DNA from: an uncultured delta proteobacterium | GTDB lineage: Bacteria; Desulfobacterota; Binatia; Binatales; Binataceae | Assembly: GCA_963717045.1 (NCBI GenBank) | Contig: CAVQVD010000010.1 | Coordinates: 342,255 to 406,254, forward strand | DNA: 64,000 nucleotides | Reading direction: 5' to 3' | Part shown: one piece after another, positions 1-64,000 of the stretch | How positions within the stretch are numbered: the stretch's first letter is position 1 | Layout of the letters: every line of letters starts with the position of its first letter | Position numbers and translations under genes: made by a program | Notes under the pieces: generated by a model | Seen by the model: the letters and a program-made list of their open reading frames with translations, nothing else | The model's database searches: none | What the model was told of the DNA's origin: nothing

Positions 1-137
1 AGCTTGAGATCTTAGTAGACTGGCAATAGATCAGTTCGGCCCGGCTTCAATGCCGAACCGAAGCCCAGACGGATACGTATCTTGGTCACGGCAGATTGAT
101 TGGCCCGGCATCCCACTTGTAAGGAGAGGTCACCACG

Positions 138-425
138 ATGGATCGCAAGACGATTACGGGGGCGGTTTTGGCGGCTGCAGTCGGCGCAATGTTTTTAACT
201 ACCCCGGTCCTCGCGCAAACCAGTTCGGGGAATTCAGCGAGCGCGGAAAATGTAAAGTGCGTGGGCGGTAACAGTTGCAAGGGCCAGAGCTCGTGCAAAT
301 CCGCGAGCAACGGTTGCATGGGGCAGAACTCGTGCAAGGGCAAGGGCTGGGTGATGGCCACTTCTGTGAAAATGTGCACCGACAAGGGTGGTAAGCCCGA
401 AAAGGCTCCGACCAACGCGATGTAG
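138..425 (+). CDS. Sec-secreted Cys-rich RiPP precursor, DUF2282/bufferin-like (BufA-like)
   Basis: 95 aa. The N-terminal Sec signal peptide MDRKTITGAVLAAAVGAMFLTTPVLAQT is followed by a core with six Cys in repeated G-x-(N/S)-S-C-K-G motifs (KCVGGNSCKGQSSCKSASNGCMGQNSCKG...KMC). An AAGGAG RBS lies 6 nt upstream. The next gene, 18 nt downstream, is a DUF692 enzyme. Confidence 0.7.
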   Translation: MDRKTITGAVLAAAVGAMFLTTPVLAQTSSGNSASAENVKCVGGNSCKGQSSCKSASNGCMGQNSCKGKGWVMATSVKMCTDKGGKPEKAPTNAM

Positions 426-442
426 GCTGCGAGCCGGTCGCG

Positions 443-1345
443 ATGAATCGATTGGACTTCGCGCGGCTCGGATTCGGCGTTGGATTGCGAACGCCGCATT
501 ACGCGCGGGTTCTCGAGCAATCCCCGACGGATAACGCCACTCCAGTGGGGTGGTTCGAAGTCATCTCGGAAAACTTCATGGTCGAGGGTGGGCGGCCACT
601 CGAGGTGCTCGAGGGCGTGCGTGCCAACTATCCGGTCGTGATGCATGGCGTGTCACTGTCGATCGGCTCGAGCGACCCGCTCAACCGCGACTACTTACGC
701 GCGCTGCGCACGCTCGCCAGTCGCGTCGAGCCGGCCTGGGTCTCCGACCATCTATGCTGGACCGGCATCGGTGGCCGCAATTTGCACGATCTGCTGCCGC
801 TGCCGCACACCGAAGAGACCGTGCATCACGTGGCCGGGCGTATTCGCCAGGTCCAGGACATCCTCGATCGCACGATCGCGATCGAGAATGTATCGAGCTA
901 CCTCGCATTTCGCGCCTCGCGCCTGACCGAGTGGGAGTTCCTGACGGCGGTCGCCGAAGAAGCCGATTGCGCGATCCTGCTCGACGTCAACAACATTTTC
1001 GTGAACGCGTTTAACCATCGCTTCGACCCCGCGCGCTATATCGATAGCGTGCCGGTCGAGCGCGTGGTGCAGTTCCATCTTGCTGGCCATAGCGACCACG
1101 GCAGCTATCTGCTCGACAGCCACGACCATCCGATTCGTCCTGAAGTATGGGCGCTCTACGAGCATGCGGTGAGGCGCTTCGGCCGCGTCGCGACGTTGGT
1201 CGAATGGGACGACAATATTCCGGAATTCGAAGTGCTGGCCGCTGCAGCCGGTGAGGCGCGACGGCGATGCGAATCCGCGCTGGACATGGCCACTCCCATT
1301 CCGCCCGCGTCCAGCGCCCGCATCGGCAGCGCGCGCATAGACTGA
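443..1345 (+). CDS. DUF692/UPF0276 multinuclear non-heme iron oxidase (MNIO, BufB/MbnB-like)
   Basis: 300 aa. The protein matches DUF692 along its whole length: GVGLRTPHY...EVISENF...MHGVSLSIGS...SDHLCW...LHDLLPLPHTEE...IAIENVSSYL...LLDVNNIFVNAFNH...HLAGHSD. It is tightly linked to the upstream Cys-rich precursor. Confidence 0.85.
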   Translation: MNRLDFARLGFGVGLRTPHYARVLEQSPTDNATPVGWFEVISENFMVEGGRPLEVLEGVRANYPVVMHGVSLSIGSSDPLNRDYLRALRTLASRVEPAWVSDHLCWTGIGGRNLHDLLPLPHTEETVHHVAGRIRQVQDILDRTIAIENVSSYLAFRASRLTEWEFLTAVAEEADCAILLDVNNIFVNAFNHRFDPARYIDSVPVERVVQFHLAGHSDHGSYLLDSHDHPIRPEVWALYEHAVRRFGRVATLVEWDDNIPEFEVLAAAAGEARRRCESALDMATPIPPASSARIGSARID

Positions 1346-1420
1346 CCTCCGATCCCGTGCTTGCGCGCGGGGCTTCCGACAGTCCGGACTTGCACATTCG
1401 ATGCAGCGCGGGAAACAGAA

Positions 1421-1470
1421 ACCGGCCCGGCCGCATTATACGAAATAACTGTATGCCGCGGCCGGGACCG
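1421..1470 (+). other. extended imperfect inverted repeat (hairpin) in the 310-bp gap after the MNIO gene
   Basis: ccggcccggccgcat...atgccgcggccgggaccgg forms a stem of about 14 bp with one bulge and an AT-rich 16-nt loop. No U-tract follows. Confidence 0.3.
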
Positions 1471-1656
1471 GGGGGAGAGAGCTTGTCTGAACTGAAAATC
1501 GGTCGGCGTTCCGCAACGTAATCTGCGGCGCGCCAATCTCTCCCTTATAAACCGGACGCGCTGAGACGAAGTTCCATGACGAACCTGTGACATGAATTTA
1601 CCGTCGCGTTTGCCGATAGTTGATCGCGCATGCTGAGTGCTATGTTCTGAAAAGAC

Positions 1657-2757
1657 GTGAGCGCTGCCGCGAACATACGGATTGAGGCCATCAATAGCCC
1701 GCAGGCGTTCGAGGAATTCGCCCGTCTGCCATACCAGGTCTACGCCGATCGCGAGGCGTGGTGGCCTCCAGACGTCCGCAACGAAATCGATCTGCTGGCC
1801 GGCCGCACGTTAACCGCGCCTTATCTCGACCTCCAGCCGTTTTGTGCCTGGAGCAGCGGTCGGCTGGTGGCGCGCGTTAGCGCCGTGATCAACCGCCGCT
1901 ACATCAGCCATTGGGGCCAGCGGCTCGGTCAGCTAATCCATTTCGAGGCGGCAGCGGGTGAGGGCGAAGCGGTCGGCGCGATGCTGACGCGCGCGATGGA
2001 ATGGCTCGCGCGCGGCAAGATGGAATCGGTGCGCAGCGGCTTCGCGGCCTTTCTCGACTATCCCTACGCGATCGACAACTACGGCGGCCTGCCGTCGTTC
2101 CTGCTGCGCGGCAATCCCGAGTACTACCATTGCTACCTCAAGGATGCCGGCTTCGAGACCGAAAAAGGTCAGATCGACTACACCGCCGCGCTGACCCCTG
2201 AGACGCTCGCGCGCTATGCGCGAATGGTCGAGGCGGCACGCTCCGCCGGAGTGGCCGTGACGAGTTGGCGCGAATACGGATTTTTGGCCGCAGTCGATGC
2301 ATGGACGGAGGTCACCAACTCGGCCTTCGCGCGGCATTGGGGATGGAACCCGGTAACTAGCGACGAAGTTCGTCCGATGATGAATCCGCTGCAGGGCACC
2401 CCGGTCGGCGATCTTTCGATGGTCGCGGTGGCCAAACGCGAGGTCGTCGGTGTGGTCTTTTCAGTGCCGGACCTAAGCCCGGCGCTCGCCCAGATTCGCC
2501 CGGGCGCCAAGCTCCATCCCGAGCGCGGTGGCGGCACGCGCGGCGCGCTCATAAATATTGGGGTGCTCGAGGCCGCGCGCGGCAAGGGTGTCGCGCTGGC
2601 GATGGCGGCGCGTTCGTTCACGATCATGGCCAGGAGCGGAATGCGTTACGCCGGCTACACGCTGGTGCTCGACGACAACTGGCCCTCGCGGCGCACCGCG
2701 ACAGCGTTGGGTGCGCGGGCGACCGGCAACTTCGTGACTTACCGACGAGATCTCTAA
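1657..2757 (+). CDS. two-domain GNAT-fold acyltransferase-like protein (hypothetical)
   Basis: 366 aa. The C-terminal region carries a GNAT acetyl-CoA-binding motif (RGKGVALAMAARSF). Overall length and architecture resemble FemAB/BioF2-like double GNAT folds. Family assignment is by pattern only. Confidence 0.4.
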   Translation: MSAAANIRIEAINSPQAFEEFARLPYQVYADREAWWPPDVRNEIDLLAGRTLTAPYLDLQPFCAWSSGRLVARVSAVINRRYISHWGQRLGQLIHFEAAAGEGEAVGAMLTRAMEWLARGKMESVRSGFAAFLDYPYAIDNYGGLPSFLLRGNPEYYHCYLKDAGFETEKGQIDYTAALTPETLARYARMVEAARSAGVAVTSWREYGFLAAVDAWTEVTNSAFARHWGWNPVTSDEVRPMMNPLQGTPVGDLSMVAVAKREVVGVVFSVPDLSPALAQIRPGAKLHPERGGGTRGALINIGVLEAARGKGVALAMAARSFTIMARSGMRYAGYTLVLDDNWPSRRTATALGARATGNFVTYRRDL

Positions 2758-2889
2758 GCAAGAGCGTGAATGGCGAGTTTGGCTGGTTTATTTCGCCTTA
2801 CACCTTGATGGGCGGGATTGGCTGGTGTTAGTGTAGCTCCTCGCTCCTTGCTCCCGCGTGGGGGCCGGAATCCACAAGGAGGCTGCCGC

Positions 2890-3438
2890 GTGCGGCGCTA
2901 CGAAACCATTTTTATTCTTCGCTCCGATCTGGGCGAAACTCAGGTCAAAGATAGCATCAAGCGTTTCGAGGGTCTGGTCGCCACCGGCGGCGGCGAGATG
3001 CTCGAAACCGATGAATGGGGCTTTCGCGAACTCGCCTACCGGATTCACAACGAACGCCGAGGCTATTATGTTCGCCTCGACTACGCTGCCACCGGACCCG
3101 TGATGAACGAGGTGGAGCGCAACCTTAAACTCTCCGACAGCGTGCTGCGCTACCTCTCGGTGCTTCTCGATTCCGAGGTCGATACCGCCAAGGTGCGCGC
3201 CGAAATAGATGCCAGGCTCCATCGCGCGGCCGAAGCAAAGGCCGCCGCCGAGGCCCGCATTGCCGCAGCCGCCGCGGCCGCCGAGCAGGCGGCGCATCCG
3301 AGCGCTCCCGGAGCCGATCTCTCGCCCGATGAGGCGGCCGGCGAGGCTGAAGTAGCGCAAAAAGCGGTGTCCGAACAGCCGGAGGAAGCTGGCTCCGACG
3401 CGGAGGTGAATCCCGCCGGTGAACCGAAACAGGATTGA
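2890..3438 (+). CDS. rpsF: 30S ribosomal protein S6 with acidic Ala/Glu-rich C-terminal tail
   Basis: The GTG start is preceded by an AAGGAGG RBS. The N-terminus RRYETIFILRSDLGE...RELAYRI...GYYV matches the S6 signature. The first gene of the rpsF-priB-rpsR-rplI cluster. Confidence 0.9.
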   Translation: MRRYETIFILRSDLGETQVKDSIKRFEGLVATGGGEMLETDEWGFRELAYRIHNERRGYYVRLDYAATGPVMNEVERNLKLSDSVLRYLSVLLDSEVDTAKVRAEIDARLHRAAEAKAAAEARIAAAAAAAEQAAHPSAPGADLSPDEAAGEAEVAQKAVSEQPEEAGSDAEVNPAGEPKQD

Positions 3439-3727
3439 ACTGTTTGGCAAAGTGACCTGCGCGCCTGAGATGCGGGCCACGCCGACCGGAACTCCGGTGA
3501 TGCGGATCGAGTTGGACTGCGGCGAGGGTCGGGAGCCTTTGAGGCTGGGGGTCGTGATGATAGGGGAGGGCGCGCGCGAAATAGGCGGGCGAATCAGCGC
3601 CGGAGCGGCGGTGAAGGTAACGGGAACGTTGCGCACAGTACGCGGGCGGCTGTGGCCGTCGGCGGCGAGCGGGATCGAAGTGCTGGCGAGCGAGGTGAGC
3701 GAGGTCGCGGCAGGCGCGGGCTTATAG
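3419..3727 (+). CDS. priB: primosomal replication protein PriB / SSB-like OB-fold protein
   Basis: 102 aa. NRIELFGKVTCAPEMRATPTGTPVMRIELDC aligns with the PriB N-terminus. There is no acidic SSB tail. The gene sits between rpsF and rpsR, and its GTG start overlaps the rpsF stop. Confidence 0.7.
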   Translation: MNRNRIELFGKVTCAPEMRATPTGTPVMRIELDCGEGREPLRLGVVMIGEGAREIGGRISAGAAVKVTGTLRTVRGRLWPSAASGIEVLASEVSEVAAGAGL

Positions 3728-3906
3728 GATCGACAATCGGGATTGCCGGGATTTGCGAAAATCGGGTGAGCTTCGCCAGCACTGATCGTCCGACTGTCCA
3801 ATTTCTAAGAATTTGAATTTCTAAGATTTCATAACCATGACCAATTGTTCTGGCGGCTCGCCGCCGACCTTGGACACGATTCCACGCGGGATCCGACGAG
3901 ACGAAA

Positions 3907-4272
3907 ATGGCTGACGAAGAAAGGATGGAGCAGGGGCCCGGACACGGTGGCCATGAGCATGGCCGCGGACGCCCCGGAGGTTCGCGCTCCGACTCCGATC
4001 GCCCCGGCGAGGGCCGTGGTGGCGAGGGCCGGGGCGGCGGGATGCGTCGGCGGCCAGGCGGCGGCCGTCGCAAAGTGTGCCGCTTCTGCGCCGACAAGGC
4101 GCTCAAGGTCGATTACAAGGACGTGCGTACCTTGCAGAACTTCATCACCGAGGGTGGCAAGATTGTACCCAGTCGTACCTCGGGTAATTGCGCGCGCCAT
4201 CAGCGCCAACTTGCGGTCGCGATCAAGCGCGCCCGGGTGATCGCGCTGTTGCCCTTTTCGACCTTGGGATAA
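3907..4272 (+). CDS. rpsR: 30S ribosomal protein S18 (possibly with Gly/Arg/His-rich N-terminal extension; alternative start ATG 4042)
   Basis: The C-terminal 75 aa ([40 protein letters not shown]...[12 protein letters not shown]) is canonical S18. The upstream 45 codons are low-complexity ([13 protein letters not shown]) with high GC3, so the true start is ambiguous. Confidence 0.85.
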
Positions 4273-4291
4273 TGGGGATGACGAGCGAGCG

Positions 4292-5263
4292 TTGAGACGC
4301 GGGCGAATAATCGTCGGGCCGCTGGTAGGTGCGATTCGCGCGGCATTCCTGTCGGCGGCGCTCTATCTGGCAGCGGCCTTAGTGCCCCTGGTTGGCATGA
4401 TGGCTGCGCTGTTCGCGCCCGCGCCGACGCTGCTTTTCTCGGTAGGTTTTGCCCGCGCGCGAGTGCGTGCCGCGGTGGCTATCATGATCGGCGCAGCAGC
4501 GGTCATGGCGCTCGGTGGATGGACTGTGGCACTCGGCTACCTGGTGACCTTCGGTCTCGCAGCGGCCGTGATGTGCGACATGCTCGAGCGGCGCAAGCCC
4601 TTCGAGGCGATCGTGCTAGTGACCGCCGCGGTCGTGCTGGCGGCCAGCGTGATTGCAGCCTTCGCGATGGCTGGGTCGGTAGACGCGGTGGCAAAGGGCG
4701 TCCGCGATGGGCTAACGGCGGGAATGGCGCACGGCCACGACTTTTACAAGATGCTCGGAATCGAGACCGGGATGGCTCAGGAGGCGGAGGCCGGCCTGCT
4801 GGATATTATGCTGCGGCTGTGTCCGGCATTGGTGGCGTTGTGTGCGGGCTTCGGTGCGCTGCTCAATCTGGCGGTGTTTTGGCGGCTGGGAGGCCGGGAG
4901 CGGCTCGACTATCCTCTGTTCGGCGATTTGGCCCGCTGGTCGACGCCAGAATGGCTCATCTGGGTGCTGCTGGCGGCAGGGTTCGGAATGTTCGTTCCAG
5001 TGCCGGCGTTGGCCGTGGTAGCGATGGATGCCTTCGTATGCGTCGCGGCAGTCTATTTTTGCCAAGGCATGGCCATCATGGCCTTCTATTTTAAGACTTT
5101 GGTTATCCCGCCATGGGTCCGGGGGCTAATATATTTTGTTACAATAATCCAGCCGGTGCTGGCGGCTCTGGTGTGCGCGGCCGGTATTTTCGACCTGTGG
5201 GTAGATTTCCGGCGGCTCAAGCCGCCGAGCCAGGAAGCAGGTAGCTTCGGCGATTTTTTTTAG
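4292..5263 (+). CDS. DUF2232 (YybS-like) polytopic membrane protein
   Basis: 323 aa with multiple hydrophobic helices. Its position between rpsR and rplI is conserved for the YybS/DUF2232 family. Probable TTG start. Confidence 0.55.
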   Translation: MRRGRIIVGPLVGAIRAAFLSAALYLAAALVPLVGMMAALFAPAPTLLFSVGFARARVRAAVAIMIGAAAVMALGGWTVALGYLVTFGLAAAVMCDMLERRKPFEAIVLVTAAVVLAASVIAAFAMAGSVDAVAKGVRDGLTAGMAHGHDFYKMLGIETGMAQEAEAGLLDIMLRLCPALVALCAGFGALLNLAVFWRLGGRERLDYPLFGDLARWSTPEWLIWVLLAAGFGMFVPVPALAVVAMDAFVCVAAVYFCQGMAIMAFYFKTLVIPPWVRGLIYFVTIIQPVLAALVCAAGIFDLWVDFRRLKPPSQEAGSFGDFF

Positions 5264-5291
5264 GCGCCGTAAGGATTAAGCAATCCAGTCT

Positions 5292-5741
5292 ATGAACGTG
5301 CAAGTGATTCTCAGTGAGGACGTGCCCAACCTGGGCCGTCCGGGAGACGTGGTTAGGGTGCGCGCCGGCTATGCGCGAAACTATCTGTTGCCGCGCCGAC
5401 TCGCGGTCGAGGCCAACTCCAAGAACCTGCGCGCCTTCGAGCATCAGAAGGGCTTGGCGATGTTGCGGCGTGAGGCGAACAAGGGTCTGGCGGTAAAGCT
5501 CAAGCAACAGCTCGAAGCGTTGACGCTCACGATCGGCGCTAACGCAGGCGAAGAGGGCAAGTTGTTCGGATCGGTGACCAGTATCGATATCGAGCGTGCG
5601 CTGCGCGAGCACGGATTCAATATCGAACGGCGAAAGATAATGTTGGCGGAGCCGATCAAGCAGCTCGGCGAGTTCACCGTTCCGGTGAGGCTCGACCCGG
5701 AGGTTGAAGCTGACGTGAAGCTCACAGTCGCGGCGTCATAA
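5292..5741 (+). CDS. rplI: 50S ribosomal protein L9
   Basis: 149 aa. MNVQVILSEDVPNLGRPGDVVRVRAGYARNYLLPRRLA is the L9 N-domain signature. Confidence 0.92.
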   Translation: MNVQVILSEDVPNLGRPGDVVRVRAGYARNYLLPRRLAVEANSKNLRAFEHQKGLAMLRREANKGLAVKLKQQLEALTLTIGANAGEEGKLFGSVTSIDIERALREHGFNIERRKIMLAEPIKQLGEFTVPVRLDPEVEADVKLTVAAS

Positions 5742-5753
5742 GGCCATCCGGGT

Positions 5754-6392
5754 ATGATGAAACTCTACGATTTCCTGCCCTGCCCATTCGGTCAAAAAGT
5801 GCGGATCGTTCTGGCAGAAAAGAGCCTGACCTACGAGCTCATCCAGATCGATCTAGCCCAAGCCGACCAGCGGCGTCCCGAGTTCCTGCGCCTCAATCCA
5901 TTCGCCCGGGTTCCGGTGCTGGTTGACGAGGACACCACGGTCTACGATTCGACGATCATCGTCGAATATCTCGAAGATGAATACCCGGAGCCGCCGGTCC
6001 TGCCGACTCTGGGAGCGAGCGCGCTGCGTGCGCGAGCGCGGATGTTCGAGGATTTTGCCGACACGTCATTCACGCCGCAGGTCGGACAGCTCATGGCCGA
6101 GATGGCTCGGGCCGAGGGTGACCGCGATCAGGGACGTCTCCAGCGGTTGCATCGTTCGATCGAACGGGCGCTCGATTACCTGAATCACGAACTTACTGGC
6201 CAGCAGTTTCTCGCCGGCGACTTTTCAGTCGCCGACATTGGGTTCGCGCCGCGGATGCTCGTACTGAGCGAACTGGGCCTGGAGGCGAGCACTAATCGCT
6301 CAAACGTCGACGCCTGGATAAAGCGGCTGCTGGAGCGCGCGAGCATCCAATCCCTGCAGGGCGTGACGCTCGAGCCTCTGGCCGGAGTTTGA
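5754..6392 (+). CDS. glutathione S-transferase family protein
   Basis: 212 aa. MKLYDFLPCPFGQKVRIVLAEK...RVPVLVDED matches the GST N-terminal thioredoxin-like domain. Confidence 0.8.
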   Translation: MMKLYDFLPCPFGQKVRIVLAEKSLTYELIQIDLAQADQRRPEFLRLNPFARVPVLVDEDTTVYDSTIIVEYLEDEYPEPPVLPTLGASALRARARMFEDFADTSFTPQVGQLMAEMARAEGDRDQGRLQRLHRSIERALDYLNHELTGQQFLAGDFSVADIGFAPRMLVLSELGLEASTNRSNVDAWIKRLLERASIQSLQGVTLEPLAGV

Positions 6393-6468
6393 CCGTCGGG
6401 ACGCAACGCTCCGAGCGATCGGACACGAAAGCCAGCTATTTTTTACGCGACAATCGCGTGGGAAACGA

Positions 6469-6508
6469 CAGGCGCGCCGTCCGAGTAATGGGCGGCGCGC
6501 CTGCTTTT
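6469..6508 (+). terminator. rho-independent terminator-like hairpin downstream of GST gene (bidirectional candidate)
   Basis: The GC stem caggcgcgccg / cggcgcgcctg (11 bp) has a 13-nt loop and is followed by cTTTTcg. Confidence 0.5.
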
Positions 6509-6619
6509 CGAGATCACGGACGAGGAGCGGGTTCCTAACCTAGACGATCCGTTGTCGGTTTAACAAGGGCTTCGGGGCCGGGTTCGTCAGTTAAAGGGAT
6601 CGCTCCTTAAATTGCTGCA

Positions 6620-6922
6620 CTAGTAAGGTTGATCCTCGCCGAACAGCGGTTCTTCTTCATCGGCCCGGGTCGAGGCTACGCCCGTCGCTCGGTAGAGAAG
6701 CTTTGCAGCGAACAACTTGTTGCCCAGCCGACCCTGCGGCTTGAGCATCCCGCCATGCCTGCGACATCGCGGACAGGCCATCGTGCCGCTCAGCAGGCTC
6801 GCATTCTGTGGGGTGATTCGCAAATCGAAACTGGCCCCACATCCCGGGTTCTGACACAAGGTTCGATAAACGATACCCGGTCGGTCGCCAGTCTTGGTTT
6901 CAGTATTCATCGCAGTTTGCAT
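6620..6922 (-). CDS. small zinc-ribbon-like hypothetical protein
   Basis: 100 aa. Two CxxC-type pairs (CQNPGC ... CPRCRRHG). No recognisable family. Which of several in-frame Met codons is the start is uncertain. Confidence 0.35.
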   Translation of the reverse strand: MQTAMNTETKTGDRPGIVYRTLCQNPGCGASFDLRITPQNASLLSGTMACPRCRRHGGMLKPQGRLGNKLFAAKLLYRATGVASTRADEEEPLFGEDQPY

Positions 6923-7287
6923 AGCGCCATCTCCTTCCTGCGTCTATTTATCCGTATCGGTCGCGCCGTAGGATTAGACGTAAATGACTTGCAGAAGTTT
7001 CAAGCAAGCGATGTGCCGCAGCTAATTGTGGAATTAAATTGAAAAAAATTCCCCTTTAAATCCACAACTTAGGTGTTTCCGCCTGATTGACTTGCAGGAT
7101 CGGCGAATTTTCGCATTGTGATCCGTTTTTGCAACAAATCGGCATTCCTTTCTGCCAAAATGACCACAATGTCTCAGCTCCAGGTCTATTTTCGAGTGTT
7201 TTCTCTTTCACAGTGCTAAATATACGACGCTGCGGCAGCTTGGGATGAACGCGGCATTATTTGCGGGTTAAGAGTTAGGGTGGGGCA

Positions 7288-8523
7288 ATGAGGACGCTTG
7301 CGATGGTAATGGCTGGGGGGCTGGGCAGCAGACTGCATCCGCTGACCCGCGACCGAGCCAAGCCGGCGGTTCCTTTCGGGGGAAAATACCGGATCATCGA
7401 TTTCGTCCTTTCCAATCTCGTAAACTCACGAATTTACGCCATTTACGTACTGGTTCAATGGCGGTCGCAGTCGCTTATCGAGCACCTCAAGGACGGATGG
7501 CAGTTCGGAGGAATACTCAACGACCAGTTCGTCACTCCTGTCCCGGCTCAGATGCGGATGGGCGAGAGCTGGTACCAGGGCACTGCCGACGCCATCTTCC
7601 AGAACCTCAACCTGCTCGACGACAACAGTCCCGACCTGGTCGCGGTCTTCGGCGCCGACCATATCTATCGGATGGACATCCAGCAGATGATCGAGTTTCA
7701 CCTCGAGCGCAAGGCGGCCGTGACTGTCGCCACCATCCCGGTGCCGGTCGAGGAGTCCGCCCAATTCGGGATCGTCGATGTCGATTCGGGACTCCGCGTT
7801 TCAGGCTTCGACGAGAAGCCGTCCACCGCCCGTGCGATGCCGGGCGCGCCGGGTCAGTGCCTGGCCTCGATGGGTAATTACCTATTCGATCCCGACGTGT
7901 TGCGCCGCTCACTGGAGGAAGACTCGACAATCGCCTCGAGCCGCCACGACTTCGGCCACGATCTCATCCCGCGCCTCATTGAACGCGTGCCGGTCTATGC
8001 CTATAACTTCATGACTAATCGCATCCAGGGTGATTCCGAAGTCAACCTGAGTTATTGGCGCGACGTCGGCACGATAGACGCTTACTATGAGGCCAACATG
8101 GATCTGCGCGATGCGCGGCCTCATCTGAATCTCTACAACCAGCGCTGGCCGCTGCGCACGGCGTACTATGATCAGCCGCCAGCCAAGTTTGTGTTCGACG
8201 AGAACGGACGACGTGGCGAAGCGCTCCACTCGGTCATCTCCGAGGGTTGTATCGTGTCGGGCGGGATGGTGCGCAACTCGGTACTGGGCCGTTCGGTTTT
8301 CGTGCACTCGTGGAGCCAGGTCGAGGACTCGGTCCTGATGGACTATAGCGAGATCGGCCGCCACGCCCGCGTGCGCCGCGCGATCATCGACAAGAACGTC
8401 TCCGTGTCCGAAGGCGACGAGATCGGCTACAATCTCGAGCGCGATCGTCAGCGCTTTCACGTGACTGACTCCGGCCTGGTGGTGATTGCCAAGGCGCCCA
8501 AGCGCGAACGGCAGAGCCTGTGA
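7288..8523 (+). CDS. glgC: glucose-1-phosphate adenylyltransferase
   Basis: 411 aa. MVMAGGLGSRLHPLTRDRAKPAVPFGGKYRIIDFVLSNLVNS is the GlgC signature. It is preceded by an AT-rich promoter region (6950-7287). Confidence 0.9.
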   Translation: MRTLAMVMAGGLGSRLHPLTRDRAKPAVPFGGKYRIIDFVLSNLVNSRIYAIYVLVQWRSQSLIEHLKDGWQFGGILNDQFVTPVPAQMRMGESWYQGTADAIFQNLNLLDDNSPDLVAVFGADHIYRMDIQQMIEFHLERKAAVTVATIPVPVEESAQFGIVDVDSGLRVSGFDEKPSTARAMPGAPGQCLASMGNYLFDPDVLRRSLEEDSTIASSRHDFGHDLIPRLIERVPVYAYNFMTNRIQGDSEVNLSYWRDVGTIDAYYEANMDLRDARPHLNLYNQRWPLRTAYYDQPPAKFVFDENGRRGEALHSVISEGCIVSGGMVRNSVLGRSVFVHSWSQVEDSVLMDYSEIGRHARVRRAIIDKNVSVSEGDEIGYNLERDRQRFHVTDSGLVVIAKAPKRERQSL

Positions 8524-9644
8524 CACAAAGCCTCGTCCCCGGCCCGAGAGATAAGGCACTCACCGCCCCCGTTCCCCCGCCAGTCGGCGTCAACGGCGGG
8601 GCCGCGGGCGCCAAGTCGAGTCGCAACGCCGAGCCGGAAACTTCCCTGACAAAAAGCGGCCTCGCACGCGAGCATCGTCCGCCTCTTGCCGGGCTCAAGC
8701 TAAGCCGCAAAAACCGTCTGCTGTTCCAATTGATGCGCGCTGCGGTAATGGCCTTCAGCCTGCTGCCTGACTTCATTTTGTATCCGCTCGGAGTGCTCAT
8801 CGGTTATCTCGCGTTCCTGTTCGACCGTCGCCACGTCGCGATCGCGATGGTGAATCTGGCGATCGCGTTTCCAGAGCGCAGCGAACGCGAGCGCCGGCGC
8901 ATCGTGCGTGCCTCCTATATGAACCTGGGCCGCGGCGGCGCCGAGTATGTGCGGCTGGCCGGGTTTTTCCATCGTCGACTGATAGGACGCGTCGCCTATG
9001 AGCGCTTCCAATACTGGGACGAGATCAAGCGCCGCTACCCCGGCCGCGGTATCGTCGTGCTAAGCGCACACTTCGGCAACTTCGAGCTTTTGGCTACCGC
9101 GCACGCGCTTCACGGGCATCAGATAACCCTCATTCATCATACGCAGCGTTTCCTGGCCGGTGACGCGCTGATGACCTGGGTGCGCGAGCGCGCCGGCGTC
9201 GATGTCGTGCGCAAGCGTTCGGCCGCGCGCGCCGTGCTCAAAGCGCTCGGCGATGGCGACATGGTCGGCGTTCCGTTCGATCAGAACGCCAAGCGTGGCG
9301 AGGCGGTTTTCGTGCCGTTCTTCGGCGAGCCGGCGGCGACCTCGCGCACGCTGGCGCGGCTGGTGCAGAAATCGCACGCGATCGTGGTCCCGGTTTTCAT
9401 CGTCCGCGAACCCGGCAACCGCAGCCATCGCATCGTAATCCAGGACCTTATCGCCCTCCAGGAGAGCGCCGACCCAGAGGCCGATATCGAGGAGAACACC
9501 GCGCGCTTCCTGCGCCCAATCGAGGACATGGTGCGGCGCTATCCTGAGCAGTTTTTATGGCAGCATCGGCGCTACCGCACCCGGCCGCGCGGGATGGCGC
9601 CGCTCTACGCGGAAACCCGCCGACATCGCGATTCCCGCCGCTAA
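8520..9644 (+). CDS. lysophospholipid/lipid A-type acyltransferase (LPLAT, LpxL/HtrB superfamily); start uncertain
   Basis: The LPLAT core with HFGNFE...(H-x4-D/E-type) and PFDQNAKRGEAVFVPFFG motifs is present. The GTG at 8520 overlaps the glgC stop. The first ~60 codons are low-complexity, so a later start near 8700-8733 is possible. Confidence 0.65.
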   Translation: MTQSLVPGPRDKALTAPVPPPVGVNGGAAGAKSSRNAEPETSLTKSGLAREHRPPLAGLKLSRKNRLLFQLMRAAVMAFSLLPDFILYPLGVLIGYLAFLFDRRHVAIAMVNLAIAFPERSERERRRIVRASYMNLGRGGAEYVRLAGFFHRRLIGRVAYERFQYWDEIKRRYPGRGIVVLSAHFGNFELLATAHALHGHQITLIHHTQRFLAGDALMTWVRERAGVDVVRKRSAARAVLKALGDGDMVGVPFDQNAKRGEAVFVPFFGEPAATSRTLARLVQKSHAIVVPVFIVREPGNRSHRIVIQDLIALQESADPEADIEENTARFLRPIEDMVRRYPEQFLWQHRRYRTRPRGMAPLYAETRRHRDSRR

Positions 9645-9727
9645 ACGGCGCCGCAGGTGCGTCGCATTGGTTCTCTCCGGAACATCGTCCGCGCGGTAGT
9701 GCTTCTTCCATTGAAATAGAGTAGGGC

Positions 9728-10912
9728 ATGATGATGAACTTTGATTTGTTTGACGGCTCCTGCGCTGCCAGCGTGGTCTCGTCCGTTGCGGCGCTCGATA
9801 GGTCGCCAGACGTATCGTCAGAAACATTTCGGGCAGCGCCGGCCATTTTGGCCGCTGCCACGGCGCTCCCGCCCAACGTGATCGAGCAACAGTCGATTGC
9901 GGCCTTGCTCAAGGCTCTGTGGGGCGAGAAATATGACGACTCGCGCCGCTGGCGTTCGACCTTCGAGCAGATCCAGCGCTCGGTGCGGATCGATCGGCGC
10001 TACCTGGCGCTGCCGGTGAGCGAGTACCCGGCGCTCGACTCGTTCGCCAAGACCAACGCCGCCTGGACGCGTGAGGCTGCCGAGTTGGGTGCGACGGCCG
10101 CCCGCAACGTACTCGAGACGGCTGGGATGACGCCGCACGACGTCGACCATCTCTTCTTCGTCACCGGCACCGGGATCGCGACGCCAAGCCTCGACGCGCG
10201 AATCGTCAACCGCCTCGGGATGCGTCCGGACATCCGGCGCACGCCGATTTTCGGCCTGGGATGCGCCGGTGGAGTGGCTGGGGTCATCCGCGCCGCAGAC
10301 GTGCTCCGCGGCTTCCCGGACCAGGTCGCGATGGTCGTGTCGGCGGAGCTTTGCTCGCTTACTTTGCAACGCAACGACGATTCGGTCGCCAACATCATCG
10401 CCTCGGCGCTTTTCGGTGACGGCGCGGCGGCGGTGTTGCTGGGCGGCGCGCGGATAGCCAATCGCGGGGCTGGAGCGATTCCCCGGATCATCGCGACGCG
10501 CTCGGTTTTCTATCCCGATAGCGAACGAATGATGGGATGGGATGTGGTGGATAGCGGATTCAAGATAGTGCTTTCGGCCGCGATTCCCGACCTGGTGCGG
10601 GAGCACCTGGGCGACGACGTTGACGCGATTCTTGCCGGGCAGGGCCTTGCGCGATCGGCGATTAGCCATTGGATCGCGCACACCGGCGGCAACCGCGTGC
10701 TCGAGGCGATCGCCTCGGCGCTGGATCTTCCAGCGGGCGCGCTCGACCGTTCATGGCGGCTGCTCGCTGCGACCGGCAACCTGTCTTCGGCCTCGGTGCT
10801 GTTCGTGCTGCACGATCTGCTCGCGTCGTGCGCCGCCTCCTCCGGCGACTACGGACTGATGCTCGCGATGGGTCCGGGATTCTGCGCGGAGCTGGCACTG
10901 CTCCGATGGTGA
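9728..10912 (+). CDS. type III polyketide synthase (chalcone/stilbene synthase family)
   Basis: 394 aa. PAILAAATALPPNV, the catalytic-Cys context GLGCAGGV, and a C-terminal GFGPG-like motif (AMGPGFCAELALLRW) are present. There is a 35-aa N-terminal extension. Confidence 0.85.
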   Translation: MMMNFDLFDGSCAASVVSSVAALDRSPDVSSETFRAAPAILAAATALPPNVIEQQSIAALLKALWGEKYDDSRRWRSTFEQIQRSVRIDRRYLALPVSEYPALDSFAKTNAAWTREAAELGATAARNVLETAGMTPHDVDHLFFVTGTGIATPSLDARIVNRLGMRPDIRRTPIFGLGCAGGVAGVIRAADVLRGFPDQVAMVVSAELCSLTLQRNDDSVANIIASALFGDGAAAVLLGGARIANRGAGAIPRIIATRSVFYPDSERMMGWDVVDSGFKIVLSAAIPDLVREHLGDDVDAILAGQGLARSAISHWIAHTGGNRVLEAIASALDLPAGALDRSWRLLAATGNLSSASVLFVLHDLLASCAASSGDYGLMLAMGPGFCAELALLRW

Positions 10913-11523
10913 TTTCGCTCGGCGCATATCTGACGATCCTGGCAGCGCTCGCAGCCGAGCGGATGTTCCATCTTGCGCTCGCTGCGCGCAACGCGCGCCG
11001 CGCATTCGCGAGCGGTGCGGTCGAGCACGGGCAGAGCCACTACCCGGCGATGGCTGCGTTCCACGCCCTCTTCCTGCTCTCGGCCGCGGCCGAGGCAATC
11101 GTGCTTCAGCGCCCGTTTCCGGGAACGCTTGGATGGACCGCGCTTGGCGGCGCGCTCGGCGCGCAGGCGCTCCGTTACTGGTCCGTCGCGAGCCTCGGCT
11201 CCCGCTGGAATACGCGGATAATCGTGTTTCCCGGGATGCCGCCGGTGAAACGTGGGCCGTACCGCTTCATGCGCCATCCAAACTATCTCGCGGTGATCGT
11301 CGAGATTGCGTGCGTGCCGATGATCCGCGGATGCTGGATGACCGCGGTCGTGTTTTCGATTGGCAATGCGGTGCTGTTGCGAGTGCGAATTCGCGCCGAA
11401 GAAGCCGCGATGGGTCCGCGCTACGCGTCCGAGTTCGCAGACCGGCTGCGGCTGATTCCAAAACCTCCGCTCCGTCCCCCGCGCCTGGAATCTGATCGCG
11501 CCGCACAGCGCACCACCGTCTGA
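10906..11523 (+). CDS. isoprenylcysteine carboxyl methyltransferase (ICMT)-family membrane O-methyltransferase
   Basis: 205 aa. The ATG overlaps the PKS stop (ATGGTGA). The ICMT/PEMT signature RHPNYLAVIVE...MIRGCWMTAVVFSIGNAVLLRVRIRAEE is present. The arrangement resembles SrsB next to SrsA. Confidence 0.75.
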   Translation: MVISLGAYLTILAALAAERMFHLALAARNARRAFASGAVEHGQSHYPAMAAFHALFLLSAAAEAIVLQRPFPGTLGWTALGGALGAQALRYWSVASLGSRWNTRIIVFPGMPPVKRGPYRFMRHPNYLAVIVEIACVPMIRGCWMTAVVFSIGNAVLLRVRIRAEEAAMGPRYASEFADRLRLIPKPPLRPPRLESDRAAQRTTV

Positions 11524-11650
11524 ACACGCCTCGCCGAAGCGGAGCGTGGCACCGGCTCTCGCAATGCGGTTGAATCGCGATAGACTGGGCGGCCAACGTT
11601 CCGCGCGGAAGCCCGGACGCTTCCCGCCATAACCATCGAGGCTTTTTAAA

Positions 11651-12067
11651 ATGAGCAAGACTTTCGAGAAACATGGAATCACGGCCGAGTTCGCTAACGA
11701 GTTGATCGACGCGGCCGTCGCAAAAGCCAGGGAACTCAAGGTTCCGCAGTGCGTCGCCGTGGTCGATGACGGCGGAAATCTGAAAGCATTCGTCCGTATG
11801 GACGGAGCGCCGCTCATTCCGATCGAGATCGCACAAAGCAAGGCCTACACCGCGCTGTTCGGCTTTCCGACCCACGAGTTTTTCAACTTCATCAAGGGCG
11901 ACCCTTCGCTGGTCGCAGGTATCGCTTCACGCCCGCGCGTCGCGGCTTTCGGCGGTGGTTACCCGATCAAAGTCGAGGGTCAAATAGTCGGAGCAATAGG
12001 CGTCAGCGGGGGGACGGTCGAACAGGACATGCAATGCGCCGAGGCGGCCTTGAAGCTCATACAGTAA
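11651..12067 (+). CDS. GlcG/HbpS-like (DUF336) heme-binding protein
   Basis: 138 aa. The ...GGNLKAFVRMDGAP...GAIGVSGGTVEQDM pattern is typical of DUF336. Confidence 0.7.
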   Translation: MSKTFEKHGITAEFANELIDAAVAKARELKVPQCVAVVDDGGNLKAFVRMDGAPLIPIEIAQSKAYTALFGFPTHEFFNFIKGDPSLVAGIASRPRVAAFGGGYPIKVEGQIVGAIGVSGGTVEQDMQCAEAALKLIQ

Positions 12068-12093
12068 TTATTGAAGCAGATTGCGAATACGGC

Positions 12094-12122
12094 GGAGCGC
12101 ATCGCGAGAGGCGATGCGCTCC
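12094..12122. terminator. perfect 12-bp inverted repeat hairpin between convergent genes
   Basis: ggagcgcatcgc-gagag-gcgatgcgctcc lies between the GlcG-like gene (+) and the FecR-like gene (-). There is no clear U-tract. Confidence 0.35.
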
Positions 12123-12224
12123 GTCCAAACCTTAGGCCTTAATCTTTGTGCACGCGCAGTGTAGCCCTGAGTGTATCGACTTGACGCGCGGCGCCCTGCG
12201 AGTCTCGGTCTCTTTCTATCTTGA

Positions 12225-12707
12225 TTAGGGATTCACAGGCGGCGGCTGACCCTCGTGATACGCCACGTCGAACATCGTGCCGCGAGCGGAGGCGACCGCG
12301 TTAGGAGTGTGAACTTCGAAGTTTGGAGCGCCGGACGGACTAAAGTGAACCAGTGAGCGCACCAATCCGCTCAGCAGAGTCACCTTGGTACTGGCGCGCG
12401 ACCCGTCGGGGTTAAGGGTATCTTGCGTCAGCACAAGAGTGCTCGACTCGTTGAGTTCCAACTGGCTGCCGTCACTGAGTTTGATAGTGACCCGGCTGTT
12501 CGGCCCGGTCGTGAACTTGTCTCCGACCTGAACGCCAGAGCCGTTGGCGGCGGGAATCGACTTGCCAGCCCGCTCGAGGCTGGCAGTGCCGGTGACCTCG
12601 CTGATCGCGCCGGCAGGGGTCTGTGCCCAAGCATGAGGCACCGAAACCAGTAAAACGGCCGCAAAGAAGCTTGCCGACGCCACTATTTGCGTAATTACCT
12701 TCGACAT
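12225..12707 (-). CDS. secreted FecR-domain protein
   Basis: 160 aa with an N-terminal signal peptide. The VQVGDKFTTGPNSRVTIKLSDGSQLEL pattern is FecR-like. Confidence 0.55.
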   Translation of the reverse strand: MSKVITQIVASASFFAAVLLVSVPHAWAQTPAGAISEVTGTASLERAGKSIPAANGSGVQVGDKFTTGPNSRVTIKLSDGSQLELNESSTLVLTQDTLNPDGSRASTKVTLLSGLVRSLVHFSPSGAPNFEVHTPNAVASARGTMFDVAYHEGQPPPVNP

Positions 12708-12807
12708 GCTTTGAGCCTACATTTATTCTTATAACGTGTCTACACATCCGTCCCAAGCAAGCAAAGTCCTAAACTGTCCCAGGCTGCGTGTGTTGTAGGA
12801 AAGCGGC

Positions 12808-13707
12808 CTATGAGGCGGAGCGGCCGGTGAGTCGCGGCACGAGGGCCAGGATGACCAGTGCTATCAACCAGGCCGCCGTGCCGCTGATGATCGGCGGCCG
12901 TCCATAGCCGGCAATCCATGGCGATGGCGAAGCGCCGGGTGTATCGCCAAAGGGCCATAGCTTTGCGCCGACCACCAAGCCGGCATGCAGTCCCATCGAA
13001 AAATAGACGTTGCCGGTCACCAGGAAAGCCTCGCCCAGCGCCAGGCCGAGCAGGAATAATCCGACCAGCGCCGGCAACGCGGCCGCGGGATGGGTCAGTT
13101 GTGCGAGGCTCGCGTAAAGATTGTGAAAGCCGGCGGTTGCGTCGTAGCTTGTCAGATAAAATCGCGCGGGTGAGCGCACCAGGTGCGCCAGCGCATACAC
13201 CACAGAGCTAAGCACCAGCGCGCCGGTGCGCCCGAAGTCCTCGATTATCCCGCCCAGCAAAAAGGCGCGAAAGAATCCTTCCTCGATTAGTGCGATCAGG
13301 ATTGCCCCGGCGACGTACTTGGGCGCGCGCGCCAATGCCTCGCCGACTCGCATCTCAACGCGGCCGCCGAATGCCGCGCCGAGTGCGAGCAGAATCGCGA
13401 TCACCACCGCCGCGACCAGCAATCCGCGGACAAGCGCTCCCAGATTATCCAGCGGACGGGCGAAGCCACGCCGCAACAGACGCGCGACTCCCAGTTGACG
13501 CGCCCACAGCGTCAGCATCAGCGCCAGCGTGACCATCACCGTGCGGTCGAAAATGCGCGGGAAGGGAAAATGATAGCCGGCGCGGGCGAGCGCGATTGCG
13601 GCGAACGGCGCGATGAGCGCGGCTGCGGCGGCTGCTAGCAAAAGGGCGATCGTTACTCTCAGCGTGAAGGGCATTTTGCTATGCGTCGGCGTTCGGCTGG
13701 TGCACAA
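12808..13707 (-). CDS. CPBP family intramembrane metalloprotease (CAAX protease/Abi)
   Basis: 299 aa and polytopic. The IEEGFFRAFLLG (EExxxR) and HL motifs are present. Confidence 0.7.
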   Translation of the reverse strand: MCTSRTPTHSKMPFTLRVTIALLLAAAAAALIAPFAAIALARAGYHFPFPRIFDRTVMVTLALMLTLWARQLGVARLLRRGFARPLDNLGALVRGLLVAAVVIAILLALGAAFGGRVEMRVGEALARAPKYVAGAILIALIEEGFFRAFLLGGIIEDFGRTGALVLSSVVYALAHLVRSPARFYLTSYDATAGFHNLYASLAQLTHPAAALPALVGLFLLGLALGEAFLVTGNVYFSMGLHAGLVVGAKLWPFGDTPGASPSPWIAGYGRPPIISGTAAWLIALVILALVPRLTGRSAS

Positions 13708-13856
13708 CGCCCACGAGCGTTAACGGTTGCAAGGCCGCCATGCAAGCGGCGATTATCATGCAATCGTTTTGGGTTAGTTTGACGGATCACACCTGCAAAC
13801 AGATGTCCGCGAATGATCGCGCGAGCAGGAATCGCTGACCGGACAGGAGGCCTCGT

Positions 13857-14636
13857 ATGGATCTGGGACTTAAGGGCAGGGTCGCCGTGGTAACCGGCGC
13901 CAGCATGGGGATTGGCGAGGCGACCGCGATCGAACTTGCGGGCGAGGGATGCGACCTCGCGATCTGCGCTCGCCACACCGATCAACTGGCCAAAGTGCGT
14001 GACGAGATCGCAGGCAGGGGCGTCCGATGCGTTGTCGCGCAATGCGATATCCGCAAGCCCGACGAGATAGCGGCCTTGATGAACGAGGTCGACCGTGCTT
14101 ACGGCCGACTCGACATCCTGGTGAACAATGCCGGTGCCGCTACGCATGGCACTTTCGCATCGCTGAGCGACGAGCAGTTGATCGCGGATTACGAGGTGAA
14201 GATTCTTGGGCAACTGCGATGCACGCGCGCGGCATTGTCGCTGCTGGAGAAGAGCCCGGCGCCCCGGGTGATCAACGTCAACGCGATTGCGGGTCGAGTG
14301 GTAATGCCGGGGCTATTCGCCACCGCGACACATCGCGCGTCATGTTACGCGCTCAACAAGGCGCTCGCCTGGGAATTAGCGGACCGGAAAATCCTGGTGA
14401 ACTCGGTCAATATCGGGCTGGTGCACACCAATCAGATCGAACGTGCGCACGCGCGCCGCGCGCCCGACGTCCCGCTGGAGAAGTTCATGGCGCAGGCGGC
14501 GCAGATCGTGCCGCTCAAACGCTTCGGCGAGCCGCACGAGGTTTCCGGCCTCATCGCGTTTCTGGCTTCCGACCGCGCAAGCTTCATCACCGGCGCGTCG
14601 ATCGATGTGGGAGGCGGGCAGGGCGCGCACGTCTGA
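13857..14636 (+). CDS. SDR family oxidoreductase
   Basis: VAVVTGASMGIGEA is the Rossmann motif, and NNAG and YxxxK-like elements are present. Confidence 0.8.
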   Translation: MDLGLKGRVAVVTGASMGIGEATAIELAGEGCDLAICARHTDQLAKVRDEIAGRGVRCVVAQCDIRKPDEIAALMNEVDRAYGRLDILVNNAGAATHGTFASLSDEQLIADYEVKILGQLRCTRAALSLLEKSPAPRVINVNAIAGRVVMPGLFATATHRASCYALNKALAWELADRKILVNSVNIGLVHTNQIERAHARRAPDVPLEKFMAQAAQIVPLKRFGEPHEVSGLIAFLASDRASFITGASIDVGGGQGAHV

Positions 14637-14645
14637 GAGACTCCA

Positions 14646-16112
14646 TCAACGAGACTGAGGACGTATGTAAAGAACCCTGTTCGCGCCGTACCTGTAATGA
14701 ATCGGAAACGTTTGCTCCAGCCAGCCGGCAAATCCCGGCAGACGCTCGAGCCGGCCGCTCCATAGCAATACCGCTTTCACTCGATAGCGCTCGATTTCGT
14801 TTTTTACTTCGGCAGTGGACAGATAGTGGTTGTCGATACGTTTCAGTGAGGTGTCAGCCAGCCACGCCGGTACCTTGCGACCGGACCAGAACGCAATTCC
14901 TTGCGCGTCGGTCACGATGAAATCGGCCTTATCGGTCAGCCGCGCCAAATCAGCGGCAACCATGAGATCCGCGGTTGGTGGATGAGGGAACGCCAACAGC
15001 CATTGCTCTCCGGCACGACCAGCAAGACCGCCGCGGCAGGCCATCGTGAAAAGAATCAGGGCAGCAACCATCGGTGCAAGGGTCACAACCTGTCCGTAGA
15101 TGCCTGCGCCCGCGCTCGCTGCAGTGACTTGCCGTCGTCTGCCCAGCTTCCACAAGGCGCTAATGGCGATTCCTGCCGACAGCGCGATCGGCGGAATAAG
15201 ACTGACCACATGATGAGTGAACAGCGGCTGCTGGACAATCAAAGCGACCAGCGTCAGCGCGAGCCAGCTGAGCGCAGCCCATCCGCTCCAGGGCTCCAGG
15301 ACAGCGCAAGCGGCAAGCACCAGTGCGGAGAACATTATGGGATCTCGACCCAGCGTCGCTACTATCAAGTCCCAGTTGCGGGCCGGGCTGGAGCTGGCCT
15401 GCGAGGTCAGATGAAACGCCACCACTTGTGTCCAAACCTCGTGCGGCCCGTACGTCAACGCCAGCGCCGCGACAACTCCAAATATGATTCCAAGGACCAG
15501 CAAAGTGTCGGCCGCGATGCACCAGAGCCTTTGTCGTAGCTGACCCGCCGACCGCCATCGCTCAGCCGCAATTACCAAAGTGGGCGCAATGGCGTAGAGC
15601 TCAAACAGCTTGACCTGCAATCCGAGGGCGAGTACCAGAGCTGCCGCGCCTAGCCACAGACGCTTGCCGCTCGATCGGTATTGCGTTGCCAGCACGAACG
15701 CCACGGCCGCAAAAGCCGCGGCGGGCAGTTCGCCGGTGATCTCGCGGGCCCAATAGAACGCCAGCGGCGACAACAGGAGTGTCATGCATGCGAAGACCGC
15801 TCCCAGCCATACACCGCCGTCGAGCACGACGGTGCCCACCGCAACGGTCGTGATCACCAGCGCGGTCACGGTGAGCAGTTGAGCGGCGCGCACGTTTTGA
15901 CCGAAAACTGTGAAGGAGCAGCGGATTAGTTCCAGCCACACGGGCGGCTGCGAAACGAAAATTTCCCGATACGGTGCGTAACCGGCAGCCGCCATCCGAG
16001 CCGATTCCAGGTACACGCCGCCATCGTAGAAATCGCTGTACTGGCCAAGATTCCGATAGGCGGGCGCGGCCATCACCACGACCACCACCAGGAATCCTGC
16101 CACGCGCAACAT
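14646..16112 (-). CDS. GT-C fold membrane glycosyltransferase (family 39/ArnT/PMT-like)
   Basis: About 490 aa with at least 10 TM helices in the N-terminal two-thirds and a soluble C-terminal domain. The start is probably M44 of the 531-aa ORF. Confidence 0.5.
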   Translation of the reverse strand: MLRVAGFLVVVVVMAAPAYRNLGQYSDFYDGGVYLESARMAAAGYAPYREIFVSQPPVWLELIRCSFTVFGQNVRAAQLLTVTALVITTVAVGTVVLDGGVWLGAVFACMTLLLSPLAFYWAREITGELPAAAFAAVAFVLATQYRSSGKRLWLGAAALVLALGLQVKLFELYAIAPTLVIAAERWRSAGQLRQRLWCIAADTLLVLGIIFGVVAALALTYGPHEVWTQVVAFHLTSQASSSPARNWDLIVATLGRDPIMFSALVLAACAVLEPWSGWAALSWLALTLVALIVQQPLFTHHVVSLIPPIALSAGIAISALWKLGRRRQVTAASAGAGIYGQVVTLAPMVAALILFTMACRGGLAGRAGEQWLLAFPHPPTADLMVAADLARLTDKADFIVTDAQGIAFWSGRKVPAWLADTSLKRIDNHYLSTAEVKNEIERYRVKAVLLWSGRLERLPGFAGWLEQTFPIHYRYGANRVLYIRPQSR

Positions 16113-16265
16113 CCGGTGTTCGAGATATCGCCTCAACGGAAGGACGGGTGCCTTTAGCAATTTCGCTTCTAGCGATCTTCTTATTTGACTTGGAGGTAAC
16201 GCCGCTTGCGAAGATATCCTGAGACTGACCCCGCAAGGCAATGACAGTGGGTTGGCGAATCGGCG

Positions 16266-16997
16266 CTATCGCGCGTGCTCGGGGTTGCGTTGCGGCTCGA
16301 GCACGATTTCCACCGGACAGGCGCGCAGCGGCGCGCGCAGCACCGTCATTACAGCCTCCGCCACGTCTTCGGCGGCGAGCATCAATGCGCGGTCGAGACG
16401 TTTGTTGGACGGGATGAGGGCGGTATCGACCAGGCCCGGGATTATCACTGCTGACTTGACGCCGCTAGAGCGGAGCTCCGCGAAGGCGGTGCGGCTGAAC
16501 GCGACCAGCCCCGCCTTGGCCGCCGCGTAGACCGCCTCACCAGGCGGCGTGGCGCGTGCCGCCGCCGAAGCAATATTGACGATCGCTCCGCCGCCGTTCT
16601 TGACCATCCGCGCCGCGGCCAGGCGCGCGAGCGCGATCGGAGCGCGCAGGTTCACGGCCAAAATGCGGTCCTGCGTCGCTTCGCTAGTCTTGAGCAGCGG
16701 TGTGCGCGGCGGAGCCCATCCCGCGTTATTCACCAGCACGTCGATTTGGCCGAAATGCCCGAGTGCCGCGTCGAACAGATCCTGCGGACTCTCATCGCCG
16801 GCCAGATCGATCAACACGATTAACGATCGTGCCGGCTCGAGGCCCGACAGCCGCCGCGTTTCTTCCAGTTCCTCGAAGCTGCGCGCGGCGAGGCATAGCG
16901 CATAACCTTCGCGCGCGAGCGCCAGTGCCGTGGCGCGGCCGATTCCGCGTCCGGCGCCGGTCACCAGTGCGACGCGTTGCGATTTTTGCCCTGCCAT
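16266..16997 (-). CDS. SDR family oxidoreductase
   Basis: The internal start MAGQKSQRVALVTGAGRGIGRATA is used. The upstream 57 codons of the ORF are treated as spurious. Confidence 0.75.
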   Translation of the reverse strand: MAGQKSQRVALVTGAGRGIGRATALALAREGYALCLAARSFEELEETRRLSGLEPARSLIVLIDLAGDESPQDLFDAALGHFGQIDVLVNNAGWAPPRTPLLKTSEATQDRILAVNLRAPIALARLAAARMVKNGGGAIVNIASAAARATPPGEAVYAAAKAGLVAFSRTAFAELRSSGVKSAVIIPGLVDTALIPSNKRLDRALMLAAEDVAEAVMTVLRAPLRACPVEIVLEPQRNPEHAR

Positions 16998-17127
16998 TCC
17001 GTATGCGGCGGCGGCGCCGTCGAAAACGCAGCTTGCACGATCATGCGTACTTCCACAAACTGTGGTGGACGCGGCCGCGGACCGGCTCCGTGAGTCGGTG
17101 GGGCGCGTTGGGAGGCAGGCGGCAACG

Positions 17128-18483
17128 ATGAATGCGCAAGTTTTCCGCGAGTACGATATTCGCGGCATTGTCGAGCAGGATTTCGACGACGACTTCGTCG
17201 TAAGCCTCGGACGCGCCTACGCAACGATGCTCAAGCGCGCCGACAAAGCCACCATCACCCTCGGCCGCGACTGTCGGCTGTCTTCGGACCGGCTCTTCGG
17301 ATTGCTCAGCGACGGACTGCTGCAAAGCGGCATCAACGTGGTCGATATCGGCGTGGTGCCAACGCCGTTGCTGTATTTTTCGGTGATTCACTGGCGGATG
17401 GATGGCGGCGCGATGATCACCGGCAGCCATAACGCGGCGGAGTACAACGGCTTCAAGCTCGGCGTAGGTCCTTCGACAATTTACGGCGACGAGATCCAGG
17501 AGATCCGCCGCATCATCGAGCGCAAGGATTTTCCCGCTGCCGGCGGCCGCGGAACGCTCAGCACGCGGACGGTGCATGGCGACTACAACGACTTCATCAA
17601 GCGGACCATCACGATCCGCCCGGGGCTCAAGGTCGCGGTCGATGGCGGCAATGGATGCGGCGGGGTGGTCGCGGCGCCGCTGATGCGGGAGTTTGGCCTC
17701 GAAACGGTCGAGCTTTTCATCGAGATGGACGGCCGCTTTCCCAACCATCATCCGGACCCCACGGTCGAGGAGAACATGCGCGACCTCATCGGCGCGGTGA
17801 AGAGCAGCGGCGCGCGCATCGGAATTGCCTACGATGGCGACGCCGACCGGGTCGGCGCGGTCGACGAGAACGGCCGAATCGTGTGGGGCGACGAGCTGAT
17901 GGTGGTGTTCTCGCGCGCGATTTTACGGGAACGCCCAGGTGCGGCGATTATCGGCGACGTCAAGTGCTCCAACCGCATGTACGACGATATTACGGCTCAT
18001 GGCGGCCGCGCGATCATGTGGAAGACCGGCCATTCGCTGATCAAGAGCAAGCTCAAGGAGGAACACGCCGCGCTCGCCGGAGAGATGAGCGGGCACATGT
18101 TTTTCGCCGACCGCTACTACGGATTCGACGACGCCATCTACGCCTCCTTCCGGCTGCTCGAGATCGTCAGCCGTGAACGTCGCGGCCTGGCCCAAATTCT
18201 CGCCGACCTGCCCAAGAGCAGCTTCACTCCCGAGATTCGTCTCGATTGCCCCGACGAGCGCAAGTTCGACGTGGTGCGCAAGGCCGCTGAGTATTTTCGT
18301 GGCCACTACGAGGTGATCGAAATCGACGGGGTGCGGGTCAAATTGCCCGGCGGATGGGGCCTGGTCCGCGCCTCGAATACGCAGCCGGCGCTGGTGATGC
18401 GCTTCGAGGCAGGCGACGAAAAAAACCTGGGTGAAATTCGGACGCTGTTCGAGAGCAAACTGAAAGAACTGGGCGCGATGTGA
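17128..18483 (+). CDS. phosphomannomutase/phosphoglucomutase
   Basis: 451 aa starting from an ATG with a GGAGG RBS. The active-site motif TGSHNAAEYNGFK and GEMSGH are present. Confidence 0.85.
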   Translation: MNAQVFREYDIRGIVEQDFDDDFVVSLGRAYATMLKRADKATITLGRDCRLSSDRLFGLLSDGLLQSGINVVDIGVVPTPLLYFSVIHWRMDGGAMITGSHNAAEYNGFKLGVGPSTIYGDEIQEIRRIIERKDFPAAGGRGTLSTRTVHGDYNDFIKRTITIRPGLKVAVDGGNGCGGVVAAPLMREFGLETVELFIEMDGRFPNHHPDPTVEENMRDLIGAVKSSGARIGIAYDGDADRVGAVDENGRIVWGDELMVVFSRAILRERPGAAIIGDVKCSNRMYDDITAHGGRAIMWKTGHSLIKSKLKEEHAALAGEMSGHMFFADRYYGFDDAIYASFRLLEIVSRERRGLAQILADLPKSSFTPEIRLDCPDERKFDVVRKAAEYFRGHYEVIEIDGVRVKLPGGWGLVRASNTQPALVMRFEAGDEKNLGEIRTLFESKLKELGAM

Positions 18484-19538
18484 GCGCGGCCAAGCCGAGC
18501 GCGCTTATCATCGCCGGCGGCCGTGGGACGCGTTTTTGGCCGGAGAGCCGCGCCTGGCGACCCAAGCCGCTGTTTTCGATCGACGGCCGCACTTCGTTGC
18601 TCGCCGACACTGTCGCGCGACTCGCGCCGGTGTCCGGGCGCGCGCGAACTTTCGTGCTGGTCTCGGCCGACCAGCGAGCGATCTTCCGCAAGGCGCTCCG
18701 CGGCGTCATCCCGCCTGCGAATCTAATCGTCGAGCCGAGCGCGCGCGGCACCGCAGTCGCAATCGCGTACGGATGCGCGACCATCGCACATCGAATAGGT
18801 CCTGGCGTGGTCGCCGTGATGCCGGCCGACCATTACATCACGCCGCCCATCGCGTTTCGCCGCACGCTCGGCGACGCAATTGAGCTTGCCGCCACACGCC
18901 ATGCAGTAGTCGTAATCGGCATCGTCCCCGATCGTCCCGAGCCCGGCTACGGCTACCAGGAAATCGGACGCCGGGTGGGGCGCGGCTTCGAAGTCGCGCG
19001 CTTTATCGAGAAGCCGCCGCTCGAGGCGGCGCGCCGGATGGTGGCGTCGGGAAAGTTTTTGTGGAACGCCGGGATGTTCGTGATGGATGTCGCGACGCTG
19101 ACCTCCGAGCTCGACCAGCACGCTCCAGGCCTCGCAGGCGCGATGCGCGAATTCGCCGGGGCATCGGCGTCCAAGGTCGCGCGCATCTACCGAGGGCTCG
19201 AGTTCGGGGCGTTCGACCGGGTGGTGGCTGAGAAGAGTCGCAACGTGCTGAGTGTGCGCGCGCGCTTTCGATGGCACGACGTCGGGAGCTGGGAGGGGCT
19301 CTGGGAGGCGCTCCGCGGGCGCGAATCCAACGTGGTCAAGGGCGAGGTAGTCGCCCTCGATAGCGAGGGGGTGTTGGCGCGTGGCGCCAAGGGGCGCCTG
19401 ATGGTCTTGCTGGGCGTGAAAGACTTGGTCGCGGTGGACACCGGCGACGCACTGCTGATTGCCAGCCGCAAAAGCTCGCAGGATCTCCGCCGCGTAGTTG
19501 ACGAACTCGCCGGCCGCCGCCTCGATCGTTACTTGTAG
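18480..19538 (+). CDS. mannose-1-phosphate guanylyltransferase (NDP-sugar pyrophosphorylase)
   Basis: LIIAGGRGTRFWPESR is the nucleotidyltransferase N-terminus. The GTG start overlaps the PMM stop. Confidence 0.8.
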   Translation: MSAAKPSALIIAGGRGTRFWPESRAWRPKPLFSIDGRTSLLADTVARLAPVSGRARTFVLVSADQRAIFRKALRGVIPPANLIVEPSARGTAVAIAYGCATIAHRIGPGVVAVMPADHYITPPIAFRRTLGDAIELAATRHAVVVIGIVPDRPEPGYGYQEIGRRVGRGFEVARFIEKPPLEAARRMVASGKFLWNAGMFVMDVATLTSELDQHAPGLAGAMREFAGASASKVARIYRGLEFGAFDRVVAEKSRNVLSVRARFRWHDVGSWEGLWEALRGRESNVVKGEVVALDSEGVLARGAKGRLMVLLGVKDLVAVDTGDALLIASRKSSQDLRRVVDELAGRRLDRYL

Positions 19539-19631
19539 CCGCGGCTCTCTTTTTTCCTGTACGTTTCGATCGCCGATGCGCTAGCATTGCGCGCACCGAC
19601 CCCCTAGCGAGCGTCATGAGGGCGGCACGAG

Positions 19632-20177
19632 GTGAGCATCGTGAAAATGAAAGAACTGCGGCGAGTCGTAACCGGCATCGACGCCTCCGGAAAATCCTAT
19701 GTTGCGATCGACGGGCCGGGCGCCGGCATCGTAGAGGAGGCCGGCGCCGGACTGGCCGAGGTTTGGGTCACTGACGCAACTCCGGCCGATAACGCGGCCA
19801 AGGGCGATGCGGCCGAGTGGAAGATGCGGCTGGAGCCGCCGGCTGGCGGCAGCGTCTTTCGCTTCTTCATGCTGGCGCCCGAAGACAAAGCGCTCTCGGC
19901 GCGCGAGCTGGAAGAGCGAAGCGCTGCGATGTTCGCGGCGATCGGCGGCGCGCATTGCCGTGTCGATACGAAGCGTCATCCGAGCATGCACACGACGCGC
20001 ACGATCGATTACGTAATCCTGCTCTCGGGCCACGTTACCTTGCTGCTCGACAAGGGCGAGGTCGACCTTAAGCCCTTCGACGTGGTGGTTCAGCGCGGCA
20101 CCAATCACTCCTGGGTCAATCGCGGCCCTGAGCCGGCGCTGTTCGCAGCCGTGCTGATCGACGCCAAGCCGCTCTGA
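19632..20177 (+). CDS. cupin domain protein
   Basis: 181 aa. The C-terminal beta-barrel pattern (ILLSGHVTLLLDKGEVDLKPFDVVVQRGTNHSW) is cupin-like. Confidence 0.5.
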   Translation: MSIVKMKELRRVVTGIDASGKSYVAIDGPGAGIVEEAGAGLAEVWVTDATPADNAAKGDAAEWKMRLEPPAGGSVFRFFMLAPEDKALSARELEERSAAMFAAIGGAHCRVDTKRHPSMHTTRTIDYVILLSGHVTLLLDKGEVDLKPFDVVVQRGTNHSWVNRGPEPALFAAVLIDAKPL

Positions 20178-20214
20178 GAGCTGTCGCGAACCCAAACAGA
20201 GGGGCGCGGCGATT

Positions 20215-20691
20215 TCAGTCGAGAGCCTGCGGGTCGCACTTCAGCGCGAGCTCGCGCAGTTCGCCGAGACTGCGATCGTCCTCGAGCGCTATCATGCGCA
20301 GACGCGCCGCAAAAGTCGGGTCGATTCCTTCCCAATGAAGCGCCTGCTGGTTCGTCTCGCGTGAAAGCTCGAGCATCAGCGCAAGGTCGCCACTCACGCG
20401 CGCCCAATTGCTCGGACCCTCGGCGTCCGGCGAGCGCGGCAATCTCGACCATACATGGCGCTCACGGAGGAGAGCGTCAAGCGTGCGGGCATGCTGGAGC
20501 TGGCGTGCCGCAAGCGCGTTAAGTGCCGCGGCAATATTAGGATAAGCGCAAAGCCCGGCGTGGCGCGCCAGGCGGTCGGCCAGTTCCTGATGACGGCCGG
20601 CGATGTCTGCCAGCTTAGCGAGCAGTGGTTCATCGGATGGAGGCGCGGTCCATATTCGTTGCAAAATTCCCATCAGTCTTCCCATTTTCAA
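20215..20691 (-). CDS. hypothetical protein
   Basis: 158 aa with no recognisable motifs. It overlaps the upstream HExxH gene by 4 nt. Confidence 0.4.
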   Translation of the reverse strand: MKMGRLMGILQRIWTAPPSDEPLLAKLADIAGRHQELADRLARHAGLCAYPNIAAALNALAARQLQHARTLDALLRERHVWSRLPRSPDAEGPSNWARVSGDLALMLELSRETNQQALHWEGIDPTFAARLRMIALEDDRSLGELRELALKCDPQALD

Positions 20692-21326
20692 ATTTGTTCG
20701 GCGTCGTAGCCGGACGGGAAGACCGCGCGCACCAGGAACGATTCACGTTTGAAGAAGCCGCGCGTATGGTAGGAGTTGCCGAGCCGCAACAGGGCGTAAT
20801 CGAAGTAGTGGGCCAGCTCGTGCATCAACGTGCGCAGAAAAGTTTTGGGCTTGACCACGTCGTGGCGCAGTGCCGTGCGCGTCCACAACACGATGCGCGG
20901 CTTGTCGGGATAGAAGATCCCGTGAAGCTCGCCGCGCGCGTTGCGCGGCCGTACTCCTTTGACTTCAATCGGCACGATGCGCACGCCGAGCAGCCGGCAT
21001 AGCTCGGCCACCAGCGCTTGCGCCGCGCGTCCCGTGCCCGTGACGCTGCCGCTCGCGAGCGCCGCGATCAGCACCTCGGCGAGCGCGAGCGCATTGGGCC
21101 CGACTACAAGGTCGAAGGTGTCGATCGCATCGCTGCGCAGGTAAACCTTCTGGTCGCGGGGCGCGAGCCGATAGAAAAAGCCCGGCAATGCGCCGTTGCC
21201 GCGCGCGTCTGTGCCGCGCGCCGGCGCGGTGCGCGAGCGGGGCTGAGTCGCGGGATGGCTTCGACGGGTTTTCAATCTGTGCCTCGCAACGTCGCCTCGC
21301 AATATACGCCTCGGCTCTCCTATCAT
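20688..21326 (-). CDS. putative metal-dependent hydrolase (HExxH, YgjP/SprT-like)
   Basis: The LMHELAHYFDY...YHTRGFFKRESF motif is present. The start is trimmed to M42 to avoid overlap with the opposite-strand gene. Confidence 0.4.
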   Translation of the reverse strand: MIGEPRRILRGDVARHRLKTRRSHPATQPRSRTAPARGTDARGNGALPGFFYRLAPRDQKVYLRSDAIDTFDLVVGPNALALAEVLIAALASGSVTGTGRAAQALVAELCRLLGVRIVPIEVKGVRPRNARGELHGIFYPDKPRIVLWTRTALRHDVVKPKTFLRTLMHELAHYFDYALLRLGNSYHTRGFFKRESFLVRAVFPSGYDAEQI

Positions 21327-21375
21327 TGGGCAAACCGTCGTGGACCCGATAACGAATAGCGGAGAACGCAGACCT

Positions 21376-21861
21376 ATGGAACTCAGTGCGATCGAAATCG
21401 TCAAACCGGCCGACTCCAACCTGATCATCGGGCAGGCCCACTTCATCAAGACTATCGAAGATCTCTACGAAGCCGTGGTTGGAGCTGTGCCCGCGGTGAA
21501 GTTTGGCGTGGCCTTTTGCGAGGCCTCGGGGCCGTGTCTCATTCGCCACACCGGAACCGATGCCGAACTGGAAGCCGCCGCAGTACGTGCGGCCAAGGCG
21601 ATCGGCGCGGGACACGTGTTCGTGATCATGCTCGGCAACGCCTTTCCGATAAACGTGCTCAACCAGGTGAAGGCGGTCGCCGAGGTATGCTCGATCTTTT
21701 GCGCCACGGCCAATGAGGTGCGCGTGGTCGTGGCCGCAGACGGCGGCGGAGCGCGCGGCGTGATGGGCGTGATCGATGGCGCCCCTCCTAAGGGAGTCGA
21801 AGGCGAGCAAGAGCAGGTCGAACGGCGTGCGATGCTGCGACGATTCGGCTACAAGCAGTAG
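21376..21861 (+). CDS. adenosine-specific kinase family (PF04008-like) protein
   Basis: LIIGQAHFIKTIEDLYEAV...VKFGVAFCEASGPCLIRH matches my recollection of the PF04008 family. Confidence 0.5.
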   Translation: MELSAIEIVKPADSNLIIGQAHFIKTIEDLYEAVVGAVPAVKFGVAFCEASGPCLIRHTGTDAELEAAAVRAAKAIGAGHVFVIMLGNAFPINVLNQVKAVAEVCSIFCATANEVRVVVAADGGGARGVMGVIDGAPPKGVEGEQEQVERRAMLRRFGYKQ

Positions 21862-21951
21862 CGATCGCCCGCGGGTCGCTGGAATCGGTGCTCGCGGGCC
21901 ACTACGCTCTAGTGAGACTGGGATCGGAGTGCCGGGAAAATCGGAGAACCG

Positions 21952-23907
21952 ATGAATCGAGCCACCACGTCGGCGCAGGACGCGAAGACAAAACCGCGCT
22001 CGCGCGAGCCCTGGATCATCAGGACTTATGCCGGTTTCGGCGACGCTCATCAGGCCAATCGCCGCTTTTTGGAGAACTTAAGCCGCGGCCAGCGCGGTCT
22101 CTCGATCGCTTTCGATCTGCCCACGCAAAACGGTTACGACCCTGACGCGCCGATCGCCGCGGGCGAGGTCGGGAAGGCCGGCGTGTCGATCTGCCACTGG
22201 AGCGACATGGAGGAGTTGCTCGCCGGAATCGACCTCGGCGCGATCAACACCTCGATGACGATCAACGCGACCGCGCCCTTTCTGCTTGCGCTCTATCTGG
22301 TGGTCGCCGAGAAGCGCGGGGTGCCGTGGACGGAGCTGCGGGGCACCACGCAGAACGATCTGCTGAAGGAGTTCGTCGCGCGCGGCACCTCGATTTTCCA
22401 TCCCGAGGTCTCTTTCCGCATCTCGACCGAGCTCATCGGCTTTGCGGTCGAGCGCGTGCCCAACTGGAACCCGATCAACTGCTGCGGTTACCACTACATG
22501 GAAAGCGGCGCCGGCCCAGCCGAGGAAATCGGCTACACCTTCGGCAACGCGTTGATGATTCTCGACGCGCTGCGACCGCGCGTCTCGCCCGAGGCCTTCG
22601 AGCAGACGGTGCGGCGCATCTCATTCTTCATCAACAGCGGCATCGAACTGGTGCCCGAGATCTGCAAGGTGCGCGCATATTTCAGCTTGTGGCGCGAGCT
22701 TTGCCGCGACGAATACGGTATCGATGATGTCGCCTTTCGTGCCGGGTGTCAGGTGCGTTCGCTGACGCTCACCGAGCGTCAGCCCGAGCTCAACATCATT
22801 CGCATCGCCTACGAAGCGTTGCCGGTGGTGATCTCGGCGGCCGCCCGCGTCAACGCCCTGCAGCTCCCCGGCTTTCGCGAGGCGATGGCATTGCCCGACC
22901 AGGCCGAACAGGCGCTCAGCCTGCGCACGCAGCAGATCCTGATGCACGAGACCGGACTCGCCGAGTGGGGCGACATCTTCGAAGGCAGCAAGGTGGTCGA
23001 GAAACTGACCGGCGAGATTGCGGATCGCGCGCGCGCAATCGCGCTTTCACTTCGCACCGCGGGCTACTCGCGCGCGATCGCCACTGTCGGCGGGGAGCTG
23101 ACGCGCCTGCTCGCCGAGCGGCAGCGCAGGCTCGCGAGCGGCGAGCTGGTGCAGGTCGGGGTTAACGCGTTTCTCGGCGAGATTGGTCTCACCGGCCCGG
23201 GCGCGGAGGTCGACGATGCGCCGCAGCTCGCGGCGGCCGAGCGCGAGCGGATCGAATCGCTCATCCAATGGCGCCGCGAGCGCGACACTCGCAACGCCGA
23301 CGCGGTCGCCCAAGCACGCGAAGCGCTGGAGCGCGCCGCCGCAAGCGGTACCGGCGTGATGGAGCCGACGCTCGACCTCGCACGCGCCGGCGGCACAGTC
23401 GGCGAATGGACCGCCACTATCGAGCGCGGCACCAACGGTCGCTACACGCCGCCCGTGCTCGATCGCACGATGACGCTCGCTTCGCTTAGCGTACCCCGCG
23501 CGCCGAGGCGTATCCGTATCGCGCTCGGTAAGGCTGGATTGGACGGCCATATCAACGCGGTCAAGCTGCTAGCGCACGCCTGCATGCAGGCCGGGATGGA
23601 AGTGATCCTGGCCGGCTTCAAGCAGACCCCCGCACAGATGGTCGAGACCGCGCTGCAGGAAGATGCCGAGGTGTTGGCGATAAGCTCGCTCGCCGGCGCC
23701 CATCTTGCGATCGCCCGCGAGACGATAGCGCTGCTCAAGGAACATGATGCGACAGACGTGAGGTTGGTGATGGGCGGAGTGATTCCCAGCCGTGACCGAC
23801 AGGCTTTGCTCGAGATGGGGGTGCGGGCGGTATTCACGCCAAAGGATTCCGACCTCGGCGAGATCGTGCGGCGGATTATCGAAGTGTGCGACGGCGCGGC
23901 GCAATGA
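21952..23907 (+). CDS. methylmalonyl-CoA mutase family protein (catalytic TIM-barrel plus C-terminal B12-binding domain)
   Basis: 651 aa. The mutase core RTYAGFG...GLSIAFDLPTQNGYDPD is present. The C-terminal IALGKAGLDGHINAVKLLA...GVRAVFTP is a cobalamin-binding Rossmann domain. Confidence 0.85.
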   Translation: MNRATTSAQDAKTKPRSREPWIIRTYAGFGDAHQANRRFLENLSRGQRGLSIAFDLPTQNGYDPDAPIAAGEVGKAGVSICHWSDMEELLAGIDLGAINTSMTINATAPFLLALYLVVAEKRGVPWTELRGTTQNDLLKEFVARGTSIFHPEVSFRISTELIGFAVERVPNWNPINCCGYHYMESGAGPAEEIGYTFGNALMILDALRPRVSPEAFEQTVRRISFFINSGIELVPEICKVRAYFSLWRELCRDEYGIDDVAFRAGCQVRSLTLTERQPELNIIRIAYEALPVVISAAARVNALQLPGFREAMALPDQAEQALSLRTQQILMHETGLAEWGDIFEGSKVVEKLTGEIADRARAIALSLRTAGYSRAIATVGGELTRLLAERQRRLASGELVQVGVNAFLGEIGLTGPGAEVDDAPQLAAAERERIESLIQWRRERDTRNADAVAQAREALERAAASGTGVMEPTLDLARAGGTVGEWTATIERGTNGRYTPPVLDRTMTLASLSVPRAPRRIRIALGKAGLDGHINAVKLLAHACMQAGMEVILAGFKQTPAQMVETALQEDAEVLAISSLAGAHLAIARETIALLKEHDATDVRLVMGGVIPSRDRQALLEMGVRAVFTPKDSDLGEIVRRIIEVCDGAAQ

Positions 23908-23948
23908 ACTCCGGCCTCGGACGCGCGGACTGGGAAAAAAGGAGTGCT

Positions 23949-24416
23949 ATGAAGATCGGGCATCTGATATTTGCCGCAAGCTGTGGAATCGTACTCGCCG
24001 CCGCGGCGCTGCCGGCGCTGGCAGCCGAGGCACGTCCATGGCTCTGCCGCTCGAAGCCGGTCTTCTCATCGACTTCGGCGATGAAGTACCAGGTAGTCAA
24101 TCACAGTGGCTCGCGCTGGGACTTGCTATTGATGCAATTCGAAATGGGCAGCGCGCACGACGGGTACGAGATCGTTGCTTCGCAGGAGTTGCCGGCGGGC
24201 GCCGGACAGGCCAGCGGCACGCTATCGCCCGGCCGCTACTTTGCGGTCGCAATGTATCGTGGCGCGGGAGGACGCTGGATCTGCCCTGGCTACGCCGAGG
24301 ACCGCGAGCGCCCCGCCGGCGCGGTCAGCCGGATCTGTTACGGCGAGGACTCGCCGGGCTGCCCGGTGGCGCTGACCGTTCTTTCAGGCGCTCCCGCGGG
24401 CGCGACTTCTCACTAA
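23949..24416 (+). CDS. secreted hypothetical protein (4 Cys)
   Basis: Signal peptide MKIGHLIFAASCGIVLAAAALPALAAEA. No recognisable family. Confidence 0.45.
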   Translation: MKIGHLIFAASCGIVLAAAALPALAAEARPWLCRSKPVFSSTSAMKYQVVNHSGSRWDLLLMQFEMGSAHDGYEIVASQELPAGAGQASGTLSPGRYFAVAMYRGAGGRWICPGYAEDRERPAGAVSRICYGEDSPGCPVALTVLSGAPAGATSH

Positions 24417-24453
24417 TTAAGGGCGAAACGGCCGCATAGCGGCAGCGGATGAA

Positions 24454-24529
24454 TGGAGGCGGCGGGCGGATTCGAACCGCCGAATCGAGGTTTTGCAGAC
24501 CTCTCCCTTAACCACTTGGGTACGCCGCC
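24454..24529 (-). tRNA. tRNA-Cys (GCA), CCA encoded
   Basis: The reverse complement reads GGCGGCGTACCCAAGTGGTTAAGGGAGAGGTCTGCAAAACCTCGATTCGGCGGTTCGAATCCGCCCGCCGCCTCCA. It has a 7-bp acceptor stem, a T-loop TTCGAAT and the anticodon GCA. Confidence 0.9.
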
Positions 24530-24691
24530 CCTGCGCCTGCGATTCTAGCGGAGCGGAAACCCTAACACACGCAAAGCGGCGCGGCAATTTGGGTTGCGGA
24601 TGCGAACCCGCATCGCGACCGATTCCGTCGGGTCGCGAACCAACCTATTTGCCGCGACAATAAACAGCAGAGGGTGTCTCGCGGCAATTCT

Positions 24692-25195
24692 TCATTCCAG
24701 TTCCATCCGGGTGGCGGTGAATGTTGCCGGACCGCTGCCGAGCACCTTCCCATTGGGATCGGTTTCGGTTGCGAGAGCATTTCCTGTAAATGTGTCGCCG
24801 GTCACTTTGATGGTGTATGTCACAATAAGAATGCTGACGAATTGATGCGTCGCCCGGTCGGCGTTGTACTCTTTGAATATGCCCTTGACCTTGTTACGTC
24901 CAACGCTCTTCCATACGCCCTCGCCATCTGAATCGCTGGTGTTAGGATCTCCAGCGTCCGGGTTCGCTGACAGAAAGGTATGGTCTGAGTGAAACGTGAA
25001 CAGGTGGGGTCCGAAAGGAGCGCCTCCGACATTGACTTCCCAAACTCCCACCACCGGGTTGAAGTCTTCGAATCCACCGGTTGCATTTGCGACGCTGCGC
25101 GAGAACGGAGCAGTCACGAAGCCGGCGGCGCACGCAATCAGAATAACCGTGCCGATTATGAACGCGAGACGACTGAGCGATATCCTCCGGACCAT
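24692..25195 (-). CDS. secreted hypothetical protein in locally lower-GC DNA
   Basis: 167 aa with an N-terminal TM/signal sequence (LAFIIGTVILIACAAGFV). The DNA is AT-richer than its surroundings. A 9-bp inverted repeat (ttgccgcga/tcgcggcaa) immediately downstream is terminator-like. Confidence 0.45.
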   Translation of the reverse strand: MVRRISLSRLAFIIGTVILIACAAGFVTAPFSRSVANATGGFEDFNPVVGVWEVNVGGAPFGPHLFTFHSDHTFLSANPDAGDPNTSDSDGEGVWKSVGRNKVKGIFKEYNADRATHQFVSILIVTYTIKVTGDTFTGNALATETDPNGKVLGSGPATFTATRMELE

Positions 25196-25567
25196 GGGAC
25201 GATCTCCTCTTTTTCAGTACGTTGCGTGGGGTTCGGGCTTCATTGCTCTGACATTGTTGGCTAGGATCGTCAACTCACCTGCTACCACCGCTGCGTGGGC
25301 CGGCGGAATCGCGCATTTCGAAGCGTGCGCTCGGCAACGCGCGGGCGTTTAATTCTCGCGAGAGCCGCTGATTGACACCGAACGACGATTCTGCGGCAAT
25401 ATGCGCCGAGGGAGAAGCGGCATCTCTCAAGCCGCTGCCCGACGATCTCGAGTCCGCCGATCAATTGCGCGAAGACAAGTTCTACCGCTTCAACCAGAGC
25501 CTTCAGGAACTGTTCAATCTGGCCGCGCAGTTGCCAGCCGATTGATTTTCGCGAACACTGAAGCGGC

Positions 25568-25789
25568 ATGGAACCAGCCGTCACGCGGGCTGAAAAGAGC
25601 CGGCGCGAACACAAAACCCTGATCTTCTTTCTGGTCGCGCTCGAAGGGCTGGCGATTGCCCTGTTGACCGCGGGGATCGCGATCGACAACGATTCCTTGA
25701 GGGTGGCGTCCTACGCGCTGGGAATGCCGGTCACCTTCGCCCTGCTCGGTAATATCGGCCTTTACCTGAGCTGGTCGGACAAAAAGTAG
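25568..25789 (+). CDS. small 2-TM hypothetical membrane protein
   Basis: 73 aa with two hydrophobic helices. Weak support. Confidence 0.25.
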   Translation: MEPAVTRAEKSRREHKTLIFFLVALEGLAIALLTAGIAIDNDSLRVASYALGMPVTFALLGNIGLYLSWSDKK

Positions 25790-25811
25790 CCCGGCAACTC
25801 TGTACCGATCG

Positions 25812-26930
25812 CTAGAGCGTGCGCTTCACGGTCATGCTTGCGATCACCAACATGATCGCGGTGAAGATGACCAGGAATGCGAGGTCGTTCGCGATCGCGG
25901 CGAAGTTCGCCCCTTTGAACAGGATCGATTTCAGTGCGCTCACCGCGTGAGTTTCAGGATTGTAGTGCGCGAAAGTCCGCAGCCACGGCGGAAAGCTCTC
26001 GATCGGATAAATGGCGCCGCTCGGGAAAAACAGGATGACGTTGAGAAAGCCGGCCGATGCGCCCACCACGCGTGGATTGTTCGCGCGCGCCAGCAGAACG
26101 AAGGTCATCCCGAGGATCCCGGTCGCCCCGATGACGATCACGCCGACCAACATCGCGGCCGCCGGCGCGCCGCCGGCGATCGTTCCGCCGGTTAACAGCA
26201 ATCCAACCGCCAGCACGATGATCGATGCGACGCTGGTCACCAGCACGCTCGAACCCAGCACTCCAGCGGCCAGGTTCCAGCGCGACAGCGGCGTCACCAG
26301 GTAGCACTCCGTGATCCCCATGAAGCGGTCCATCACCCAGTTGAACACGCCCGAGGTCAGCGAACCCATGAACAGCGCCATCACGATCACGCCCGGAATC
26401 AACGAGCGATCGTAATCGACGGTGGTAAAGAGATTGCTCGGGCGGATCACGATCTGGTCGAGTTTTGGCTCGCGCGCGGTGACGTAGCCGGCGCGGATCG
26501 AAGCGGTCGCCTGGCTGAACACGCCTGTCAATGTCGCCGCGCTGATGCTGTCGACGTTGTCGGTGAACAATCCCAGCTCGCCGATGCGACCTTCGGCAAT
26601 ACTGTGGCTGAAGCCGGGCGGAATAATCAGTGCGGCTTTGTAGACGCCGTCGCGCACGCCCTTTAGCGCCGCGCCCGCGTCGCTGTTGTAAGTGATGGCG
26701 ATGGTTTTGGGGCCGGCGGCCAGCGCCTGCATCTGCTCCATCACACGGATCGCATACGGGCCGTTGTCCTGGCTGACGATCACGACCGGCAGATGCTTGA
26801 GCACGCCCTGGAACGAATTGCCAAAAATGATCAGGTAGATGATCGGCAGCAGCACGCTGGTGAAGACGGTAAGCGGGTTGCGCCCTAGCTTGAGCAGGTC
26901 GCGCCGCATTATCGACCACGTTTTTCTCAT
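25812..26930 (-). CDS. ABC-2 type transporter permease
   Basis: The start MRKTWSIMRRDLLKLGRNPLTVFTSVLLPIIYL begins 14 nt after the ATPase stop. Six TM helices. The upstream extension of the ORF overlaps the ATPase gene and is rejected. Confidence 0.8.
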   Translation of the reverse strand: MRKTWSIMRRDLLKLGRNPLTVFTSVLLPIIYLIIFGNSFQGVLKHLPVVIVSQDNGPYAIRVMEQMQALAAGPKTIAITYNSDAGAALKGVRDGVYKAALIIPPGFSHSIAEGRIGELGLFTDNVDSISAATLTGVFSQATASIRAGYVTAREPKLDQIVIRPSNLFTTVDYDRSLIPGVIVMALFMGSLTSGVFNWVMDRFMGITECYLVTPLSRWNLAAGVLGSSVLVTSVASIIVLAVGLLLTGGTIAGGAPAAAMLVGVIVIGATGILGMTFVLLARANNPRVVGASAGFLNVILFFPSGAIYPIESFPPWLRTFAHYNPETHAVSALKSILFKGANFAAIANDLAFLVIFTAIMLVIASMTVKRTL

Positions 26931-26943
26931 CGCCGAGCCTCCG

Positions 26944-27960
26944 TCAGCGTCCCGGCGGCATCGGCATCCCGAAGCTCGAGCTGAAGAAGCCGCCCTTGCG
27001 CGCCGGTTCGTCGCGCAACCGCCGTCCGGTGAAGCGAATGAAGACATCCTCGAGCGACATGCGCTCGAGCTTGATCGAGGAAACCGTGGCGCCGGAGTTT
27101 TCGATTTCGCCGATAAGCCTCGGCATCGCATGCGCGCCGTCGTCGGCGAGGACGACAATTGGCCCGTCGGGATCGCGGGTAACTTCGTGAACGCCGGGCT
27201 GTCCGTGCAGCATTGCGACAATCTTTTCGGCGTCGCCGGTCACCTCGAGCTCGATCCGGTCCGAGCCCTTGACCATCGCTTTGAGCTCGGCGGGCGTTCC
27301 GATCGCGATGATCTTGCCGCCGTCGACGATCGCAATCCGATCGCACAGCGTTTCCGCCTCGTCCATGTAATGCGTAGTGAGCGAAATGGTGAGCCCGGTG
27401 TCGCGCCGCAACTGTTCGAGCAAATCCCACACGGCGCGCCGGCTCTGCGGGTCAAGTCCGATGGTCGGTTCGTCGAGGAACAATACCTCAGGCGAGTGGA
27501 TCAGGCCGCGCGCGATTTCGAGCCGCCGGCGCATCCCGCCCGAGTAGGTCTGCACGAGATCGTTGGCGCGTTCGGTCAGGCCCACCATGTGGATCAGATG
27601 CTGCGCCCTCTCGCGCCTCGCGCGCCGGCCCATATTGTAGAAGCCGCCGTAGATGTCGACGTTCTCCCATCCGGTGAGATCGAGGTCGGAGGTAAGCGCC
27701 TGCGGAATCACGCCGATTGCTTCGCGCACGCGCACCGGGTCGCGGGCGACGTCGAAACCAGCGACGATGCCTTGTCCCGAGGTCGGCACGATAAGCGTCG
27801 TCAGCATCCGGCTGAGCGTGGTCTTGCCCGCGCCGTTCGGCCCCAGCAGGCCGAACAATTCGCCGCGCCGCACCTCGAAACTTACGTGGTCGACGGCAGT
27901 GAAGGCGCCAAAGCGTTTAGTGATCTCGCGCGCCTGTATTGCTGCTGATTGCGATTCCAT
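26944..27960 (-). CDS. ABC transporter ATP-binding protein
   Basis: Walker A GPNGAGKTT, the signature LSGGMRRRL and Walker B LLFLDEPT are present. The start MESQ overlaps the HlyD 3' end by 44 nt. Confidence 0.85.
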   Translation of the reverse strand: MESQSAAIQAREITKRFGAFTAVDHVSFEVRRGELFGLLGPNGAGKTTLSRMLTTLIVPTSGQGIVAGFDVARDPVRVREAIGVIPQALTSDLDLTGWENVDIYGGFYNMGRRARRERAQHLIHMVGLTERANDLVQTYSGGMRRRLEIARGLIHSPEVLFLDEPTIGLDPQSRRAVWDLLEQLRRDTGLTISLTTHYMDEAETLCDRIAIVDGGKIIAIGTPAELKAMVKGSDRIELEVTGDAEKIVAMLHGQPGVHEVTRDPDGPIVVLADDGAHAMPRLIGEIENSGATVSSIKLERMSLEDVFIRFTGRRLRDEPARKGGFFSSSFGMPMPPGR

Positions 27961-28801
27961 TGTCGAGCGCAAATGCGACCTCGGCGGTCATTCCCGGCTT
28001 CACCTGTCCGGTCGCCTGTAAAACCCGCACCTTGACGTAGAACGTGCGGATGTCCTGGCGACCGCGGCGAACATCAGTCTCGGTCGCGAATTGTCCCTCC
28101 TGTCCGATCGCCATCACCTGCCCCGGAAAAACCATCGGCGGCCGCGTCGGGAGCGTCACCTGCGCCGGACCGCCAACGCGAATCGCGCCGAGTTCGGTCT
28201 CCTCCATGTCGACGCGTGCCCAGATGGTCGAGAGATCATCGATGGTCAGGATTGGAGTTCCCGGCGTGACCCACTCGCCGACCTGGAGGTTCTTGCTCAC
28301 CACGGTGCCGGAGATTGGAGCGCGGATGACGGTGTCGTTTGCCTGGTCGGTATAGTACTGCACGTTGGCCTGGGCGGCGGTGACCGCGCCGCGGTCGCTG
28401 TCGAGCGCTGCACGCGCGTCGTCGCGATCTTTGGCCGAGATCACGTGCTCGGTATAGAGCTTGTCGTTGCGCGCCATCGTAATTTCAGCGTTGCGCAGCG
28501 CGGCTACGGCGTTTGCGAGATCGCCCCGCGCCTTGGCCAGCTGGTTTTTGATGTCGATGTCCTCGGTGCGGCATACGATCTGGCCGCGTTCGACCGTGTC
28601 GCCCTCGAGCAGATCAAGCTGCACGATACGGCCGGCGATGCGGCTCGTGATGTTCACCTCGGGTGCTTCGATTATGCCGACGGTCTGTATCGTTCTGGTG
28701 TCCGGCGCAGGCCAAAGATACCTACTGCCGACGTAATAGCCGCCGCCCAGCACCAGCGCGACGATCGCAACCTTGATCATTCTGCGGATGATAGTTTTCA
28801 T
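27917..28801 (-). CDS. HlyD-family membrane fusion/secretion protein
   Basis: 294 aa. An N-terminal TM is followed by coiled-coil and beta-barrel regions (VIRAPISGTVV...). Confidence 0.75.
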   Translation of the reverse strand: MKTIIRRMIKVAIVALVLGGGYYVGSRYLWPAPDTRTIQTVGIIEAPEVNITSRIAGRIVQLDLLEGDTVERGQIVCRTEDIDIKNQLAKARGDLANAVAALRNAEITMARNDKLYTEHVISAKDRDDARAALDSDRGAVTAAQANVQYYTDQANDTVIRAPISGTVVSKNLQVGEWVTPGTPILTIDDLSTIWARVDMEETELGAIRVGGPAQVTLPTRPPMVFPGQVMAIGQEGQFATETDVRRGRQDIRTFYVKVRVLQATGQVKPGMTAEVAFALDNGIAISSNTGARDH

Positions 28802-29544
28802 TCGATTGTGCCGGGCCTCGCCCTGGTCGAGCCTGAGGCGCGTGCGCCGTCGCGATTTTCATCCGTCCGCCGGCCACTGCGCGCCCCGTTTCGAGTACGC
28901 GAGGAGCTGCGCAGATCGCGCTCGAGCCGCATCATCAGCTTGTCCAAGAGATCTGCCTTCAGAGTCGACATGCCGTGGCCGATTTCGACCATGCTGGTGC
29001 GAAACGGGCTCGCGCCGCGGCTTTTCATGTCCTCCAGCAGCCGTTCGAGGAACGCCCCCCACGCGCCGGCGAAGCGACGCTCGCGCTCGATATGGTGCAG
29101 GGCGGCCTGAGGATCGTGATGGGCGAAGTAGATTTTCACTTGCGCTTCGTCATAGACGAAAATCGGCTGCGCTGGTTCGCGCAGCGTGCGCAGGAAATGC
29201 TCGCGTCCCTTTGGGGTGATTGCGTAAACTTTGCGCGCGCGGCGGCCATGCCGCTCGGCCCGCATCGTGACCATCGCGTCGTGGGCGAGCTTTTTGAGCG
29301 CGGGGTATAGCGAGCCGTCGCTGGCCCGATAAAAAAAGCCGATCGGATCGCGAAAGCGGCGCTTGATGTCATAGCCGGTCATCTCGGACTCCATCAGGAA
29401 GCCCAGGATGGGAAACTTGATGTCGATGCGAGGGGGCTTTTTGGGCCAGCCGACCTCGGACGGCGCCGCCCAGCGGGAGAAGGATTCCACTCCGACCGGC
29501 CGCTTCCTGGTGCTCGCCGCACCCGTCTTGATGTCCGCTTTCAT
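28798..29544 (-). CDS. PadR family transcriptional regulator (start uncertain)
   Basis: FPILGFLMESEMTGYDIKRRF...DGSLYPALKKL is the PadR winged HTH. It sits directly upstream of the HlyD-ABC-ABC2 genes. Confidence 0.7.
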   Translation of the reverse strand: MKADIKTGAASTRKRPVGVESFSRWAAPSEVGWPKKPPRIDIKFPILGFLMESEMTGYDIKRRFRDPIGFFYRASDGSLYPALKKLAHDAMVTMRAERHGRRARKVYAITPKGREHFLRTLREPAQPIFVYDEAQVKIYFAHHDPQAALHHIERERRFAGAWGAFLERLLEDMKSRGASPFRTSMVEIGHGMSTLKADLLDKLMMRLERDLRSSSRTRNGARSGRRTDENRDGARASGSTRARPGTIE

Positions 29545-29666
29545 CTCAATAACCTATAGCATCACAATACATCGACTCGATATATCGATGCAATATGCAT
29601 CTTTTGAGCGCCGAAATGCCCGTGAATCCAGCCCTCAGTCCTGCCCGCGGCTGCGCGCAGCCGGAA

Positions 29667-29993
29667 TTATCTGCCGTGATAAGTGAAGAACGGCGTCACG
29701 CTGATCGCCGTCAGCTGGCCACTTTTGTCGACGTCGATCCGGATCGCGATGTCTTCGCGGGTGAAACTGAAGCGCGAGCCGACGTTGCGGACTCCCGCGA
29801 GATAAGAGCGCTCATCAGGCAGAAAGCTGTGCTGCCATCCGTGCGCCGTGAGGTACGCGTCGACCTCGCTCGACGGTGTGCCGACTGGAAGGTCGCGCCG
29901 TAGCTGCGCTTCGAGCCGATGTGGGTCGGGTCCGCGGGCGCATCCGGTCACTCCGATCACGAGCGCCAGCAGCGCTGCGGAGGTTCGTCTCAA
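29667..29993 (-). CDS. lipoprotein, hypothetical
   Basis: Signal peptide with lipobox (LVIGVTGCA). Confidence 0.45.
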   Translation of the reverse strand: MRRTSAALLALVIGVTGCARGPDPHRLEAQLRRDLPVGTPSSEVDAYLTAHGWQHSFLPDERSYLAGVRNVGSRFSFTREDIAIRIDVDKSGQLTAISVTPFFTYHGR

Positions 29994-30040
29994 TCACGCC
30001 TCGTCGTGACTGCGGCGCGTCCGCGGCGCACCTGAGCGCG

Positions 30041-32878
30041 TTACGCGGCCGCGCGATGGCCCAGCGCCTGGCGCAAAAACTGGCCGGTGTAGGAGTTCGC
30101 CGCGGCCGCGATTTCCTCGGGCGTACCCTTGGCCACGATTTGGCCGCCACGGTCTCCGCCTTCGGGTCCGAGGTCGATGACGTAGTCGGCGGTCTTGATC
30201 ACGTCGAGGTTGTGCTCGATCACGATAATGGTATTGCCGGCGTCGGCGAGCCGCCCCAGCACCTCGAGCAGCCGCTTGATGTCGTCGAAGTGAAGACCGG
30301 TGGTGGGTTCGTCTAGGATATAGAGCGTGCGGCCGGTGGCGCGGCGCGCGAGTTCCTTGGCGAGCTTGATGCGTTGCGCTTCGCCGCCCGAGAGGGTGGT
30401 CGCCGACTGCCCGAGATGTATGTAGTCGAGCCCGACGTCACGCAGGGTTTCGAGCTTCTGGCGGATCGGCGGCACCGCGCCCATAAAATCGACCGCGTCG
30501 AGCACGGTCAGGTCCAGCACCTCGGCGATGCTCTTCCCCTTGTACTGGATCTCGAGGGTGTCGCGGTTGTAGCGCTTGCCACCGCAGACTTCGCAGGTCA
30601 CATAGACGTCGGGCAGGAAGTGCATCTCGATCCGGATGATGCCGTCGCCCTGGCAGGCCTCGCAGCGTCCGCCCTTGACGTTGAATGAAAACCGTCCCGG
30701 CCCGTAACCGCGCATCCGCGCCTCGGGAAGCTGCGCGAAGAGCTCGCGGATATGGGTGAAAAGCCCGGTATAAGTTGCGGGGTTGGAGCGCGGCGTGCGC
30801 CCGATCGGACTTTGATCGACGTGAATCACCTTGTCCAGATGCTCCACGCCCTCGATGCTCTTGTGCACGCCGGCACGCTCGCGCGAGCGGTTGAGCTTTT
30901 GCGCCAGCGCCCGATAAAGGGTGTCGAGGACCAGCGACGATTTGCCCGACCCGGACACGCCGGTGATGCAGACGAACACACCCAGCGGAAAGCCCACGGT
31001 CAGGTCGCGCAGATTGTTCTCGCGCGCGCCCTTGACGGTGAGCCAGCGGCCCGACAGCTGGCGGCGGCGATTCGGCGTCGCTATGTCGACTTCCCCGGCC
31101 AGATAGCGGCCGGTCAGTGAGGCCGGGTTGCGCATCACCTGGTCGGGCGTGCCTTGCGCGACCAGGTGCCCGCCATGCACGCCGGCGCCGGGTCCCATGT
31201 CGATGAGATGGTCGGCCTCCAGCATCGTGTCGCGGTCGTGCTCGACCACCAGCACGGTATTGCCGAGGTCGCGCAGGCGCTTAAGCGTCGCGAGCAGGCG
31301 CTGGTTGTCGCGCTGATGCAAGCCAATCGAGGGTTCGTCGAGAATGTACAGCACGCCGACCAGGCTCGAGCCGATTTGCGTGGCGAGCCGGATGCGCTGG
31401 CCCTCGCCGCCCGAGAGGCTGGCTGAGACGCGGTCGAGCGTCAGGTAGTCCAGCCCGACGTCGGCGAGGAATCCGAGCCGCTCGCGGATCTCCTTGAGGA
31501 TGAGTCGCCCAATCTCTTCCTCCTGACGGCTCAGCTTGGGTGCAGCGAAAAAGGCGACCGCCTGCTTGACCGACATCGCGGAGACCTCGGAAATCGACTT
31601 GCCGTTGAAGCGGACGTAGAGGCTCTCCTTCTTTAGCCGCGCGCCGTTGCACTCCGGGCACGGCCTCATATTCATGTACGATTCCAGCATCTCGCGGATG
31701 CTCTGGGAGTCGGTCTCCTTGTAGCGCCGATCGAGCCAGGTCAATACGCCTTCGAACGCGCGCTCGTAGCCGCGGCGATGCTCGCCGCGCTGGTAGGTGA
31801 ACGCGATTTCCTCGTCGCCTGAGCCATCAAGGATCGCGCGGCGCACCTTCTCCGGAATGTTCTTCCAAGGAGTGTCGAGGCTGAACTTGTAGTGTGCCGC
31901 CAGCGCTTCGAGCACCGGCTGCATGTAGTTCATGGTGGCCCACGGCGAGATCGCGCCATCGGCGATGCTCAGGTCTTCGTTCTGCACCACCAGTTCGGGA
32001 TCGAAATACATGATCGAGCCGATGCCCGAGCAGGCGGCGCATGCGCCGTGCGGACTGTTGAACGAAAACATCCGCAGCGTGATCTCAGGATACGAGATGC
32101 CACACTCGACGCAGGCGAAGCGCTGGCTGAAATAGACCTCGCCCGCCTCCTTGCCGTCGAGCCGCTCGATCTTGAGCAGGTCGTGACCGTACTTGAAGGC
32201 GACCTCGAGCGAATCGCTCAGACGCTTCTCGATCCCGCGGCGGATCGCCAACCGGTCGACGATCACCTCGATAGTGTGGCGCTGGTTATTGTTGAGCGCG
32301 ATCTCCTCGCCCAGTTCGCGCACCGCGCCGTCAACCTTGACCCGCACGAAGCCGGCGCGGCGCAGATCGCTCAGCTCCTTGCGATACTCGCCCTTGCGAT
32401 CGCGCACGATCGGCGCGAGCACGTGGATCCGCGTGCCTTCGGGCCACGCCATGACGCGATCGACGATCTGCTGCACGCTCTGCTGCGTAATCTCGCGCCC
32501 GCAGTTATGGCAGAACGCATGGCCGACGCGGGCGAACAACAAACGCAGGTAGTCGTAAATCTCGGTGATAGTGGCGACAGTCGAACGCGGGTTGCGCGAG
32601 GTGGTCTTCTGCTCGATCGAGATCGCCGGCGACAGTCCCTCGATCGAATCGACGTCCGGCTTCTCCATCTGCTCCAGGAACTGCCGCGCGTAGGCCGATA
32701 GCGATTCGACGTAGCGGCGCTGACCCTCGGCGTAAATCGTGTCGAAGGCGAGCGAGGACTTGCCGGAACCCGAAAGGCCGGTGATGACGACCAGACGATC
32801 GCGCGGAATCTCAAGGTCGATATTCTTGAGATTGTGCTCGCGCGCGCCCTTGATAACTATTCGATCAGCCATTGCCAA
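30041..32878 (-). CDS. uvrA: excinuclease ABC subunit A
   Basis: 945 aa. Two ABC modules and zinc fingers are present, and the N-terminus reads [54 protein letters not shown]. Confidence 0.95.
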
Positions 32879-32918
32879 TCTGCGATTTTGCCCAAACCTC
32901 GCGCCCGGCGGTTGCGGT

Positions 32919-34025
32919 TCAGCCTTTGCGCGGCCGCCTTGCCGCTGGCGCGTCGCCGCGCCTCAGGCGTGAGCCGCCGTCCATTGCTCGCGCCGATTGA
33001 CCCCGCACCGTTTGTCCCCGCACCGCGCGCCATGCGTATTCCATTGCCGCCAGCATACTCTCGCCGTTCGCCACGCCGCCTCCCGCTATATCATACGCGG
33101 TGCCGTGGTCGGGCGAGGTGCGCACGAACGGCAATCCCAGGGTGACGTTCACCGCGCGCTCGAACTCCAAGGTCTTGAGCGCGATCAATCCCTGATCATG
33201 ATACATCGCAACCGCCGCGTCGAAGGCGAACTTTCCCGCCGGCCTGACGAACGCGGTGTCAGGCGCGAGCGGTCCACGGGCGTCGATGCCGGCGCGCCGC
33301 GCGCGGCGGATCGCCGGGACGATCACGCGCGCCTCTTCGTCGCCGAAGAGGCCGTGCTCGCCCGCGTGCGGATTGAATCCCAGTACGCCGACGATCGGCC
33401 GGTTCATCCCCAGGCGTTCGCTCAAATGCCGCGCGAGTAGGCGAATCGTGTCGAAAACGCCTTGGCTGCTGAGCGCGCGCGAGACGCGCGCGAGTCCCAT
33501 ATGGACCGTCACCAGCGCGAGCCGCAATTCGTCGCCTGCGAACATCATCCGCCACAGCCGCGCCTGGCCCAGTTCGGCGAGCAATTCGGAGTGGCCGGGA
33601 AAGCGATGGCCCGCGCGGTTGAGCCATTCCTTGTTGATTGGCGCGGTCACCAATGCGTCGGCTTCTCCCGCCATCGCCATCCGCGCCCCTTCCACTATAT
33701 AGCGATAGGCCGCGTCGGCGCCTTCGACGCTCGGCGCTCCAGGCCGCAGCGCGGACGCGCCGAGCTGGCCGAGTTCAAGCACCGCCAACCCGTCCGCCGG
33801 ACGTACCGGTGGGTCGCCGGGACGCCATGGCCGCGGCGCAGGCACGCTGCCGAGACGGCGCGCCGCCGCGCGCATCGCGCCGGCGTCGCCGATCACTACC
33901 AACGCAGGCGCGCCGCGCTGCGAAGCCATCGCGGCAGCCGCCTTCAGGATGACCTCGGGGCCGACGCCGGCCGGATCGCCCATGCTTACCGCCAGAAGTG
34001 TTGGCTCGCCGCGCCGCGATGGCAT
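32919..34025 (-). CDS. pdxA: 4-hydroxythreonine-4-phosphate dehydrogenase
   Basis: [16 protein letters not shown]...GPLAPDT...[17 protein letters not shown] is the PdxA signature. It follows surA, as in the conserved surA-pdxA synteny. Confidence 0.85.
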
Positions 34026-34036
34026 CCGCCGGGTCA

Positions 34037-35027
34037 CTAGTTGAAGGTTTCGATGTAATGCTGCTTGACGAGGTCGTTGTTGACCCACGTGCCGAACTGT
34101 TGCTGAGCTTTCTGACTCACCAGCTTTTCCTGAATCTGACCCGACACCTCGGCGAATGGTTTGACGCCCGCCTGATCGTGCGCTTCGAGCTTGACGAGGT
34201 GGAAGCCGTGGTCGGTGCGTATCGGTTCGGAAATATCGCCCACTTTCATGTGGTCGATCGCATTCTGAATGGGGTCGATCATGTCGCCGCGCGAAAAGTC
34301 GCCCAACTCGCCGCCCTGGGCCTTGGAGTCGTCGTCGGAATACTGGCGCGCCAGCTTGCCGAAGTCGGCGCCATCGAGCAGTTGCTTCCGGATGCTCTCG
34401 GCCTTGACCCGCGCCGCCTCGACCTGGGTCGGCGAGGCGCTGGGGGGCACCGCGATCAGGATCTGCGCGAGTTTGAAGCTTTCCTTACCGACGCTGAACT
34501 CCTGCGGATGCGCGTCGTAGTAGGCTTTGACCTCGTCGGGCGAGATGTTGACCTTCTGGCGCACTTCCTTCTGGATCATAATCATCTTTTGCAGTTCCAG
34601 CCGGGCGTGCCTGCGGAACTCCTCGTAGGTATGGCCCTGGCTCTGGAGTTGCGCGCGGAGCTGCTGATCGGTGATCCCGTTGCTCTGCTCGAAGTTGGCG
34701 ACGTATTCGTCGATCTGCCGTTCTTCAACCTGGTCCTTGTACTTCTTGACCTCGCTCTCCAGCAGCCGCTCCGAGATCACTCCTTTGAGCACTGCCTTGG
34801 TCTCGGGCGAATTCAGATCGCTCGCGTCGGGCATGCGGGGTATGGTTGACCGCGGCAAAGGTTTTAAGGTCGTGAACGGTGATCGGGTCGCCGTCAACGC
34901 TGGCCACCACCCGGTCGAGGTCATCCTGCGCGTGCGCGGCGCGGGCCACCGCCAATGGCACGGCCGCGAGGCACGCAACGACCAGCGCCGCGACGCCCAG
35001 GCGCAACCGGAAATGCTTGTGGCTCAT
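34037..35027 (-). pseudogene. surA: periplasmic chaperone/PPIase SurA, reading frame interrupted near 34815-34840
   Basis: The signal peptide and N-domain (MSHKHFRLRLGVAALVVACLAAVPLAVARAAHAQDDLDRVVASVDGDPITVHDLKTF) are in one frame. The rest of the protein, including the parvulin domain, is in another frame. The switch is at cataccccgcatgcc. Confidence 0.6.
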
Positions 35028-35030
35028 GGT

Positions 35031-38000
35031 CTAACTGGCGAGCGACCCGGCTGGGCGGCTCGGCTCGGACTCCAACTTTTCACAGGCCGCCAGGGCCTGC
35101 AAGACGCCGTCGAGTTGCTCGAACAACAGTTCGTAGTTGTTGCCCGAGTCGCTCGCGCCGGTTTCGATTCGCACCACCACCTGGAACGATGGAGTGAGGC
35201 GCATGCGGCGGCGGTTGGCCTCGATCAGTGCGGTCAGCCGGGCAGTGTCCAGTGGCGCGTCCTGATGAAACTTCACTTCCAGCTGGTCGCCCTTGAGGAT
35301 CGCGCTCAGCATCATCATTTCGCGCATCCGGCGGCGCAGATCCATCGCGGCCAGCAGGTTGTCGACCAGCGTCGGCGGCGGCCCGAAGCGATCGCGCATC
35401 TCCTCGCGCAGCGCGTCGAGGTCGGCCCGTGAGGCCGCCCGCGCCATCCGCCGGTACAGCACCAGCCGCTCGCCCTCGTCGGGCACGAAGCTGTCGGGGA
35501 CGTAGGCCGGGATGCCGAGCCGGAGTTCGGGCTCGAAGTCGGGACGCAGCGGCTCGCCGCGCAGCTCGTGGATCGCCTGCTCCATCATTTCCGTGTACAG
35601 CTCGAAGCCGACCGCCGTTATCTGGCCCGACTGCTCGCGCCCGAGCAGGTTACCGGCGCCGCGATGCTCGAGGTCGCGAATTGCGAGTTTGAAGCCGCCG
35701 CCGCTTTCAGTCTCGACCAACTCGCGCAGGGCGTCGATGCGCTTCTTGGCGTCGCGCGTGATGATGTGCTCGCCCGGGATCAGCAGATAGGCGTAGGCCT
35801 TCTGGCGCGAGCGTCCGACCCGGCCGCGCAGCTGGTAGAGCTGGGCCAGGCCGAAATGATCGGCACGGTTGATGATCATGCGTGTTGGCGTTGGGAATGT
35901 CGAGTCCCGACTCGATGATCGCCGAGCACACCAGCAGGTTGACGCGGTTCTCGATGAACTCGCGCATCACGTTCTCGAGCTGGCGCTCCTTCATCTGGCC
36001 ATGCGCGACGGCGACTTTCGCCTCGGGCACGATCGCGCGCAGATGGCGTGCGACGTAGTCGATGTTCTCGACGCGGTTGTGCACGAAAAACACCTGCCCC
36101 GAGCGGTTGAGCTCGCGCATGATGACTTCGCGCAGCAGGCCGTCGTCGAAATGCGCGACGAAGGTGCGGATCGCCTGGCGATCCGGCGGCGGCGTCTGGA
36201 TCACGCTCAGGTCGCGGATCCCGAGCATCGCCATGTGCAGCGTCCGCGGAATCGGGGTCGCGGTCAGGGTCAGTACCTCGACCAGCTTGCGTAGCCGCTT
36301 CATGCGCTCCTTGTCGGCCACCCCGAAGCGATGCTCCTCGTCGATGATCAGCAGGCCGAGCCGCGGAAATTCGACGTCGTCCTGGAGCAGGCGATGAGTC
36401 CCGACCACTATATCGACCTTGCCGCGGCGCACGTCCTCGATCACCGCCTTGTTCTCGCGCGGGTTGCGAAAGCGCGAGACCATCTCGATCCGTACCGGAT
36501 AGCCCTCGAAGCGCTTGCGCATCGTGTTCCAGTGCTGCTCGGCGAGCACCGTGGTCGGCACCAGCATCGCCACCTGCCGCCCGTCCATCACCGCGATGAA
36601 TGCGGCGCGCAGCGCCACTTCGGTCTTGCCGAAGCCGGCGTCGCCGCAAATCAGCCGGTCCATCGGTTTGGGCCGGCACATGTCGCGCACGACCTCGTCG
36701 ATCGCGGCGAGCTGGTCGGGAGTCTCCTCGAATTCGAAGCCCTCGGCGAATTCTGCATAATCAGCGCCCGGATGGGCGAAGGCGTGGCCCTCCATCACCT
36801 CGCGCGCGGCATAGATGTCGAGCAGCTCGGAGGCCATCGCGAGTACCGCCTCTTTGGTGCGCCGCTTGACCCTGTCCCATGAGCCGCTGCCGAGCTTGTC
36901 GAGCTTGGGTTCCTGGCCGTCGCCGCCAATGTAGCGCTGGACCAGGTTGATCCGCTCGACCGGCACATACATCGCGTCGCTGCCCGCGTACTCCAGCGCA
37001 AGGAAGTCGCCCTCGGTGCCGGCGACCTTCATGTGGCGCAGTCCCCGGTAGCGCCCGATGCCGTGATCGATATGCACCACCACATCGTCGGGCTTCAGCT
37101 CCTCGAGATTGAGCAAAGCGCCTTTGGAAACCGGCCGCGAGCGCCGCCGAGCGCGCGGCTCGCCAAAGATGTCTTCCTCGCTGTAAACGTAGAGCCCGTC
37201 GGCCTGCAGCACCACGCCGGAAGAGACCTCGCCCTCCATGATCGCTGGCCGAAAGTCGGGTGCCTCCATCAGCGCGCCGAAGCTCTTGCATTCGGTGTTG
37301 ATCGAGGATCGTAGGCCTCCAGATGGCGGCGCAGGCGCGCGGCCTGGCTCGCTCCCTCGACCACCATCAGCGCGCGGCCCTGTCCGCGTTGCACTTCGCG
37401 CAGTTCGGTAGCGAGAGGCTCGAAAGTAGGCGGTGTGCGCGGCCCGGTGAGCGTACTGGCCCCAAGCTTGAGGCTCGGCTGAGACTTTACCTCGATCGGT
37501 GGCGCCCATCCTTCGCGCGGTGCGGTCACGGTGACCAGCGAGCCGACTTCGACTGCGGTCATCGCGCCCAGCGCGTCTTCGAATTCCTCGGCGCCGAGGT
37601 AGAGCGATTCTGGTGGCGGATAGAATGAGGGCTTGCTCTGCGCGGTCTCGGCTTCGGCGGCAGTTTGCTCGGCAACCCTGAGCGCTTCGGCGAGCACGCG
37701 TCCCGGCTCGACTATCCAGACCACCGTGTCGGCGGGCAGATAGCTGAAGACTGTGTCGAGAGGGCGACCGAACAGCAGCGGAGTCAGCAGCTCGGCGCCC
37801 GGAAACAAAAGCCCGTTGGTCAGCGAATCGCTCAGCTCCACCAGTTCCTTGCGCACCAGGCCGATCTCGCTCGCGCGCACCGCAACACGCTCGCGCACCT
37901 TGTCGTCCTTGAGCGCCAGCGGGGGCACCAGGCGCGTGCGGATCACGATCGCCTCGCGCACCTCGCCGAGTGAACGCTGAGAGGCGGGATCGAACTGGCG

Positions 38001-38624
38001 TACCGAGGTGACGATGTCCTCCTCCAGCTCGATCCGCATCGGGTTGTGGTACAGCGGCGAGAAGATGTCGATAATTCCGCCGCGCACGCTGAAATCACCA
38101 GGCTCCTCGGTCTGCGGCACCCGCTGATAGCCGGCCGCGCCGAGCGCGTCGATCAGCGCGTCAAGATCGAGCGTATCGGCGGCGGCGATTCGCATCACCG
38201 AAGATTCGAACACCGGCCGTGGCAGCGTCCGCATCAGCAGTGCCTCCGCCGAGGCGACGAGCAACGGCGCTTCGCCGCGCAGCGCCGCGTACAGAGCCGC
38301 AAGCTGTGCGGCCTGCGTATGCGGCGGCGGCGAAAGATGGGCGAATGGCTTCAGCTCCCAGGCGGGCAGCAGATGCACGCGGCGGGCGAGCGAATCGCGC
38401 TCGGGCGGCTCGTCGAGAAAAAACCCGACCTCGCCGGCCAGGGCTTCAGCTTCGCGCGCGAGCGGTGTCACCACCAGTATTGGGCGCGAAAGGCTGAGCG
38501 CGGCCTCGCGCAGCATGAGCGCTCCCGCCGCGCCCTTAAGCCCCATCAGCGGAAAGCGGCGCGCGCCGCCGCTGTCCAGGCGCGCCCTAAGCTCGCTCGC
38601 CGCCTCTTTCAGACTCCGTTCCAA
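35031..38624 (-). pseudogene. mfd: transcription-repair coupling factor Mfd, split into three frames (shifts near 37300 and 35880)
   Basis: Three ORFs cover the N-terminal UvrB-homology region (451 aa), the RecG-like helicase core (600 aa, ...GLDIPNANT) and the C-terminal domains (282 aa, MIINRADHFGLAQLYQLRGRVGRS). Together they are collinear with an Mfd of about 1150 aa. Confidence 0.75.
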
Positions 38625-38776
38625 ATCGACCTTCGATCGCTACGATCGTTCCTCGCTCAGCTCCCGAGACGGATCGCTAATTGACGACCACATCAAGGGA
38701 TCAAATCAAAAGTAATAATCCGATCGATAATAGCAAAAGTGGGGGCGCCGATCGCGCACGTATTGGTCGCGCGCGC

Positions 38777-39487
38777 TTACCGGCTGGCGTTCGTGGTCTT
38801 GGGAAAGCCCAGCGTAACCGGCAACTTGACTGACTTGTATGATCCGCCGCGCTGCTGGCGCAGCACGGTCAGATAGACGATGTCGCCAGGATGGAGCCGG
38901 GCGAGATGGTCGGGCAGGTCCGAGTCGCTAGTCACGCGATGGTCGTCGATCGCGACAATCAAATCGCCGTCTTCGCCCAGTTGGCCCGACTTGGCAAGCA
39001 GGGGCCGCATTGCCGCATCGAGCGGGCCGAGCAACTCGCCCACAGTCGCGCCGCTCGCCCCAATCGTGGACATCGGCGAGCGCGGCTTGAGTCCGGCGCG
39101 CGAGGCCGGGCTGTCCGTATCGACGTCCATCACCTCGAGTCCCGCGACTTTCTGCCCGTCGCGGATTGAGACCGTATACAAGACCGAGATGCCGAGATAG
39201 GGGCGCGGCCCTTTGTTCTCAGGGGCCGGCAAATCCGCAGGCAACGGAGCATTGTCCGAACCAAGGTCCGGTTCCGGCGCACTTTGCTCAGGAGGAATTT
39301 GCTCGGGCGCGGCGGGCTTTTCGGCGGTCGGCTTTGGCGCCGACGGCGCGGTTGGCGGGATCACCAACGTCTGGTCACCTCCGGCCGGGATGCTTTTCGT
39401 GGAGCTCTGTGTTTGGGCAGCCGCCGGCGGCGCTTGTAACAGCGCTACCGCAAGCGCGCAATAAAAAATGAGCCGAAAGAGGTTCAT
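38777..39487 (-). CDS. secreted PDZ-domain protein with Pro/Ala-rich linker
   Basis: A signal peptide is followed by a low-complexity PAPEQIPPEQSAPEP linker and a PDZ-like region (GLEVMDVDTDSPASRAGLK...GDLIVAIDD). Confidence 0.55.
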   Translation of the reverse strand: MNLFRLIFYCALAVALLQAPPAAAQTQSSTKSIPAGGDQTLVIPPTAPSAPKPTAEKPAAPEQIPPEQSAPEPDLGSDNAPLPADLPAPENKGPRPYLGISVLYTVSIRDGQKVAGLEVMDVDTDSPASRAGLKPRSPMSTIGASGATVGELLGPLDAAMRPLLAKSGQLGEDGDLIVAIDDHRVTSDSDLPDHLARLHPGDIVYLTVLRQQRGGSYKSVKLPVTLGFPKTTNASR

Positions 39488-39623
39488 GGTCGCAGATAAT
39501 CAATGGCGATAAGCGTTGCCGGAAGTAGGACCGAGCGGTCCGCAGTGACGATAGAAGTCTTGGATCGCCCTCAAGCGGTAATTGCGAAAGTGCTGGATTG
39601 AGGGCTTCGCACGGTCGCGGCAG

Positions 39624-39995
39624 TTACAAGTCGTCGGTGCCGCCGCCGCTATCGTCGCCTCCATCATCATCCAGGTCGCCGCCGCGCTCGAGTTGATCCA
39701 CCGCCTCGTCGAACTCCGGGCCGCCCATCTCGTCGCCCATCTCCTTGCCCATCCGTCTGAGTGCGCGCGCGACGCTCCTCGGATCATTTTCATCGACGTC
39801 GGAGAAACCCGAGGGATCCGAGAGCGCATCCATCCGCGACTCCTCGCTGCGCGGCGTGGCGAAACGCGACATCAGCCGGCGCATCCTCACACTCCCGCAA
39901 TGCTGGCATACGGCCTCGACCTGCTCGCTCACGCGCATCGTAAGTATGCTAGTACGCTTGCGGCACTTCTCGCATTGATATTCGTAGATCGGCAT
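39624..39995 (-). CDS. FmdB-family zinc-ribbon protein with acidic C-terminal tail
   Basis: MPIYEYQCEKCRKRT...CQHCGS is the CxxC-CxxC FmdB motif. The C-terminus is Asp/Gly-rich. Confidence 0.7.
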   Translation of the reverse strand: MPIYEYQCEKCRKRTSILTMRVSEQVEAVCQHCGSVRMRRLMSRFATPRSEESRMDALSDPSGFSDVDENDPRSVARALRRMGKEMGDEMGGPEFDEAVDQLERGGDLDDDGGDDSGGGTDDL

Positions 39996-40201
39996 TCCCA
40001 AACAACTCCCCGGAGTATGCCTCGATTTTCCGTGCTGCACGAGTCTGCGGCAAGAGCGCAAGCAGGCCTCAGCGGCACTCCGATAGAACTGCCCGAGCCT
40101 GTTCGAGTCGGTTGTCCGGAGGACCTGCTTGATCCGTCGATCGGCGGCAGGATACTGCTTCAGCGTCGAGCGATGGAGCAAAGCGGCACAGACGGTGCGC
40201 G

Positions 40202-40987
40202 ATGAGAGAGCTGGGCGCGATGTGGCGCAACACCAGGATGGTGGTGCTGTGTGCGATCTCGGCCGCGCTCTATGCCGCCGTGCTGGTGCCGTTCAAGGTC
40301 GTACCGCTCATCCCGGGCGTGACCGAATTGCGCCCGGCCAATGCGATACCAGTCGTATGCTCGTTTTTGTTTGGGCCGGCGGCGGCCTGGGGCTCGGCGA
40401 TCGGCAATATGATCGGCGACTTCTTTGGCGGCGTCGGCCCCGGCGATATCTTCGGCTTCTTTGCTAACCTCCTATACGGTTACCTTCCGTACAAGGTTTG
40501 GAACGTGATCGCCCAGGGCCAGAGTCCGATTGCCCGCTCGCCCGGCGCGATCGTCAAATACGTCGCCGCCTGCCTTGCCGGCAGCGTGCTCTGCGCCGAC
40601 ATCGTAGGATGGGGCGACAACCTGCTCGGCCTGCGGCCGTTCAGCATCCTGGGCAACGTGATCGTGTTCAACAACATGGTCTCCGCCCTGGTGCTCTCGC
40701 CGCTCATCCTGAGCGCGGTCTACCCGCGCGTTCGGCGCGGGCGGATGCTCTACGCCGACGTGATGCCCGAGTTCAAGGAGCGCCGATGGAGCGTGCGCGC
40801 GGCGGGACTCGCGATGCTAGTGGCAGGGGAGGCAGGCGCGTGGCTGATGGGCAACCTGGTTTCAACCGGCTATTGGGCGCCGTCGTTTCTGTCGGCGTCA
40901 ATGACGCAGCCGCCGTATGACAAGGCGATCGCGATCGTCGTGAGCCCGTTTATCCTGCTGGCTGTCATGGGCGTGGGGCTGATGTGA
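40202..40987 (+). CDS. ECF transporter substrate-specific (S) component, QueT/YhhQ-like
   Basis: Six predicted TM helices. The conserved LRPANAIPVVCSFLFGPAAAWGSAIGNMIGDFFGG region is present. It is directly followed by the ECF A and T genes. Confidence 0.6.
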   Translation: MRELGAMWRNTRMVVLCAISAALYAAVLVPFKVVPLIPGVTELRPANAIPVVCSFLFGPAAAWGSAIGNMIGDFFGGVGPGDIFGFFANLLYGYLPYKVWNVIAQGQSPIARSPGAIVKYVAACLAGSVLCADIVGWGDNLLGLRPFSILGNVIVFNNMVSALVLSPLILSAVYPRVRRGRMLYADVMPEFKERRWSVRAAGLAMLVAGEAGAWLMGNLVSTGYWAPSFLSASMTQPPYDKAIAIVVSPFILLAVMGVGLM

Positions 40988-42762
40988 AAGAGAGCAGTCC
41001 CGCTTCCGCAGCGGTCCGCGCCGAGCGGCTCGAGGGCGGCGACGCCGCGGCTCATGCCGTGGTGCTCGAAAATGTGAGCTTCACTTACAGCGACGGCGAG
41101 CGTCCCGCGCTTGCCGGCGTCAGCTTCAAGGTGGCCGCTGGCGAGATGGTCGGCGTGATGGGCGCGTCGGGCGCGGGCAAGTCGACGCTCGCCAAGTGCC
41201 TCAACCGGATCGTGCCCGAGTTCGAGGGCGGAGCCTTCGCGGGCGTGGTCCGAATCGGCGGCAGCTCACTCGATGGCATGCGCGTCTGCGAGGTCGCACC
41301 GCGGGTCGGGATGGTCTTTCAGGATTTCGAGGCGCAGCTTTTTTCAACTAACGTCGAGCACGAGGTTGCGTTTGCAATGGAGCAGATTGGGATCGAACGG
41401 GGCGAGATGGCCCGGCGCATCCCCGTCGCACTTGACGCGGTTGGCCTGACCGGCTTCGAGCATCGCGACCCGACCTCGCTCTCCGGCGGCGAAAAACAGC
41501 GCCTCGCGATCGCCTCGGTGCTCGCGCTTCGCCCCGCGGTGATCGTGCTCGACGAGCCAACCACCGACCTCGACCCCGAGGGCAAGGGCGAGGTCTTCAC
41601 ATTGATTCGGAACCTCCGCGAGCAAGGATTCAGCCTGATCGTGATCGAGCATGAGGCCGAGGTGCTGCGCGGCGCCGACCGCCTGGTGCTGCTGCGCGAA
41701 GGTGAAATAATAGCCGAGGGCATGCCGCGCGATCTGATGACGCGGCTGGAGCTGCTGGAGGAGTGCGGGGTTCATCCGCCCGACCTGAACCGCGTGCTCG
41801 CCAAGTCGGGGATTGCGGCTCATGCCGCCACTGTTGATGAAGCAGAGGCGCTAATTCGCCGCGCGCTGCCGCGCTTGGGAGCCTCGTCGCATCCGGTCGG
41901 CACCGCGCTGGACGATTCGGCGCGTGAAGCGGCGCAAGGCGCGGCTGACGCAGACGGCGCGCCGCCTCTGGTAGAGGTGCGCGCACTGAAATTCAACTAC
42001 CCGGATGGGCCGCCGGTGCTCGATTCGATCGATCTGCGCATCGCGGCGGGAGAGTTCGTCGCGATCATCGGTCAGAACGGCTCCGGCAAAACCACGCTCG
42101 CCAAGCACCTGGTGGGCCTGCTGCATCCCACCGGCGGCGCCGTGATGCTCAACGGGCGCGACCGTATCACGATGCGCCCGGCCGAGACTGCCGCCGAGGT
42201 TGGTTACGTCTTCCAGAACCCCGACCATCAGATCTTTGCGGCCACAGTCGAGGACGAGGTCGCCTTCGGGCCGCGGAATTTCGACCTTGCGCCGGATGAA
42301 ATCGAGCGCCGATGCGAAGAGGTGCTGCGCGCAGTGGCGCTTCAGGATGCGCGCGCTCTCGATCCTTTCCTGCTGAGCAAGGGTGAGCGCCAGCGCCTGG
42401 CCGTGGCGAGCGTGCTCGCGTTGCGTCCGCGCGTGCTGATCCTCGACGAGCCGACCACCGGCCTCGACTACCGCGAACAGCGTCGCATGATGGCGCTGGT
42501 GAGCGAGCTTAACCGCGACGGGATCGCGATCGTGATGATCACGCATACACCGTGGCTGGTCGCCGAGTACGCTCGCCGGGTGGTTCTGATCCGCCGCGGA
42601 CGCAAGCTCTACGACGGCGGGGTGCGCGAGTTCTTCGCCAAGGATGAATTGCTCGCCTCCTCGTCGTTCCGCGCGCCCGAGGCGACCGAGCTTTCGCGCC
42701 GCTTCGGCACAGTCGCGTTGGGACCCGACGAACTCGCCATGTGGCTGAGAGCGCAGGCCTGA
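40984..42762 (+). CDS. ECF transporter fused duplicated ATPase (EcfA1-EcfA2)
   Basis: 592 aa with two complete ABC domains (GASGAGKST...LSGGEKQRL...LDEPT and GQNGSGKTT...LSKGERQRL...LDEPT). Confidence 0.85.
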   Translation: MKESSPASAAVRAERLEGGDAAAHAVVLENVSFTYSDGERPALAGVSFKVAAGEMVGVMGASGAGKSTLAKCLNRIVPEFEGGAFAGVVRIGGSSLDGMRVCEVAPRVGMVFQDFEAQLFSTNVEHEVAFAMEQIGIERGEMARRIPVALDAVGLTGFEHRDPTSLSGGEKQRLAIASVLALRPAVIVLDEPTTDLDPEGKGEVFTLIRNLREQGFSLIVIEHEAEVLRGADRLVLLREGEIIAEGMPRDLMTRLELLEECGVHPPDLNRVLAKSGIAAHAATVDEAEALIRRALPRLGASSHPVGTALDDSAREAAQGAADADGAPPLVEVRALKFNYPDGPPVLDSIDLRIAAGEFVAIIGQNGSGKTTLAKHLVGLLHPTGGAVMLNGRDRITMRPAETAAEVGYVFQNPDHQIFAATVEDEVAFGPRNFDLAPDEIERRCEEVLRAVALQDARALDPFLLSKGERQRLAVASVLALRPRVLILDEPTTGLDYREQRRMMALVSELNRDGIAIVMITHTPWLVAEYARRVVLIRRGRKLYDGGVREFFAKDELLASSSFRAPEATELSRRFGTVALGPDELAMWLRAQA

Positions 42763-42763
42763 G

Positions 42764-43549
42764 ATGCCGATTTTCCTGTACATCGAGCGCGCGACCTTCG
42801 TTCATCGGCTTCATCCGACGGTCAAGGTGTTTGCGCTGTTCGTAATGTTCTGGTCGGTGTACTGGGTCGATCATCCGTTGGCCTTGCTGCCGCTGGCCGT
42901 GGTGATGGTGGCGCTCGCGGAGTTGACCGGTGCGTGGCCGAACTTCTACCGACTGCGCTGGCTGTTCATCCTGGTTATCCTGTCGACCACGCTCGCCTGG
43001 ATGGTTTTCTATCGCCGAGGGCCGGCGTTGATAAATCTTCCGCTCATCCATCTGAGCCGCGCATCGCTCGTGTTCGGGCTGGGGCGCGGCCTGAAACTGG
43101 CCGAACTGCTCGCGACTTCGGTGCTGTTCCTTTCGACCACCAAGGTCGAGGAGTTCACCGCCGGCCTCGCGCGCCTCGGCGTGCCCTACCGCGTTGGCTT
43201 CGCAATCACGCTCGCATTTCGCCTGGTGCCGTTGTTCATCGATTCGGCGCTCACCGTGGTCCAGGCGCAGAACCTGCGGGGTTACGATTTCAATCGCGGC
43301 GGCCCGCTGGAACGAGTCAAACGCTACGTGCCGGTAGTGATTCCGGTGTTCATGGGAGCGCTGCGCAAGGCCAATTCGATGGCGATGGCGTTGGAGGCGC
43401 GCGGCTTTGGGCTAAGCCGTCAGCCGACCAGTTTCATTGACTACCCTGTCGAATCGAGTGACCTTGCGGCAACGGCGGCGCTGTTCGCGCTGGGGGCCGC
43501 GTACTTCATGATTTACTACACCGGCTACGGCGCGATTTCGGTCAAATAG
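42764..43549 (+). CDS. ECF transporter transmembrane (T) component EcfT/CbiQ family
   Basis: 261 aa and polytopic. The ALEARGF coupling-helix motif is near the C-terminus. Confidence 0.75.
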   Translation: MPIFLYIERATFVHRLHPTVKVFALFVMFWSVYWVDHPLALLPLAVVMVALAELTGAWPNFYRLRWLFILVILSTTLAWMVFYRRGPALINLPLIHLSRASLVFGLGRGLKLAELLATSVLFLSTTKVEEFTAGLARLGVPYRVGFAITLAFRLVPLFIDSALTVVQAQNLRGYDFNRGGPLERVKRYVPVVIPVFMGALRKANSMAMALEARGFGLSRQPTSFIDYPVESSDLAATAALFALGAAYFMIYYTGYGAISVK

Positions 43550-43626
43550 CCCCGTGCAAGTCCCGGGTGGACGCTTGGGCGGCGCGCACTGTGCGTGCTA
43601 ACTTCGCCCGCAGCAGGAGAGACGGC

Positions 43627-43899
43627 ATGTTATTCGTGATCATCGGCCACGACGGACCCAACGGCGCCGCGCTCAGGCCCACGGTTCGTCCGCGCCATCT
43701 CGCGTACGTGGGTCCTGTCGCCAAGAGCGGCAAGATGCTTATCGGCGGGCCGTTTACCGACGGCAGCGGCAGCCTGATCATCGTCGATATGGAAAACGAA
43801 GCGGCAGCGCGCGAGTTCGCGAACAACGATCCCTACGCTCGCGACGGCGTTTTCGAGCGGGTCGAGATCAAGCCTTTCCGCAAGGTGTTGCCCGAATAG
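43627..43899 (+). CDS. YciI-like protein
   Basis: MLFVIIGHDGPNGAALRPTVRPRHLAYV...GGPF matches the YciI/Dabb fold pattern. Confidence 0.6.
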   Translation: MLFVIIGHDGPNGAALRPTVRPRHLAYVGPVAKSGKMLIGGPFTDGSGSLIIVDMENEAAAREFANNDPYARDGVFERVEIKPFRKVLPE

Positions 43900-43916
43900 T
43901 AGAGTGGTGGATAGGA

Positions 43917-45125
43917 ATGGCTGGCGCGCTCTCAGGACTTAAAATCGTCGAGCTCGGCGAGATGGTCTCCGCTCCCTACGCGGCCAAGCTGATGGCTGAC
44001 ATGGGCGCCGAGGTGATCAAGATCGAGCGGCCGGGCGCCGGCGACGGCGCGCGCTTGCGCGGTCCGTTTCCCGGCGGCGAGTCGCATCGGGAAAAAAGCG
44101 GTCTCTATCTTTACCTCAACACTAACAAGCTCGGCGTGACACTCGACCTGTCGCGTCCCGAGGGGCTCGAGTTGCTCGAGCGCCTGGCCGCCGACGCCGA
44201 CGTTCTGATGCACAACCTCGTGCCGTCCGAGATGGACCGGATCGGACTCACCTTCGAGCGCTTGCACAACCGCAATCCGCGTTTGGTGATGACCTCGATT
44301 TCGCCTTGGGGCCTTAGCGGACCCAAGCGCGAATGGCGCGCCGAGGATTTGACGCTGTGGAGCGCGAGCGGCCTTTGCTACGTCAACGGCGGCGGCCCGG
44401 AGCATCCCGAGATGCCGCCGCTTAGGGCCTTTGGTCAGCAGGCTGGCTTCCAGGGCGGAGTGCATGCGGCGGTGGCGACGATGGGCGCGGTGTTCGCGCA
44501 GGCGCGCGATGGCGAGGGCCAGCACGTCGACGTTTCTATCTACGAATCTCTGGTCTCGCAGATGGAGCTGTTCTTCGAGTTCTGGCCCTACATGAACATG
44601 GTCGCCTCGCGGCTAGGGCAGAAGCCAATTCAGCCGCTCGAGGTGATGGAATGCCGCGACGGATACATTTTCGTCTGCTGCGTCGAGGAGCATCAGTGGC
44701 GCAATTTCGTCGAACTGATGGGCAATCCGGAGTGGGCGGCTGAAGAAATTTTCGCCGATCGGCTTAAACGCGCGGCGAACTGGGACGCGCTCAAGGTTTT
44801 TCTCGAGGACTGGATCAAAGAGCAGAGCGTGCTCGACCTCTACAAAAAAGCCCAGGCGCGGCGTATCCCGTTCGCGCCGGTCTCGACCATGGGCGACCTG
44901 CTCAGTTCCGATCACTTAAAAAAGCGCGGCTTCTTCGTCGAGATAGCGCATCCGGTGGCAGGCACGCATAAGTATCCGGGCGCGCCGCTCAAGTACCATC
45001 GTACGCCATGGGAGATTCGCTCGCCCGCGCCGACTCTCGGACAGCATAACGAGCAGATTTTCGGCGCGCGCCTGGGTTTGAAACCAGCGCGACTCGAGGA
45101 GTTAAGGCGCACGGGCGTGATTTGA
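43917..45125 (+). CDS. family III CoA-transferase (CaiB/BaiF)
   Basis: LSGLKIVELGEMVSAPYAAKLMADMGAEVIKIE...G.SGP is the CaiB/BaiF signature. Confidence 0.85.
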   Translation: MAGALSGLKIVELGEMVSAPYAAKLMADMGAEVIKIERPGAGDGARLRGPFPGGESHREKSGLYLYLNTNKLGVTLDLSRPEGLELLERLAADADVLMHNLVPSEMDRIGLTFERLHNRNPRLVMTSISPWGLSGPKREWRAEDLTLWSASGLCYVNGGGPEHPEMPPLRAFGQQAGFQGGVHAAVATMGAVFAQARDGEGQHVDVSIYESLVSQMELFFEFWPYMNMVASRLGQKPIQPLEVMECRDGYIFVCCVEEHQWRNFVELMGNPEWAAEEIFADRLKRAANWDALKVFLEDWIKEQSVLDLYKKAQARRIPFAPVSTMGDLLSSDHLKKRGFFVEIAHPVAGTHKYPGAPLKYHRTPWEIRSPAPTLGQHNEQIFGARLGLKPARLEELRRTGVI

Positions 45126-45183
45126 GCGCTGGGCACTAAAGCAGGCGCGGCTGCAAGCAGCCAGGACCGAGAGAAAAAAGACG

Positions 45184-46422
45184 ATGGCGAAGCTTCCACT
45201 TGAAGGCGTGAGAATCGCCGACTTCACCTGGGTATGGGCGGGGCCGTACTGCACGCTGCAGCTCGCCCATCTCGGCGCCGACGTAATCCGCATCGAGACG
45301 CGCACGCGGCCATGCGTGACGCGGCTCTTGCCGCCGTGGCCGGACGGTAAACCCGGCATCAATCGCTCCGGTTACTTCAACCAGTACAACCAGGGCAAGC
45401 GCTCGCTGACGCTCAACTATTCCAAGCCCGGCGCGTTGGAAGTCGCGCGCCGGCTGGTCGAGGCGAGCGACGTAGTAACCAACAATTTCGCCGCCGGGGT
45501 GATGGAAAAGCTGGGGTTGGGTTACGAGGATCTCCGCAAGGTCAAGCCCGACCTAATCATGATTTCGCTCTCCGGCTATGGCGACACGGGGCCCTTCCGC
45601 GAGTACGTCGCCTACGGCCCGGCGCAGGTGCCGCTCTCGGGACTCTCGTCGCTCACCGGCTACAAGGGATGGCCGCCGATGCATACCGGCTTCAGCTATG
45701 CCGATCCCAACGCCGGCGTGCATGGCGCGTTCGCGGTACTGGCCGCGCTTTACCATCGCAGGAAGACCGGCGAAGGCCAGTACATCGACATGAGCCAATG
45801 GGAGTGCGCGATGGGTCTGCTGCCCGAGGGAATCATGGAGTACACGATGAACGGACGCACGCCTGAGCGCGACGGGAATCGCGACCCGCTGCTCGCGCCG
45901 CACGGCGTATTTCCCTCGAATGATCGGTTCGAAAATTCTGGAGTCATGGTCGATATGTGGGTGTCGATCGTGGTGGCCGACGACGCGGAGTTCGGCCGCC
46001 TCGCGAACGCGATTGGAAAGCCCGAGATGGCGCGCGATCCGCGCTTTGCTACCGCCGCCGCACGCAAGCGCAACGAGGACGAACTCGAAGCTGCGATCGC
46101 GGCGTGGACCTCGCAGCGCAGCGCCGCCGAGGCGGAACACATCCTCCAGGCGGCTGGCGTGGCGGCGGCGGTGTGCGCACCGAACAAATTCGTCTCGGAA
46201 GATGGTCATCTGAAAGAGCGTGGCTATTGGGTTAATCTCGAACATCCCGAAGTTGGCACGCAGCAGCATTGTGGAATCCCATGGCGGATGAGCCGTACTG
46301 ACGGGGAGGTGCGCGCACCTGCCCCGCTCATCGGACAGCATACCGATGAGGTTCTCACTCAGGTACTGGGCTACAGTGCCGAAGAGGTAGCGCGGCTGCA
46401 CGCGGATGGCGCATTGGATTAG
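45184..46422 (+). CDS. family III CoA-transferase (CaiB/BaiF), second paralog
   Basis: LEGVRIADFTWVWAGPYCTLQLAHLGADVIRIE is the CaiB/BaiF signature. It is adjacent to a paralog. Confidence 0.85.
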   Translation: MAKLPLEGVRIADFTWVWAGPYCTLQLAHLGADVIRIETRTRPCVTRLLPPWPDGKPGINRSGYFNQYNQGKRSLTLNYSKPGALEVARRLVEASDVVTNNFAAGVMEKLGLGYEDLRKVKPDLIMISLSGYGDTGPFREYVAYGPAQVPLSGLSSLTGYKGWPPMHTGFSYADPNAGVHGAFAVLAALYHRRKTGEGQYIDMSQWECAMGLLPEGIMEYTMNGRTPERDGNRDPLLAPHGVFPSNDRFENSGVMVDMWVSIVVADDAEFGRLANAIGKPEMARDPRFATAAARKRNEDELEAAIAAWTSQRSAAEAEHILQAAGVAAAVCAPNKFVSEDGHLKERGYWVNLEHPEVGTQQHCGIPWRMSRTDGEVRAPAPLIGQHTDEVLTQVLGYSAEEVARLHADGALD

Positions 46423-46470
46423 AAATTACGGCATCACGATCATTAGTGCGACAATTGTGATGGAGGAGCC

Positions 46471-47313
46471 ATGAGGCAATTTAAAGTATTACTTGATAAT
46501 CTGGCCTTTGGTGAAGGGCCGCGATGGCATGACGACAGGCTCTATTACTCCGACATGCACGCGCATACGGTGAACGCGGTCGACCTGCAGGGCCGCAACA
46601 CGGTCATCGCGGAAGTCGCGGCATGGCCTTCGGGCCTCGGATGGCTTCCGGACGGACGGATGCTGGTGGTCTCGATGACCGACCGCAAGCTATTGCGCCA
46701 AGAACCTGGCGGACTCAAGCCGCATGCGGATCTGAGCGCGCTCGCCTCACATCATTGCAATGACATGGTGGTAGATAGCCGCGGCCGCGCCTACGTCGGC
46801 AACTTCGGCTACGACATCATCGGGAACGCGCCGCAGAAGCCGGCGGAGCTGGTGATGGTCGAGCCGAATGGCGCCGCGCGCGTGGTGGCGCGCGACCTTC
46901 AGTTTCCCAATGGCACCGTGATCACGCCCGACGGCAAGACGCTGGTGGTGGGCGAGTCGATGGGTCATCGGCTGACCGCGTTCGACGTCGCCGCCGACGG
47001 CGCGCTCACCAATCGCCGCGTATGGGCCGACTTGGGTGAGGGCGTGCCCGACGGAATCGCGCTCGATGCCGAGGGCGCGATTTGGGTGGCCTCGCCGTTT
47101 ACGCACGAGCTCTTGCGCGTGAAGCAGGGCGGCGAGGTGACGGAGAGCATCAAGCGCGAGCAGATGCCGATCGCGTGCGCGCTCGGCGGCCCTTCGCGCC
47201 GCACACTCTTTCTTCTCACTTCCGAGTCGATCGATCCCGACGTATGCCGTTCCAAGCGCAACTCGCGTATCGAGACCACGGAGGTCGAGGTTGCCGGCGC
47301 GGGATTGCCGTAA
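46471..47313 (+). CDS. SMP-30/gluconolactonase/LRE-like beta-propeller protein
   Basis: GEGPRWHDDRLYYSD...LPDGRMLV...GIALDAEGAIWVA are repeated propeller motifs. Confidence 0.75.
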   Translation: MRQFKVLLDNLAFGEGPRWHDDRLYYSDMHAHTVNAVDLQGRNTVIAEVAAWPSGLGWLPDGRMLVVSMTDRKLLRQEPGGLKPHADLSALASHHCNDMVVDSRGRAYVGNFGYDIIGNAPQKPAELVMVEPNGAARVVARDLQFPNGTVITPDGKTLVVGESMGHRLTAFDVAADGALTNRRVWADLGEGVPDGIALDAEGAIWVASPFTHELLRVKQGGEVTESIKREQMPIACALGGPSRRTLFLLTSESIDPDVCRSKRNSRIETTEVEVAGAGLP

Positions 47314-48660
47314 GTGGCACCAACACCAGGCTATGGCGTGAGTGCGGCTAATCCCAACGGCCGCTCGGATATTTTCAAGGAGCGGCGCGCGCGCTTCATG
47401 GCCGAGGTCGGCGCGGCTGTCGCGATTATGCCGAGCGCACCGATCGCGGTCCGCTCGAACGACGTCGAATTCGTCTACCGCCAGGACAACGATTTCTACT
47501 ACCTTACCGGGTTCGCCGAGCCCGAGTCGGTGGCGCTGTTCGCGCCCGGCCACAAGGACGGCGAGTTTGTGATGTTCGTGCGGCCGCGCGACCGCGAGCG
47601 CGAGACCTGGACCGGGCGGCGCGCCGGAGTCGAAGGCGCGATGCTCGATTACGGCGCCGACAAGGCCTACACAATCGACGAACTGGACCGCATGCTGCCG
47701 CGCTACCTCGATGTCGAGCGCGTTTACTACCCACTCGGCAGCAACGAGCGGATGAACGCGCGCGTGCTCGAGATGGTGCGCGGGGCGCAGGCGATGCGGC
47801 CGCGTACCGGCTCAGGACCGGTGGCGATGCTCGATCCTCGCGAGTTAATCCATGAGGCACGGCTCAAGAAGCGTCCCGAGGAGATCGACGCGATGCGCCG
47901 GGCGGTTGCGATTTCGTGTGAGGCGCACAAGGACGCGATGCGCCGGGCGCGGGGCGCCATGATGGAGTGGGAGATCGAGGCGCTGGTCGACTATACGTTT
48001 CGCTCACGCGGCGCTGCCGGTCCCAGCTATCCGTCTATAATCGCCTCGGGCCCGAACGCCGCGACGCTCCACTACATCCACAACGATCGCCAGATGCGAA
48101 GCGGCGAGCTGCTGTTGATCGATGCGGGGTGTGAGGTCGACTTTTACGCGTCAGACGTCACCCGCACGTTTCCGATCGGCACGCGTTTCAACGCGGCGCA
48201 ACGCGCGCTCTACGCGGTCGTGCTCGAGGCGCAGCTCCGCGCAATCGAATCGGTAAAGCCGGGCGTGCGTTTCGATGACGTACATGAAGCCGCGCTGCGC
48301 GTGCTGGTCGAGGGCATGATCGATTTGGGCCTGGTCAAGGGACCGCTCCACGACGCGATCGCAACGGCTTCCTATCGCCGCTACTACATGCATCGCACCA
48401 GCCACTGGCTCGGGATGGACGTGCATGACGTGGGGCTCTACCGCGTTGGCGGCAGCTCACGAACACTCGAGCCTTCGATGGTCTTGACGGTTGAGCCGGG
48501 AATCTATATTTCGCCCGACGACGAGAGCGCGCCCGAGTCGATGCGAGGCGTCGGTATTCGGATCGAGGACGACCTCCTCGTCACCGCGGAGGGCCACGAA
48601 GTGCTAACCGCGGCGATTCCCAAGACGATCGATGATGTGGAGGCGCTCACTGCGCCATAG
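47314..48660 (+). CDS. pepP: Xaa-Pro aminopeptidase (M24B, PepP)
   Basis: The AMP_N region (YRQDNDFYYLTGFAEPE) is followed by an M24 pita-bread domain (HRTSHWLGMDVHDVG, EPGIY). Confidence 0.85.
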   Translation: MAPTPGYGVSAANPNGRSDIFKERRARFMAEVGAAVAIMPSAPIAVRSNDVEFVYRQDNDFYYLTGFAEPESVALFAPGHKDGEFVMFVRPRDRERETWTGRRAGVEGAMLDYGADKAYTIDELDRMLPRYLDVERVYYPLGSNERMNARVLEMVRGAQAMRPRTGSGPVAMLDPRELIHEARLKKRPEEIDAMRRAVAISCEAHKDAMRRARGAMMEWEIEALVDYTFRSRGAAGPSYPSIIASGPNAATLHYIHNDRQMRSGELLLIDAGCEVDFYASDVTRTFPIGTRFNAAQRALYAVVLEAQLRAIESVKPGVRFDDVHEAALRVLVEGMIDLGLVKGPLHDAIATASYRRYYMHRTSHWLGMDVHDVGLYRVGGSSRTLEPSMVLTVEPGIYISPDDESAPESMRGVGIRIEDDLLVTAEGHEVLTAAIPKTIDDVEALTAP

Positions 48661-48683
48661 CGTTGTTGTTTTCCGGTGCAGTC

Positions 48684-48785
48684 TTAGAGCGGCAGCGCGT
48701 AAATCATCTCGAAAAATAAGTAAGCCATCAGAGCTGCTTCGACGAAGGCGGCTCCCACGAGAACATCTGTAAGTAATTCGTTCAT
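48684..48785 (-). CDS. 33-aa hydrophobic small protein (candidate single-TM peptide)
   Basis: MNELLTDVLVGAAFVEAALMAYLFFEMIYALPL has a GGAG RBS 6 nt upstream of its ATG. It lies in a locally AT-richer intergenic stretch and falls below the ORF-track length cut-off. Confidence 0.3.
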   Translation of the reverse strand: MNELLTDVLVGAAFVEAALMAYLFFEMIYALPL

Positions 48786-49067
48786 ATTGGCTCCTATCGG
48801 AGCGAATCTCTTCAAATCCTTTCACCAGTTAGTGACCCGCTATCCGATATGTGAGCGAGCCCCGTGCCAACCGGTGCGGCGCAGCGTTACTGATGTGCGA
48901 GATTAGTGGCGCAGCGGGGAGAACACTGAAAACGGGCTTATTTTCGAGGTGTTTCGGGCGCGCCGGCTCGTCTTCGCACGTCGGCGCGACTGATCGACTG
49001 ACCGCTAACTCCATCGCATTTCGCGGAATGTCTGCGAAACTGCGAACGCGCGATCTGCTACCTGGTG

Positions 49068-50252
49068 CTATCCCTTGGGCAGGCCCAGCACGCGCTCGCC
49101 GATGATGTTGCGCTGAATCTCGCTCGATCCGGCCGCGATCGTCAGCCCGCGCGATGCCAGCATCCGGTAGAGCCATCGGCCTTCCGCGATCGCGAACGGC
49201 GCGTCGAGCTCGATCTGGCTATAAGCGCCGAGCAGTTCGGTCGCGAATCTGTTGATTGCAAGATTTATCTCTGTCGTCACGACCTTGACGATCGAGCTTT
49301 CCGGGCCCGGCGGCAGTCCCTTGAGCTGGCGTGTTAGCTGCCGCAGGTTGAGGAGCCGAAGCGCGCTGACCTCGCAGGCGAACTGCGCGATTTGCTGGCG
49401 AACGTCGTCGTCCTCCCACGCGGCGCGGCCGTCCCGCCGCACCGTTTTCGCCAAATCGACCAGCTCACCAATATTATTGTCTAGCCCGCGATAGCGCCGC
49501 TCGAACATCAGCGAGGTCAGCGCGACCAGCCATCCGTTGTTCTTCTCACCGACCACGTTCTTCTTCGGCACGCGCACGTCCTCGAAGAAGACTTCGTTAA
49601 AGCCGGTGTCGCGGGTCATCTGCGTGAGCGGGCGCACCGTGATGCCGGGACTGTGCATATCGACCAGCACGTAGCTGATTCCTTTATGCTTGGGCGCGTC
49701 GGGATCGGTGCGCACCAGCAGAAAACACATATCCGCGTGATGCGCGTCGGAAGTCCAGACCTTTTGCCCGTTAATAACGAAGTAGTCGCCGTCCTCGACT
49801 GCGCGGGTCTGCAGCGAAGCGAGGTCCGAGCCGGAGCCGGGTTCCGAGTAGCCCTGGCACCAGATTTCCTCCGCCGCGAGCATCGGGGGCATGTAACGCC
49901 GCCGCTGCTCCTCCGTGCCCCAGATCATCAGCGTCGGTCCGACCAGCCCGATGCCCTGGCCGTTGACCAGCACCGGGCCGCGCGCGCGCTCCAGTTCCTC
50001 CTGGTAGATCATCTGCTGGGTGAGTGTCGCGCCGCGCCCGCCGCACTCTTTCGGCCAATGCACTGCGACCCATCCAGCAGCGTGCATCTTCTTGTGCCAC
50101 GCCACGCGGCGTTCCCATTCTTCGCCGGCCTCGCTGTGCATGAACTCCAGCGCGAAGCGGTTGCGCCGCTCATCCCGCGGCAGATTCGCGTCGAGCCATG
50201 ACCGAAGTTCGGCGCGAAAGGCCTCGTCAGCCGAGCTCAGCTTGAAATCCAT
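49068..50252 (-). CDS. acyl-CoA dehydrogenase
   Basis: 394 aa with the ACAD N, middle and C domains. The C-terminus reads ...GSSEIQRNIIGERVLGLPKG. Confidence 0.85.
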   Translation of the reverse strand: MDFKLSSADEAFRAELRSWLDANLPRDERRNRFALEFMHSEAGEEWERRVAWHKKMHAAGWVAVHWPKECGGRGATLTQQMIYQEELERARGPVLVNGQGIGLVGPTLMIWGTEEQRRRYMPPMLAAEEIWCQGYSEPGSGSDLASLQTRAVEDGDYFVINGQKVWTSDAHHADMCFLLVRTDPDAPKHKGISYVLVDMHSPGITVRPLTQMTRDTGFNEVFFEDVRVPKKNVVGEKNNGWLVALTSLMFERRYRGLDNNIGELVDLAKTVRRDGRAAWEDDDVRQQIAQFACEVSALRLLNLRQLTRQLKGLPPGPESSIVKVVTTEINLAINRFATELLGAYSQIELDAPFAIAEGRWLYRMLASRGLTIAAGSSEIQRNIIGERVLGLPKG

Positions 50253-50285
50253 TTTTGTTATCGTTCTGCGGAGCCCATTTCGCGT

Positions 50286-51479
50286 TCAGCCCTTGGGCAG
50301 ACCGAGCACGCGTTCACCGATGATGTTGTGCTGGATTTCGCTGGTGCCGCCGGCGATCGTATACGCGCGCGCTCCCAGCATCCGGTAGCTCCAGACGCCG
50401 CGGCCGAGCGCGAAGGGCGCATTATGCTCGAACTGGCTATACGGCCCCAGCAGCTCCATCGCGAACTTCGCCATCCGCAGATGAAGCTCGCTCGCGCCGA
50501 GCTTCATCACCGAGCCTTCGGGTCCTGGCGGGCGTCCCTTGAGCCGGCGTGTGATCTGGCGATAGCCGGTGTACTTGAGCGCGGCCGCCTCGGCCGCAAA
50601 CTGGGCGATCCGCTGGCGCACGGCGGTATCATCCCATGCGCTCGCGCCGTCACGCGGGATCAATTGTGCGAGACGCGCGAGTTCCAGCACCTGATTGGTA
50701 TTCATGTTGGGGTCGCCGACGCCGGTGCGCTCGAACATCAGCGTTGTGATCGCGACCTGCCATCCGTGATTTTTCTCGCCCACGATATTTTTCTTCGGGA
50801 CGCGCACGTCCTCAAAAAAGACCTCGTTGAATCCTCGCTCGCCGGTAATCTGCGTCAACGGGCGGACCGTGATGCCTGGGCTGTGCATGTCGACCAGGAT
50901 GTAACTGATACCCTTGTGCTTCGGCGCGTCGGGATCGGTACGCACGAGCAGGATGCACATGTCGGCGTGATGGGCGTCGGAAGTCCAGACTTTCTGGCCG
51001 TTGACGACGAAGTAGTCGCCGTCCTCGACCGCGCGGGTCTGCAGCGAAGCGACGTCGGAGCCGGAGTTGGGCTCGGAGTAGCCCTGGCACCGAATCTCGT
51101 CGGCCGAGAGGATTTTAGGGACGTAGCGTTTTTTCTGTTCCTCGGTACCCCACTGGATGAGCGTCGGCCCGACCAGCATCGTGCCTAACTGGTTGACCAG
51201 CGCCGGCGCGTGCGCGCGGCTCATTTCCTCGCCATAAACGAGTTGCTGGGTGAGCGTGGCGCCGCGGCCGCCGTACTCTTTTGGCCAGCTTATCCCGACC
51301 CATCCGCCGCTGTGCATCTTCTTATGCCACGCCACGCGGCGGTCCCAGTGGCTCGCGCCCTGATCGGAGATGGAGTCTTCGGCGTGCTCGGTGCGGTCGC
51401 GGCGAGACAGATTGGCCTCGAGCCAGCTCCTCAACCCGGCGCGGAAATTCTCGTCCTCTGCGCTGAATTTGAAATCCAT
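50286..51479 (-). CDS. acyl-CoA dehydrogenase (paralog)
   Basis: 397 aa, collinear with the 49068-50252 protein and close in sequence (...GTSEIQHNIIGERVLGLPKG). Confidence 0.85.
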   Translation of the reverse strand: MDFKFSAEDENFRAGLRSWLEANLSRRDRTEHAEDSISDQGASHWDRRVAWHKKMHSGGWVGISWPKEYGGRGATLTQQLVYGEEMSRAHAPALVNQLGTMLVGPTLIQWGTEEQKKRYVPKILSADEIRCQGYSEPNSGSDVASLQTRAVEDGDYFVVNGQKVWTSDAHHADMCILLVRTDPDAPKHKGISYILVDMHSPGITVRPLTQITGERGFNEVFFEDVRVPKKNIVGEKNHGWQVAITTLMFERTGVGDPNMNTNQVLELARLAQLIPRDGASAWDDTAVRQRIAQFAAEAAALKYTGYRQITRRLKGRPPGPEGSVMKLGASELHLRMAKFAMELLGPYSQFEHNAPFALGRGVWSYRMLGARAYTIAGGTSEIQHNIIGERVLGLPKG

Positions 51480-51562
51480 AATTCCTCGCTATCCGATGCG
51501 CAGAAATCTTCGCACAGATTCATCCGCCGGTGCAAAAAGGGGCTCCAGGCCCACGCGATCGC

Positions 51563-53008
51563 TCAAGCGTGGCCGCGAAGGCTTAGCACCAGCATCCGCG
51601 GCTCGGTCATCGATTCCATCGCCCAGCGCACGCCTTCACGTCCCAGCCCCGAACCTTTCACGCCGCCGAACGGATAGGTGTCTACGCGGAACACGCCGGT
51701 GTCGCCGACGATCACCGCGCCCGCCTCGATCTCGCGAAACGCCATGAACGCGTGTTCGAGTTTGGGAGTGAAGACGCCGGACTGCAGGCCGTAAGGAGAA
51801 TCGTTGGTCGCCGCGATTCCTTCGGCGAACGAATTGATCGGTTCGACCGTCGCGACCGGTCCAAAAATTTCCTCGCACCAGACGCGCAAGCGATGAAGCT
51901 TCGGGTCGGAAAGCTCGACCAGCGTCGGCGCTATAACGTTGCCCTCGCGCCGGTCGCCGGTGAGGATTCCGGCGCCAGCCTTCTTGGCCTCGTCAATCCA
52001 TGCCATCACGCGGTCGGCCGCCGCGCTCGAAATCAGCGGGCCGACCACCGTGCGCTCGTCCATCGGATCGCCGACGCCGAGCCGCTCGGTCGCATCCACC
52101 AGGTGCTTCAGGAAGGCGAAGTAAACGTTGCGATGAACGAAGATGCGCTGGACCGAGAGGCAGACCTGGCCGGCGTGCACGAACGCGCCGCGCGCGGTGC
52201 GTGCCGCTGCGTATTCGAGATCGGCGCCGTCGTCGACGATGAGGCCGCCGTTGCCGCCCAGTTCCAGCGCCACACGCTTGGTCCCGGCCATGGCCTTAAG
52301 CGTCCATCCGACTTTCGCGCTGCCGGTGAAACTCACCATTTTGATCCGTTCGTCGAGTGCGAGGCGCTCGGCAACCGGCGGGTCGGCCGAGATGACGTTG
52401 AGCCCACCCTTGGGCAATCCCGCGTCGGTGGCGAGTTCGGCCAGCATCAGGGCTGGACCCGGACATTGCGGTGGCGGCTTGACGACCATCGTGTTGCCGG
52501 TCGCGATCGCCGGGGCGACTTTATGCGTGACCAGGTTGAGCGGAAAGTTGAACGGCGCGATCGCGGAGATGGGCCCAATGGGGAAGCGTTCGACGATTCC
52601 GACCGAACCCGAGTTCGCGGCTTCGAAGTCGATCGGCTCCGCGCTTTGCCCGAAGCGTTTTACTTCCTCGGCAGCGAGCGCGAGGACCCCGATAGTGCGC
52701 CCGACCTCGGCGCGCGCATAATCGATCGGCTTGCCGGTGCCGAGCGTGATAGCGCGTTCGAAGTCGCTCCGCCGCTCGGCCACGCCGCGGCTCATCGCGC
52801 CGAGAATGTCGGCGCGCCGCGCGCGAGGAAGCCGGCGGGTTTCGTCATAGGCGCGCGCCGCACCCGCGATCGCCGCGTCGATCTCGGGCTCCCCGGCCCG
52901 CGCGACCGTGCCGACGACTTCGCCGTTGAAGGGATAGCGTAGTTCGTAATGGTCGGAGGTATCGACCGCCTGGCCGTCGATGAAGAGCCGATATGTCGGA
53001 ACCGTCAT
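51563..53008 (-). CDS. NAD(P)-dependent aldehyde dehydrogenase
   Basis: 481 aa. LELGGNGGLIV and the catalytic-Cys context GQVCLSVQRIFV are present. Confidence 0.85.
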   Translation of the reverse strand: MTVPTYRLFIDGQAVDTSDHYELRYPFNGEVVGTVARAGEPEIDAAIAGAARAYDETRRLPRARRADILGAMSRGVAERRSDFERAITLGTGKPIDYARAEVGRTIGVLALAAEEVKRFGQSAEPIDFEAANSGSVGIVERFPIGPISAIAPFNFPLNLVTHKVAPAIATGNTMVVKPPPQCPGPALMLAELATDAGLPKGGLNVISADPPVAERLALDERIKMVSFTGSAKVGWTLKAMAGTKRVALELGGNGGLIVDDGADLEYAAARTARGAFVHAGQVCLSVQRIFVHRNVYFAFLKHLVDATERLGVGDPMDERTVVGPLISSAAADRVMAWIDEAKKAGAGILTGDRREGNVIAPTLVELSDPKLHRLRVWCEEIFGPVATVEPINSFAEGIAATNDSPYGLQSGVFTPKLEHAFMAFREIEAGAVIVGDTGVFRVDTYPFGGVKGSGLGREGVRWAMESMTEPRMLVLSLRGHA

Positions 53009-53126
53009 GGCAAGGACCTCCTGCCGCGGGCTCTTTGCAGCGCTTCATTTATCGCGCACTTGGACGCGGCAAAAAAGACCGCCTATGAGGCTCGCCGCCT
53101 GCACTCCGCGCCGCACGCCTATCTGG

Positions 53127-53546
53127 TCAACGCCAAACCGCGGCCCGCATCACGTCGAAGTGATGATCGTAAGTCCAGACCTTAAGACCCAGGCGACTTG
53201 CCAGCACGGCAACCGCCGCGTCAAAGAGGGTTATTTCCTGATCGGTGAAAGCCTGCACTTTTCTTGCCGCGTCACGATAGTCCTCCGGGGTGGGATTCAC
53301 GAACGCCGCACCGGTTAAAACTTCGTCCAACCAGGTCTCGGCTATTGCCCTGCCGAGCCGATAGAGCAAAAGAGTGTAAGACTCCAGGAGCGTGGGGTAA
53401 GCAATGACCAGCTCGTGCCGATCCCGAACAAGGCGCTTGAGTTCACGTTGCGCCCGCCGATGATATTGGTCGTCCGGGTCCACCGCAGCGTACAACGGAC
53501 CCGTGTCCGCAATCACGGCCTGTCTCATTTTGCCGCAAGATATCAA
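53127..53546 (-). CDS. vapC: PIN-domain toxin VapC
   Basis: The N-terminal IADTGPLYAAVDPDD (PIN acidic residue) is present. The ATG overlaps the antitoxin stop (ATGA). Confidence 0.7.
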   Translation of the reverse strand: MISCGKMRQAVIADTGPLYAAVDPDDQYHRRAQRELKRLVRDRHELVIAYPTLLESYTLLLYRLGRAIAETWLDEVLTGAAFVNPTPEDYRDAARKVQAFTDQEITLFDAAVAVLASRLGLKVWTYDHHFDVMRAAVWR

Positions 53547-53761
53547 TCGTGTCCGCGGCTGACATCGCGGCGGCCACTACCCTTGCGCGCTGGAGTGATC
53601 CGCAGTGGTCCGGACGAGCGCAGGTAGCCGCGGTCGGTGAGATACTGACGCAAGGCCGCCTGAACCACTGCCGTCAGAGGGGGGCGAGCATCGTGAGCCT
53701 CAACGTATCTCTCGACGGCCTCCTCGAGATCGTCAGATAAGGTGATGGTTGCTCTCTTCAC
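53543..53761 (-). CDS. vapB: RHH/CopG-type antitoxin VapB
   Basis: The GTG start gives VKRATITLSDDLEEAVERYVEAHDARP, a ribbon-helix-helix N-terminus. Confidence 0.6.
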   Translation of the reverse strand: MKRATITLSDDLEEAVERYVEAHDARPPLTAVVQAALRQYLTDRGYLRSSGPLRITPARKGSGRRDVSRGHD

Positions 53762-53982
53762 AGGGCCGAGACTAACACCAAATGGTGTCAATGGTGAAGA
53801 TGGTGCATTTCTCCGTTCGTGTTCATTTATCGCGCACTTGGGACAAGCTAATTGGCATGCGTATAGAAGGAGAACCAGAACGAGGAAGCGCCGCGGCAAG
53901 AACGGCGTCCGGCGCTCCCTCGCTCGACCCCGACCTCGATCCTCCCCCTAGACAATCGGAGGAGGAGTGCCTCTGCGCCCCT

Positions 53983-54525
53983 TTACAGCGGGCAGGTCTT
54001 TCCGATCTCCAGACCGAGCGCATGAATCAAGCGGCCATAGCCGACGAAGGTCACTATCCTGAAGCCCAGGTCGACGATTTCGCCCTCGGTGAAATGCGCG
54101 CGCAAGACATCGAATGTCTGCTGCGATGCCTGCCGATGATCGCCCGCGAGTATCGCGGCGAACCGAATCGCCGCCTTCTCCTGGTTCGTCAATTTCCGGC
54201 TGTTTTCAAAATCGGGTAGCTCGGCGATCAGTTCTTCGGTCAGTCCTTGTTGCCTTGCCAAGGCAAACCGGGCGCCCATTCACAAGGCGCACTCGTTTTT
54301 TTCCGCCACCTTAAGCCGGGCGAGCTCGGTCAGTTTCATGTTGACCGACCCGCGCGTGGTGCTGACCAGCGGGAAGTAAAATTTGATGAAGTCTTTGAAG
54401 ACTTCCGGTGCGTGGGCCAGAACCTGAACGAATCCGGAGCCGCCGAGCTCCACGTCATACTCGTGCATGACCGCCTGCAGTTCCGGGTCGACTTTGTCGA
54501 ATGGGATTGAACTGAGCCGTGCCAT
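53983..54525 (-). CDS. AhpD/carboxymuconolactone-decarboxylase family protein with in-frame TGA (candidate selenocysteine, CxxU)
   Basis: Two in-frame ORFs (81 aa and 98 aa) are separated only by the TGA at 54280-54282. The combined sequence LKVAEKNECAL-U-MGARFALARQQGLTEELIAEL aligns to the AhpD-core motif L-R-V-S-Q-x-N-G-C-x-Y-C-x-x-x-H...A-L. The TGA falls on the second Cys. Confidence 0.6.
54250..54266 (-). other. candidate SECIS-like hairpin 14 nt downstream of the in-frame UGA
   Basis: The mRNA reads UGA AUGGGCGCCCGGU UUGCCUUG-G-CAAGGCAA. This is a 17-nt perfect palindrome, giving a 6-7 bp stem with a G-rich apical loop. Confidence 0.3.
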
Positions 54526-54601
54526 CGGGGGTCCTCCATTGCGCGGAAGCGGTATGTTTTGCCTGACTTTATATCACGGGTCGGGAAAATGGTCGCTCTG
54601 T

Positions 54602-57600
54602 TCAGGAGGCGGCGCGACGGCGCGGAGGTTCTTCATCGGTCCGTTTGCCATCGCCCGGCAGACGTGGCTCCACTTCCGCGGAAACCGCGCGATGCCCACG
54701 GCGCGAGGTTATCCAGTCGTGGAAGGACTCCATGTAGGTATAGATGACGGGCGTGATGTACAGCGTGAGAAGTTGCGAGAAAAACAATCCGCCTACGACC
54801 GCGACGCCCAGCGGCCGGCGGGAGTCGGCGCCCGCGCCCATCCCGAGCGCAATGGGCAGCGTGCCCATCAACGCCGACATGGTGGTCATCATGATCGGAC
54901 GGAAGCGGATGATGCTGCCTTCGAAGATCGCCTCGGCGGGGCTCTTGCCCTCGGTGCGCTGAGCGTCGAGCGCAAAGTCGATCATCATGATCGCGTTTTT
55001 CTTGACGAGGCCCACCAGCATGATGATGCCGACGAAGGCCAGCAGGTCGAGCTCCATGTGAAAAATCATCAACGTGAGCAGTGCGCCGAACCCGGCCGCC
55101 GGCAGCCCCGACAGAATGGTTACCGGATGGATGAAGCTTTCGTAGAGCACGCCCAACACGATGTAGATGACGAGGATCGCCATTACCAGCAGGATTCCGA
55201 GATTGCGCATCGAGGACTGGAATTCCTCGGCGGTTCCCTGGAAGGCGGTGCTTATGCTGGCCGGCACGGTGTCGTTGGAGAGTTGTTTCACGTCATCCAG
55301 CGCCTTGCCGAGCGAGACTCCGGGCGCGACGTTGAATGAGATGGTGACCGCAGTGAACTGTCCGGAGTGGTTGATCGCGAGCGGCCCGAGCGTGCGCTGA
55401 AGGCGCGCAATAGTGTCGAGCGGCACCAGTCGTCCGCTCTGCGAACGTACGTACAGCAGCGCGAGCGTCGCCGGGTTGGCCTGATACTGCGGCTCGACTT
55501 CCAGGATCACATGGTATTCGTCGTTGGGCGCGTAGATGGTCGAGATCTGGCGCTCGCCGTAAGCGCTGTCGAGTGCGTCTTCAATCGATTGGGCCGAGAT
55601 GCCAAGCGAGTGTGCCTTGTCCCGGTCGATTACCACGTTGACCTGCGGGTTGGAGATCTGAAGGTCGCTGGTCACGTCCGTCAGCTCGCCCATCGCACGC
55701 ATCTTGCGCTCGAGGATTTGCGCGTACTTGTAGAGCTCGGTGCTGTTGGGGCTCTGCAGCGCGAGCTGGTAGGTGGCCTCGGTGAACTTGGCGCCGATCT
55801 GGATCGGCGGTGGGTTCTGCAGAAATGCGATGATGCCTGGAACGGCGGAGAGCTGGGGCCGCAGCTCGTCCATGATCTGGTCGACGTTCAGCTTGCGCTC
55901 GCTGCGCGGCTTGAGACGCGCGAACAGGATGCCGGTGTTGCCGCCCCCGCTGAAGCCGGTCGCGCCGGCGCTGGAGAAGTAAGTCGTGACGTTGGGATCG
56001 CGCCGGATGATCTCGGCGATCGCCTCTTGATGCTTGACCATCGCGTCGTACGAAATACCCTGCGCCGCCTTGGTGAACAGCAGCACCTGGTCCTGGTCCT
56101 CGCTCGGCAGGAAGCCCTTGGGGATCACCGCGAGCAGGTAAAGCGTCGCCACCAGCAATCCGATCGCCAACGCGAGCGTGGCACGCCGGTAGGTCATCAC
56201 GACGGTCAGGCTGCGCCGATAGGCTTCGAGCATCCGGTCGAACCCGCGCTCAGTCGCCATGTAGAGGCGGCCGTGGCGCTCGCTGCCGGGCGGGCGCAGA
56301 AAGCGGCTGCACAGCATCGGGGTGAGACTCAGCGAAACGAAGCCCGAGACCAGGATGGCGCTCGCGATCGTCACGGCGAACTCATGCAGCAGCCGCCCCA
56401 TGATCCCGCCGAGGAAGAGCACCGGGATGAAAACCGCGGCGAGCGAGAAGGTCATCGAGAGGATCGTGAACGCGATCTCGCGCGAGCCGTCCAGCGCCGC
56501 CTCCATCACGCCCTTGCCCATCTCCATATGGCGCACGATGTTCTCGAGCATCACGATCGCGTCGTCGACCACGAAGCCGACCGAGAGCGTGATCGCGAGC
56601 AGCGAGAGATTGTCGACCGTATAGCCGAGCGCCCACATCACCCCGAAGGTGCCGATGATCGACATCGGCAGCGCGGCGCTTGGAATAATGGTGGCGGAGA
56701 TGTTGCGCAGGAACAGGAAGATCACCATCACCACCAGGAACACGGTCAACAGCAACGTGAACTGCACGTCGCTAACCGAGGCCTGGATCGAATCCGCGCG
56801 CGAGTAGAGATTCGTGATGCTGACCGAGGCCGGCAGCTCGGCGCGGAAAGCCGGCAGGATCCTGTCGATCGCGTTGACCACCTCGACCGTGTTGGTGCCC
56901 GGCTGACGCTGGATCGCGAGCACCACCGCGCGTTGGTTCCCGACCCATCCTGCCACCTTGTCGTTCTCGACACTGTCGAGCACCGTGCCCACTTCTTCCA
57001 GCCGCACCGGCGCACCGTTTTTGTAGGCCACGATAATCGGTCGGTAGGCAGCGGCGTCGGTGAGCTGGCCGTTGGCCTGCACGGTGAAGGCCTCATGCGA
57101 ACCGTAGAGCGTGCCGGTGGGCAGGTTGACGTTGGCGTTTTCGATAGCCAGGGCGACTTCGTCGATACCGATGCCGCGGTAGGCCAACGCTTGCGGATCG
57201 ATCTGGATGCGCACCGCGTATTTCTGCGAGCCGTACACCACAACCTGCGCGACGCCGCTAATCATCGAGATGCGTTCGGCGAGATAGGTCTCGGCATACT
57301 CGTCGACCTGCGAAAGCGGCAGGGTCGGTGAGCTCAGCCCCAAATAAAGCACCGGCTTGTCGGCCGGGTTGACCTTCTCGTACGACGGCGGACTCGGCAT
57401 CCCTTGAGGCAACCGGGAGAGGGCGGCGGTGATCGCCGCCTGCACGTCCTGGGCGGCGGCGTCGATATTGCGGTCGAGTGCGAATTCGAGCGTGATACTG
57501 GTGAGGCCCTGCATGCTGGTCGAGGACATCTGATCGAGGCCGGCGATGGTCGAGAACTGCCGCTCCAGAGGGGTCGCGATCGACGACGCCATCGTCTCAG

Positions 57601-57766
57601 GGCTCGCGCCGGGCAACGAGGCGGTCACCAGGAGGGTGGGAAAATCAACGTTGGGTAGATCGCTCACCGGCAGCATCCGGTAAGCCATCAGGCCGAAAAA
57701 GACGATCGCCAGCGAAATCAGCGTCGTCATCACCGGGCGGCGGATGAAACCCTCGGCCAGGTTCAC
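54602..57766 (-). CDS. RND efflux transporter permease (AcrB/HAE1 family)
   Basis: 1054 aa with 12 TM helices and two large periplasmic loops. Confidence 0.9.
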   Translation of the reverse strand: MNLAEGFIRRPVMTTLISLAIVFFGLMAYRMLPVSDLPNVDFPTLLVTASLPGASPETMASSIATPLERQFSTIAGLDQMSSTSMQGLTSITLEFALDRNIDAAAQDVQAAITAALSRLPQGMPSPPSYEKVNPADKPVLYLGLSSPTLPLSQVDEYAETYLAERISMISGVAQVVVYGSQKYAVRIQIDPQALAYRGIGIDEVALAIENANVNLPTGTLYGSHEAFTVQANGQLTDAAAYRPIIVAYKNGAPVRLEEVGTVLDSVENDKVAGWVGNQRAVVLAIQRQPGTNTVEVVNAIDRILPAFRAELPASVSITNLYSRADSIQASVSDVQFTLLLTVFLVVMVIFLFLRNISATIIPSAALPMSIIGTFGVMWALGYTVDNLSLLAITLSVGFVVDDAIVMLENIVRHMEMGKGVMEAALDGSREIAFTILSMTFSLAAVFIPVLFLGGIMGRLLHEFAVTIASAILVSGFVSLSLTPMLCSRFLRPPGSERHGRLYMATERGFDRMLEAYRRSLTVVMTYRRATLALAIGLLVATLYLLAVIPKGFLPSEDQDQVLLFTKAAQGISYDAMVKHQEAIAEIIRRDPNVTTYFSSAGATGFSGGGNTGILFARLKPRSERKLNVDQIMDELRPQLSAVPGIIAFLQNPPPIQIGAKFTEATYQLALQSPNSTELYKYAQILERKMRAMGELTDVTSDLQISNPQVNVVIDRDKAHSLGISAQSIEDALDSAYGERQISTIYAPNDEYHVILEVEPQYQANPATLALLYVRSQSGRLVPLDTIARLQRTLGPLAINHSGQFTAVTISFNVAPGVSLGKALDDVKQLSNDTVPASISTAFQGTAEEFQSSMRNLGILLVMAILVIYIVLGVLYESFIHPVTILSGLPAAGFGALLTLMIFHMELDLLAFVGIIMLVGLVKKNAIMMIDFALDAQRTEGKSPAEAIFEGSIIRFRPIMMTTMSALMGTLPIALGMGAGADSRRPLGVAVVGGLFFSQLLTLYITPVIYTYMESFHDWITSRRGHRAVSAEVEPRLPGDGKRTDEEPPRRRAAS

Positions 57767-59022
57767 GAGGTCACCTGCTGCGCCGGCTGATCCAGTCCGC
57801 TCTTGATCTTCACCTTGGCGCCGGGGAACAGGCGCAGTTGGCCATCGGTGACGACGGTTTCGCCGCCCCTAAGCCCGCTCTTGATCACCGTCTGACCTTC
57901 GAGCGAGTCGCCCACCACAACCGGGTGTGCCTTGGCTGACATATCCTGTTCGACTACGAACACGAACGTCCCATCCTGTCCCGTTTGCACTGCCTGCGAC
58001 GGCACCAGAATTGTGTCCGGGAGCTCGCTCAGAGTCAAAGTGACGTCGACGAACTGACCCGGCCACAGCCGCTCCGTTTCGTTGTGGAACAGCCCCTTGA
58101 GCTCGAAGGTGCCGGTGTTGGCGTTGACGGCGTTGTCGATGAAGCTAAGCGTCCCGCTCTCCGAGGCCGCCTGGAGCTCGCGGCTGCGGGGCCGCACCAT
58201 CACGGCGAGTTGATGGCCGTTCATGTCGCGCCGCACTTCGTCGAGATCCTTTTCCGGCACGTTGAAATCGACGTAGACCGGTTTGACCTGATTGATCACG
58301 ACAATCGCGCTGGCGGAATCGTTCGCCTTCACCAGGTTGCCCGGATGAAGCATCAGGTTGCCGGTTCGTCCGTCGATGGGCGAACGGATCCCCGTATACT
58401 CGAGGTTGATGCTAGCCGTTTGCGCGGCGGCCTGGTCGGCCATCACGGTGGCGCGCAGCGCCTGTGCGGTGGCATGCGCCTGGTCGTACTGCTCGCGCGA
58501 GCCCACGCCCTGATCCAACAAGTAGCCGTAGCGCTTCTCGTCGTTGACGGCTTGCGCAAGCTGCGCGCGGTCGCGGGCGAGGTTGGCCTGGGCCTGATGC
58601 AGGGCGGCTTCGAGCGGACGCGGATCGATAGTTACCAGCAGGTCGCCCTTTTTCACGTCCTCGCCTTCATGAAAATGAACCTCGGCTATTTTGCCGTCGA
58701 TCTGCGAGCGCACGGAGACGGTGGAGTAGGCTTCGACCGTGCCGATGGCGTGGAGCTGAATCGGGACGGTTTTGCGAACGGCCTGAGCAATCAACACCGG
58801 GACAGGACCGCTCATGAAGCCGCCCCCGCCAGTCGCCGGCCCGGACTTGGAGCACCCGGCGCCGAGCGCGGCGGCGATAGCGATCGCGGCCCCGATTAGC
58901 ACTGTCCGTATGACGCGTGCGAATTGGGATGCGCGGCCGTCTATTCGATCGGCGGCAAGGACGGGATTGACCTTATGATGGAGAGGCGAGAGCGATCGGC
59001 CTGGCAAGCTGTGTGCGGTCAA
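57763..59022 (-). CDS. RND efflux periplasmic adaptor (membrane fusion) subunit
   Basis: Lipobox AAALGAGCS, with the biotinyl-lipoyl and beta-barrel MFP domains. The stop overlaps the permease start by 4 nt. Confidence 0.8.
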   Translation of the reverse strand: MTAHSLPGRSLSPLHHKVNPVLAADRIDGRASQFARVIRTVLIGAAIAIAAALGAGCSKSGPATGGGGFMSGPVPVLIAQAVRKTVPIQLHAIGTVEAYSTVSVRSQIDGKIAEVHFHEGEDVKKGDLLVTIDPRPLEAALHQAQANLARDRAQLAQAVNDEKRYGYLLDQGVGSREQYDQAHATAQALRATVMADQAAAQTASINLEYTGIRSPIDGRTGNLMLHPGNLVKANDSASAIVVINQVKPVYVDFNVPEKDLDEVRRDMNGHQLAVMVRPRSRELQAASESGTLSFIDNAVNANTGTFELKGLFHNETERLWPGQFVDVTLTLSELPDTILVPSQAVQTGQDGTFVFVVEQDMSAKAHPVVVGDSLEGQTVIKSGLRGGETVVTDGQLRLFPGAKVKIKSGLDQPAQQVTS

Positions 59023-59202
59023 ATTGAGTCAGTCCTCTCAGTCCCGGCTTCGCAGCCTTGCCTTGGCAGTCGTGGCTTCAAAGTCCTGGCTTGGCTGATG
59101 AATACTATCAGGGTTGCCGAGCGCGGGGAAAATCGCCACTCGCGCCGGTTCGCGGCCTGGCACTAACGGACTGGCGCGGAGTTGGGCCCGCTCCGGTTAC
59201 AC

Positions 59203-60960
59203 CTAACGCGGAATCACCGGCAGTATCACACGCGAAGGCGAGCGCCCATCGTGAAAGACGCTCTGATGCGCCCGCGCCAGTACGTCGTCGGCAAAGAGGT
59301 CGTGCCCGGTGTTGGGATTGCGGTCGTAACGCGGAAAGTTGCTCGACGAAACCTCCAGCCGCAGGCGATGCCCGGCCCGGAACAGATGGCTCGTCGCCCA
59401 TAGGTCGAGCCGGTATTCGTAGATCCGCTCCGGCACGATCGGCGAGGGTGCCGTCAGTGACTCGCGAAAGCGCGCGCGCACCACGCCCTCCACTATATTC
59501 TGCACGTAACCGTCCGGCCGCACGTCACACAGCTTAGCCGTGAAGTCGGTGTCGGGCGCGGACGACGCCGCGTATAAAATCATCGTCACTGGCCCGGTCA
59601 CTTCCAGGTCGCCCGCCAGCGTCTCGCCGGTGTAAACCAGCACGTCGTCGCGCTGCTCGACCTCGCGTTGATCGAAAACTCCCGCCTTGAGACCCAGGGT
59701 GGTGCCGCCGCGCGTCGGCACCGGATCGTTGGGATCGTAAACGAAGCGGTCGTGCGGCTCGTCCTCCGGCCGCTCAGGACCGAGCCTCCCGTCGCCATTG
59801 AGACTGTTGGCGTGCCCGCCGCTATGGAGGAACAGGTCGGTGTAGCGAGTCCGCGCGAGGGGCCATTCGTGCTCGTCGCGCCATCGATTCTCGCCCATCA
59901 CGAACAGCCGCACCGGCGGCTCCTCGAGCACGTCATTATCGATTCCCCTGAGAAAGTGATCGAACCATCGCAGTTGGAAGGCGTGCAGTTCGATCATGGC
60001 CGCGGGGCCGAAGTCGATGTCGCCGGTGCCGCGCGAAGTCGGAATCGAGTAGGGCAGCAGATGCGCCCACGGACCCATCATCAGCTTCTGTCCGCGCCGG
60101 GCCGACTCGCTACGAGCGCCGTTGCGCATTCCGAGGTACATCGCGAGCGTGTCGTACTGAAAGATGTCGTACCACGATCCGACGTGAAACATGGGCGTGT
60201 CGAATTCGCCGAAGCGCGGACGCAGGTCGGTCGCGGCCCAGTACGGGCCGTCGGTCGAATTGCGCAGATAGTCGGCAAAATACGCCGCGCCATCGCTGAG
60301 GCGCTCGCCCCAATCGCTCACCGGCAGATGTTGGTATGCCTCGCGCTTGAGCGGAGCCATCGGGATGTCCGGGCGCGACACATAGCTGTCCAGCCGATCG
60401 CGATGCTGCGCGTAGATTCCCTTGCGTCCCAATGTGTCGCGCGCCATGAACATGAAGTAGGCCAGCATCCATCCCAGTTCGAACGCGCCGCGCCGATAGG
60501 AGAAATTCTCGAAGTGGCTAACCGGTCCTGAGACCGGCGCGGCGGCGCGCAGAGCCGGCGGACGCAGGCTTGCGGCGTAGTACTGCACCAGGGCGAGGTA
60601 CGACTGCCCGACCATCCCGACCTTGCCGTCCGACCAGGGCAGCGACGCCGCCCATTGCACGGCGTCGTAGCCGTCGCGCGCTTCATGGATGAAAGGGTAA
60701 AAATCGCCTTCCGAGCTATGGCGTCCGCGCGTATCCTGCACCACTACGACGTAACCGCGAGGCGGAAAATAATCCTTTTCCGTGAGCGCCATCCCGGCGC
60801 TCTTGTCGTACGGAGTGCGCACCAGCAGAACCGGAAACCGCCCTGGAGCGTCGGGACGATACACGTCGGCGCGCAGGCCTACGCCGTCACGGGCGCGCAT
60901 CATCTGGTCTTTTTCAATTACTACCTTGTAAGACGGTTCCCTTTGATCCGCGGTTCCCAT
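59203..60960 (-). CDS. CocE/NonD family hydrolase (S15 Xaa-Pro dipeptidyl-peptidase-like)
   Basis: 585 aa. RDGVGLRADVYRP...PVLLVRTPYDK is the alpha/beta hydrolase N-domain. Confidence 0.7.
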   Translation of the reverse strand: MGTADQREPSYKVVIEKDQMMRARDGVGLRADVYRPDAPGRFPVLLVRTPYDKSAGMALTEKDYFPPRGYVVVVQDTRGRHSSEGDFYPFIHEARDGYDAVQWAASLPWSDGKVGMVGQSYLALVQYYAASLRPPALRAAAPVSGPVSHFENFSYRRGAFELGWMLAYFMFMARDTLGRKGIYAQHRDRLDSYVSRPDIPMAPLKREAYQHLPVSDWGERLSDGAAYFADYLRNSTDGPYWAATDLRPRFGEFDTPMFHVGSWYDIFQYDTLAMYLGMRNGARSESARRGQKLMMGPWAHLLPYSIPTSRGTGDIDFGPAAMIELHAFQLRWFDHFLRGIDNDVLEEPPVRLFVMGENRWRDEHEWPLARTRYTDLFLHSGGHANSLNGDGRLGPERPEDEPHDRFVYDPNDPVPTRGGTTLGLKAGVFDQREVEQRDDVLVYTGETLAGDLEVTGPVTMILYAASSAPDTDFTAKLCDVRPDGYVQNIVEGVVRARFRESLTAPSPIVPERIYEYRLDLWATSHLFRAGHRLRLEVSSSNFPRYDRNPNTGHDLFADDVLARAHQSVFHDGRSPSRVILPVIPR

Positions 60961-61319
60961 GATTATCGCTCCGTTGCTCGTTAATCGCCATTTTAGGCGC
61001 AGTCATTTTATCTCGTCAGCTTTACCAAGTGTGTAGAAACTCAAAAAGCGAATCGAGTTTCAACTTACCCCAAGCTGCTCGAATTTGAGCGCTGTCTCAC
61101 CAGGCGTATCAGGCGCGAATCGGTACTGTATCCTACACGGCCCATGCGCGCGGTCTTTTTTTTCATGGTTAAACCTTCATCGAACGCGCCGACGTAAATA
61201 CAAATTTTCGTCGCCAACTTTTCGTCGTCGCCGATAGCAATGACCATCTCTGCTCCACTTGTTGTGATTCTGACTCTTTTCTCCCGTTGGTATCCGCCTT
61301 GCAAATACGTATTGAGCTA

Positions 61320-61600
61320 CGTGCGCTTTGAGGCATTGGAAGGAAGGCGGCTCGCTGGGGAATGACGGCGGCAAGAAGGCGGTGGTACAGAACGGTGAAG
61401 GGATAGAACGGGCGACGGACGGGCGGTGCAGGACGGGAATAGACGGGCGGGGCAAGATGGCCGGCGGGGAGATGGCCCGGGGGGCAGATGGTGGGGGACA
61501 GATGGGCGGGGAGAGGGCAGGCCTTTGCGAAGGCAGCCCTTGAAGGCCGGGCCTTCGACGGCCCTTGCGAGGATCGGATGAAGGATCGGATGAAAAATCA
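61320..61600 (+). repeat. G-rich phased direct repeats in long divergent intergenic/5' region
   Basis: ACGGGCG recurs three times at offsets 0, 11 and 35 nt, with a near copy ACGGGAA at offset 25 nt. Four AGATGG-N3-5-GGGG units are tandem at about 61440-61510. GATCGGATGAA is duplicated at 61566-61590. Confidence 0.5.
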
Positions 61601-62885
61601 GGTCGAGAGGGAAATTACTAAGGCCGAGACCGCGGCGACACAAGAAGAAGCTCCCCGCGGCTCGCGTTCGAATGGAGAAACGGTCTGGTTGGCGCCGGGA
61701 TCGCCGCGCTCGATGGAGCCGCTGCTTTCGGGGTTGGGAATCGAGTTGCTTGGCCCGCGCGAGGGCGATCGCGCGACCATACGAGTCGAAGCGATCGCCG
61801 CGAGCGGCGGCGTCGGCCACTCCGTCGACGGGCTGCGGGTCGCGCGGGTTGCGGGCAGCGCACATGACACCGTCGAATTCGAAGGGCCGGCTGTGTATGC
61901 GGCAGCGAGTTGCGTCATCTCTCACGCCTTAGGCCTCATCCCGCCGCTGCTGACCGCGGACTCAGCGATGTTCGCGGTGATTCGCGCCGGAGCGCGGTCT
62001 GGACAGGTCGACTCGCCGACCCTTGTCACTGGCGAGACCGGCACCGGCAAGGAGTTGCTGGTGCGCCTGATCCACGCCGCCAGCGGACGCGCAGGCGGCA
62101 TGGCTTCCGTCAACTGCGCGGCGCTCAATGATCCCGCGCCGCCGTTCGCATCCGCGGCGAATAAAGGCGCGTCTCATAATGCGGGACGGGGCGCTGCCCC
62201 CGGCGACCATCGGCTCGATGAACTATGTGCCGCCGGCGACACCACCCTGTTCCTGGACCAGGTCTCGGAACTCTCGTCCGCCTCGCAAGCCCGAGTTTTA
62301 TATTCGATATTGCGGAGCGCCAACAACGAAGCCGGGGAACGCATGGCGAGCGAGGTTCGGCCCGGCGCGCGCCTGATATCGGCGACCAACCGGCCTTTGG
62401 GGCCGCTGCTCCTCAGCGGTGATTTCAAGCGCGATCTGTACGCCCGGCTCGCCGTGCTGACCCTGGCGGTGCCGCCGCTGCGCGAGCGTCGCGCCGACAT
62501 CGCGCTGCTCGCATCCGGTTTTTTGCGCACCGTCGCGCCGCAACTCAGTTTCACAGCTGGCGCGCTCCAGGCGCTGAGTAATTATCCATTCCAGGGCAAC
62601 GTGCGCGAGCTGCAGAATTTGGTTACGCGCCTCGCGATCGTACCGCGCGACAATGCAGGCCATCTTATCGACGCGGCCGATGCTCGGGCTCAGTTCGCGG
62701 TTCCGGTCCTAAGCGCCTCGATGTGGAAAACGAGTCCGTTCCAGATGCGGCGCGAGATGGTGATACAGGCGCTGATGATATGCGGAGGCGATCGGGTGGA
62801 GGCCGCGCGCAAGCTCGGGATCAGCGTTCGTGCGCTCCAGCAGCACGTGCTACCGACGCCGGCGTCCGCCTCGCGAAGCCGCTAG
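61578..62885 (+). CDS. bacterial enhancer-binding-protein-like AAA+ regulator lacking GAFTGA motif (start uncertain: 61578/61590/61713)
   Basis: The AAA+ σ54-interaction-domain homology is present (GETGTGKELL, TLFLDQV, RERRADI, QGNVRELQNLV) with a C-terminal Fis-type HTH (GDRVEAARKLGISVRALQ). The ESELFGH/GAFTGA region is replaced by a Pro/Ala/Gly-rich insert. The N-terminal ~130 aa is an unknown domain. Confidence 0.65.
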   Translation: MKDRMKNQVEREITKAETAATQEEAPRGSRSNGETVWLAPGSPRSMEPLLSGLGIELLGPREGDRATIRVEAIAASGGVGHSVDGLRVARVAGSAHDTVEFEGPAVYAAASCVISHALGLIPPLLTADSAMFAVIRAGARSGQVDSPTLVTGETGTGKELLVRLIHAASGRAGGMASVNCAALNDPAPPFASAANKGASHNAGRGAAPGDHRLDELCAAGDTTLFLDQVSELSSASQARVLYSILRSANNEAGERMASEVRPGARLISATNRPLGPLLLSGDFKRDLYARLAVLTLAVPPLRERRADIALLASGFLRTVAPQLSFTAGALQALSNYPFQGNVRELQNLVTRLAIVPRDNAGHLIDAADARAQFAVPVLSASMWKTSPFQMRREMVIQALMICGGDRVEAARKLGISVRALQQHVLPTPASASRSR

Positions 62886-62939
62886 GGGGCGGCGGCTGGT
62901 CCGCCGCGGCGATACCCGGACGCCATTCCTGGTCGCGTG

Positions 62940-64000
62940 CTATCCCTTGGGGAGGCCCACAACGCGCTCGCCGATGATGTTGTGCTGGATCTGGTTGGTC
63001 CCGGCGTAGATCGTCGGGCCACGCGCCGCGAGCATCCGGTGCGACCATGTCCCATGGTCCATAGCGAAAGCCGCGCCCTGTTCGAACTGGCTATACGGAC
63101 CCAGCAGTTCCATCGCGAACATCGCGATCTTCAACCCCAGCTCTGTCGCGCACAGCTTCATCATCGAGCCCTCAGGCCCGGGTGGCAGTCCCTTAAGCTG
63201 GCGTGTGAGATTGCGAAACCCGGTGTACTTGATCGCCTGCACTTCCATCGCGAATTGCGCGACCCTCTGCCGCACGCTGGTATCGTCCCAGGCGCTGCGC
63301 CCATTGCGCGCCATCCGCTTGGCCAACTCCGTCAGCTCGCGCACCTGACGCATCAGTCCGCGGTCATGGCCGCCCGAGCGCTCGAACATCAGCGTGGTGA
63401 TCGCGACCTGCCAGCCCTGGTTCTTCTGCCCGACGATGTTCGTTTTGGGCACGCGAACGTCTTCGAAGAAGACCTGGTTGAAGCCGCGCGCGCCGGTCAT
63501 CTGGACCAGCGGTCGCACGGTCACTCCGGGTGTTTTCATATCGACCAACAGGTAGCTGATGCCCTGATGTTTGGGTGCCTCAGTGTCGGTGCGGGTGAGC
63601 AGAAATATCCAGTCGGCGTGCTGCGCGGAAGAGGTCCAGATTTTCGATCCGTTGACGACGAAGTAATCGCCTTCCTCGATCGCGCGGGTCTGTACGGAGG
63701 CGAGATCGGAGCCGGCGTTGGGCTCCGAGTAGCCTTGGCACCAGATTTCCTCGGCGGTTAAAATGTTCGGCAGATGGCGGCGCTTCTGCTCCTCCGTGCC
63801 CCAGTGGATGAGGGTCGGGCCGAGCAGCGGAATGCCGAAACCGGTGAACGGAATGGCAGTGCCGGCACGTTCGAGTTCCTGCTCGTAGATGATGCTCTGG
63901 AGCAGGGTTGCGCCGCGTCCGCCGTACTCCCTCGGCCAGCTAAGCCCGATCCAACCGCCCTCGTTGAGCTTGCGATGCCATCGGATGCGCGCGTTCCACT
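62940..64000 (-). CDS. acyl-CoA dehydrogenase (third paralog; 5' end beyond window)
   Basis: The C-terminal 202 aa is collinear with the other two ACADs (...GTNQIQHNIIGERVVGLPKG). The frame stays open to the window edge. Confidence 0.8.
   Translation of the reverse strand, partial: WNARIRWHRKLNEGGWIGLSWPREYGGRGATLLQSIIYEQELERAGTAIPFTGFGIPLLGPTLIHWGTEEQKRRHLPNILTAEEIWCQGYSEPNAGSDLASVQTRAIEEGDYFVVNGSKIWTSSAQHADWIFLLTRTDTEAPKHQGISYLLVDMKTPGVTVRPLVQMTGARGFNQVFFEDVRVPKTNIVGQKNQGWQVAITTLMFERSGGHDRGLMRQVRELTELAKRMARNGRSAWDDTSVRQRVAQFAMEVQAIKYTGFRNLTRQLKGLPPGPEGSMMKLCATELGLKIAMFAMELLGPYSQFEQGAAFAMDHGTWSHRMLAARGPTIYAGTNQIQHNIIGERVVGLPKG

Follow-up and report, generated by a model that had tools for sequence, protein, structure and literature searches.

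The window analysed here is a stretch of 64,000 nucleotides from an uncultured soil bacterium of the family Binataceae, in the phylum Binatota. Its first genes, all on the forward strand, form a short locus related to the bufferins. These peptides and the allied "captophorins" rank among the largest RiPP classes and account for over 20,000 catalogued biosynthetic gene clusters (BGCs). The gene bufA2 (138-425, +) encodes a 95-residue bufferin-2 precursor with six Cys in its core, and is preceded by a Shine-Dalgarno sequence read from the DNA, AAGGAGAGG (121-129, +), 8 nt before the ATG at position 138. The gene bufB (443-1345, +) encodes a multinuclear non-haem iron oxidase (MNIO) of 300 residues, composed of a single domain and devoid of a fused RRE or wHTH. 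It starts 18 nt after the bufA2 stop codon (17 bases between) on the same strand, a spacing that suggests co-translation of the two genes as a unit. An intergenic gap of 311 nt (1346-1656, +) occupies the place where sister loci carry bufC, and is followed by a tandem-GNAT acyltransferase-like gene (1657-2757, +) of 366 aa with a GTG start. The MNIO gene thus comes directly after the precursor gene, as in canonical BGCs; the adjoining gene for a partner with DUF2063 and RRE, which is also part of the canonical definition, is absent here. The original prediction had reported a six-Cys open reading frame with a Sec signal at position 138 and a DUF692 MNIO 18 nt past its stop, and both were found as described.

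The precursor matches the NCBIfam equivalog for BufA2 (NF050166) with 78.1 bits (cut-off 60), the alignment covering residues 9-86 of 95. No match to Pfam DUF2282, the signature of Buf1, was obtained at E ≤ 1, as expected for a precursor of Buf2 type. It had been proposed to check the protein against both kinds of model: it passed the BUF-type part, by way of a different model (NF050166), and failed the DUF2282 part. The N-terminus reads as a signal peptide, with MDRK followed by a hydrophobic core and VLA/Q, and sequence features together with the family description predict that it spans approximately residues 1-27 (nt 138-218). BufA2 contains exactly six Cys, which align with those of the homologues from 80 loci and are all conserved in each of the orthologues that lack BufC. 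Their repeat pattern had been said to differ from the four-Cys pattern of BufA1; six Cys in C-K-G repeats are in fact the canonical pattern of BUF_6/12Cys (Buf2) precursors (PMC12452194).

BufB matches NF050167 (MNIO_BufB) with 371.4 bits for a cut-off of 310, over profile positions 1-261 of 262, and PF05114, the check suggested earlier for this protein, with 364.9 bits over residues 11-274. All active-site motifs of the TIM barrel are present (HGVS, SDHLC, ENV, LLDxNN, HLAGH, DxHDHP and EWDD), and the individual iron ligands can be putatively assigned by homology to MbnB and TglH. The nearest solved structure is 3BWW. Among the 93 residues that are at least 97% invariant in the family, 92 are kept, the exception being D36G. 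The locus is therefore a two-gene bufferin-2 operon with recognisable BufA2 and BufB, both above curated cut-offs, in line with the bufferin-type RiPP locus first proposed. It is not a canonical bufABC cluster, since no BufC match was found and an ECF sigma gene lies upstream in a near-identical strain, although both proteins remain members of their families.

The absence of BufC was examined with an HMM built from 47 Binataceae BufC sequences and applied, with --max, to all six reading frames of the 64-kb window. No DUF2063/BufC match was obtained at E < 10, which upholds the earlier claim that the DUF2063 partner is missing in cis. By comparison, DUF2063 open reading frames (PF09836, 55-61 bits) come directly after the MNIO gene in 65 of 80 Binataceae loci, these being the loci retained of at least 568 confirmed relatives. 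In the sister loci bufC is a DUF2063 open reading frame of 269-310 aa, which shares bases with the MNIO stop and takes up the interval. The six-frame HMM found no vestige of bufC in the 311-nt gap; traces at the DNA level are not expected, because synonymous divergence between the clades has reached saturation (dS > 1.3). A small gap-encoded protein acting as a PME-type-2 partner was also ruled out, given that the gap varies from 16 to 357 nt across BufC-less relatives, through indels whose lengths are not divisible by three.

The gap contains the strong hairpin announced in the original prediction (which gave 310 bp for the gap), at 1422-1471 (+). This GC-rich element has a folding energy of -33.8 kcal/mol (z = -5.2 against shuffles), and its sequence is conserved in L003, L004, L006, L007, L009 and L012. 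It is not a dispersed repeat within the window, and no U-tract follows it on the 3' side. A known or covarying structured RNA was rejected, as Rfam returned no match and only one of the 16 pairs shows a compensatory change, with a positive covariation term. The hairpin is possibly a factor-independent terminator or an mRNA-stabilising element for bufA2B. As for DoxX (bufD), a tblastn search with two Binataceae DoxX proteins gave a best E of 2.4. The absence of DoxX noted earlier thus holds; its reading as an oddity does not, since the Caulobacter buf2 operon has no DoxX gene either and Buf1 can do without DoxX (bufD1; PMC11626156).

In the window 137 nt precede bufA2, and this closeness to the edge is the one feature in favour of an ordinary bufABC(D) operon cut by the window edge, with bufC or bufD just upstream. 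In L089, whose strain shares 97.6% identity with the window across 5.7 kb, bufA2 is preceded 284 nt upstream by an ECF sigma gene on the opposite strand, inside which the contig stops. The close relatives L003, L005, L008, L009 and L085 show the same divergent ECF sigma gene upstream of bufA2, then, where the contig reaches that far, an anti-sigma-like gene; beyond this pair the examined close relatives carry purF-purL, and the BufC HMM gave no match within ±10 kb of their loci. A truncated canonical operon is thus extremely improbable. The earlier suggestions that a partner lies upstream of the window edge, and that DUF2063 or DoxX should be sought there, led in L089 and the other close relatives to ECF sigma and anti-sigma genes instead of bufC and bufD. 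Within the window, a promoter-like motif of ECF-sigma type is found at 55-80 (+), with GAACC (55-59), 16 nt and CGTAT (76-80); it occurs at the same position in L003, L007, L009, L013 and near-identical L089, and as a variant in L008. The divergent sigma/anti-sigma pair, situated beyond the window edge, probably drives the expression of bufA2B through this GAACC-N16-CGTAT promoter. Sigma and anti-sigma genes have been reported for Buf1 BGCs and not for Buf2 BGCs (PMC12452194), and the present locus documents such a pair, of ECF type, in association with a Buf2 operon.

On the other side of the gap, the 366-residue protein matches PF00583 with 21.5 bits at residues 255-352. Its AF2 model (pLDDT 82.5, pTM 0.82) retrieves with Foldseek the tandem GNATs 2WPW, 7Q3A and MshD (TM 0.54-0.63), with E = 3.5e-13 for 2WPW and TM 0.62-0.63 for 7Q3A. 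The model indicates two GNAT-fold domains in one chain, in agreement with the two-domain acyltransferase predicted after the gap. All named matches among its top 120 homologues belong to Binataceae or Binatus. The gene comes next after bufB in the same orientation and is conserved beside buf loci across Binataceae, and its product had been considered an alternative partner, one that replaces BufC or adds an acyl modification. We consider this very unlikely. The same gene, at the same position and with the same length, follows bufC in BufC-containing loci, with an omega of 0.10 in both groups; since it occurs whether or not bufC is there, it counts as a syntenic neighbour and no substitute. Its linkage was dropped as functional evidence because the housekeeping pur genes on the other side are equally syntenic, and in several loci, such as L065 and L072, it is found at a distance of 2-4 kb or in another place. 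Moreover, it has its own conserved block just upstream of the GTG start, the hairpin separates it from bufB, and its modelled tandem GNAT fold bears no similarity to RRE or DUF2063. The GNAT gene is thus probably outside the bufferin module.

The wider Binataceae block reads purQ-purL-purF, anti-sigma and ECF sigma (both in reverse orientation), bufA2-bufB-bufC and GNAT. Within it, the GNAT-linked BufC-less loci form one clade of at least 12 lineages, with L012 at its base and L085 as a further member. A clade-specific insertion of 5-10 residues in BufB is a synapomorphy of this clade, as it is found in all BufC-less loci including L012 and in no BufC-containing locus; in the window it corresponds approximately to residues 27-36 (523-552, +; SPTDNATPVG). 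The comparisons reported here indicate that bufC was present ancestrally, and that it was deleted in the ancestor of the clade with no detectable remnant. We show here that bufA2 and bufB without bufC are kept by purifying selection (dN/dS ~0.15-0.17). For bufA2, dN/dS is 0.166 in the BufC-less clade (dS ~0.5) versus 0.145 in BufC-containing loci. For bufB it is 0.154 (dS ~0.5) versus 0.094, so that the constraint on BufB is mildly relaxed relative to BufC-containing loci.

This relaxation is concentrated in the α1 segment around the insertion (residues 16-45). Amino-acid diversity reaches 0.286 in the BufC-less versus 0.032 in the BufC-containing clade at residues 16-30, and 0.230 versus 0.108 at residues 31-45, at similar dS. 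In MbnB, helices α1 and α2 touch the partner, and the insertion and relaxed constraint in this region are among the arguments for an MNIO that modifies BufA2 without any DUF2063/RRE protein, the loss of bufC then being a change of mechanism. This reading also draws on the stability of the BufC-less layout over at least 12 lineages under purifying selection, on the lack of a second close operon in 9 of 10 representative genomes (a count that rests on 80 loci retained of at least 568 relatives), and on the precedents of MovX, reported to act without a partner, and of ChrI, reported to be dispensable (PMC12452194). Nevertheless, only four substitutions are fixed in the clade, and the loops that match the partner-binding L1 and L3 of TglH are conserved as in BufC-containing loci. 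With only the α1 region relaxed and the TglH-type contact loops unchanged, the relaxed segment is ambiguous as a sign of a lost partner interface. In addition, all three characterised thiooxazole/oxazolone systems for precursors with Sec signals need a PME1 partner, HvfB by itself fails to bind its substrate, and BufB has no extra domain whereas MovX has a wHTH. A genome-wide lack of DUF2063 is also very rare, being seen in only 1 of 864 Buf2 genomes with an MNIO. We therefore hold partner independence to be unlikely, though credible; if true, this would be the first partner-independent bufferin-type MNIO, and the α1 insertion and relaxed segment an abandoned or remodelled partner surface.

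Gene loss is seen in other loci too. In the related lineage of L087 and L088 only bufA2 is left, with six intact Cys and the same sigma/anti-sigma pair, which means that enzymes would be needed in trans, if the peptide is modified at all. Further independent losses or replacements of bufC are seen in L067, in L075, where a VOC/glyoxalase gene replaces bufC and the precursor lacks Cys IV, and in L031, an orphan MNIO. These cases document a stepwise reduction of a RiPP locus from ABC to AB to A, and they are arguments for a reduced or repurposed locus in which BufA2 is exported unmodified or partly modified as a periplasmic metal binder through its Cys thiolates, bufB being retained for another reason or on its way out; the landscape paper also allows for unmodified stand-alone precursors. 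Such a reading is rather improbable for the window. With a dN/dS of 0.154 over dS 0.5-1.3 and 92 of 93 invariant residues intact, bufB does not look like a decaying gene, and its place 18 nt behind bufA2 also argues against this view.

The explanation that we favour, with somewhat better than even confidence, is that of a two-gene Buf2 operon under ECF control that lost bufC ancestrally and obtains BufC from a paralogous operon. In this scheme the product of bufA2 would be a precursor with six Cys that is exported by Sec and matured by the MNIO that bufB encodes. Going by the bufferins already characterised, we infer that BufB would convert the precursor Cys into 5-thiooxazoles in the cytoplasm, and that the modified product would be exported and bind excess periplasmic copper, as Cu(I)/Cu(II). 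BufC would most likely come in trans from a complete bufA2BC operon at another place in the genome. In characterised systems modification depends on BufC1 or HvfC, the precursor being bound by HvfC and not by the MNIO, and genomes with more MNIO than DUF2063 genes exist (PMC12452194). In the metagenome-assembled genome (MAG) MFD04434.bin.1.44 a BufC-less locus (L008) coexists with a complete bufA2BC operon (L015), and several other Binataceae MAGs have 2-3 buf2 loci each. A second close buf2 operon was found in 1 of the 10 species-representative genomes with BufC-less loci, within the 80 loci retained of at least 568 relatives. Operons of the L015 type are the closest BufC-containing relatives among the loci listed, with an MNIO identity of ~80%. 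Their BufA2 signal peptides are 89% identical to that of the window, the cores only 56-59%. This likeness was downgraded as strong evidence for a shared BufC, because Buf1 is modified in E. coli even without its signal peptide, although the same group has preliminary evidence that it contributes to recognition. Furthermore, the L015-type operon answers to another regulator, a PAS-domain sigma-54 activator, so its co-expression with the ECF-controlled locus is not guaranteed. The literature searched contains no experiments on Binataceae bufferins.

If the trans explanation is true, the locus is an ordinary bufferin one from a phylum that has received little study, and the sharing of partners between operons would affect the calling of BGC boundaries in genome mining. 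The alternative outcome is a bare MNIO domain that recognises its substrate unaided. The clade offers a natural comparison, with orthologous loci that have or lack bufC, a close complete paralogue, and both genes under selection; the loss of bufC with both genes maintained makes it a natural test of the need of BufB for BufC.

Among known systems, the bufA2-bufB2-bufC2 operon of Caulobacter vibrioides (CCNA_03001-02999; Leprevost et al. 2024, PMC11626156) shows the same succession of a Sec-dependent six-Cys precursor and a DUF692 MNIO, and like the window it has no DoxX gene; the window proteins pass the NCBIfam BufA2 and BufB equivalogs. ECF-sigma control is a further likely common feature, Caulobacter buf2 being under SigF. 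The Caulobacter operon differs by the presence of bufC2 after the MNIO gene and by its host, that of the window belonging to Binatota; in the window clade, moreover, genes for an ECF sigma and a zf-HC2-like anti-sigma (not NrsF) lie directly beside the operon. Closer at hand are the sister Binataceae loci L020, L023 and L039, with a complete bufA2-bufB-bufC beside the same GNAT gene, and the paralogous sigma-54-controlled bufA2BC operons L015, L011 and L083. Sister and paralogous loci share with the window orthologous flanks (pur, sigma/anti-sigma and GNAT), MNIO identities of 65-80% and the same precursor architecture, but they keep a DUF2063 gene where the window clade has a non-coding gap and a BufB insertion. 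Stand-alone precursors and genomes with excess MNIOs, such as Legionella pneumophila subsp. fraseri with 7 MNIO versus 6 DUF2063 genes (PMC12452194), resemble the window in having an incomplete enzyme set amid several buf loci, which implies modification in trans; in the window clade it is the combination of precursor and MNIO without a partner that is conserved over many species, and purifying selection on it is shown. Finally, MovX, from a methanobactin-like BGC of Vibrio, is also an MNIO without a partner gene in its operon. It amidates the C-terminus of a precursor that has no signal peptide, and an additional winged-helix domain may take over the role of the partner in it, whereas the BufB of the window, a member of the bufferin subfamily, consists of the catalytic domain alone.

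The window opens with three plus-strand ORFs, at the positions and with the spacing originally predicted. The 95-aa precursor gene bufA2 (138-425), with AAGGAGAGG just 5' of it, is followed by the 300-aa MNIO gene bufB (443-1345), whose start lies 18 nt (17 intervening bases) past the bufA2 stop codon; a gap of 311 nt (1346-1656) then leads to a 366-aa GNAT gene with a GTG start (1657-2757). As read from the sequence, the BufA2 N-terminus comprises a basic start, a hydrophobic core and a VLA/Q cleavage-type site. Five of its six Cys lie in VKC-VGGNSC-KGQSSC-KSASNGC-MGQNSC-KG and the sixth in KMC-TDKGG. BufA2 scores 78.1 bits (cut-off 60) against NCBIfam NF050166 ("BufA2 family periplasmic bufferin-type metallophore"), and BufB scores 371.4 bits (cut-off 310) against NF050167 ("MNIO family bufferin maturase") and 364.9 bits against PF05114, as the original prediction of a precursor and MNIO pair had anticipated. 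Both proteins thus belong to families already curated, and close Binataceae homologues of BufB already carry the NCBI name "MNIO family bufferin maturase". Judged by these profile matches, the locus is at the protein level a Buf2 bufferin system as described by Leprevost et al. 2024 (PMC11626156) and Antoine et al. 2025 (PMC12452194), and not the nearly unprecedented system that had been implied. No DoxX gene was found in the window; this absence and the six-Cys precursor, both initially taken as oddities, are canonical for Buf2 (PMC11626156; PMC12452194).

The claim that the DUF2063 partner is missing does hold. In related loci, the ORF 3' of the MNIO gene is a DUF2063 protein (PF09836, 55-61 bits, cut-off 27.2; 39-62 bits against the HvfC model, below its cut-off of 142). 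An HMM of 47 BufC sequences built from these ORFs, run unfiltered over all six translated frames of the 64-kb window, gave no match at E < 10. The cis DUF2063 gene, a defining feature of canonical bufferin BGCs, is therefore absent from the window.

It had been suggested that the partner might lie upstream of the window edge. L089, a JGI contig from a near-identical strain, is 97.6% identical over window 2-5688 and reaches about 610 nt farther upstream, where, 284 nt from bufA2, an ECF sigma factor gene is found in the opposite orientation. The close relatives examined have the same upstream order: ECF sigma (Sigma70_r2 and r4_2 matches above cut-off), an anti-sigma-like gene (about 290 aa; zf-HC2 at 18.8 bits, below cut-off), then purF, purL and purQ. 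The reading of a bufABC operon cut by the window edge is thus refuted. A GAACC-N16-CGTAT motif, of the type usual for ECF promoters, is conserved 5' of bufA2 and is a candidate promoter.

The scan of species-representative genomes listed 80 loci, nearly all titled Binataceae, Binatia, Binatus or the older "delta proteobacterium", four carrying other MAG labels. BufC directly follows the MNIO in 65 of them. The conserved block runs purQ-purL-purF, then anti-sigma and sigma genes in the opposite orientation, then bufA2-bufB-bufC and the GNAT gene; the same block minus bufC occurs in ten listed loci (L003-L010, L012, L013) as well as in the window, L089 and L085. In the MNIO tree these loci group as a single clade, with L012 basal, and they have in common a BufB insertion of 5-10 residues found in no BufC-containing locus. 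One ancient bufC deletion is the simplest reading. The gap left at the bufC site measures 16 to 357 nt, and the six-frame BufC HMM search revealed no coding remnant in it. Independent departures are seen in L067, which has lost bufC, in L031, an orphan MNIO, and in L075, where a VOC/glyoxalase gene replaces bufC. In the last of these (L075:5848-8453) the 166-aa gene (PF00903, 81.5 bits) lies between the MNIO and GNAT genes, and BufA2 has lost Cys IV (TASSPGPGQNSC). Elsewhere, at L035:9590-9988, bufA2 and bufB are separated by a HIT-family gene (PF01230, 67 bits); between the same two genes, L046, L050, L061, L062, L065 and L069 have a similar spacing of about 500 nt.

Two JGI metagenome contigs from a related Binataceae lineage, whose GNAT proteins are 81% identical to that of the window, keep, beside the GNAT gene, the sigma and anti-sigma genes and a bufA2 that is intact, with six Cys (L087:7140-7460; L088:1432-1752), with no MNIO and no BufC HMM match within 8 kb on either side of the stand-alone precursor. 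Together with the BufC-less loci, they complete a reduction series ABC to AB to A. Beside such a series stands the reading that the window locus itself is reduced or repurposed, which we hold to be unlikely. Pairwise NG86 dN/dS in the BufC-less clade is 0.166 for bufA2, 0.154 for bufB and 0.100 for the GNAT gene (dS about 0.4-0.55); a BufC-containing clade of similar divergence gives 0.145, 0.094 and 0.098 (dS about 0.5-0.6). No BufC-less precursor has lost any of the six Cys, and of 93 family-invariant residues the window BufB retains 92. The remaining one is changed by D36G (window 550-552), which places Gly where at least 97% of 80 homologues have the Asp of a DWFE motif and directly follows the clade-specific insertion; it is real and not an assembly error, since an independent Logan sample holds the identical protein. 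The dN/dS values, the intact Cys and invariant residues and the conserved ECF-type motif show that selection maintains both bufA2 and bufB although no bufC is present in cis.

The GNAT protein, which had been put forward as an alternative partner, is rejected as a BufC substitute. In BufC-containing loci the same gene sits after bufC, with equal length and constraint; in some loci it is kilobases distant, and its linkage is no tighter than that of the pur genes. A strong hairpin at 1422-1471 (-33.8 kcal/mol, z = -5.2), with no U-tract after it and no Rfam match, separates it from bufB. The GNAT gene is also preceded by a conserved block of its own: this block, with consensus GATAGTTAACCGCGCGCGGGCAATGCTAGTCTTC (window 1625-1656), recurs at aligned positions in L003-L013 just before the GTG start and may be a promoter or 5' leader. 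The protein has a weak Pfam GNAT match in its C-terminal half, and its confident AF2 model (pLDDT 82.5, pTM 0.82) predicts a tandem-GNAT fold, also arguing against the substitution, that matches 2WPW, 7Q3A, MshD and glucosamine N-acetyltransferase. The family appears to be restricted to Binataceae. Directly 3' of the gene, the window and L089 carry rpsF-priB/ssb-rpsR-DUF2232-rplI (window 2757-5741). In L087, the GNAT and S18/L9 genes are separated by a DUF4149 gene plus a xanthine-dehydrogenase-type cluster of three subunits (Fer2, MoCoBD, FAD_binding_5; L087:9098-14331), and the same cluster follows the GNAT gene in L085 (9107-14536); its absence from the window and L089 points to a second deletion or rearrangement beside the buf locus in the window lineage.

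How, then, could BufB work? Neither BufB1 nor BufC1 can be dispensed with, in vivo or in vitro (PMC11626156), HvfB depends on HvfC, which binds the precursor while the MNIO does not, and PME1 partner genes almost always adjoin MNIO genes. Among 864 complete Buf2-containing genomes with an MNIO, DUF2063 is missing genome-wide in only one, and surplus MNIO counts occur, e.g. 7 MNIO versus 6 DUF2063 genes (PMC12452194). We lean, with modest confidence, towards a BufC supplied in trans. The MAG MFD04434.bin.1.44 holds both the BufC-less L008 and, on another contig, a complete bufA2BC operon, L015. Operons of this type are the nearest listed BufC-containing relatives of the window MNIO (about 80% identity), and their precursors share 89% of the signal peptide and 56-59% of the core with the window BufA2; for the syntenic sister clade the core identity is equal and that of the signal peptide 33-48%. 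Moreover, BufB residues about 45-53 and 148-163, the aligned counterparts of loops L1 and L3 with which TglH binds its partner, show the same degree of conservation as in loci that contain bufC, only four BufB substitutions are clade-fixed, and domain profile searches of BufB found no extra domain able to stand in for an RRE.

Other observations count against a partner in trans. Among the loci listed, a second close operon is present in one of ten representative BufC-less genomes. The complete operons (L015:7279-9351; L083:2359-4237; L084:2208-4187) have a divergent PAS and sigma-54-activator gene 5' and alpha/beta-hydrolase and GST genes 3', and their predicted regulatory circuit, sigma-54 and not ECF, is different from that of the locus under putative ECF control. 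In L015, a DoxX gene lies about 3 kb away (L015:6180-6740). The excess variability of BufB is concentrated in residues 16-45, the alpha1 segment holding the clade-specific insertion (amino-acid diversity at residues 16-30, 0.286 in BufC-less loci versus 0.032 in a BufC-containing clade of similar dS), and in MbnBC alpha1/alpha2 touch the partner. That BufB is truly partner-independent strikes us as rather unlikely.

Elsewhere in the window, mfd (transcription-repair coupling factor; 35031-38624, minus strand) is split over three overlapping ORFs carrying UvrB_inter, then CarD_TRCF_RID, DEAD and Helicase_C, then the TRCF domain. Their different frames imply two frameshifts, and the split gene would be either a pseudogene or the product of assembly indel errors. 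At 12225-13707 (minus strand), the gene of a secreted FecR-domain protein (PF04773, 61.7 bits) adjoins that of an Rce1-like CAAX protease-family membrane protein (PF02517, 45.8 bits).

The locus is of moderate specialist interest, as an existing natural experiment on whether MNIOs depend on a partner. Compared with the canonical bufferin BGC, it departs in two respects: the window has no cis DUF2063 gene, and its locus type has an adjoining ECF sigma/anti-sigma pair, a feature reported in the landscape study for Buf1 but not Buf2 BGCs (PMC12452194).

Follow-up and report, generated by a model that had tools for sequence, protein, structure and literature searches.

Overlapping genes for a type III polyketide synthase and an ICMT-family methyltransferase, a probable minimal phenolic-lipid module in an uncultured Candidatus Binataceae bacterium

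Pairs of a type III polyketide synthase (PKS) and an ICMT-type methyltransferase (MT) make membrane phenolic lipids, which have been linked to cyst formation, beta-lactam tolerance and alternative respiration. Two genes of these kinds overlap on the forward strand of a 64-kb stretch of DNA (64,000 nucleotides, here called the window) from an uncultured Candidatus Binataceae bacterium, and the question is what they make. The two genes probably form a minimal phenolic-lipid module, and the product predicted from sequence is a set of O-methylated long-chain alkylresorcinols or alkylpyrones, not quinones. A literature search on type III PKS in Binatota/Binatia found nothing specific.

The PKS gene (9728..10912, + strand) encodes a protein of 394 amino acids that belongs to the long-chain alkylresorcinol/alkylpyrone synthase subgroup. 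All of its Pfam matches (PF00195, PF02797 and PF08392, including FAE1_CUT1_RppA) lie above the gathering score, with Chal_sti_synt_N at an E value of 1.4e-26 (93.8 bits, cut-off 27) and Chal_sti_synt_C at 9.9e-17 (61.8 bits, cut-off 27). The open reading frame opens with three consecutive ATGs, the third of which (9734) is the best placed with respect to an AGGG/GAGG Shine-Dalgarno sequence. No substitution in the Cys-His-Asn triad (C179, H318, N351) is seen among 31 homologues or in any of the 79 sequences of the locus set, and C179 aligns with C138 of Pks11, which is replaced by Ser in entry 4jat. The AF2 model has a pLDDT of 88 and a pTM of 0.88. An exact-sequence look-up returned no identical entry, and homologues carry the JGI label 'alkylresorcinol/alkylpyrone synthase'.

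Two further positions bear on the product and on the starter. The Trp at the ArsB W281 position, which is tied to aldol (resorcinol) cyclisation, is present as W271; it is invariant in the 31 homologues and aligns with Pks11 W230, a position equated with ArsB W281 and reported to be conserved in the resorcinol-forming FtpA, SrsA, PKS10 and PKS11 (PMC5916927). DquA also has this Trp, yet pyrones are its only products (PMC9827899), so the residue is not fully predictive and the sequence cannot decide between resorcinol and pyrone. The residue five positions after the catalytic His is basic (R323). Enzymes with Arg or Lys here have been associated with starters carried on ACP, and those with Ala with CoA starters (PMC9827899), but a basic residue occurs in every architecture class of the locus set, and the position was rejected as a discriminator of the starter source, on which it is uninformative.

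The N-terminus of the PKS is extended by residues 1 to about 37 (9728..9838, + strand), an Ala/Ser-rich segment predicted to be disordered, with AlphaFold pLDDT below 50 over residues 1-27; the conserved core starts near residue 37-38. Extensions of Binataceae PKSs are variable in length, Ala/Ser-rich and poorly conserved except for the start MN(L/F)(D/E)L(F/L)DG, and the segment is missing in more distant homologues, in Pks11 and in the Archangium PKS. The sequence-only reading had described 35 residues beyond canonical chalcone synthases (CHS); the extension is real, but its length was overstated, the excess over the Pfam/plant CHS profile being only about 24 residues.

The junction with the MT gene is an ATGGTGA stop/start overlap (10906..10912, + strand) within gctccgATGGTGA (10900-10912). 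In one frame it ends the PKS with Arg-Trp-stop (TGA, 10910-10912), and in the other it begins the MT with Met-Val (ATG at 10906), whose frame ends at 11523; the earlier description of a PKS gene ending in ATGGTGA, with this ATG opening a 205-aa ICMT frame, is confirmed base for base. The A of the MT start codon is supplied by the penultimate PKS codon CGA, a rare one that makes up only 7.8% of the Arg codons in the window genes. No Shine-Dalgarno sequence was found at normal spacing before the MT ATG. Because of the overlap geometry, the two genes are likely to be translationally coupled. In a sample of 80 species-level loci, each holding a relative of the window MT, a type III PKS gene lies directly upstream of that relative in 77 of the 80 species-representative genomes, from Binatia, Myxococcota, Acidobacteriota and Actinomycetota. 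The 7-nt overlap is identical in 46 of these 77 PKS-MT loci, and 13 further loci were scored as 4-nt overlaps. With these frequencies the pairing is not by chance. Pairwise distances of PKS and MT correlate (r = 0.88), a value reached by none of 999 Mantel permutations.

The MT (10906..11523, + strand, 205 aa) is an ICMT-family integral membrane SAM-dependent methyltransferase of the SrsB/BpsB/FtpB type. It matches Pfam ICMT at 1.7e-26 (92.9 bits, cut-off 24), and hydrophobic segments are present in its sequence. The motif RHPNYLAVIVE, named in the earlier reading, stands at residues 123-133. R123-H-P-N-Y127 and E165-E166 are invariant among homologues, and the RHPxY and EE motifs align to the ICMT of Methanosarcina acetivorans (Ma-ICMT). 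The AF2 model (pLDDT 88.6) has long helices at residues 5-35, 45-67, 73-100, 125-139 and 144-169. Its top fold match in the PDB is Ma-ICMT (4a2n; TM 0.63/0.66 over 192 columns), followed by eukaryotic ICMT. The fold and the cofactor-site motifs are thus the same as those of Ma-ICMT at 18% sequence identity, whereas the substrate of the window MT is predicted to be a phenolic lipid and not a prenylated cysteine. A protein encoded on a 3.5-kb NCBI contig has the same sequence as the MT (100% identity), and automated pipelines name the Binataceae homologues of the MT "methyltransferase". The families, catalytic residues and fold, together with a pairing that keeps its junction across at least four phyla, support the view that the two genes are a PKS and ICMT-family MT pair of the srsAB kind.

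That kind was recognized correctly in calling the locus an srsAB-like module, although among named relatives the ftpA/ftpB-type pair of Myxococcus stands nearer than srsA/srsB. The closest named system is a five-gene locus of M. xanthus AM003 (L022), with 55% identity to the window PKS and 60% to the MT; it is taken as ftp by species and architecture. FtpA of the M. xanthus ftpA-ftpE cluster is stated to yield alkylresorcylic acid (Hayashi et al. 2011, as cited in PMC10896814 and PMC6836626). An Archangium locus with the order PKS-MT-ACP-AMP-ligase-FAD oxidoreductase is likewise similar (PKS 57%, MT 65% identity) and has the same PKS-MT order and the same ATGGTGA overlap. The ftp-type PKSs have the triad, the Trp and the basic residue after His in common with the window PKS. 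In contrast to the ftp systems, the window pair has no ACP, fatty acyl-AMP ligase or FAD oxidoreductase beside it, its PKS bears the extra disordered N-terminus, and its MT has an extra basic, proline-rich C-terminal tail.

Actinobacterial PKS-MT-oxidoreductase loci were found with the MT profile in Streptomyces (L087; PKS 49%, MT 52% identity to the window pair) and Nocardioides (L084). The srsABC genes of S. griseus and pkqABC of M. smegmatis also place a PKS before an ICMT-family MT, and the first two proposed steps are alike (PMC9927152); their products are alkylresorcinol methyl ethers and alkyl benzoquinones. The window differs from them in the lack of the third gene (hydroxylase/oxidoreductase), and the actinobacterial junction is usually not the 7-nt overlap. 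The bpsAB genes of B. subtilis and dquAB of Sporomusaceae, likened here by architecture, have the same two-gene arrangement and enzyme families as the window, namely a type III PKS and an ICMT-like MT with no further tailoring genes; alkylpyrones or alkylresorcinols and the corresponding methyl ethers are their products. Both bpsAB and dquAB are tied to sporulating lineages, and no such link is known for Binatia. The dquAB genes are described as a two-gene locus in PMC9827899, which also states that BpsB O-methylates BpsA products.

The most serious alternative is that PKS and MT carry out the opening steps of a polyketide-quinone pathway of the pkq/srs/ftp type, in which a hydroxylase encoded elsewhere would turn the methylated alkylresorcinol into an alkyl benzoquinone serving as alternative respiratory electron carrier. 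An FAD oxidoreductase adjoins the MT in almost all nearest relatives of other phyla; PKS-methyltransferase-hydroxylase operons of S. griseus and M. smegmatis yield alkyl benzoquinones (PMC9927152), and three-gene operons are reported to give respiratory quinones (PMC9927152; PMC10896814). Against it, no FAD-dependent hydroxylase adjoins the MT in the window or in the Binatia-type loci, nor do a dedicated ACP and a fatty acyl-AMP ligase follow the MT in the window. When the Archangium ACP, fatty acyl-AMP ligase and FAD oxidoreductase were used as tblastn queries, none matched in the 64-kb window, and none of the three appeared when 38 proteins of the window, covering most of its larger ORFs, were scanned with Pfam. 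In the PKS-MT-only loci, about two dozen that form a coherent clade, tblastn found no FAD oxidoreductase within +/-7 kb. Since the oxidoreductase is tightly linked in every other class, its retention at an unlinked site would be unusual, and the quinone pathway is considered unlikely. With hydroxylase, ACP and fatty acyl-AMP ligase absent from 64 kb, a methylated phenolic lipid is predicted and not a benzoquinone.

Upstream of the PKS lies an intergenic region of 83 nt (9645..9727, + strand) with a ribosome-binding site, a presumed promoter and a short palindrome, GTTC-N6-GAAC (9670-9683), conserved in an alignment of 10 Binataceae loci. The palindrome occurs at 5 sites in the window against 0.92 expected, and its intergenic copies have no common extended motif. 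Scans of positions 6900-12300 found no promoter and no sigma-70 consensus, and for terminators nothing convincing, the terminator-like matches being at chance level; the pair may therefore be co-transcribed with the upstream glgC and LpxL-like genes. Rfam and tRNA scans of the window detected only a tRNA-Cys (24454-24529), far from the locus.

A lipid-A-type acyltransferase and a GlcG/DUF336 protein had been noted within 3 kb of the pair, and both are there: an LpxL-like protein (Pfam Lip_A_acyltrans; 8520..9644, + strand) and, as the next gene after the MT, an HbpS-like (DUF336/GlcG) protein (Pfam; 11651..12067). This raises the possibility that glgC, the LpxL-like gene, PKS and MT form one four-gene operon for an acylated or glycosylated phenolic lipid of the envelope. 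All four share one strand; glgC overlaps the LpxL-like gene by 4 nt, and the PKS follows after a gap of 83 nt. Binataceae relatives preserve this order as far as 73% PKS identity, and in Pyxidicoccus (L031) and Myxococcus (L042), too, the gene just before the PKS is glgC. However, glgC passes the NCBIfam cut-offs as a true glucose-1-phosphate adenylyltransferase gene of glycogen synthesis and is 95-96% conserved, while the LpxL-like protein is below every NCBIfam equivalog cut-off. In a close relative (L010) a histidine kinase gene separates the LpxL-like gene from the PKS and leaves the PKS-MT pair intact, and in L016, L040 and the Binatus clade the pair occurs without glgC and without the LpxL-like gene. 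The LpxL-like and DUF336 genes are found with PKS-MT only in close Binataceae, where synteny extends over all 15 kb between rpsF and manC, so that adjacency carries little information. A four-gene operon is accordingly very improbable, and the envelope-lipid theme proposed from the sequence finds no support in these neighbours. A functional link of the LpxL-like, DUF336 and Rce1-like neighbours to PKS-MT was rejected, as nothing beyond family-level synteny speaks for it.

It is more doubtful still that the MT is functionally unrelated to the PKS, being either a phospholipid N-methyltransferase or an isoprenylcysteine-type enzyme that acts with the Rce1-like protease encoded nearby. The MT does match Pfam PEMT, marginally (26.3 bits, cut-off 25) and over the same stretch as ICMT, but PEMT is not its best-scoring family and the ICMT score is far higher; the enzyme is thus ICMT-type and not PEMT-type, which removes an objection raised beforehand against the module. 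A gene for an Rce1-like CPBP protease is indeed present on the opposite strand 1.3 kb downstream, with synteny in Binataceae, but it occurs only in the closest Binataceae loci, and the NCBIfam model for protein-S-isoprenylcysteine O-methyltransferase scores 32.9 on the MT against a cut-off of 160. The adjacency of MT relatives and type III PKS across phyla, with its conserved overlap, also speaks against an unrelated function.

The other objection foreseen was that the PKS might group with RppA/THNS, which it does not. Its bit scores are 302 with Pks11, 179 with CylI, 140 with THNS (1u0m) and at most 130 with plant enzymes (E values 5.9e-89 for Pks11 and 7.6e-40 for THNS), and it is closer to characterised alkylresorcinol/alkylpyrone synthases than to RppA/THNS, DpgA or plant CHS. 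The best solved relative is the alkylpyrone synthase Pks11 of M. tuberculosis (4jao), with 46% identity over 316 residues and an identical C-terminus, ...LLRW, but with no N-terminal extension. The pks11 gene is not known to have an adjacent ICMT gene. In a midpoint-rooted neighbour-joining tree drawn without support values, in which THNS, ArsB, BpsA and SrsA were left out and placed by bit scores instead, the PKS stands in a PKS-MT-only Binatia clade that is sister to the myxobacterial ftp-type clade; farthest away in the tree is the actinobacterial clade. That the PKS makes a non-lipid aromatic (of the tetrahydroxynaphthalene/RppA type, phloroglucinol or dihydroxyphenylacetate) from malonyl-CoA alone is hardly credible: DpgA is its best NCBIfam match by name, but at 198 bits falls far below the cut-off of 425, the enzyme is much nearer to Pks11 and the ftp-type PKSs than to THNS, and it is invariably paired with an MT embedded in the membrane, as would suit a lipid substrate.

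For the minimal phenolic-lipid module, the following course is proposed by homology. The soluble PKS would be primed with a long-chain fatty acyl thioester, either acyl-CoA or acyl-ACP. On Cys179, with His318 and Asn351 as the other members of the triad, the chain would grow by three malonyl or methylmalonyl units. The tetraketide would be cyclised most likely by aldol chemistry to an alkylresorcinol or alkylresorcylic acid, with alkylpyrones as possible side or main products. The five-helix ICMT-fold MT, embedded in the membrane, would then use SAM to O-methylate a phenolic or pyrone hydroxyl, and the methyl ethers would remain in the membrane. As the MT start lies within the last two sense codons of the PKS gene and has no Shine-Dalgarno sequence of its own at normal spacing, ribosomes that end the PKS probably re-initiate on the MT, which would tie the synthesis of the two proteins together.

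The Binatia two-gene form appears to be derived from an ftp-like ancestor by gene loss. A wider proposal is tentative and rather unlikely as a whole: in Binatia an ftp-like cluster would have been reduced to PKS and MT and settled in a housekeeping neighbourhood (rpsF ... glgC ... manC), its PKS bearing the lineage-specific disordered tail, and the methylated phenolic lipids that it makes, none of them quinones, would be a normal component of the membrane in an uncultured, non-sporulating soil lineage, with starters direct from the fatty acid synthesis of the cell. In this view the tail might serve to anchor the soluble PKS at the membrane or at the MT.

The PKS-MT unit is real but ordinary, and its kind is known from earlier work on Streptomyces, Myxococcus, Bacillus and mycobacteria. 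What is added here is that the pair extends to uncultured Binatia, that its stop/start overlap is kept across phyla, and that the starter-loading and hydroxylase genes have apparently been lost in the Binatia version. If expressed, the two genes would provide a simple route to methylated alkylresorcinols or alkylpyrones, and they may give a clue to membrane chemistry in an abundant soil lineage.

The type III polyketide synthase (PKS) gene lies at 9728..10912 on the plus strand of the window (GC content 63%) and encodes 394 amino acids; the gene for the ICMT-family methyltransferase (MT) follows on the same strand, from an ATG at 10906 to 11523, and encodes 205 amino acids. The junction reads CGATGGTGA, giving Arg-Trp-stop in frame 1 and Met-Val in frame 2. 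The coordinates and description of the pair in the sequence-only reading were correct, as the ORFs, the junction, the Pfam families, the motif and the neighbours were re-found. In the upstream alignment, a GAGG-type Shine-Dalgarno sequence is best placed for the third of three PKS ATGs (9734); in the window, none was seen at normal spacing upstream of the MT ATG. The A of this ATG comes from a CGA arginine codon in the PKS frame, and CGA accounts for only 7.8% of the Arg codons in the genes of the window. An MT profile was searched against one genome per species (GTDB representatives), the best 80 loci were retained, and PKS presence and junctions were scored by tblastn and junction analysis. 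A type III PKS is located directly 5' of the MT in 77 of these 80 loci. The 7-nt overlap (A/G)TGGT(G/A)A, as in the window, was found in 46 of the 77 PKS-MT loci, and a 4-nt overlap was scored in 13, most of which also hold ATGGTGA. The pairwise distances of PKS and MT are correlated (r = 0.88), a value reached by 0 of 999 Mantel permutations. Taken together, the conserved pairing and junction, the correlated distances, the rare CGA codon and the absent Shine-Dalgarno sequence support selection for the overlap; the mechanism that we infer, termination-reinitiation coupling of the two genes, is probable. The MT lacks an upstream PKS in three of the best 80 loci (L017, L037 and L054); a class-I-like methyltransferase ORF precedes it in L017, and the neighbours in L054 are unrelated. 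A PKS of 61% identity (GCA_021325025.1; L004/L005, P0114) has no adjacent MT. The pair is uncoupled occasionally.

The PKS matches Chal_sti_synt_N, FAE1_CUT1_RppA and Chal_sti_synt_C of Pfam, each above cut-off, and scores far under the cut-off of the NCBIfam DpgA model. Its closest solved structure is the alkylpyrone synthase Pks11 of Mycobacterium tuberculosis (E 5.9e-89, 46% identity over 316 residues), followed by CylI (1.2e-51), the tetrahydroxynaphthalene-synthase structure 1u0m (7.6e-40) and, more weakly, the plant enzymes. Cys179, His318 and Asn351 do not vary among 31 homologues, and Cys179 aligns with the Pks11 cysteine mutated in entry 4jat. Trp271 aligns with Trp230 of Pks11, the position of ArsB Trp281, which is conserved in the resorcinol-forming FtpA, SrsA, PKS10 and PKS11 (PMC5916927). 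DquA carries the same Trp and yields pyrones only (PMC9827899), and therefore a resorcinol or pyrone ring cannot be called from the PKS sequence. Arg or Lys at the His+5 position was linked to ACP-bound starters and Ala to CoA starters (PMC9827899); this residue (Arg323 in the window) is basic in all architecture classes examined and therefore does not discriminate the starter type here. Asn-Arg follows the catalytic HTGG in the clade of the window PKS (residues 322-323, window about 10691-10696), where Pro-Lys or Pro-Arg stands in nearly all other clades, Pks11 among them; in the alignment this is a small lineage signature. The AlphaFold model (pLDDT 88, pTM 0.88) is confident apart from residues 1-27. 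The N-terminal extension pointed out in the sequence-only reading is indeed present in all close Binataceae homologues, but it is Ala/Ser-rich and variable, placing a few to about 45 residues ahead of the conserved core, with conservation limited to the first eight residues. More distant homologues lack it, as do the Archangium PKS and Pks11, and it is read as a lineage-specific disordered tail rather than a new domain.

The MT gives a strong Pfam match to ICMT (92.9 bits) and a marginal one to PEMT. Its AlphaFold model (pLDDT 88.6, pTM 0.80) has five long helices, and the closest PDB fold is the archaeal ICMT 4a2n (TM 0.63/0.66 over 192 columns), with eukaryotic ICMT second. RHPNYLAVIVE occupies residues 123-133, and the motifs RHPxY and EE, which align with Ma-ICMT, do not vary among 30 homologues. 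The protein scored 32.9 against a cut-off of 160 with the NCBIfam protein-S-isoprenylcysteine O-methyltransferase model; it belongs to the ICMT fold family, outside that orthologue group. Binataceae MTs bear a basic, proline-rich C-terminal tail of ~20 residues (about 180-205 in the window MT), poorly conserved and with a pLDDT around 55 in the window model, that myxobacterial homologues lack. An Rce1-like CPBP intramembrane protease is encoded 1.3 kb 3' of the MT (12808-13707, minus strand). In eukaryotes, Rce1 and then ICMT act in sequence on prenylated proteins. Synteny of the Rce1-like gene is confined to the closest Binataceae loci (L001-L003, L009-L015), and other loci do not have it near the pair; its proximity is therefore probably a coincidence.

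The 77 PKS-MT loci were sorted into three architecture classes. The five-gene (ftp-type) order PKS-MT-ACP-AMP ligase-FAD oxidoreductase occurs in Myxococcota and Acidobacteriota/Thermoanaerobaculia and takes in L022 of Myxococcus xanthus, from which ftpA-E was described; an Archangium locus retrieved via its MT shows the complete, Pfam-labelled order. The three-gene (srsABC/pkqABC-type) order PKS-MT-FAD oxidoreductase occurs in Actinomycetota and a few Archangium, and the two-gene order, PKS-MT alone, in Binataceae, Candidatus Binatus and related MAGs. No match in the window was obtained with the Archangium ACP, fatty acyl-AMP ligase (FAAL) and oxidoreductase as tblastn queries, and Pfam found no AMP-binding, PP-binding or FAD monooxygenase domain in the 38 proteins scanned from the window, which cover most of its larger ORFs. 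A midpoint-rooted NJ tree places the window PKS in a PKS-MT-only clade sister to the myxobacterial five-gene clade; the Thermoanaerobaculia five-gene lineages lie deeper, and the actinobacterial three-gene loci and Pks11 outside. The simplest reading of this tree, which carries no support values, is loss of the ACP, FAAL and oxidoreductase genes in the Binatia lineage.

The sequence-only reading had also seen an envelope-lipid theme among the neighbours. The genes it named are present, Lip_A_acyltrans (LpxL-like) at 8520..9644 (plus strand) and HbpS-like/DUF336 at 11651..12067, both by Pfam. The LpxL-like protein reached no NCBIfam equivalog cut-off, and its gene, just 5' of the PKS, overlaps by 4 nt (GTGA) a true glgC (7288-8523, plus strand; NCBIfam 597.7 bits against a cut-off of 458, TIGR02091 459 against 425) that is 95-96% conserved among relatives. 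Binataceae synteny spans rpsF, rplI, GST, glgC, the LpxL-like gene, PKS and MT, on to pgm and manC, and adjacency within the family is therefore hardly informative. In L010, a histidine-kinase gene (461 aa; 4145-5530) separates the LpxL-like gene from an intact PKS-MT unit and upstream leader; L002 lacks the downstream DUF336 gene; and in L016, L040 and the Binatus clade the pair occurs without glgC, LpxL-like or DUF336 neighbours. The theme is thus not supported. About 40 nt of the L010 leader (5684-5858) resemble the LpxL-like gene at its 3' end, which would fit a duplication of that end by the insertion. Directly 5' of their ftp-type PKS, Pyxidicoccus (L031, 4446-5681) and Myxococcus sp. 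(L042, 4422-5660) have a glgC homologue (50% identity); M. xanthus L022 does not.

The palindrome GTTC-N6-GAAC occurs five times in the window (0.92 expected), at 1571, 9670, 27468, 57948 and 63107; three copies are intergenic, among them the PKS-upstream one, conserved in Binataceae, and no extended motif common to the window copies was found. A 100-aa, zinc-ribbon-like ORF with paired cysteines (C-x4-C ... C-x2-C; 6620-6922, minus strand) matched no Pfam or NCBIfam family; L001-L003 each have a called gene that agrees with it in size and position. Between two SDR genes lies the gene for a multi-pass membrane protein of 531 aa (14646-16241, minus strand), which matches PMT_2 (GT-C glycosyltransferase) weakly, below cut-off; its absence at this place in L001 and L002 suggests a local insertion.

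In the proposed pathway, Cys179 would be loaded with a long-chain acyl thioester and extended three times, and malonyl-CoA is expected as the extender; methylmalonyl-CoA may also serve, being an extender of FtpA- and SrsA-type enzymes (PMC5916927). This second extender could be supplied by a methylmalonyl-CoA mutase encoded 10 kb from the PKS (21952-23907, plus strand), a single-chain protein that includes a fused B12-binding domain and scores below the NCBIfam equivalog cut-off. Cyclisation would give an alkylresorcinol, alkylresorcylic acid or alkylpyrone, which the membrane MT would O-methylate with SAM, as reported for BpsB on BpsA products (PMC9827899). The Streptomyces griseus operon reportedly pairs its methyltransferase with a hydroxylase (PMC9927152); lacking a hydroxylase gene, the pair here would not be expected to yield a benzoquinone.

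The close homologues of the two proteins are from soil and peat metagenomes; the named ones are assigned to Candidatus Binataceae, and JGI annotates the homologues as "alkylresorcinol/alkylpyrone synthase" and "methyltransferase". A short NCBI MAG contig, which also has the PKS-MT-DUF336 order, encodes a protein 100% identical to the MT. No description of type III PKSs in Binatia was found in the literature searched. Precedents have been characterised for every element: for the pairing of the enzymes, for the two-gene architecture (bpsAB, dquAB) and for the chemistry; the window pair is a reduced gene set in an uncultured lineage, its proteins already recognised by annotation pipelines. By analogy, the default expectation is that the Binatia PKS-MT product would be a membrane-modifying lipid.

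Follow-up and report, generated by a model that had tools for sequence, protein, structure and literature searches.

Gene Organization and Annotation

In the window (the whole 64-kb stretch of DNA that was analyzed), two open reading frames (ORFs) on the minus strand share one frame and are separated solely by a TGA at positions 54280−54282. The upstream ORF (54280..54525, 81 amino acids) ends in ...LKVAEKNECAL immediately before this TGA, and the downstream ORF (53983..54279, 98 amino acids) begins with MGARFALARQQG and is closed by a TAA stop codon at 53983−53985. Reading through the TGA gives a 180-residue product with the motif C79-A-L-[TGA]82, in which one single Pfam CMD domain (PF02627, residues 40−123, 37.3 bits compared to a gathering cutoff of 23, E 2.7e-9) crosses the TGA position. 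Both the ORF coordinates and the domain bear out a preliminary description of this DNA, in which the two same-frame ORFs were taken to be split by the TGA only and to yield 180 residues when joined.

The ORFs, the Pfam domain, tblastn alignments and dN/dS values point to a complete selenoprotein gene of the AhpD/CMD fold at 53983..54525 (minus strand, 180 codons and the TAA stop) with the predicted active-site motif C79-A-L-U82, where U is selenocysteine (Sec). A Shine−Dalgarno-like GGAGGA, read from the sequence at 54532..54537 (minus strand), is found 6 nt upstream of the ATG at 54523−54525, at which translation would start. Scanning the window in all six frames for two coding-like ORFs with just one TGA between them gave six pairs. 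Three were judged to be antisense frames with a first-position G+C of ∼0.85, one to consist of two adjacent acyl-CoA dehydrogenase genes and one of very short ORFs; with these five dismissed by judgment, 53983..54525 is, in our view, the only convincing in-frame-TGA candidate within the window.

In public databases, the gene is found as two proteins. The exact 81-residue half is deposited as “hypothetical protein [Candidatus Binataceae bacterium]” (a cluster of 143), and the exact 98-residue half as “alkylhydroperoxidase family enzyme” or “hypothetical protein” (a cluster of 188), the former also being the JGI name for the C-terminal half. The expectation that gene callers would split the gene is thus borne out by these separate entries. 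Three further entries (P0082, P0050 and P0013) begin as the C-terminal half and then run into unrelated sequence, which in P0082 is that of a small ORF of the window (53543−53899; KRATITLSDD...LTDRGYL); these entries are probably chimeric or deletion-derived calls.

Genomic Context

Upstream of the gene, on the same strand, an RND efflux pair is found, composed of a membrane-fusion protein (57763−59022) and AcrB (54602−57766; Pfam ACR_tran, 1027 bits). Between the end of the pair (54602−59022, minus strand) and the selenoprotein start downstream of it are 76 nt, an arrangement that is conserved only within the genus (loci L001−L012, see below). Downstream are the small ORF and a PIN-domain protein, an aldehyde dehydrogenase and two acyl-CoA dehydrogenases. 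No neighbor is conserved across the subfamily; the RND pump, the aldehyde dehydrogenase and the acyl-CoA dehydrogenase are common only to the genus, and the idea that the efflux pump and the selenoprotein are functionally linked was abandoned for this reason.

The PIN-domain protein (53127−53546, minus strand; Pfam PIN, E 2.8e-8) shares 4 nt with the small ORF upstream of it (53543−53899), for which no Pfam hit was obtained, and together (53127−53899, minus strand) they look like a VapBC-type toxin−antitoxin pair, flanked by the selenoprotein gene on one side and the aldehyde dehydrogenase gene on the other. Among the close relatives the pair is present only in L004, such that it looks like a recent insertion; in L003 the small ORF is found alone.

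Genes for the selenocysteine machinery (selA, selB, selD and tRNA-Sec) were found neither in the 64-kb window nor in a total of ∼0.5 Mb of sequence flanking the loci; the searches were made with ARAGORN for tRNA-Sec (window and 60 loci) and by tblastn with the E. coli proteins for SelA and SelB. Likewise, a Pfam search with 20 ORFs of the window returned no sel genes. The only tRNA in the window is a tRNA-Cys (GCA) at 24454−24529 (minus strand), downstream of a methylmalonyl-CoA mutase-like gene (21952−23907).

Homologs and the Selenocysteine Column

A genome scan in which each GTDB species was represented once yielded 80 loci, 79 of which include the TGA column. They originate mostly from Ca. 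Binatia/Binataceae MAGs, with an additional set from Gammaproteobacteria MAGs; L001−L012 are 91−95% identical to the window protein, and in 72 of the 80 loci the tblastn matches span residues 1−180. Among the window and the 79 species-level loci, the codon at the Sec column is TGA in 75 sequences, i.e., in the window and 74 other genomes, TGC in four and TGT in one, with no other codon present. The preliminary description had called for homologs with TGA or Cys at this column and had counted a sense codon unrelated to Cys as evidence against Sec; the 75 TGA and five Cys codons, with nothing else among the 80 sequences, agree with Sec. A column confined to TGA, TGC and TGT reads as a classical Sec/Cys pair. 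The same assignment is obtained from alignments to AhpD-like proteins in the PDB and to Sargasso Sea CMD selenoproteins (see below), which place the predicted Sec codon at residue 82.

For the window gene compared to its TGA-bearing orthologs, dN/dS is 0.008−0.14 in the N-terminal half and 0.04−0.24 in the C-terminal half, values that indicate translation of, and purifying selection on, both halves. Neither frameshifts nor further stop codons are found in the gene.

Among 5.8 billion proteins searched, 11 relatives are full length, and more than 100 further entries of ∼100 amino acids have as their first residue exactly the one that follows the TGA column. Nine of the 11 full-length proteins harbor C-R-L-C at the active site, and the remaining two (P0009 and P0011), which are public entries for marine gammaproteobacterial orthologs, display a Trp at the Sec column. 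A library clustered at 50% identity gives a similar picture: of its 38 best-matching clusters (E ≤ 1e-10), six are full length and 32 consist of fragments of 72−130 amino acids, most of these 32 starting at, or a few residues from, the residue that follows the TGA.

An RNA Hairpin Downstream of the UGA

Numbering from the U of the UGA as nt 1, a hairpin UUGCCUU-GGC-AAGGCAA is formed by nt 17−23 and 27−33 (7 bp), closed by the loop GGC at nt 24−26. This predicted bacterial SECIS element starts 13 nt after the UGA, at 54250..54266 (minus strand) of the window, and its assignment draws on covariation and on the position of the loop relative to that in E. coli fdhF. In the Binatia-type sequences (24 distinct), 99.4% of the cells in the helix are paired and each of the seven pairs is changed on both sides; the observed covariation was attained in none of 500 shuffles, and slid controls were 36−57% paired. 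Compensatory stems are UUCGCGC/GCGCGAA (L040, L041, L045 and L046), UUUGCCC/GGGCAAA (L044), GCUC/GAGC (L069), UUGUCCC/GGGACGA (L075) and AUCCCGC/GCGGGAU (L076). Synonymous sites within the hairpin stretch are almost frozen and flanking codons are free to vary, while the amino-acid changes that do occur across the hairpin keep the pairing intact.

In the gammaproteobacterial orthologs, the helix is displaced by 2−3 nt, to nt 15−20 and 25−30, and carries a tetraloop (GGUC, AGUU or AGGU). This gamma-type helix is 94.4% paired, displays two double-changed pairs and has a covariation score above that of all shuffles. Hence, in both types the apical loop contains a G and is located at nt 21−26. Neither the Binatia- nor the gamma-type helix is kept at the five Cys-type loci. 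These comparisons indicate that, within one orthologous gene, the register and loop of the putative SECIS element changed between Binatia and Gammaproteobacteria.

The validated SECIS element of E. coli fdhF, taken from the genome, has its apical loop GGUC at nt 22−25, compared to GGUC at nt 21−24 in the gammaproteobacterial orthologs and GGC at nt 24−26 in the window, i.e., the loop of the window hairpin is at most 2 nt from that of fdhF. Both elements are short, intracoding hairpins that immediately follow the UGA and are capped by a small loop containing a G. They differ in that the window hairpin is a perfect 7-bp stem with a triloop, without a bulged U or a conserved lower stem. In bacterial SECIS elements, the apical loop usually lies 16−37 nt from the UGA, a range in which the window hairpin fits.

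No SECIS-type family of Rfam matches the hairpin at either gathering or permissive thresholds, and weak matches to ALIL and HOTAIRM1_3 were taken as chance. The single-sequence local fold is no more stable than that of shuffled sequences (z = −1.15), and the minimum-free-energy (MFE) fold chose another helix together with a clade-specific hairpin around the UGA. Because the fold energy is not significant, the case for the hairpin rests on covariation. Accordingly, the search for structure after the UGA that had been suggested at the outset found a stem−loop that covaries as a bacterial SECIS element should, with no matching Rfam family.

The clade-specific part of the MFE structure is a second short hairpin, GCGCC(U)...GGGCGC (54271−54290, minus strand), which encloses the UGA in the window’s own clade. 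It is not conserved in other clades because their codons (CNL-U-MHA) differ.

Decoding of the UGA

Termination at the UGA followed by restart at the adjacent AUG (UGA−AUG coupling), with assembly of the two polypeptides, would fit both the two proteins of the public annotation and the observation that the TGA is followed by ATG in the window and 45 other loci (46 of the 80 sequences). However, 14 of the 80 sequences, including 13 of the 75 that bear the TGA, have a clear non-start as the next codon (AAG, CAG, AGG, CGC, ACN or CTA), which argues against a stop−restart arrangement, and 19 more have CTG or ATH, at best rare start codons. Inspection of the sequence upstream of the ATG that directly follows the TGA revealed no Shine−Dalgarno site comparable to that at the gene start. 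Furthermore, a split at this point would remove exactly the catalytic residue that the Cys homologs keep, the Cys-type orthologs are contiguous full-length proteins, and the covariation of the hairpin would be left unexplained. A truly split gene is therefore very improbable.

We assign an equally small probability to decoding of the UGA as an amino acid other than Sec, i.e., as Cys by a tRNA(Sec)-like tRNA-Cys together with SelB, or as Trp or Gly in a reassigned code. SelB-dependent insertion of Cys by a tRNA of this kind has been reported for some bacteria and is rare. It would need the same RNA element and hence would not make the hairpin dispensable. A reading as Trp is found in the output of some pipelines. 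Yet no ordinary stop codon is used more often in the window than TGA, which ends 12 of the 27 long coding-like ORFs; this usage excludes genome-wide reassignment, and the window harbors no other convincing in-frame TGA. In the case of P0009, the underlying DNA (L081:343−891, a contig from Tara Oceans) has a TGA under the “W”, which identifies this Trp as a gene-calling artifact produced by applying a code in which TGA is Trp; the “W” of P0011 is assumed to hide a TGA likewise.

A pseudogene or an assembly error, in which a Cys codon became TGA by nonsense mutation or was miscalled as TGA, is hardly credible. TGA differs from TGC and TGT by a single substitution, and Cys-type homologs do occur; yet 75 independent genomes belonging to two phyla share this TGA (these independent assemblies exclude the sequencing error that the preliminary description had named as a competing cause), dN/dS is far below 1 in both halves, which are free of frameshifts and further stops, and the downstream hairpin is conserved and covaries. 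The selenocysteine reading of the UGA at 54280−54282 is strongly supported by these comparative sequence data.

Active Site and Fold

The TGA aligns with the second Cys of the CxxC motif in AhpD-like proteins of solved structure (Atu0492, PDB 2gmy; PA0269, PDB 2ijc, 2o4d and 7xw1; and PDB 2prr), in agreement with what had been proposed from the single sequence. The redox pair of these proteins is accordingly represented by C79-A-L-U82, which falls on CAYC of PA0269 with the predicted Sec in place of the second Cys. The codon of Cys79, the first residue of CxxU, is TGC at 54289..54291 (minus strand), and a Cys is found at this position in all TGA-bearing loci except four. In AhpD, the relay involves Glu, Cys, (His/Tyr), Cys and His together with a water molecule, where the two Cys and the His are invariant and essential (PMC3141380). 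Glu67 (motif TEL), 12 residues before Cys79, aligns with the relay Glu36 of PA0269. The relay His is not found: alignment to PA0269 (CAYCVNMH) and Atu0492 (CAFCVDMH) places Arg86 at this position, as had also been noticed previously, in both the Sec and the Cys forms of the subfamily. With Arg86 in place of the relay His, AhpD-type chemistry is not guaranteed.

The Cys forms harbor a His three residues past the position of this Arg (CRLCKAARFAH), where the Sec forms have Leu, Val or Gly. The codon of the latter residue is located inside the putative SECIS element, so that either a constraint at the RNA level or catalytic adaptation could explain the difference.

A second conserved Cys is found near the C-terminus. 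Cys178 (TGC at 53992..53994, minus strand; motif G-x-T-C-P-L) is invariant in two alignments (A5 and A6) and present in 69 of 77 loci, including variants that lack Cys79. Its conservation makes it a candidate partner of Sec82, possibly as the resolving residue.

Among the variants, L066, L070 and L071 harbor the motif SAKP-U, in which the TGA and the hairpin are kept and the first Cys of CxxU is absent; in these sequences the C-terminal Cys is kept as GGPCP or GGTCP. In L075 the motif is GNGV-U-MC, i.e., the TGA and the hairpin are kept, the first Cys is missing and a Cys is found two residues after Sec instead. In all four loci, the motif lies about 240 nt past the beginning of the match.

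The fold was read from a structural model of the Cys ortholog P0001, which is 65% identical to the window protein. The model is all-helical, with a pLDDT of 76.7 and low confidence at the termini, and places the CxxC motif at the start of a helix (residues 80−92). A Foldseek search with this model returned AhpD-core or peroxidase-related proteins, with PDB 2prr, 2ijc, 2gmy, 7xw1 and 6k40 (D. radiodurans AhpD) at a probability of 1.00 and a TM score of ∼0.5; 3c1l belongs to these proteins as well, and the debrominase Bmp8 was also among the matches. To the extent that the model of this ortholog represents the window protein, these matches confirm an AhpD-like all-helical fold.

Compared to the Cys-type AhpD-like peroxidases M. 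tuberculosis AhpD and PA0269, the window protein has in common the all-helical fold, the aligned CxxC position and the relay Glu. In contrast, the second Cys is replaced by the predicted Sec, position 81 is Leu rather than Tyr or His, and the relay His that is found four residues after the second Cys in PA0269 (His55) and M. tuberculosis AhpD (His137) is replaced by Arg86. In addition, the window protein has an extra N-terminal region of ∼40 residues and the conserved C-terminal Cys178.

Relation to Known Selenoprotein Families

As stated in the preliminary description, AhpD-like proteins are among the known bacterial selenoprotein families; CxxU members of AhpD-like/CMD type were described in 2005 and 2008. 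The Sargasso Sea study (Zhang, Fomenko & Gladyshev 2005) reported CxxU selenoproteins of an “AhpD-like protein” family (COG2128, 27 sequences) as well as “CMD domain-containing protein” selenoproteins (Pfam02627, 4 sequences) (PMC1088965). In the GOS study, the families AhpD-like 1 (299 sequences) and AhpD-like 2 (70 sequences; pfam02627, CxxU) were listed (PMC2398784). A 2026 review includes a “CMD-like protein PF02627 CxxU” (PMC13188914), and both AhpD-like/CMD families are found in that review and in a 2026 database. Because the Pfam domain and the motif are the same, we equate the Sargasso CMD family with AhpD-like 2 and with the “CMD-like protein PF02627 CxxU”.

The window protein resembles the Sargasso CMD selenoproteins in the Pfam CMD domain, the CxxU motif, the column occupied by Sec and the hairpin directly downstream. 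It is 37% identical over 67 amino acids to AACY01688758 (...CNYuGNVRSASAKQQGLTEELI), with which it also has in common the Arg at +4 and the string QQGLTEELI, and 27% identical over 154 amino acids to AACY01102305, with Sec aligned on Sec. Since the identity to members of this family is just 27−37%, we place the window protein in a subfamily of its own. Strings typical of that subfamily (LAGDH, GYGRL and ARLAVAR) are absent from the 2005 Sargasso sequence supplement. The balance of Sec and Cys forms also differs, being 75 to 5 in the genomes that harbor the window subfamily, compared to 70 Sec and 207 Cys in AhpD-like 2 of the GOS study (PMC2398784).

With AhpD-like 1 (COG2128, TIGR01926, CxxU), the window protein shares the superfamily, the CxxU motif and the Sec column. 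However, its score against the TIGR01926 model (peroxidase-related enzyme), 49.2 bits, is below the cutoff of 81.8, i.e., it is not a member. Similarly, its identity to a Sargasso AhpD-like member is 26% over 99 amino acids, and that member has a His at +4 (CEYuIRAH) where the window protein has Arg. The best NCBIfam model, NF053654 (“GroundWater_YciW, YciW-related (seleno)protein”), matches residues 1−154 with 57.3 bits compared to a cutoff of 310, and thus the window protein does not belong to this family either. It is below the cutoff of every curated NCBIfam (seleno)protein model. A literature search for Binatia or Binatota in connection with selenocysteine or selenoproteins returned nothing.

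Proposed Function

From these data, it appears highly probable that the two ORFs constitute one gene of Ca. Binataceae, which would encode a 180-residue thiol−selenol oxidoreductase of the AhpD/CMD fold with a predicted Sec at the UGA. The protein is of a known kind, i.e., a CxxU AhpD/CMD selenoprotein, found here in a subfamily and a lineage in which it is not annotated.

In the proposed mechanism, translation would start at the ATG at 54523−54525, and the hairpin 13 nt past the UGA would act as a bacterial SECIS element that recruits SelB with Sec-tRNA(Sec). Insertion of Sec at residue 82, where it would replace the second Cys of the AhpD CxxC motif, would generate a C79-x-x-U82 redox center beside Glu67, which corresponds to the relay Glu of AhpD. 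Once inserted, Sec82 may attack a peroxide or an oxidized partner such as a peroxiredoxin and would then be resolved, as a selenenylsulfide, by Cys79 or possibly by Cys178. Judged from its sequence, the protein is most likely a selenol-based AhpD-type peroxidase or disulfide reductase.

A more far-reaching scenario, which we consider rather unlikely, is that the subfamily represents a distinct, Sec-dominant AhpD/CMD branch with its own catalytic design, in which Arg86 would stand in for the relay His, Cys178 would be the true resolver of Sec82 and the substrate may not be a peroxide. Resolution by Cys178 would explain why the SAKP-U members (L066, L070 and L071) have lost Cys79 yet keep Cys178, and a substrate other than a peroxide is conceivable because Bmp8, one of the CMD-fold matches, is a debrominase.

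A CxxU selenoprotein of the AhpD/CMD class adds conceptually little to selenium biology, where this class is established, and the features of the subfamily are mildly unusual: the preference for Sec over Cys (75 to 5), the Arg at the position of the relay His, the C-terminal Cys, the loss of the first Cys in some members and the shift in SECIS register. The findings imply that Ca. Binatia, an uncultured lineage of soil and groundwater, very probably uses selenocysteine. The subfamily is widespread, being found in at least 75 species-level genomes, lies outside all curated models and is systematically misannotated, being entered as a pair of hypothetical proteins and in at least one case as a protein with Trp. 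In addition, the hairpin sequences provide a natural SECIS alignment that is well supported and covaries in full, and with which SECIS models can be improved.

Tandem Paralogs

At 3591−4160 (plus strand), L040 harbors an additional AhpD-like gene, a tandem paralog that has an in-frame TGA of its own and in which the motif reads ...VHNACTL-U-RGAVYASARHQG. Tandem AhpD-like paralogs with an in-frame TGA are found also in L041 (near 3880) and in L044 (near 2600, minus strand), suggesting that each of these three genomes harbors two adjacent selenoprotein genes of the AhpD-like subfamily. The hairpin of the L040 paralog, AUGCCUC-GGC-GAGGCAU, is found in the same register as that of the main gene and displays further compensatory pairs.
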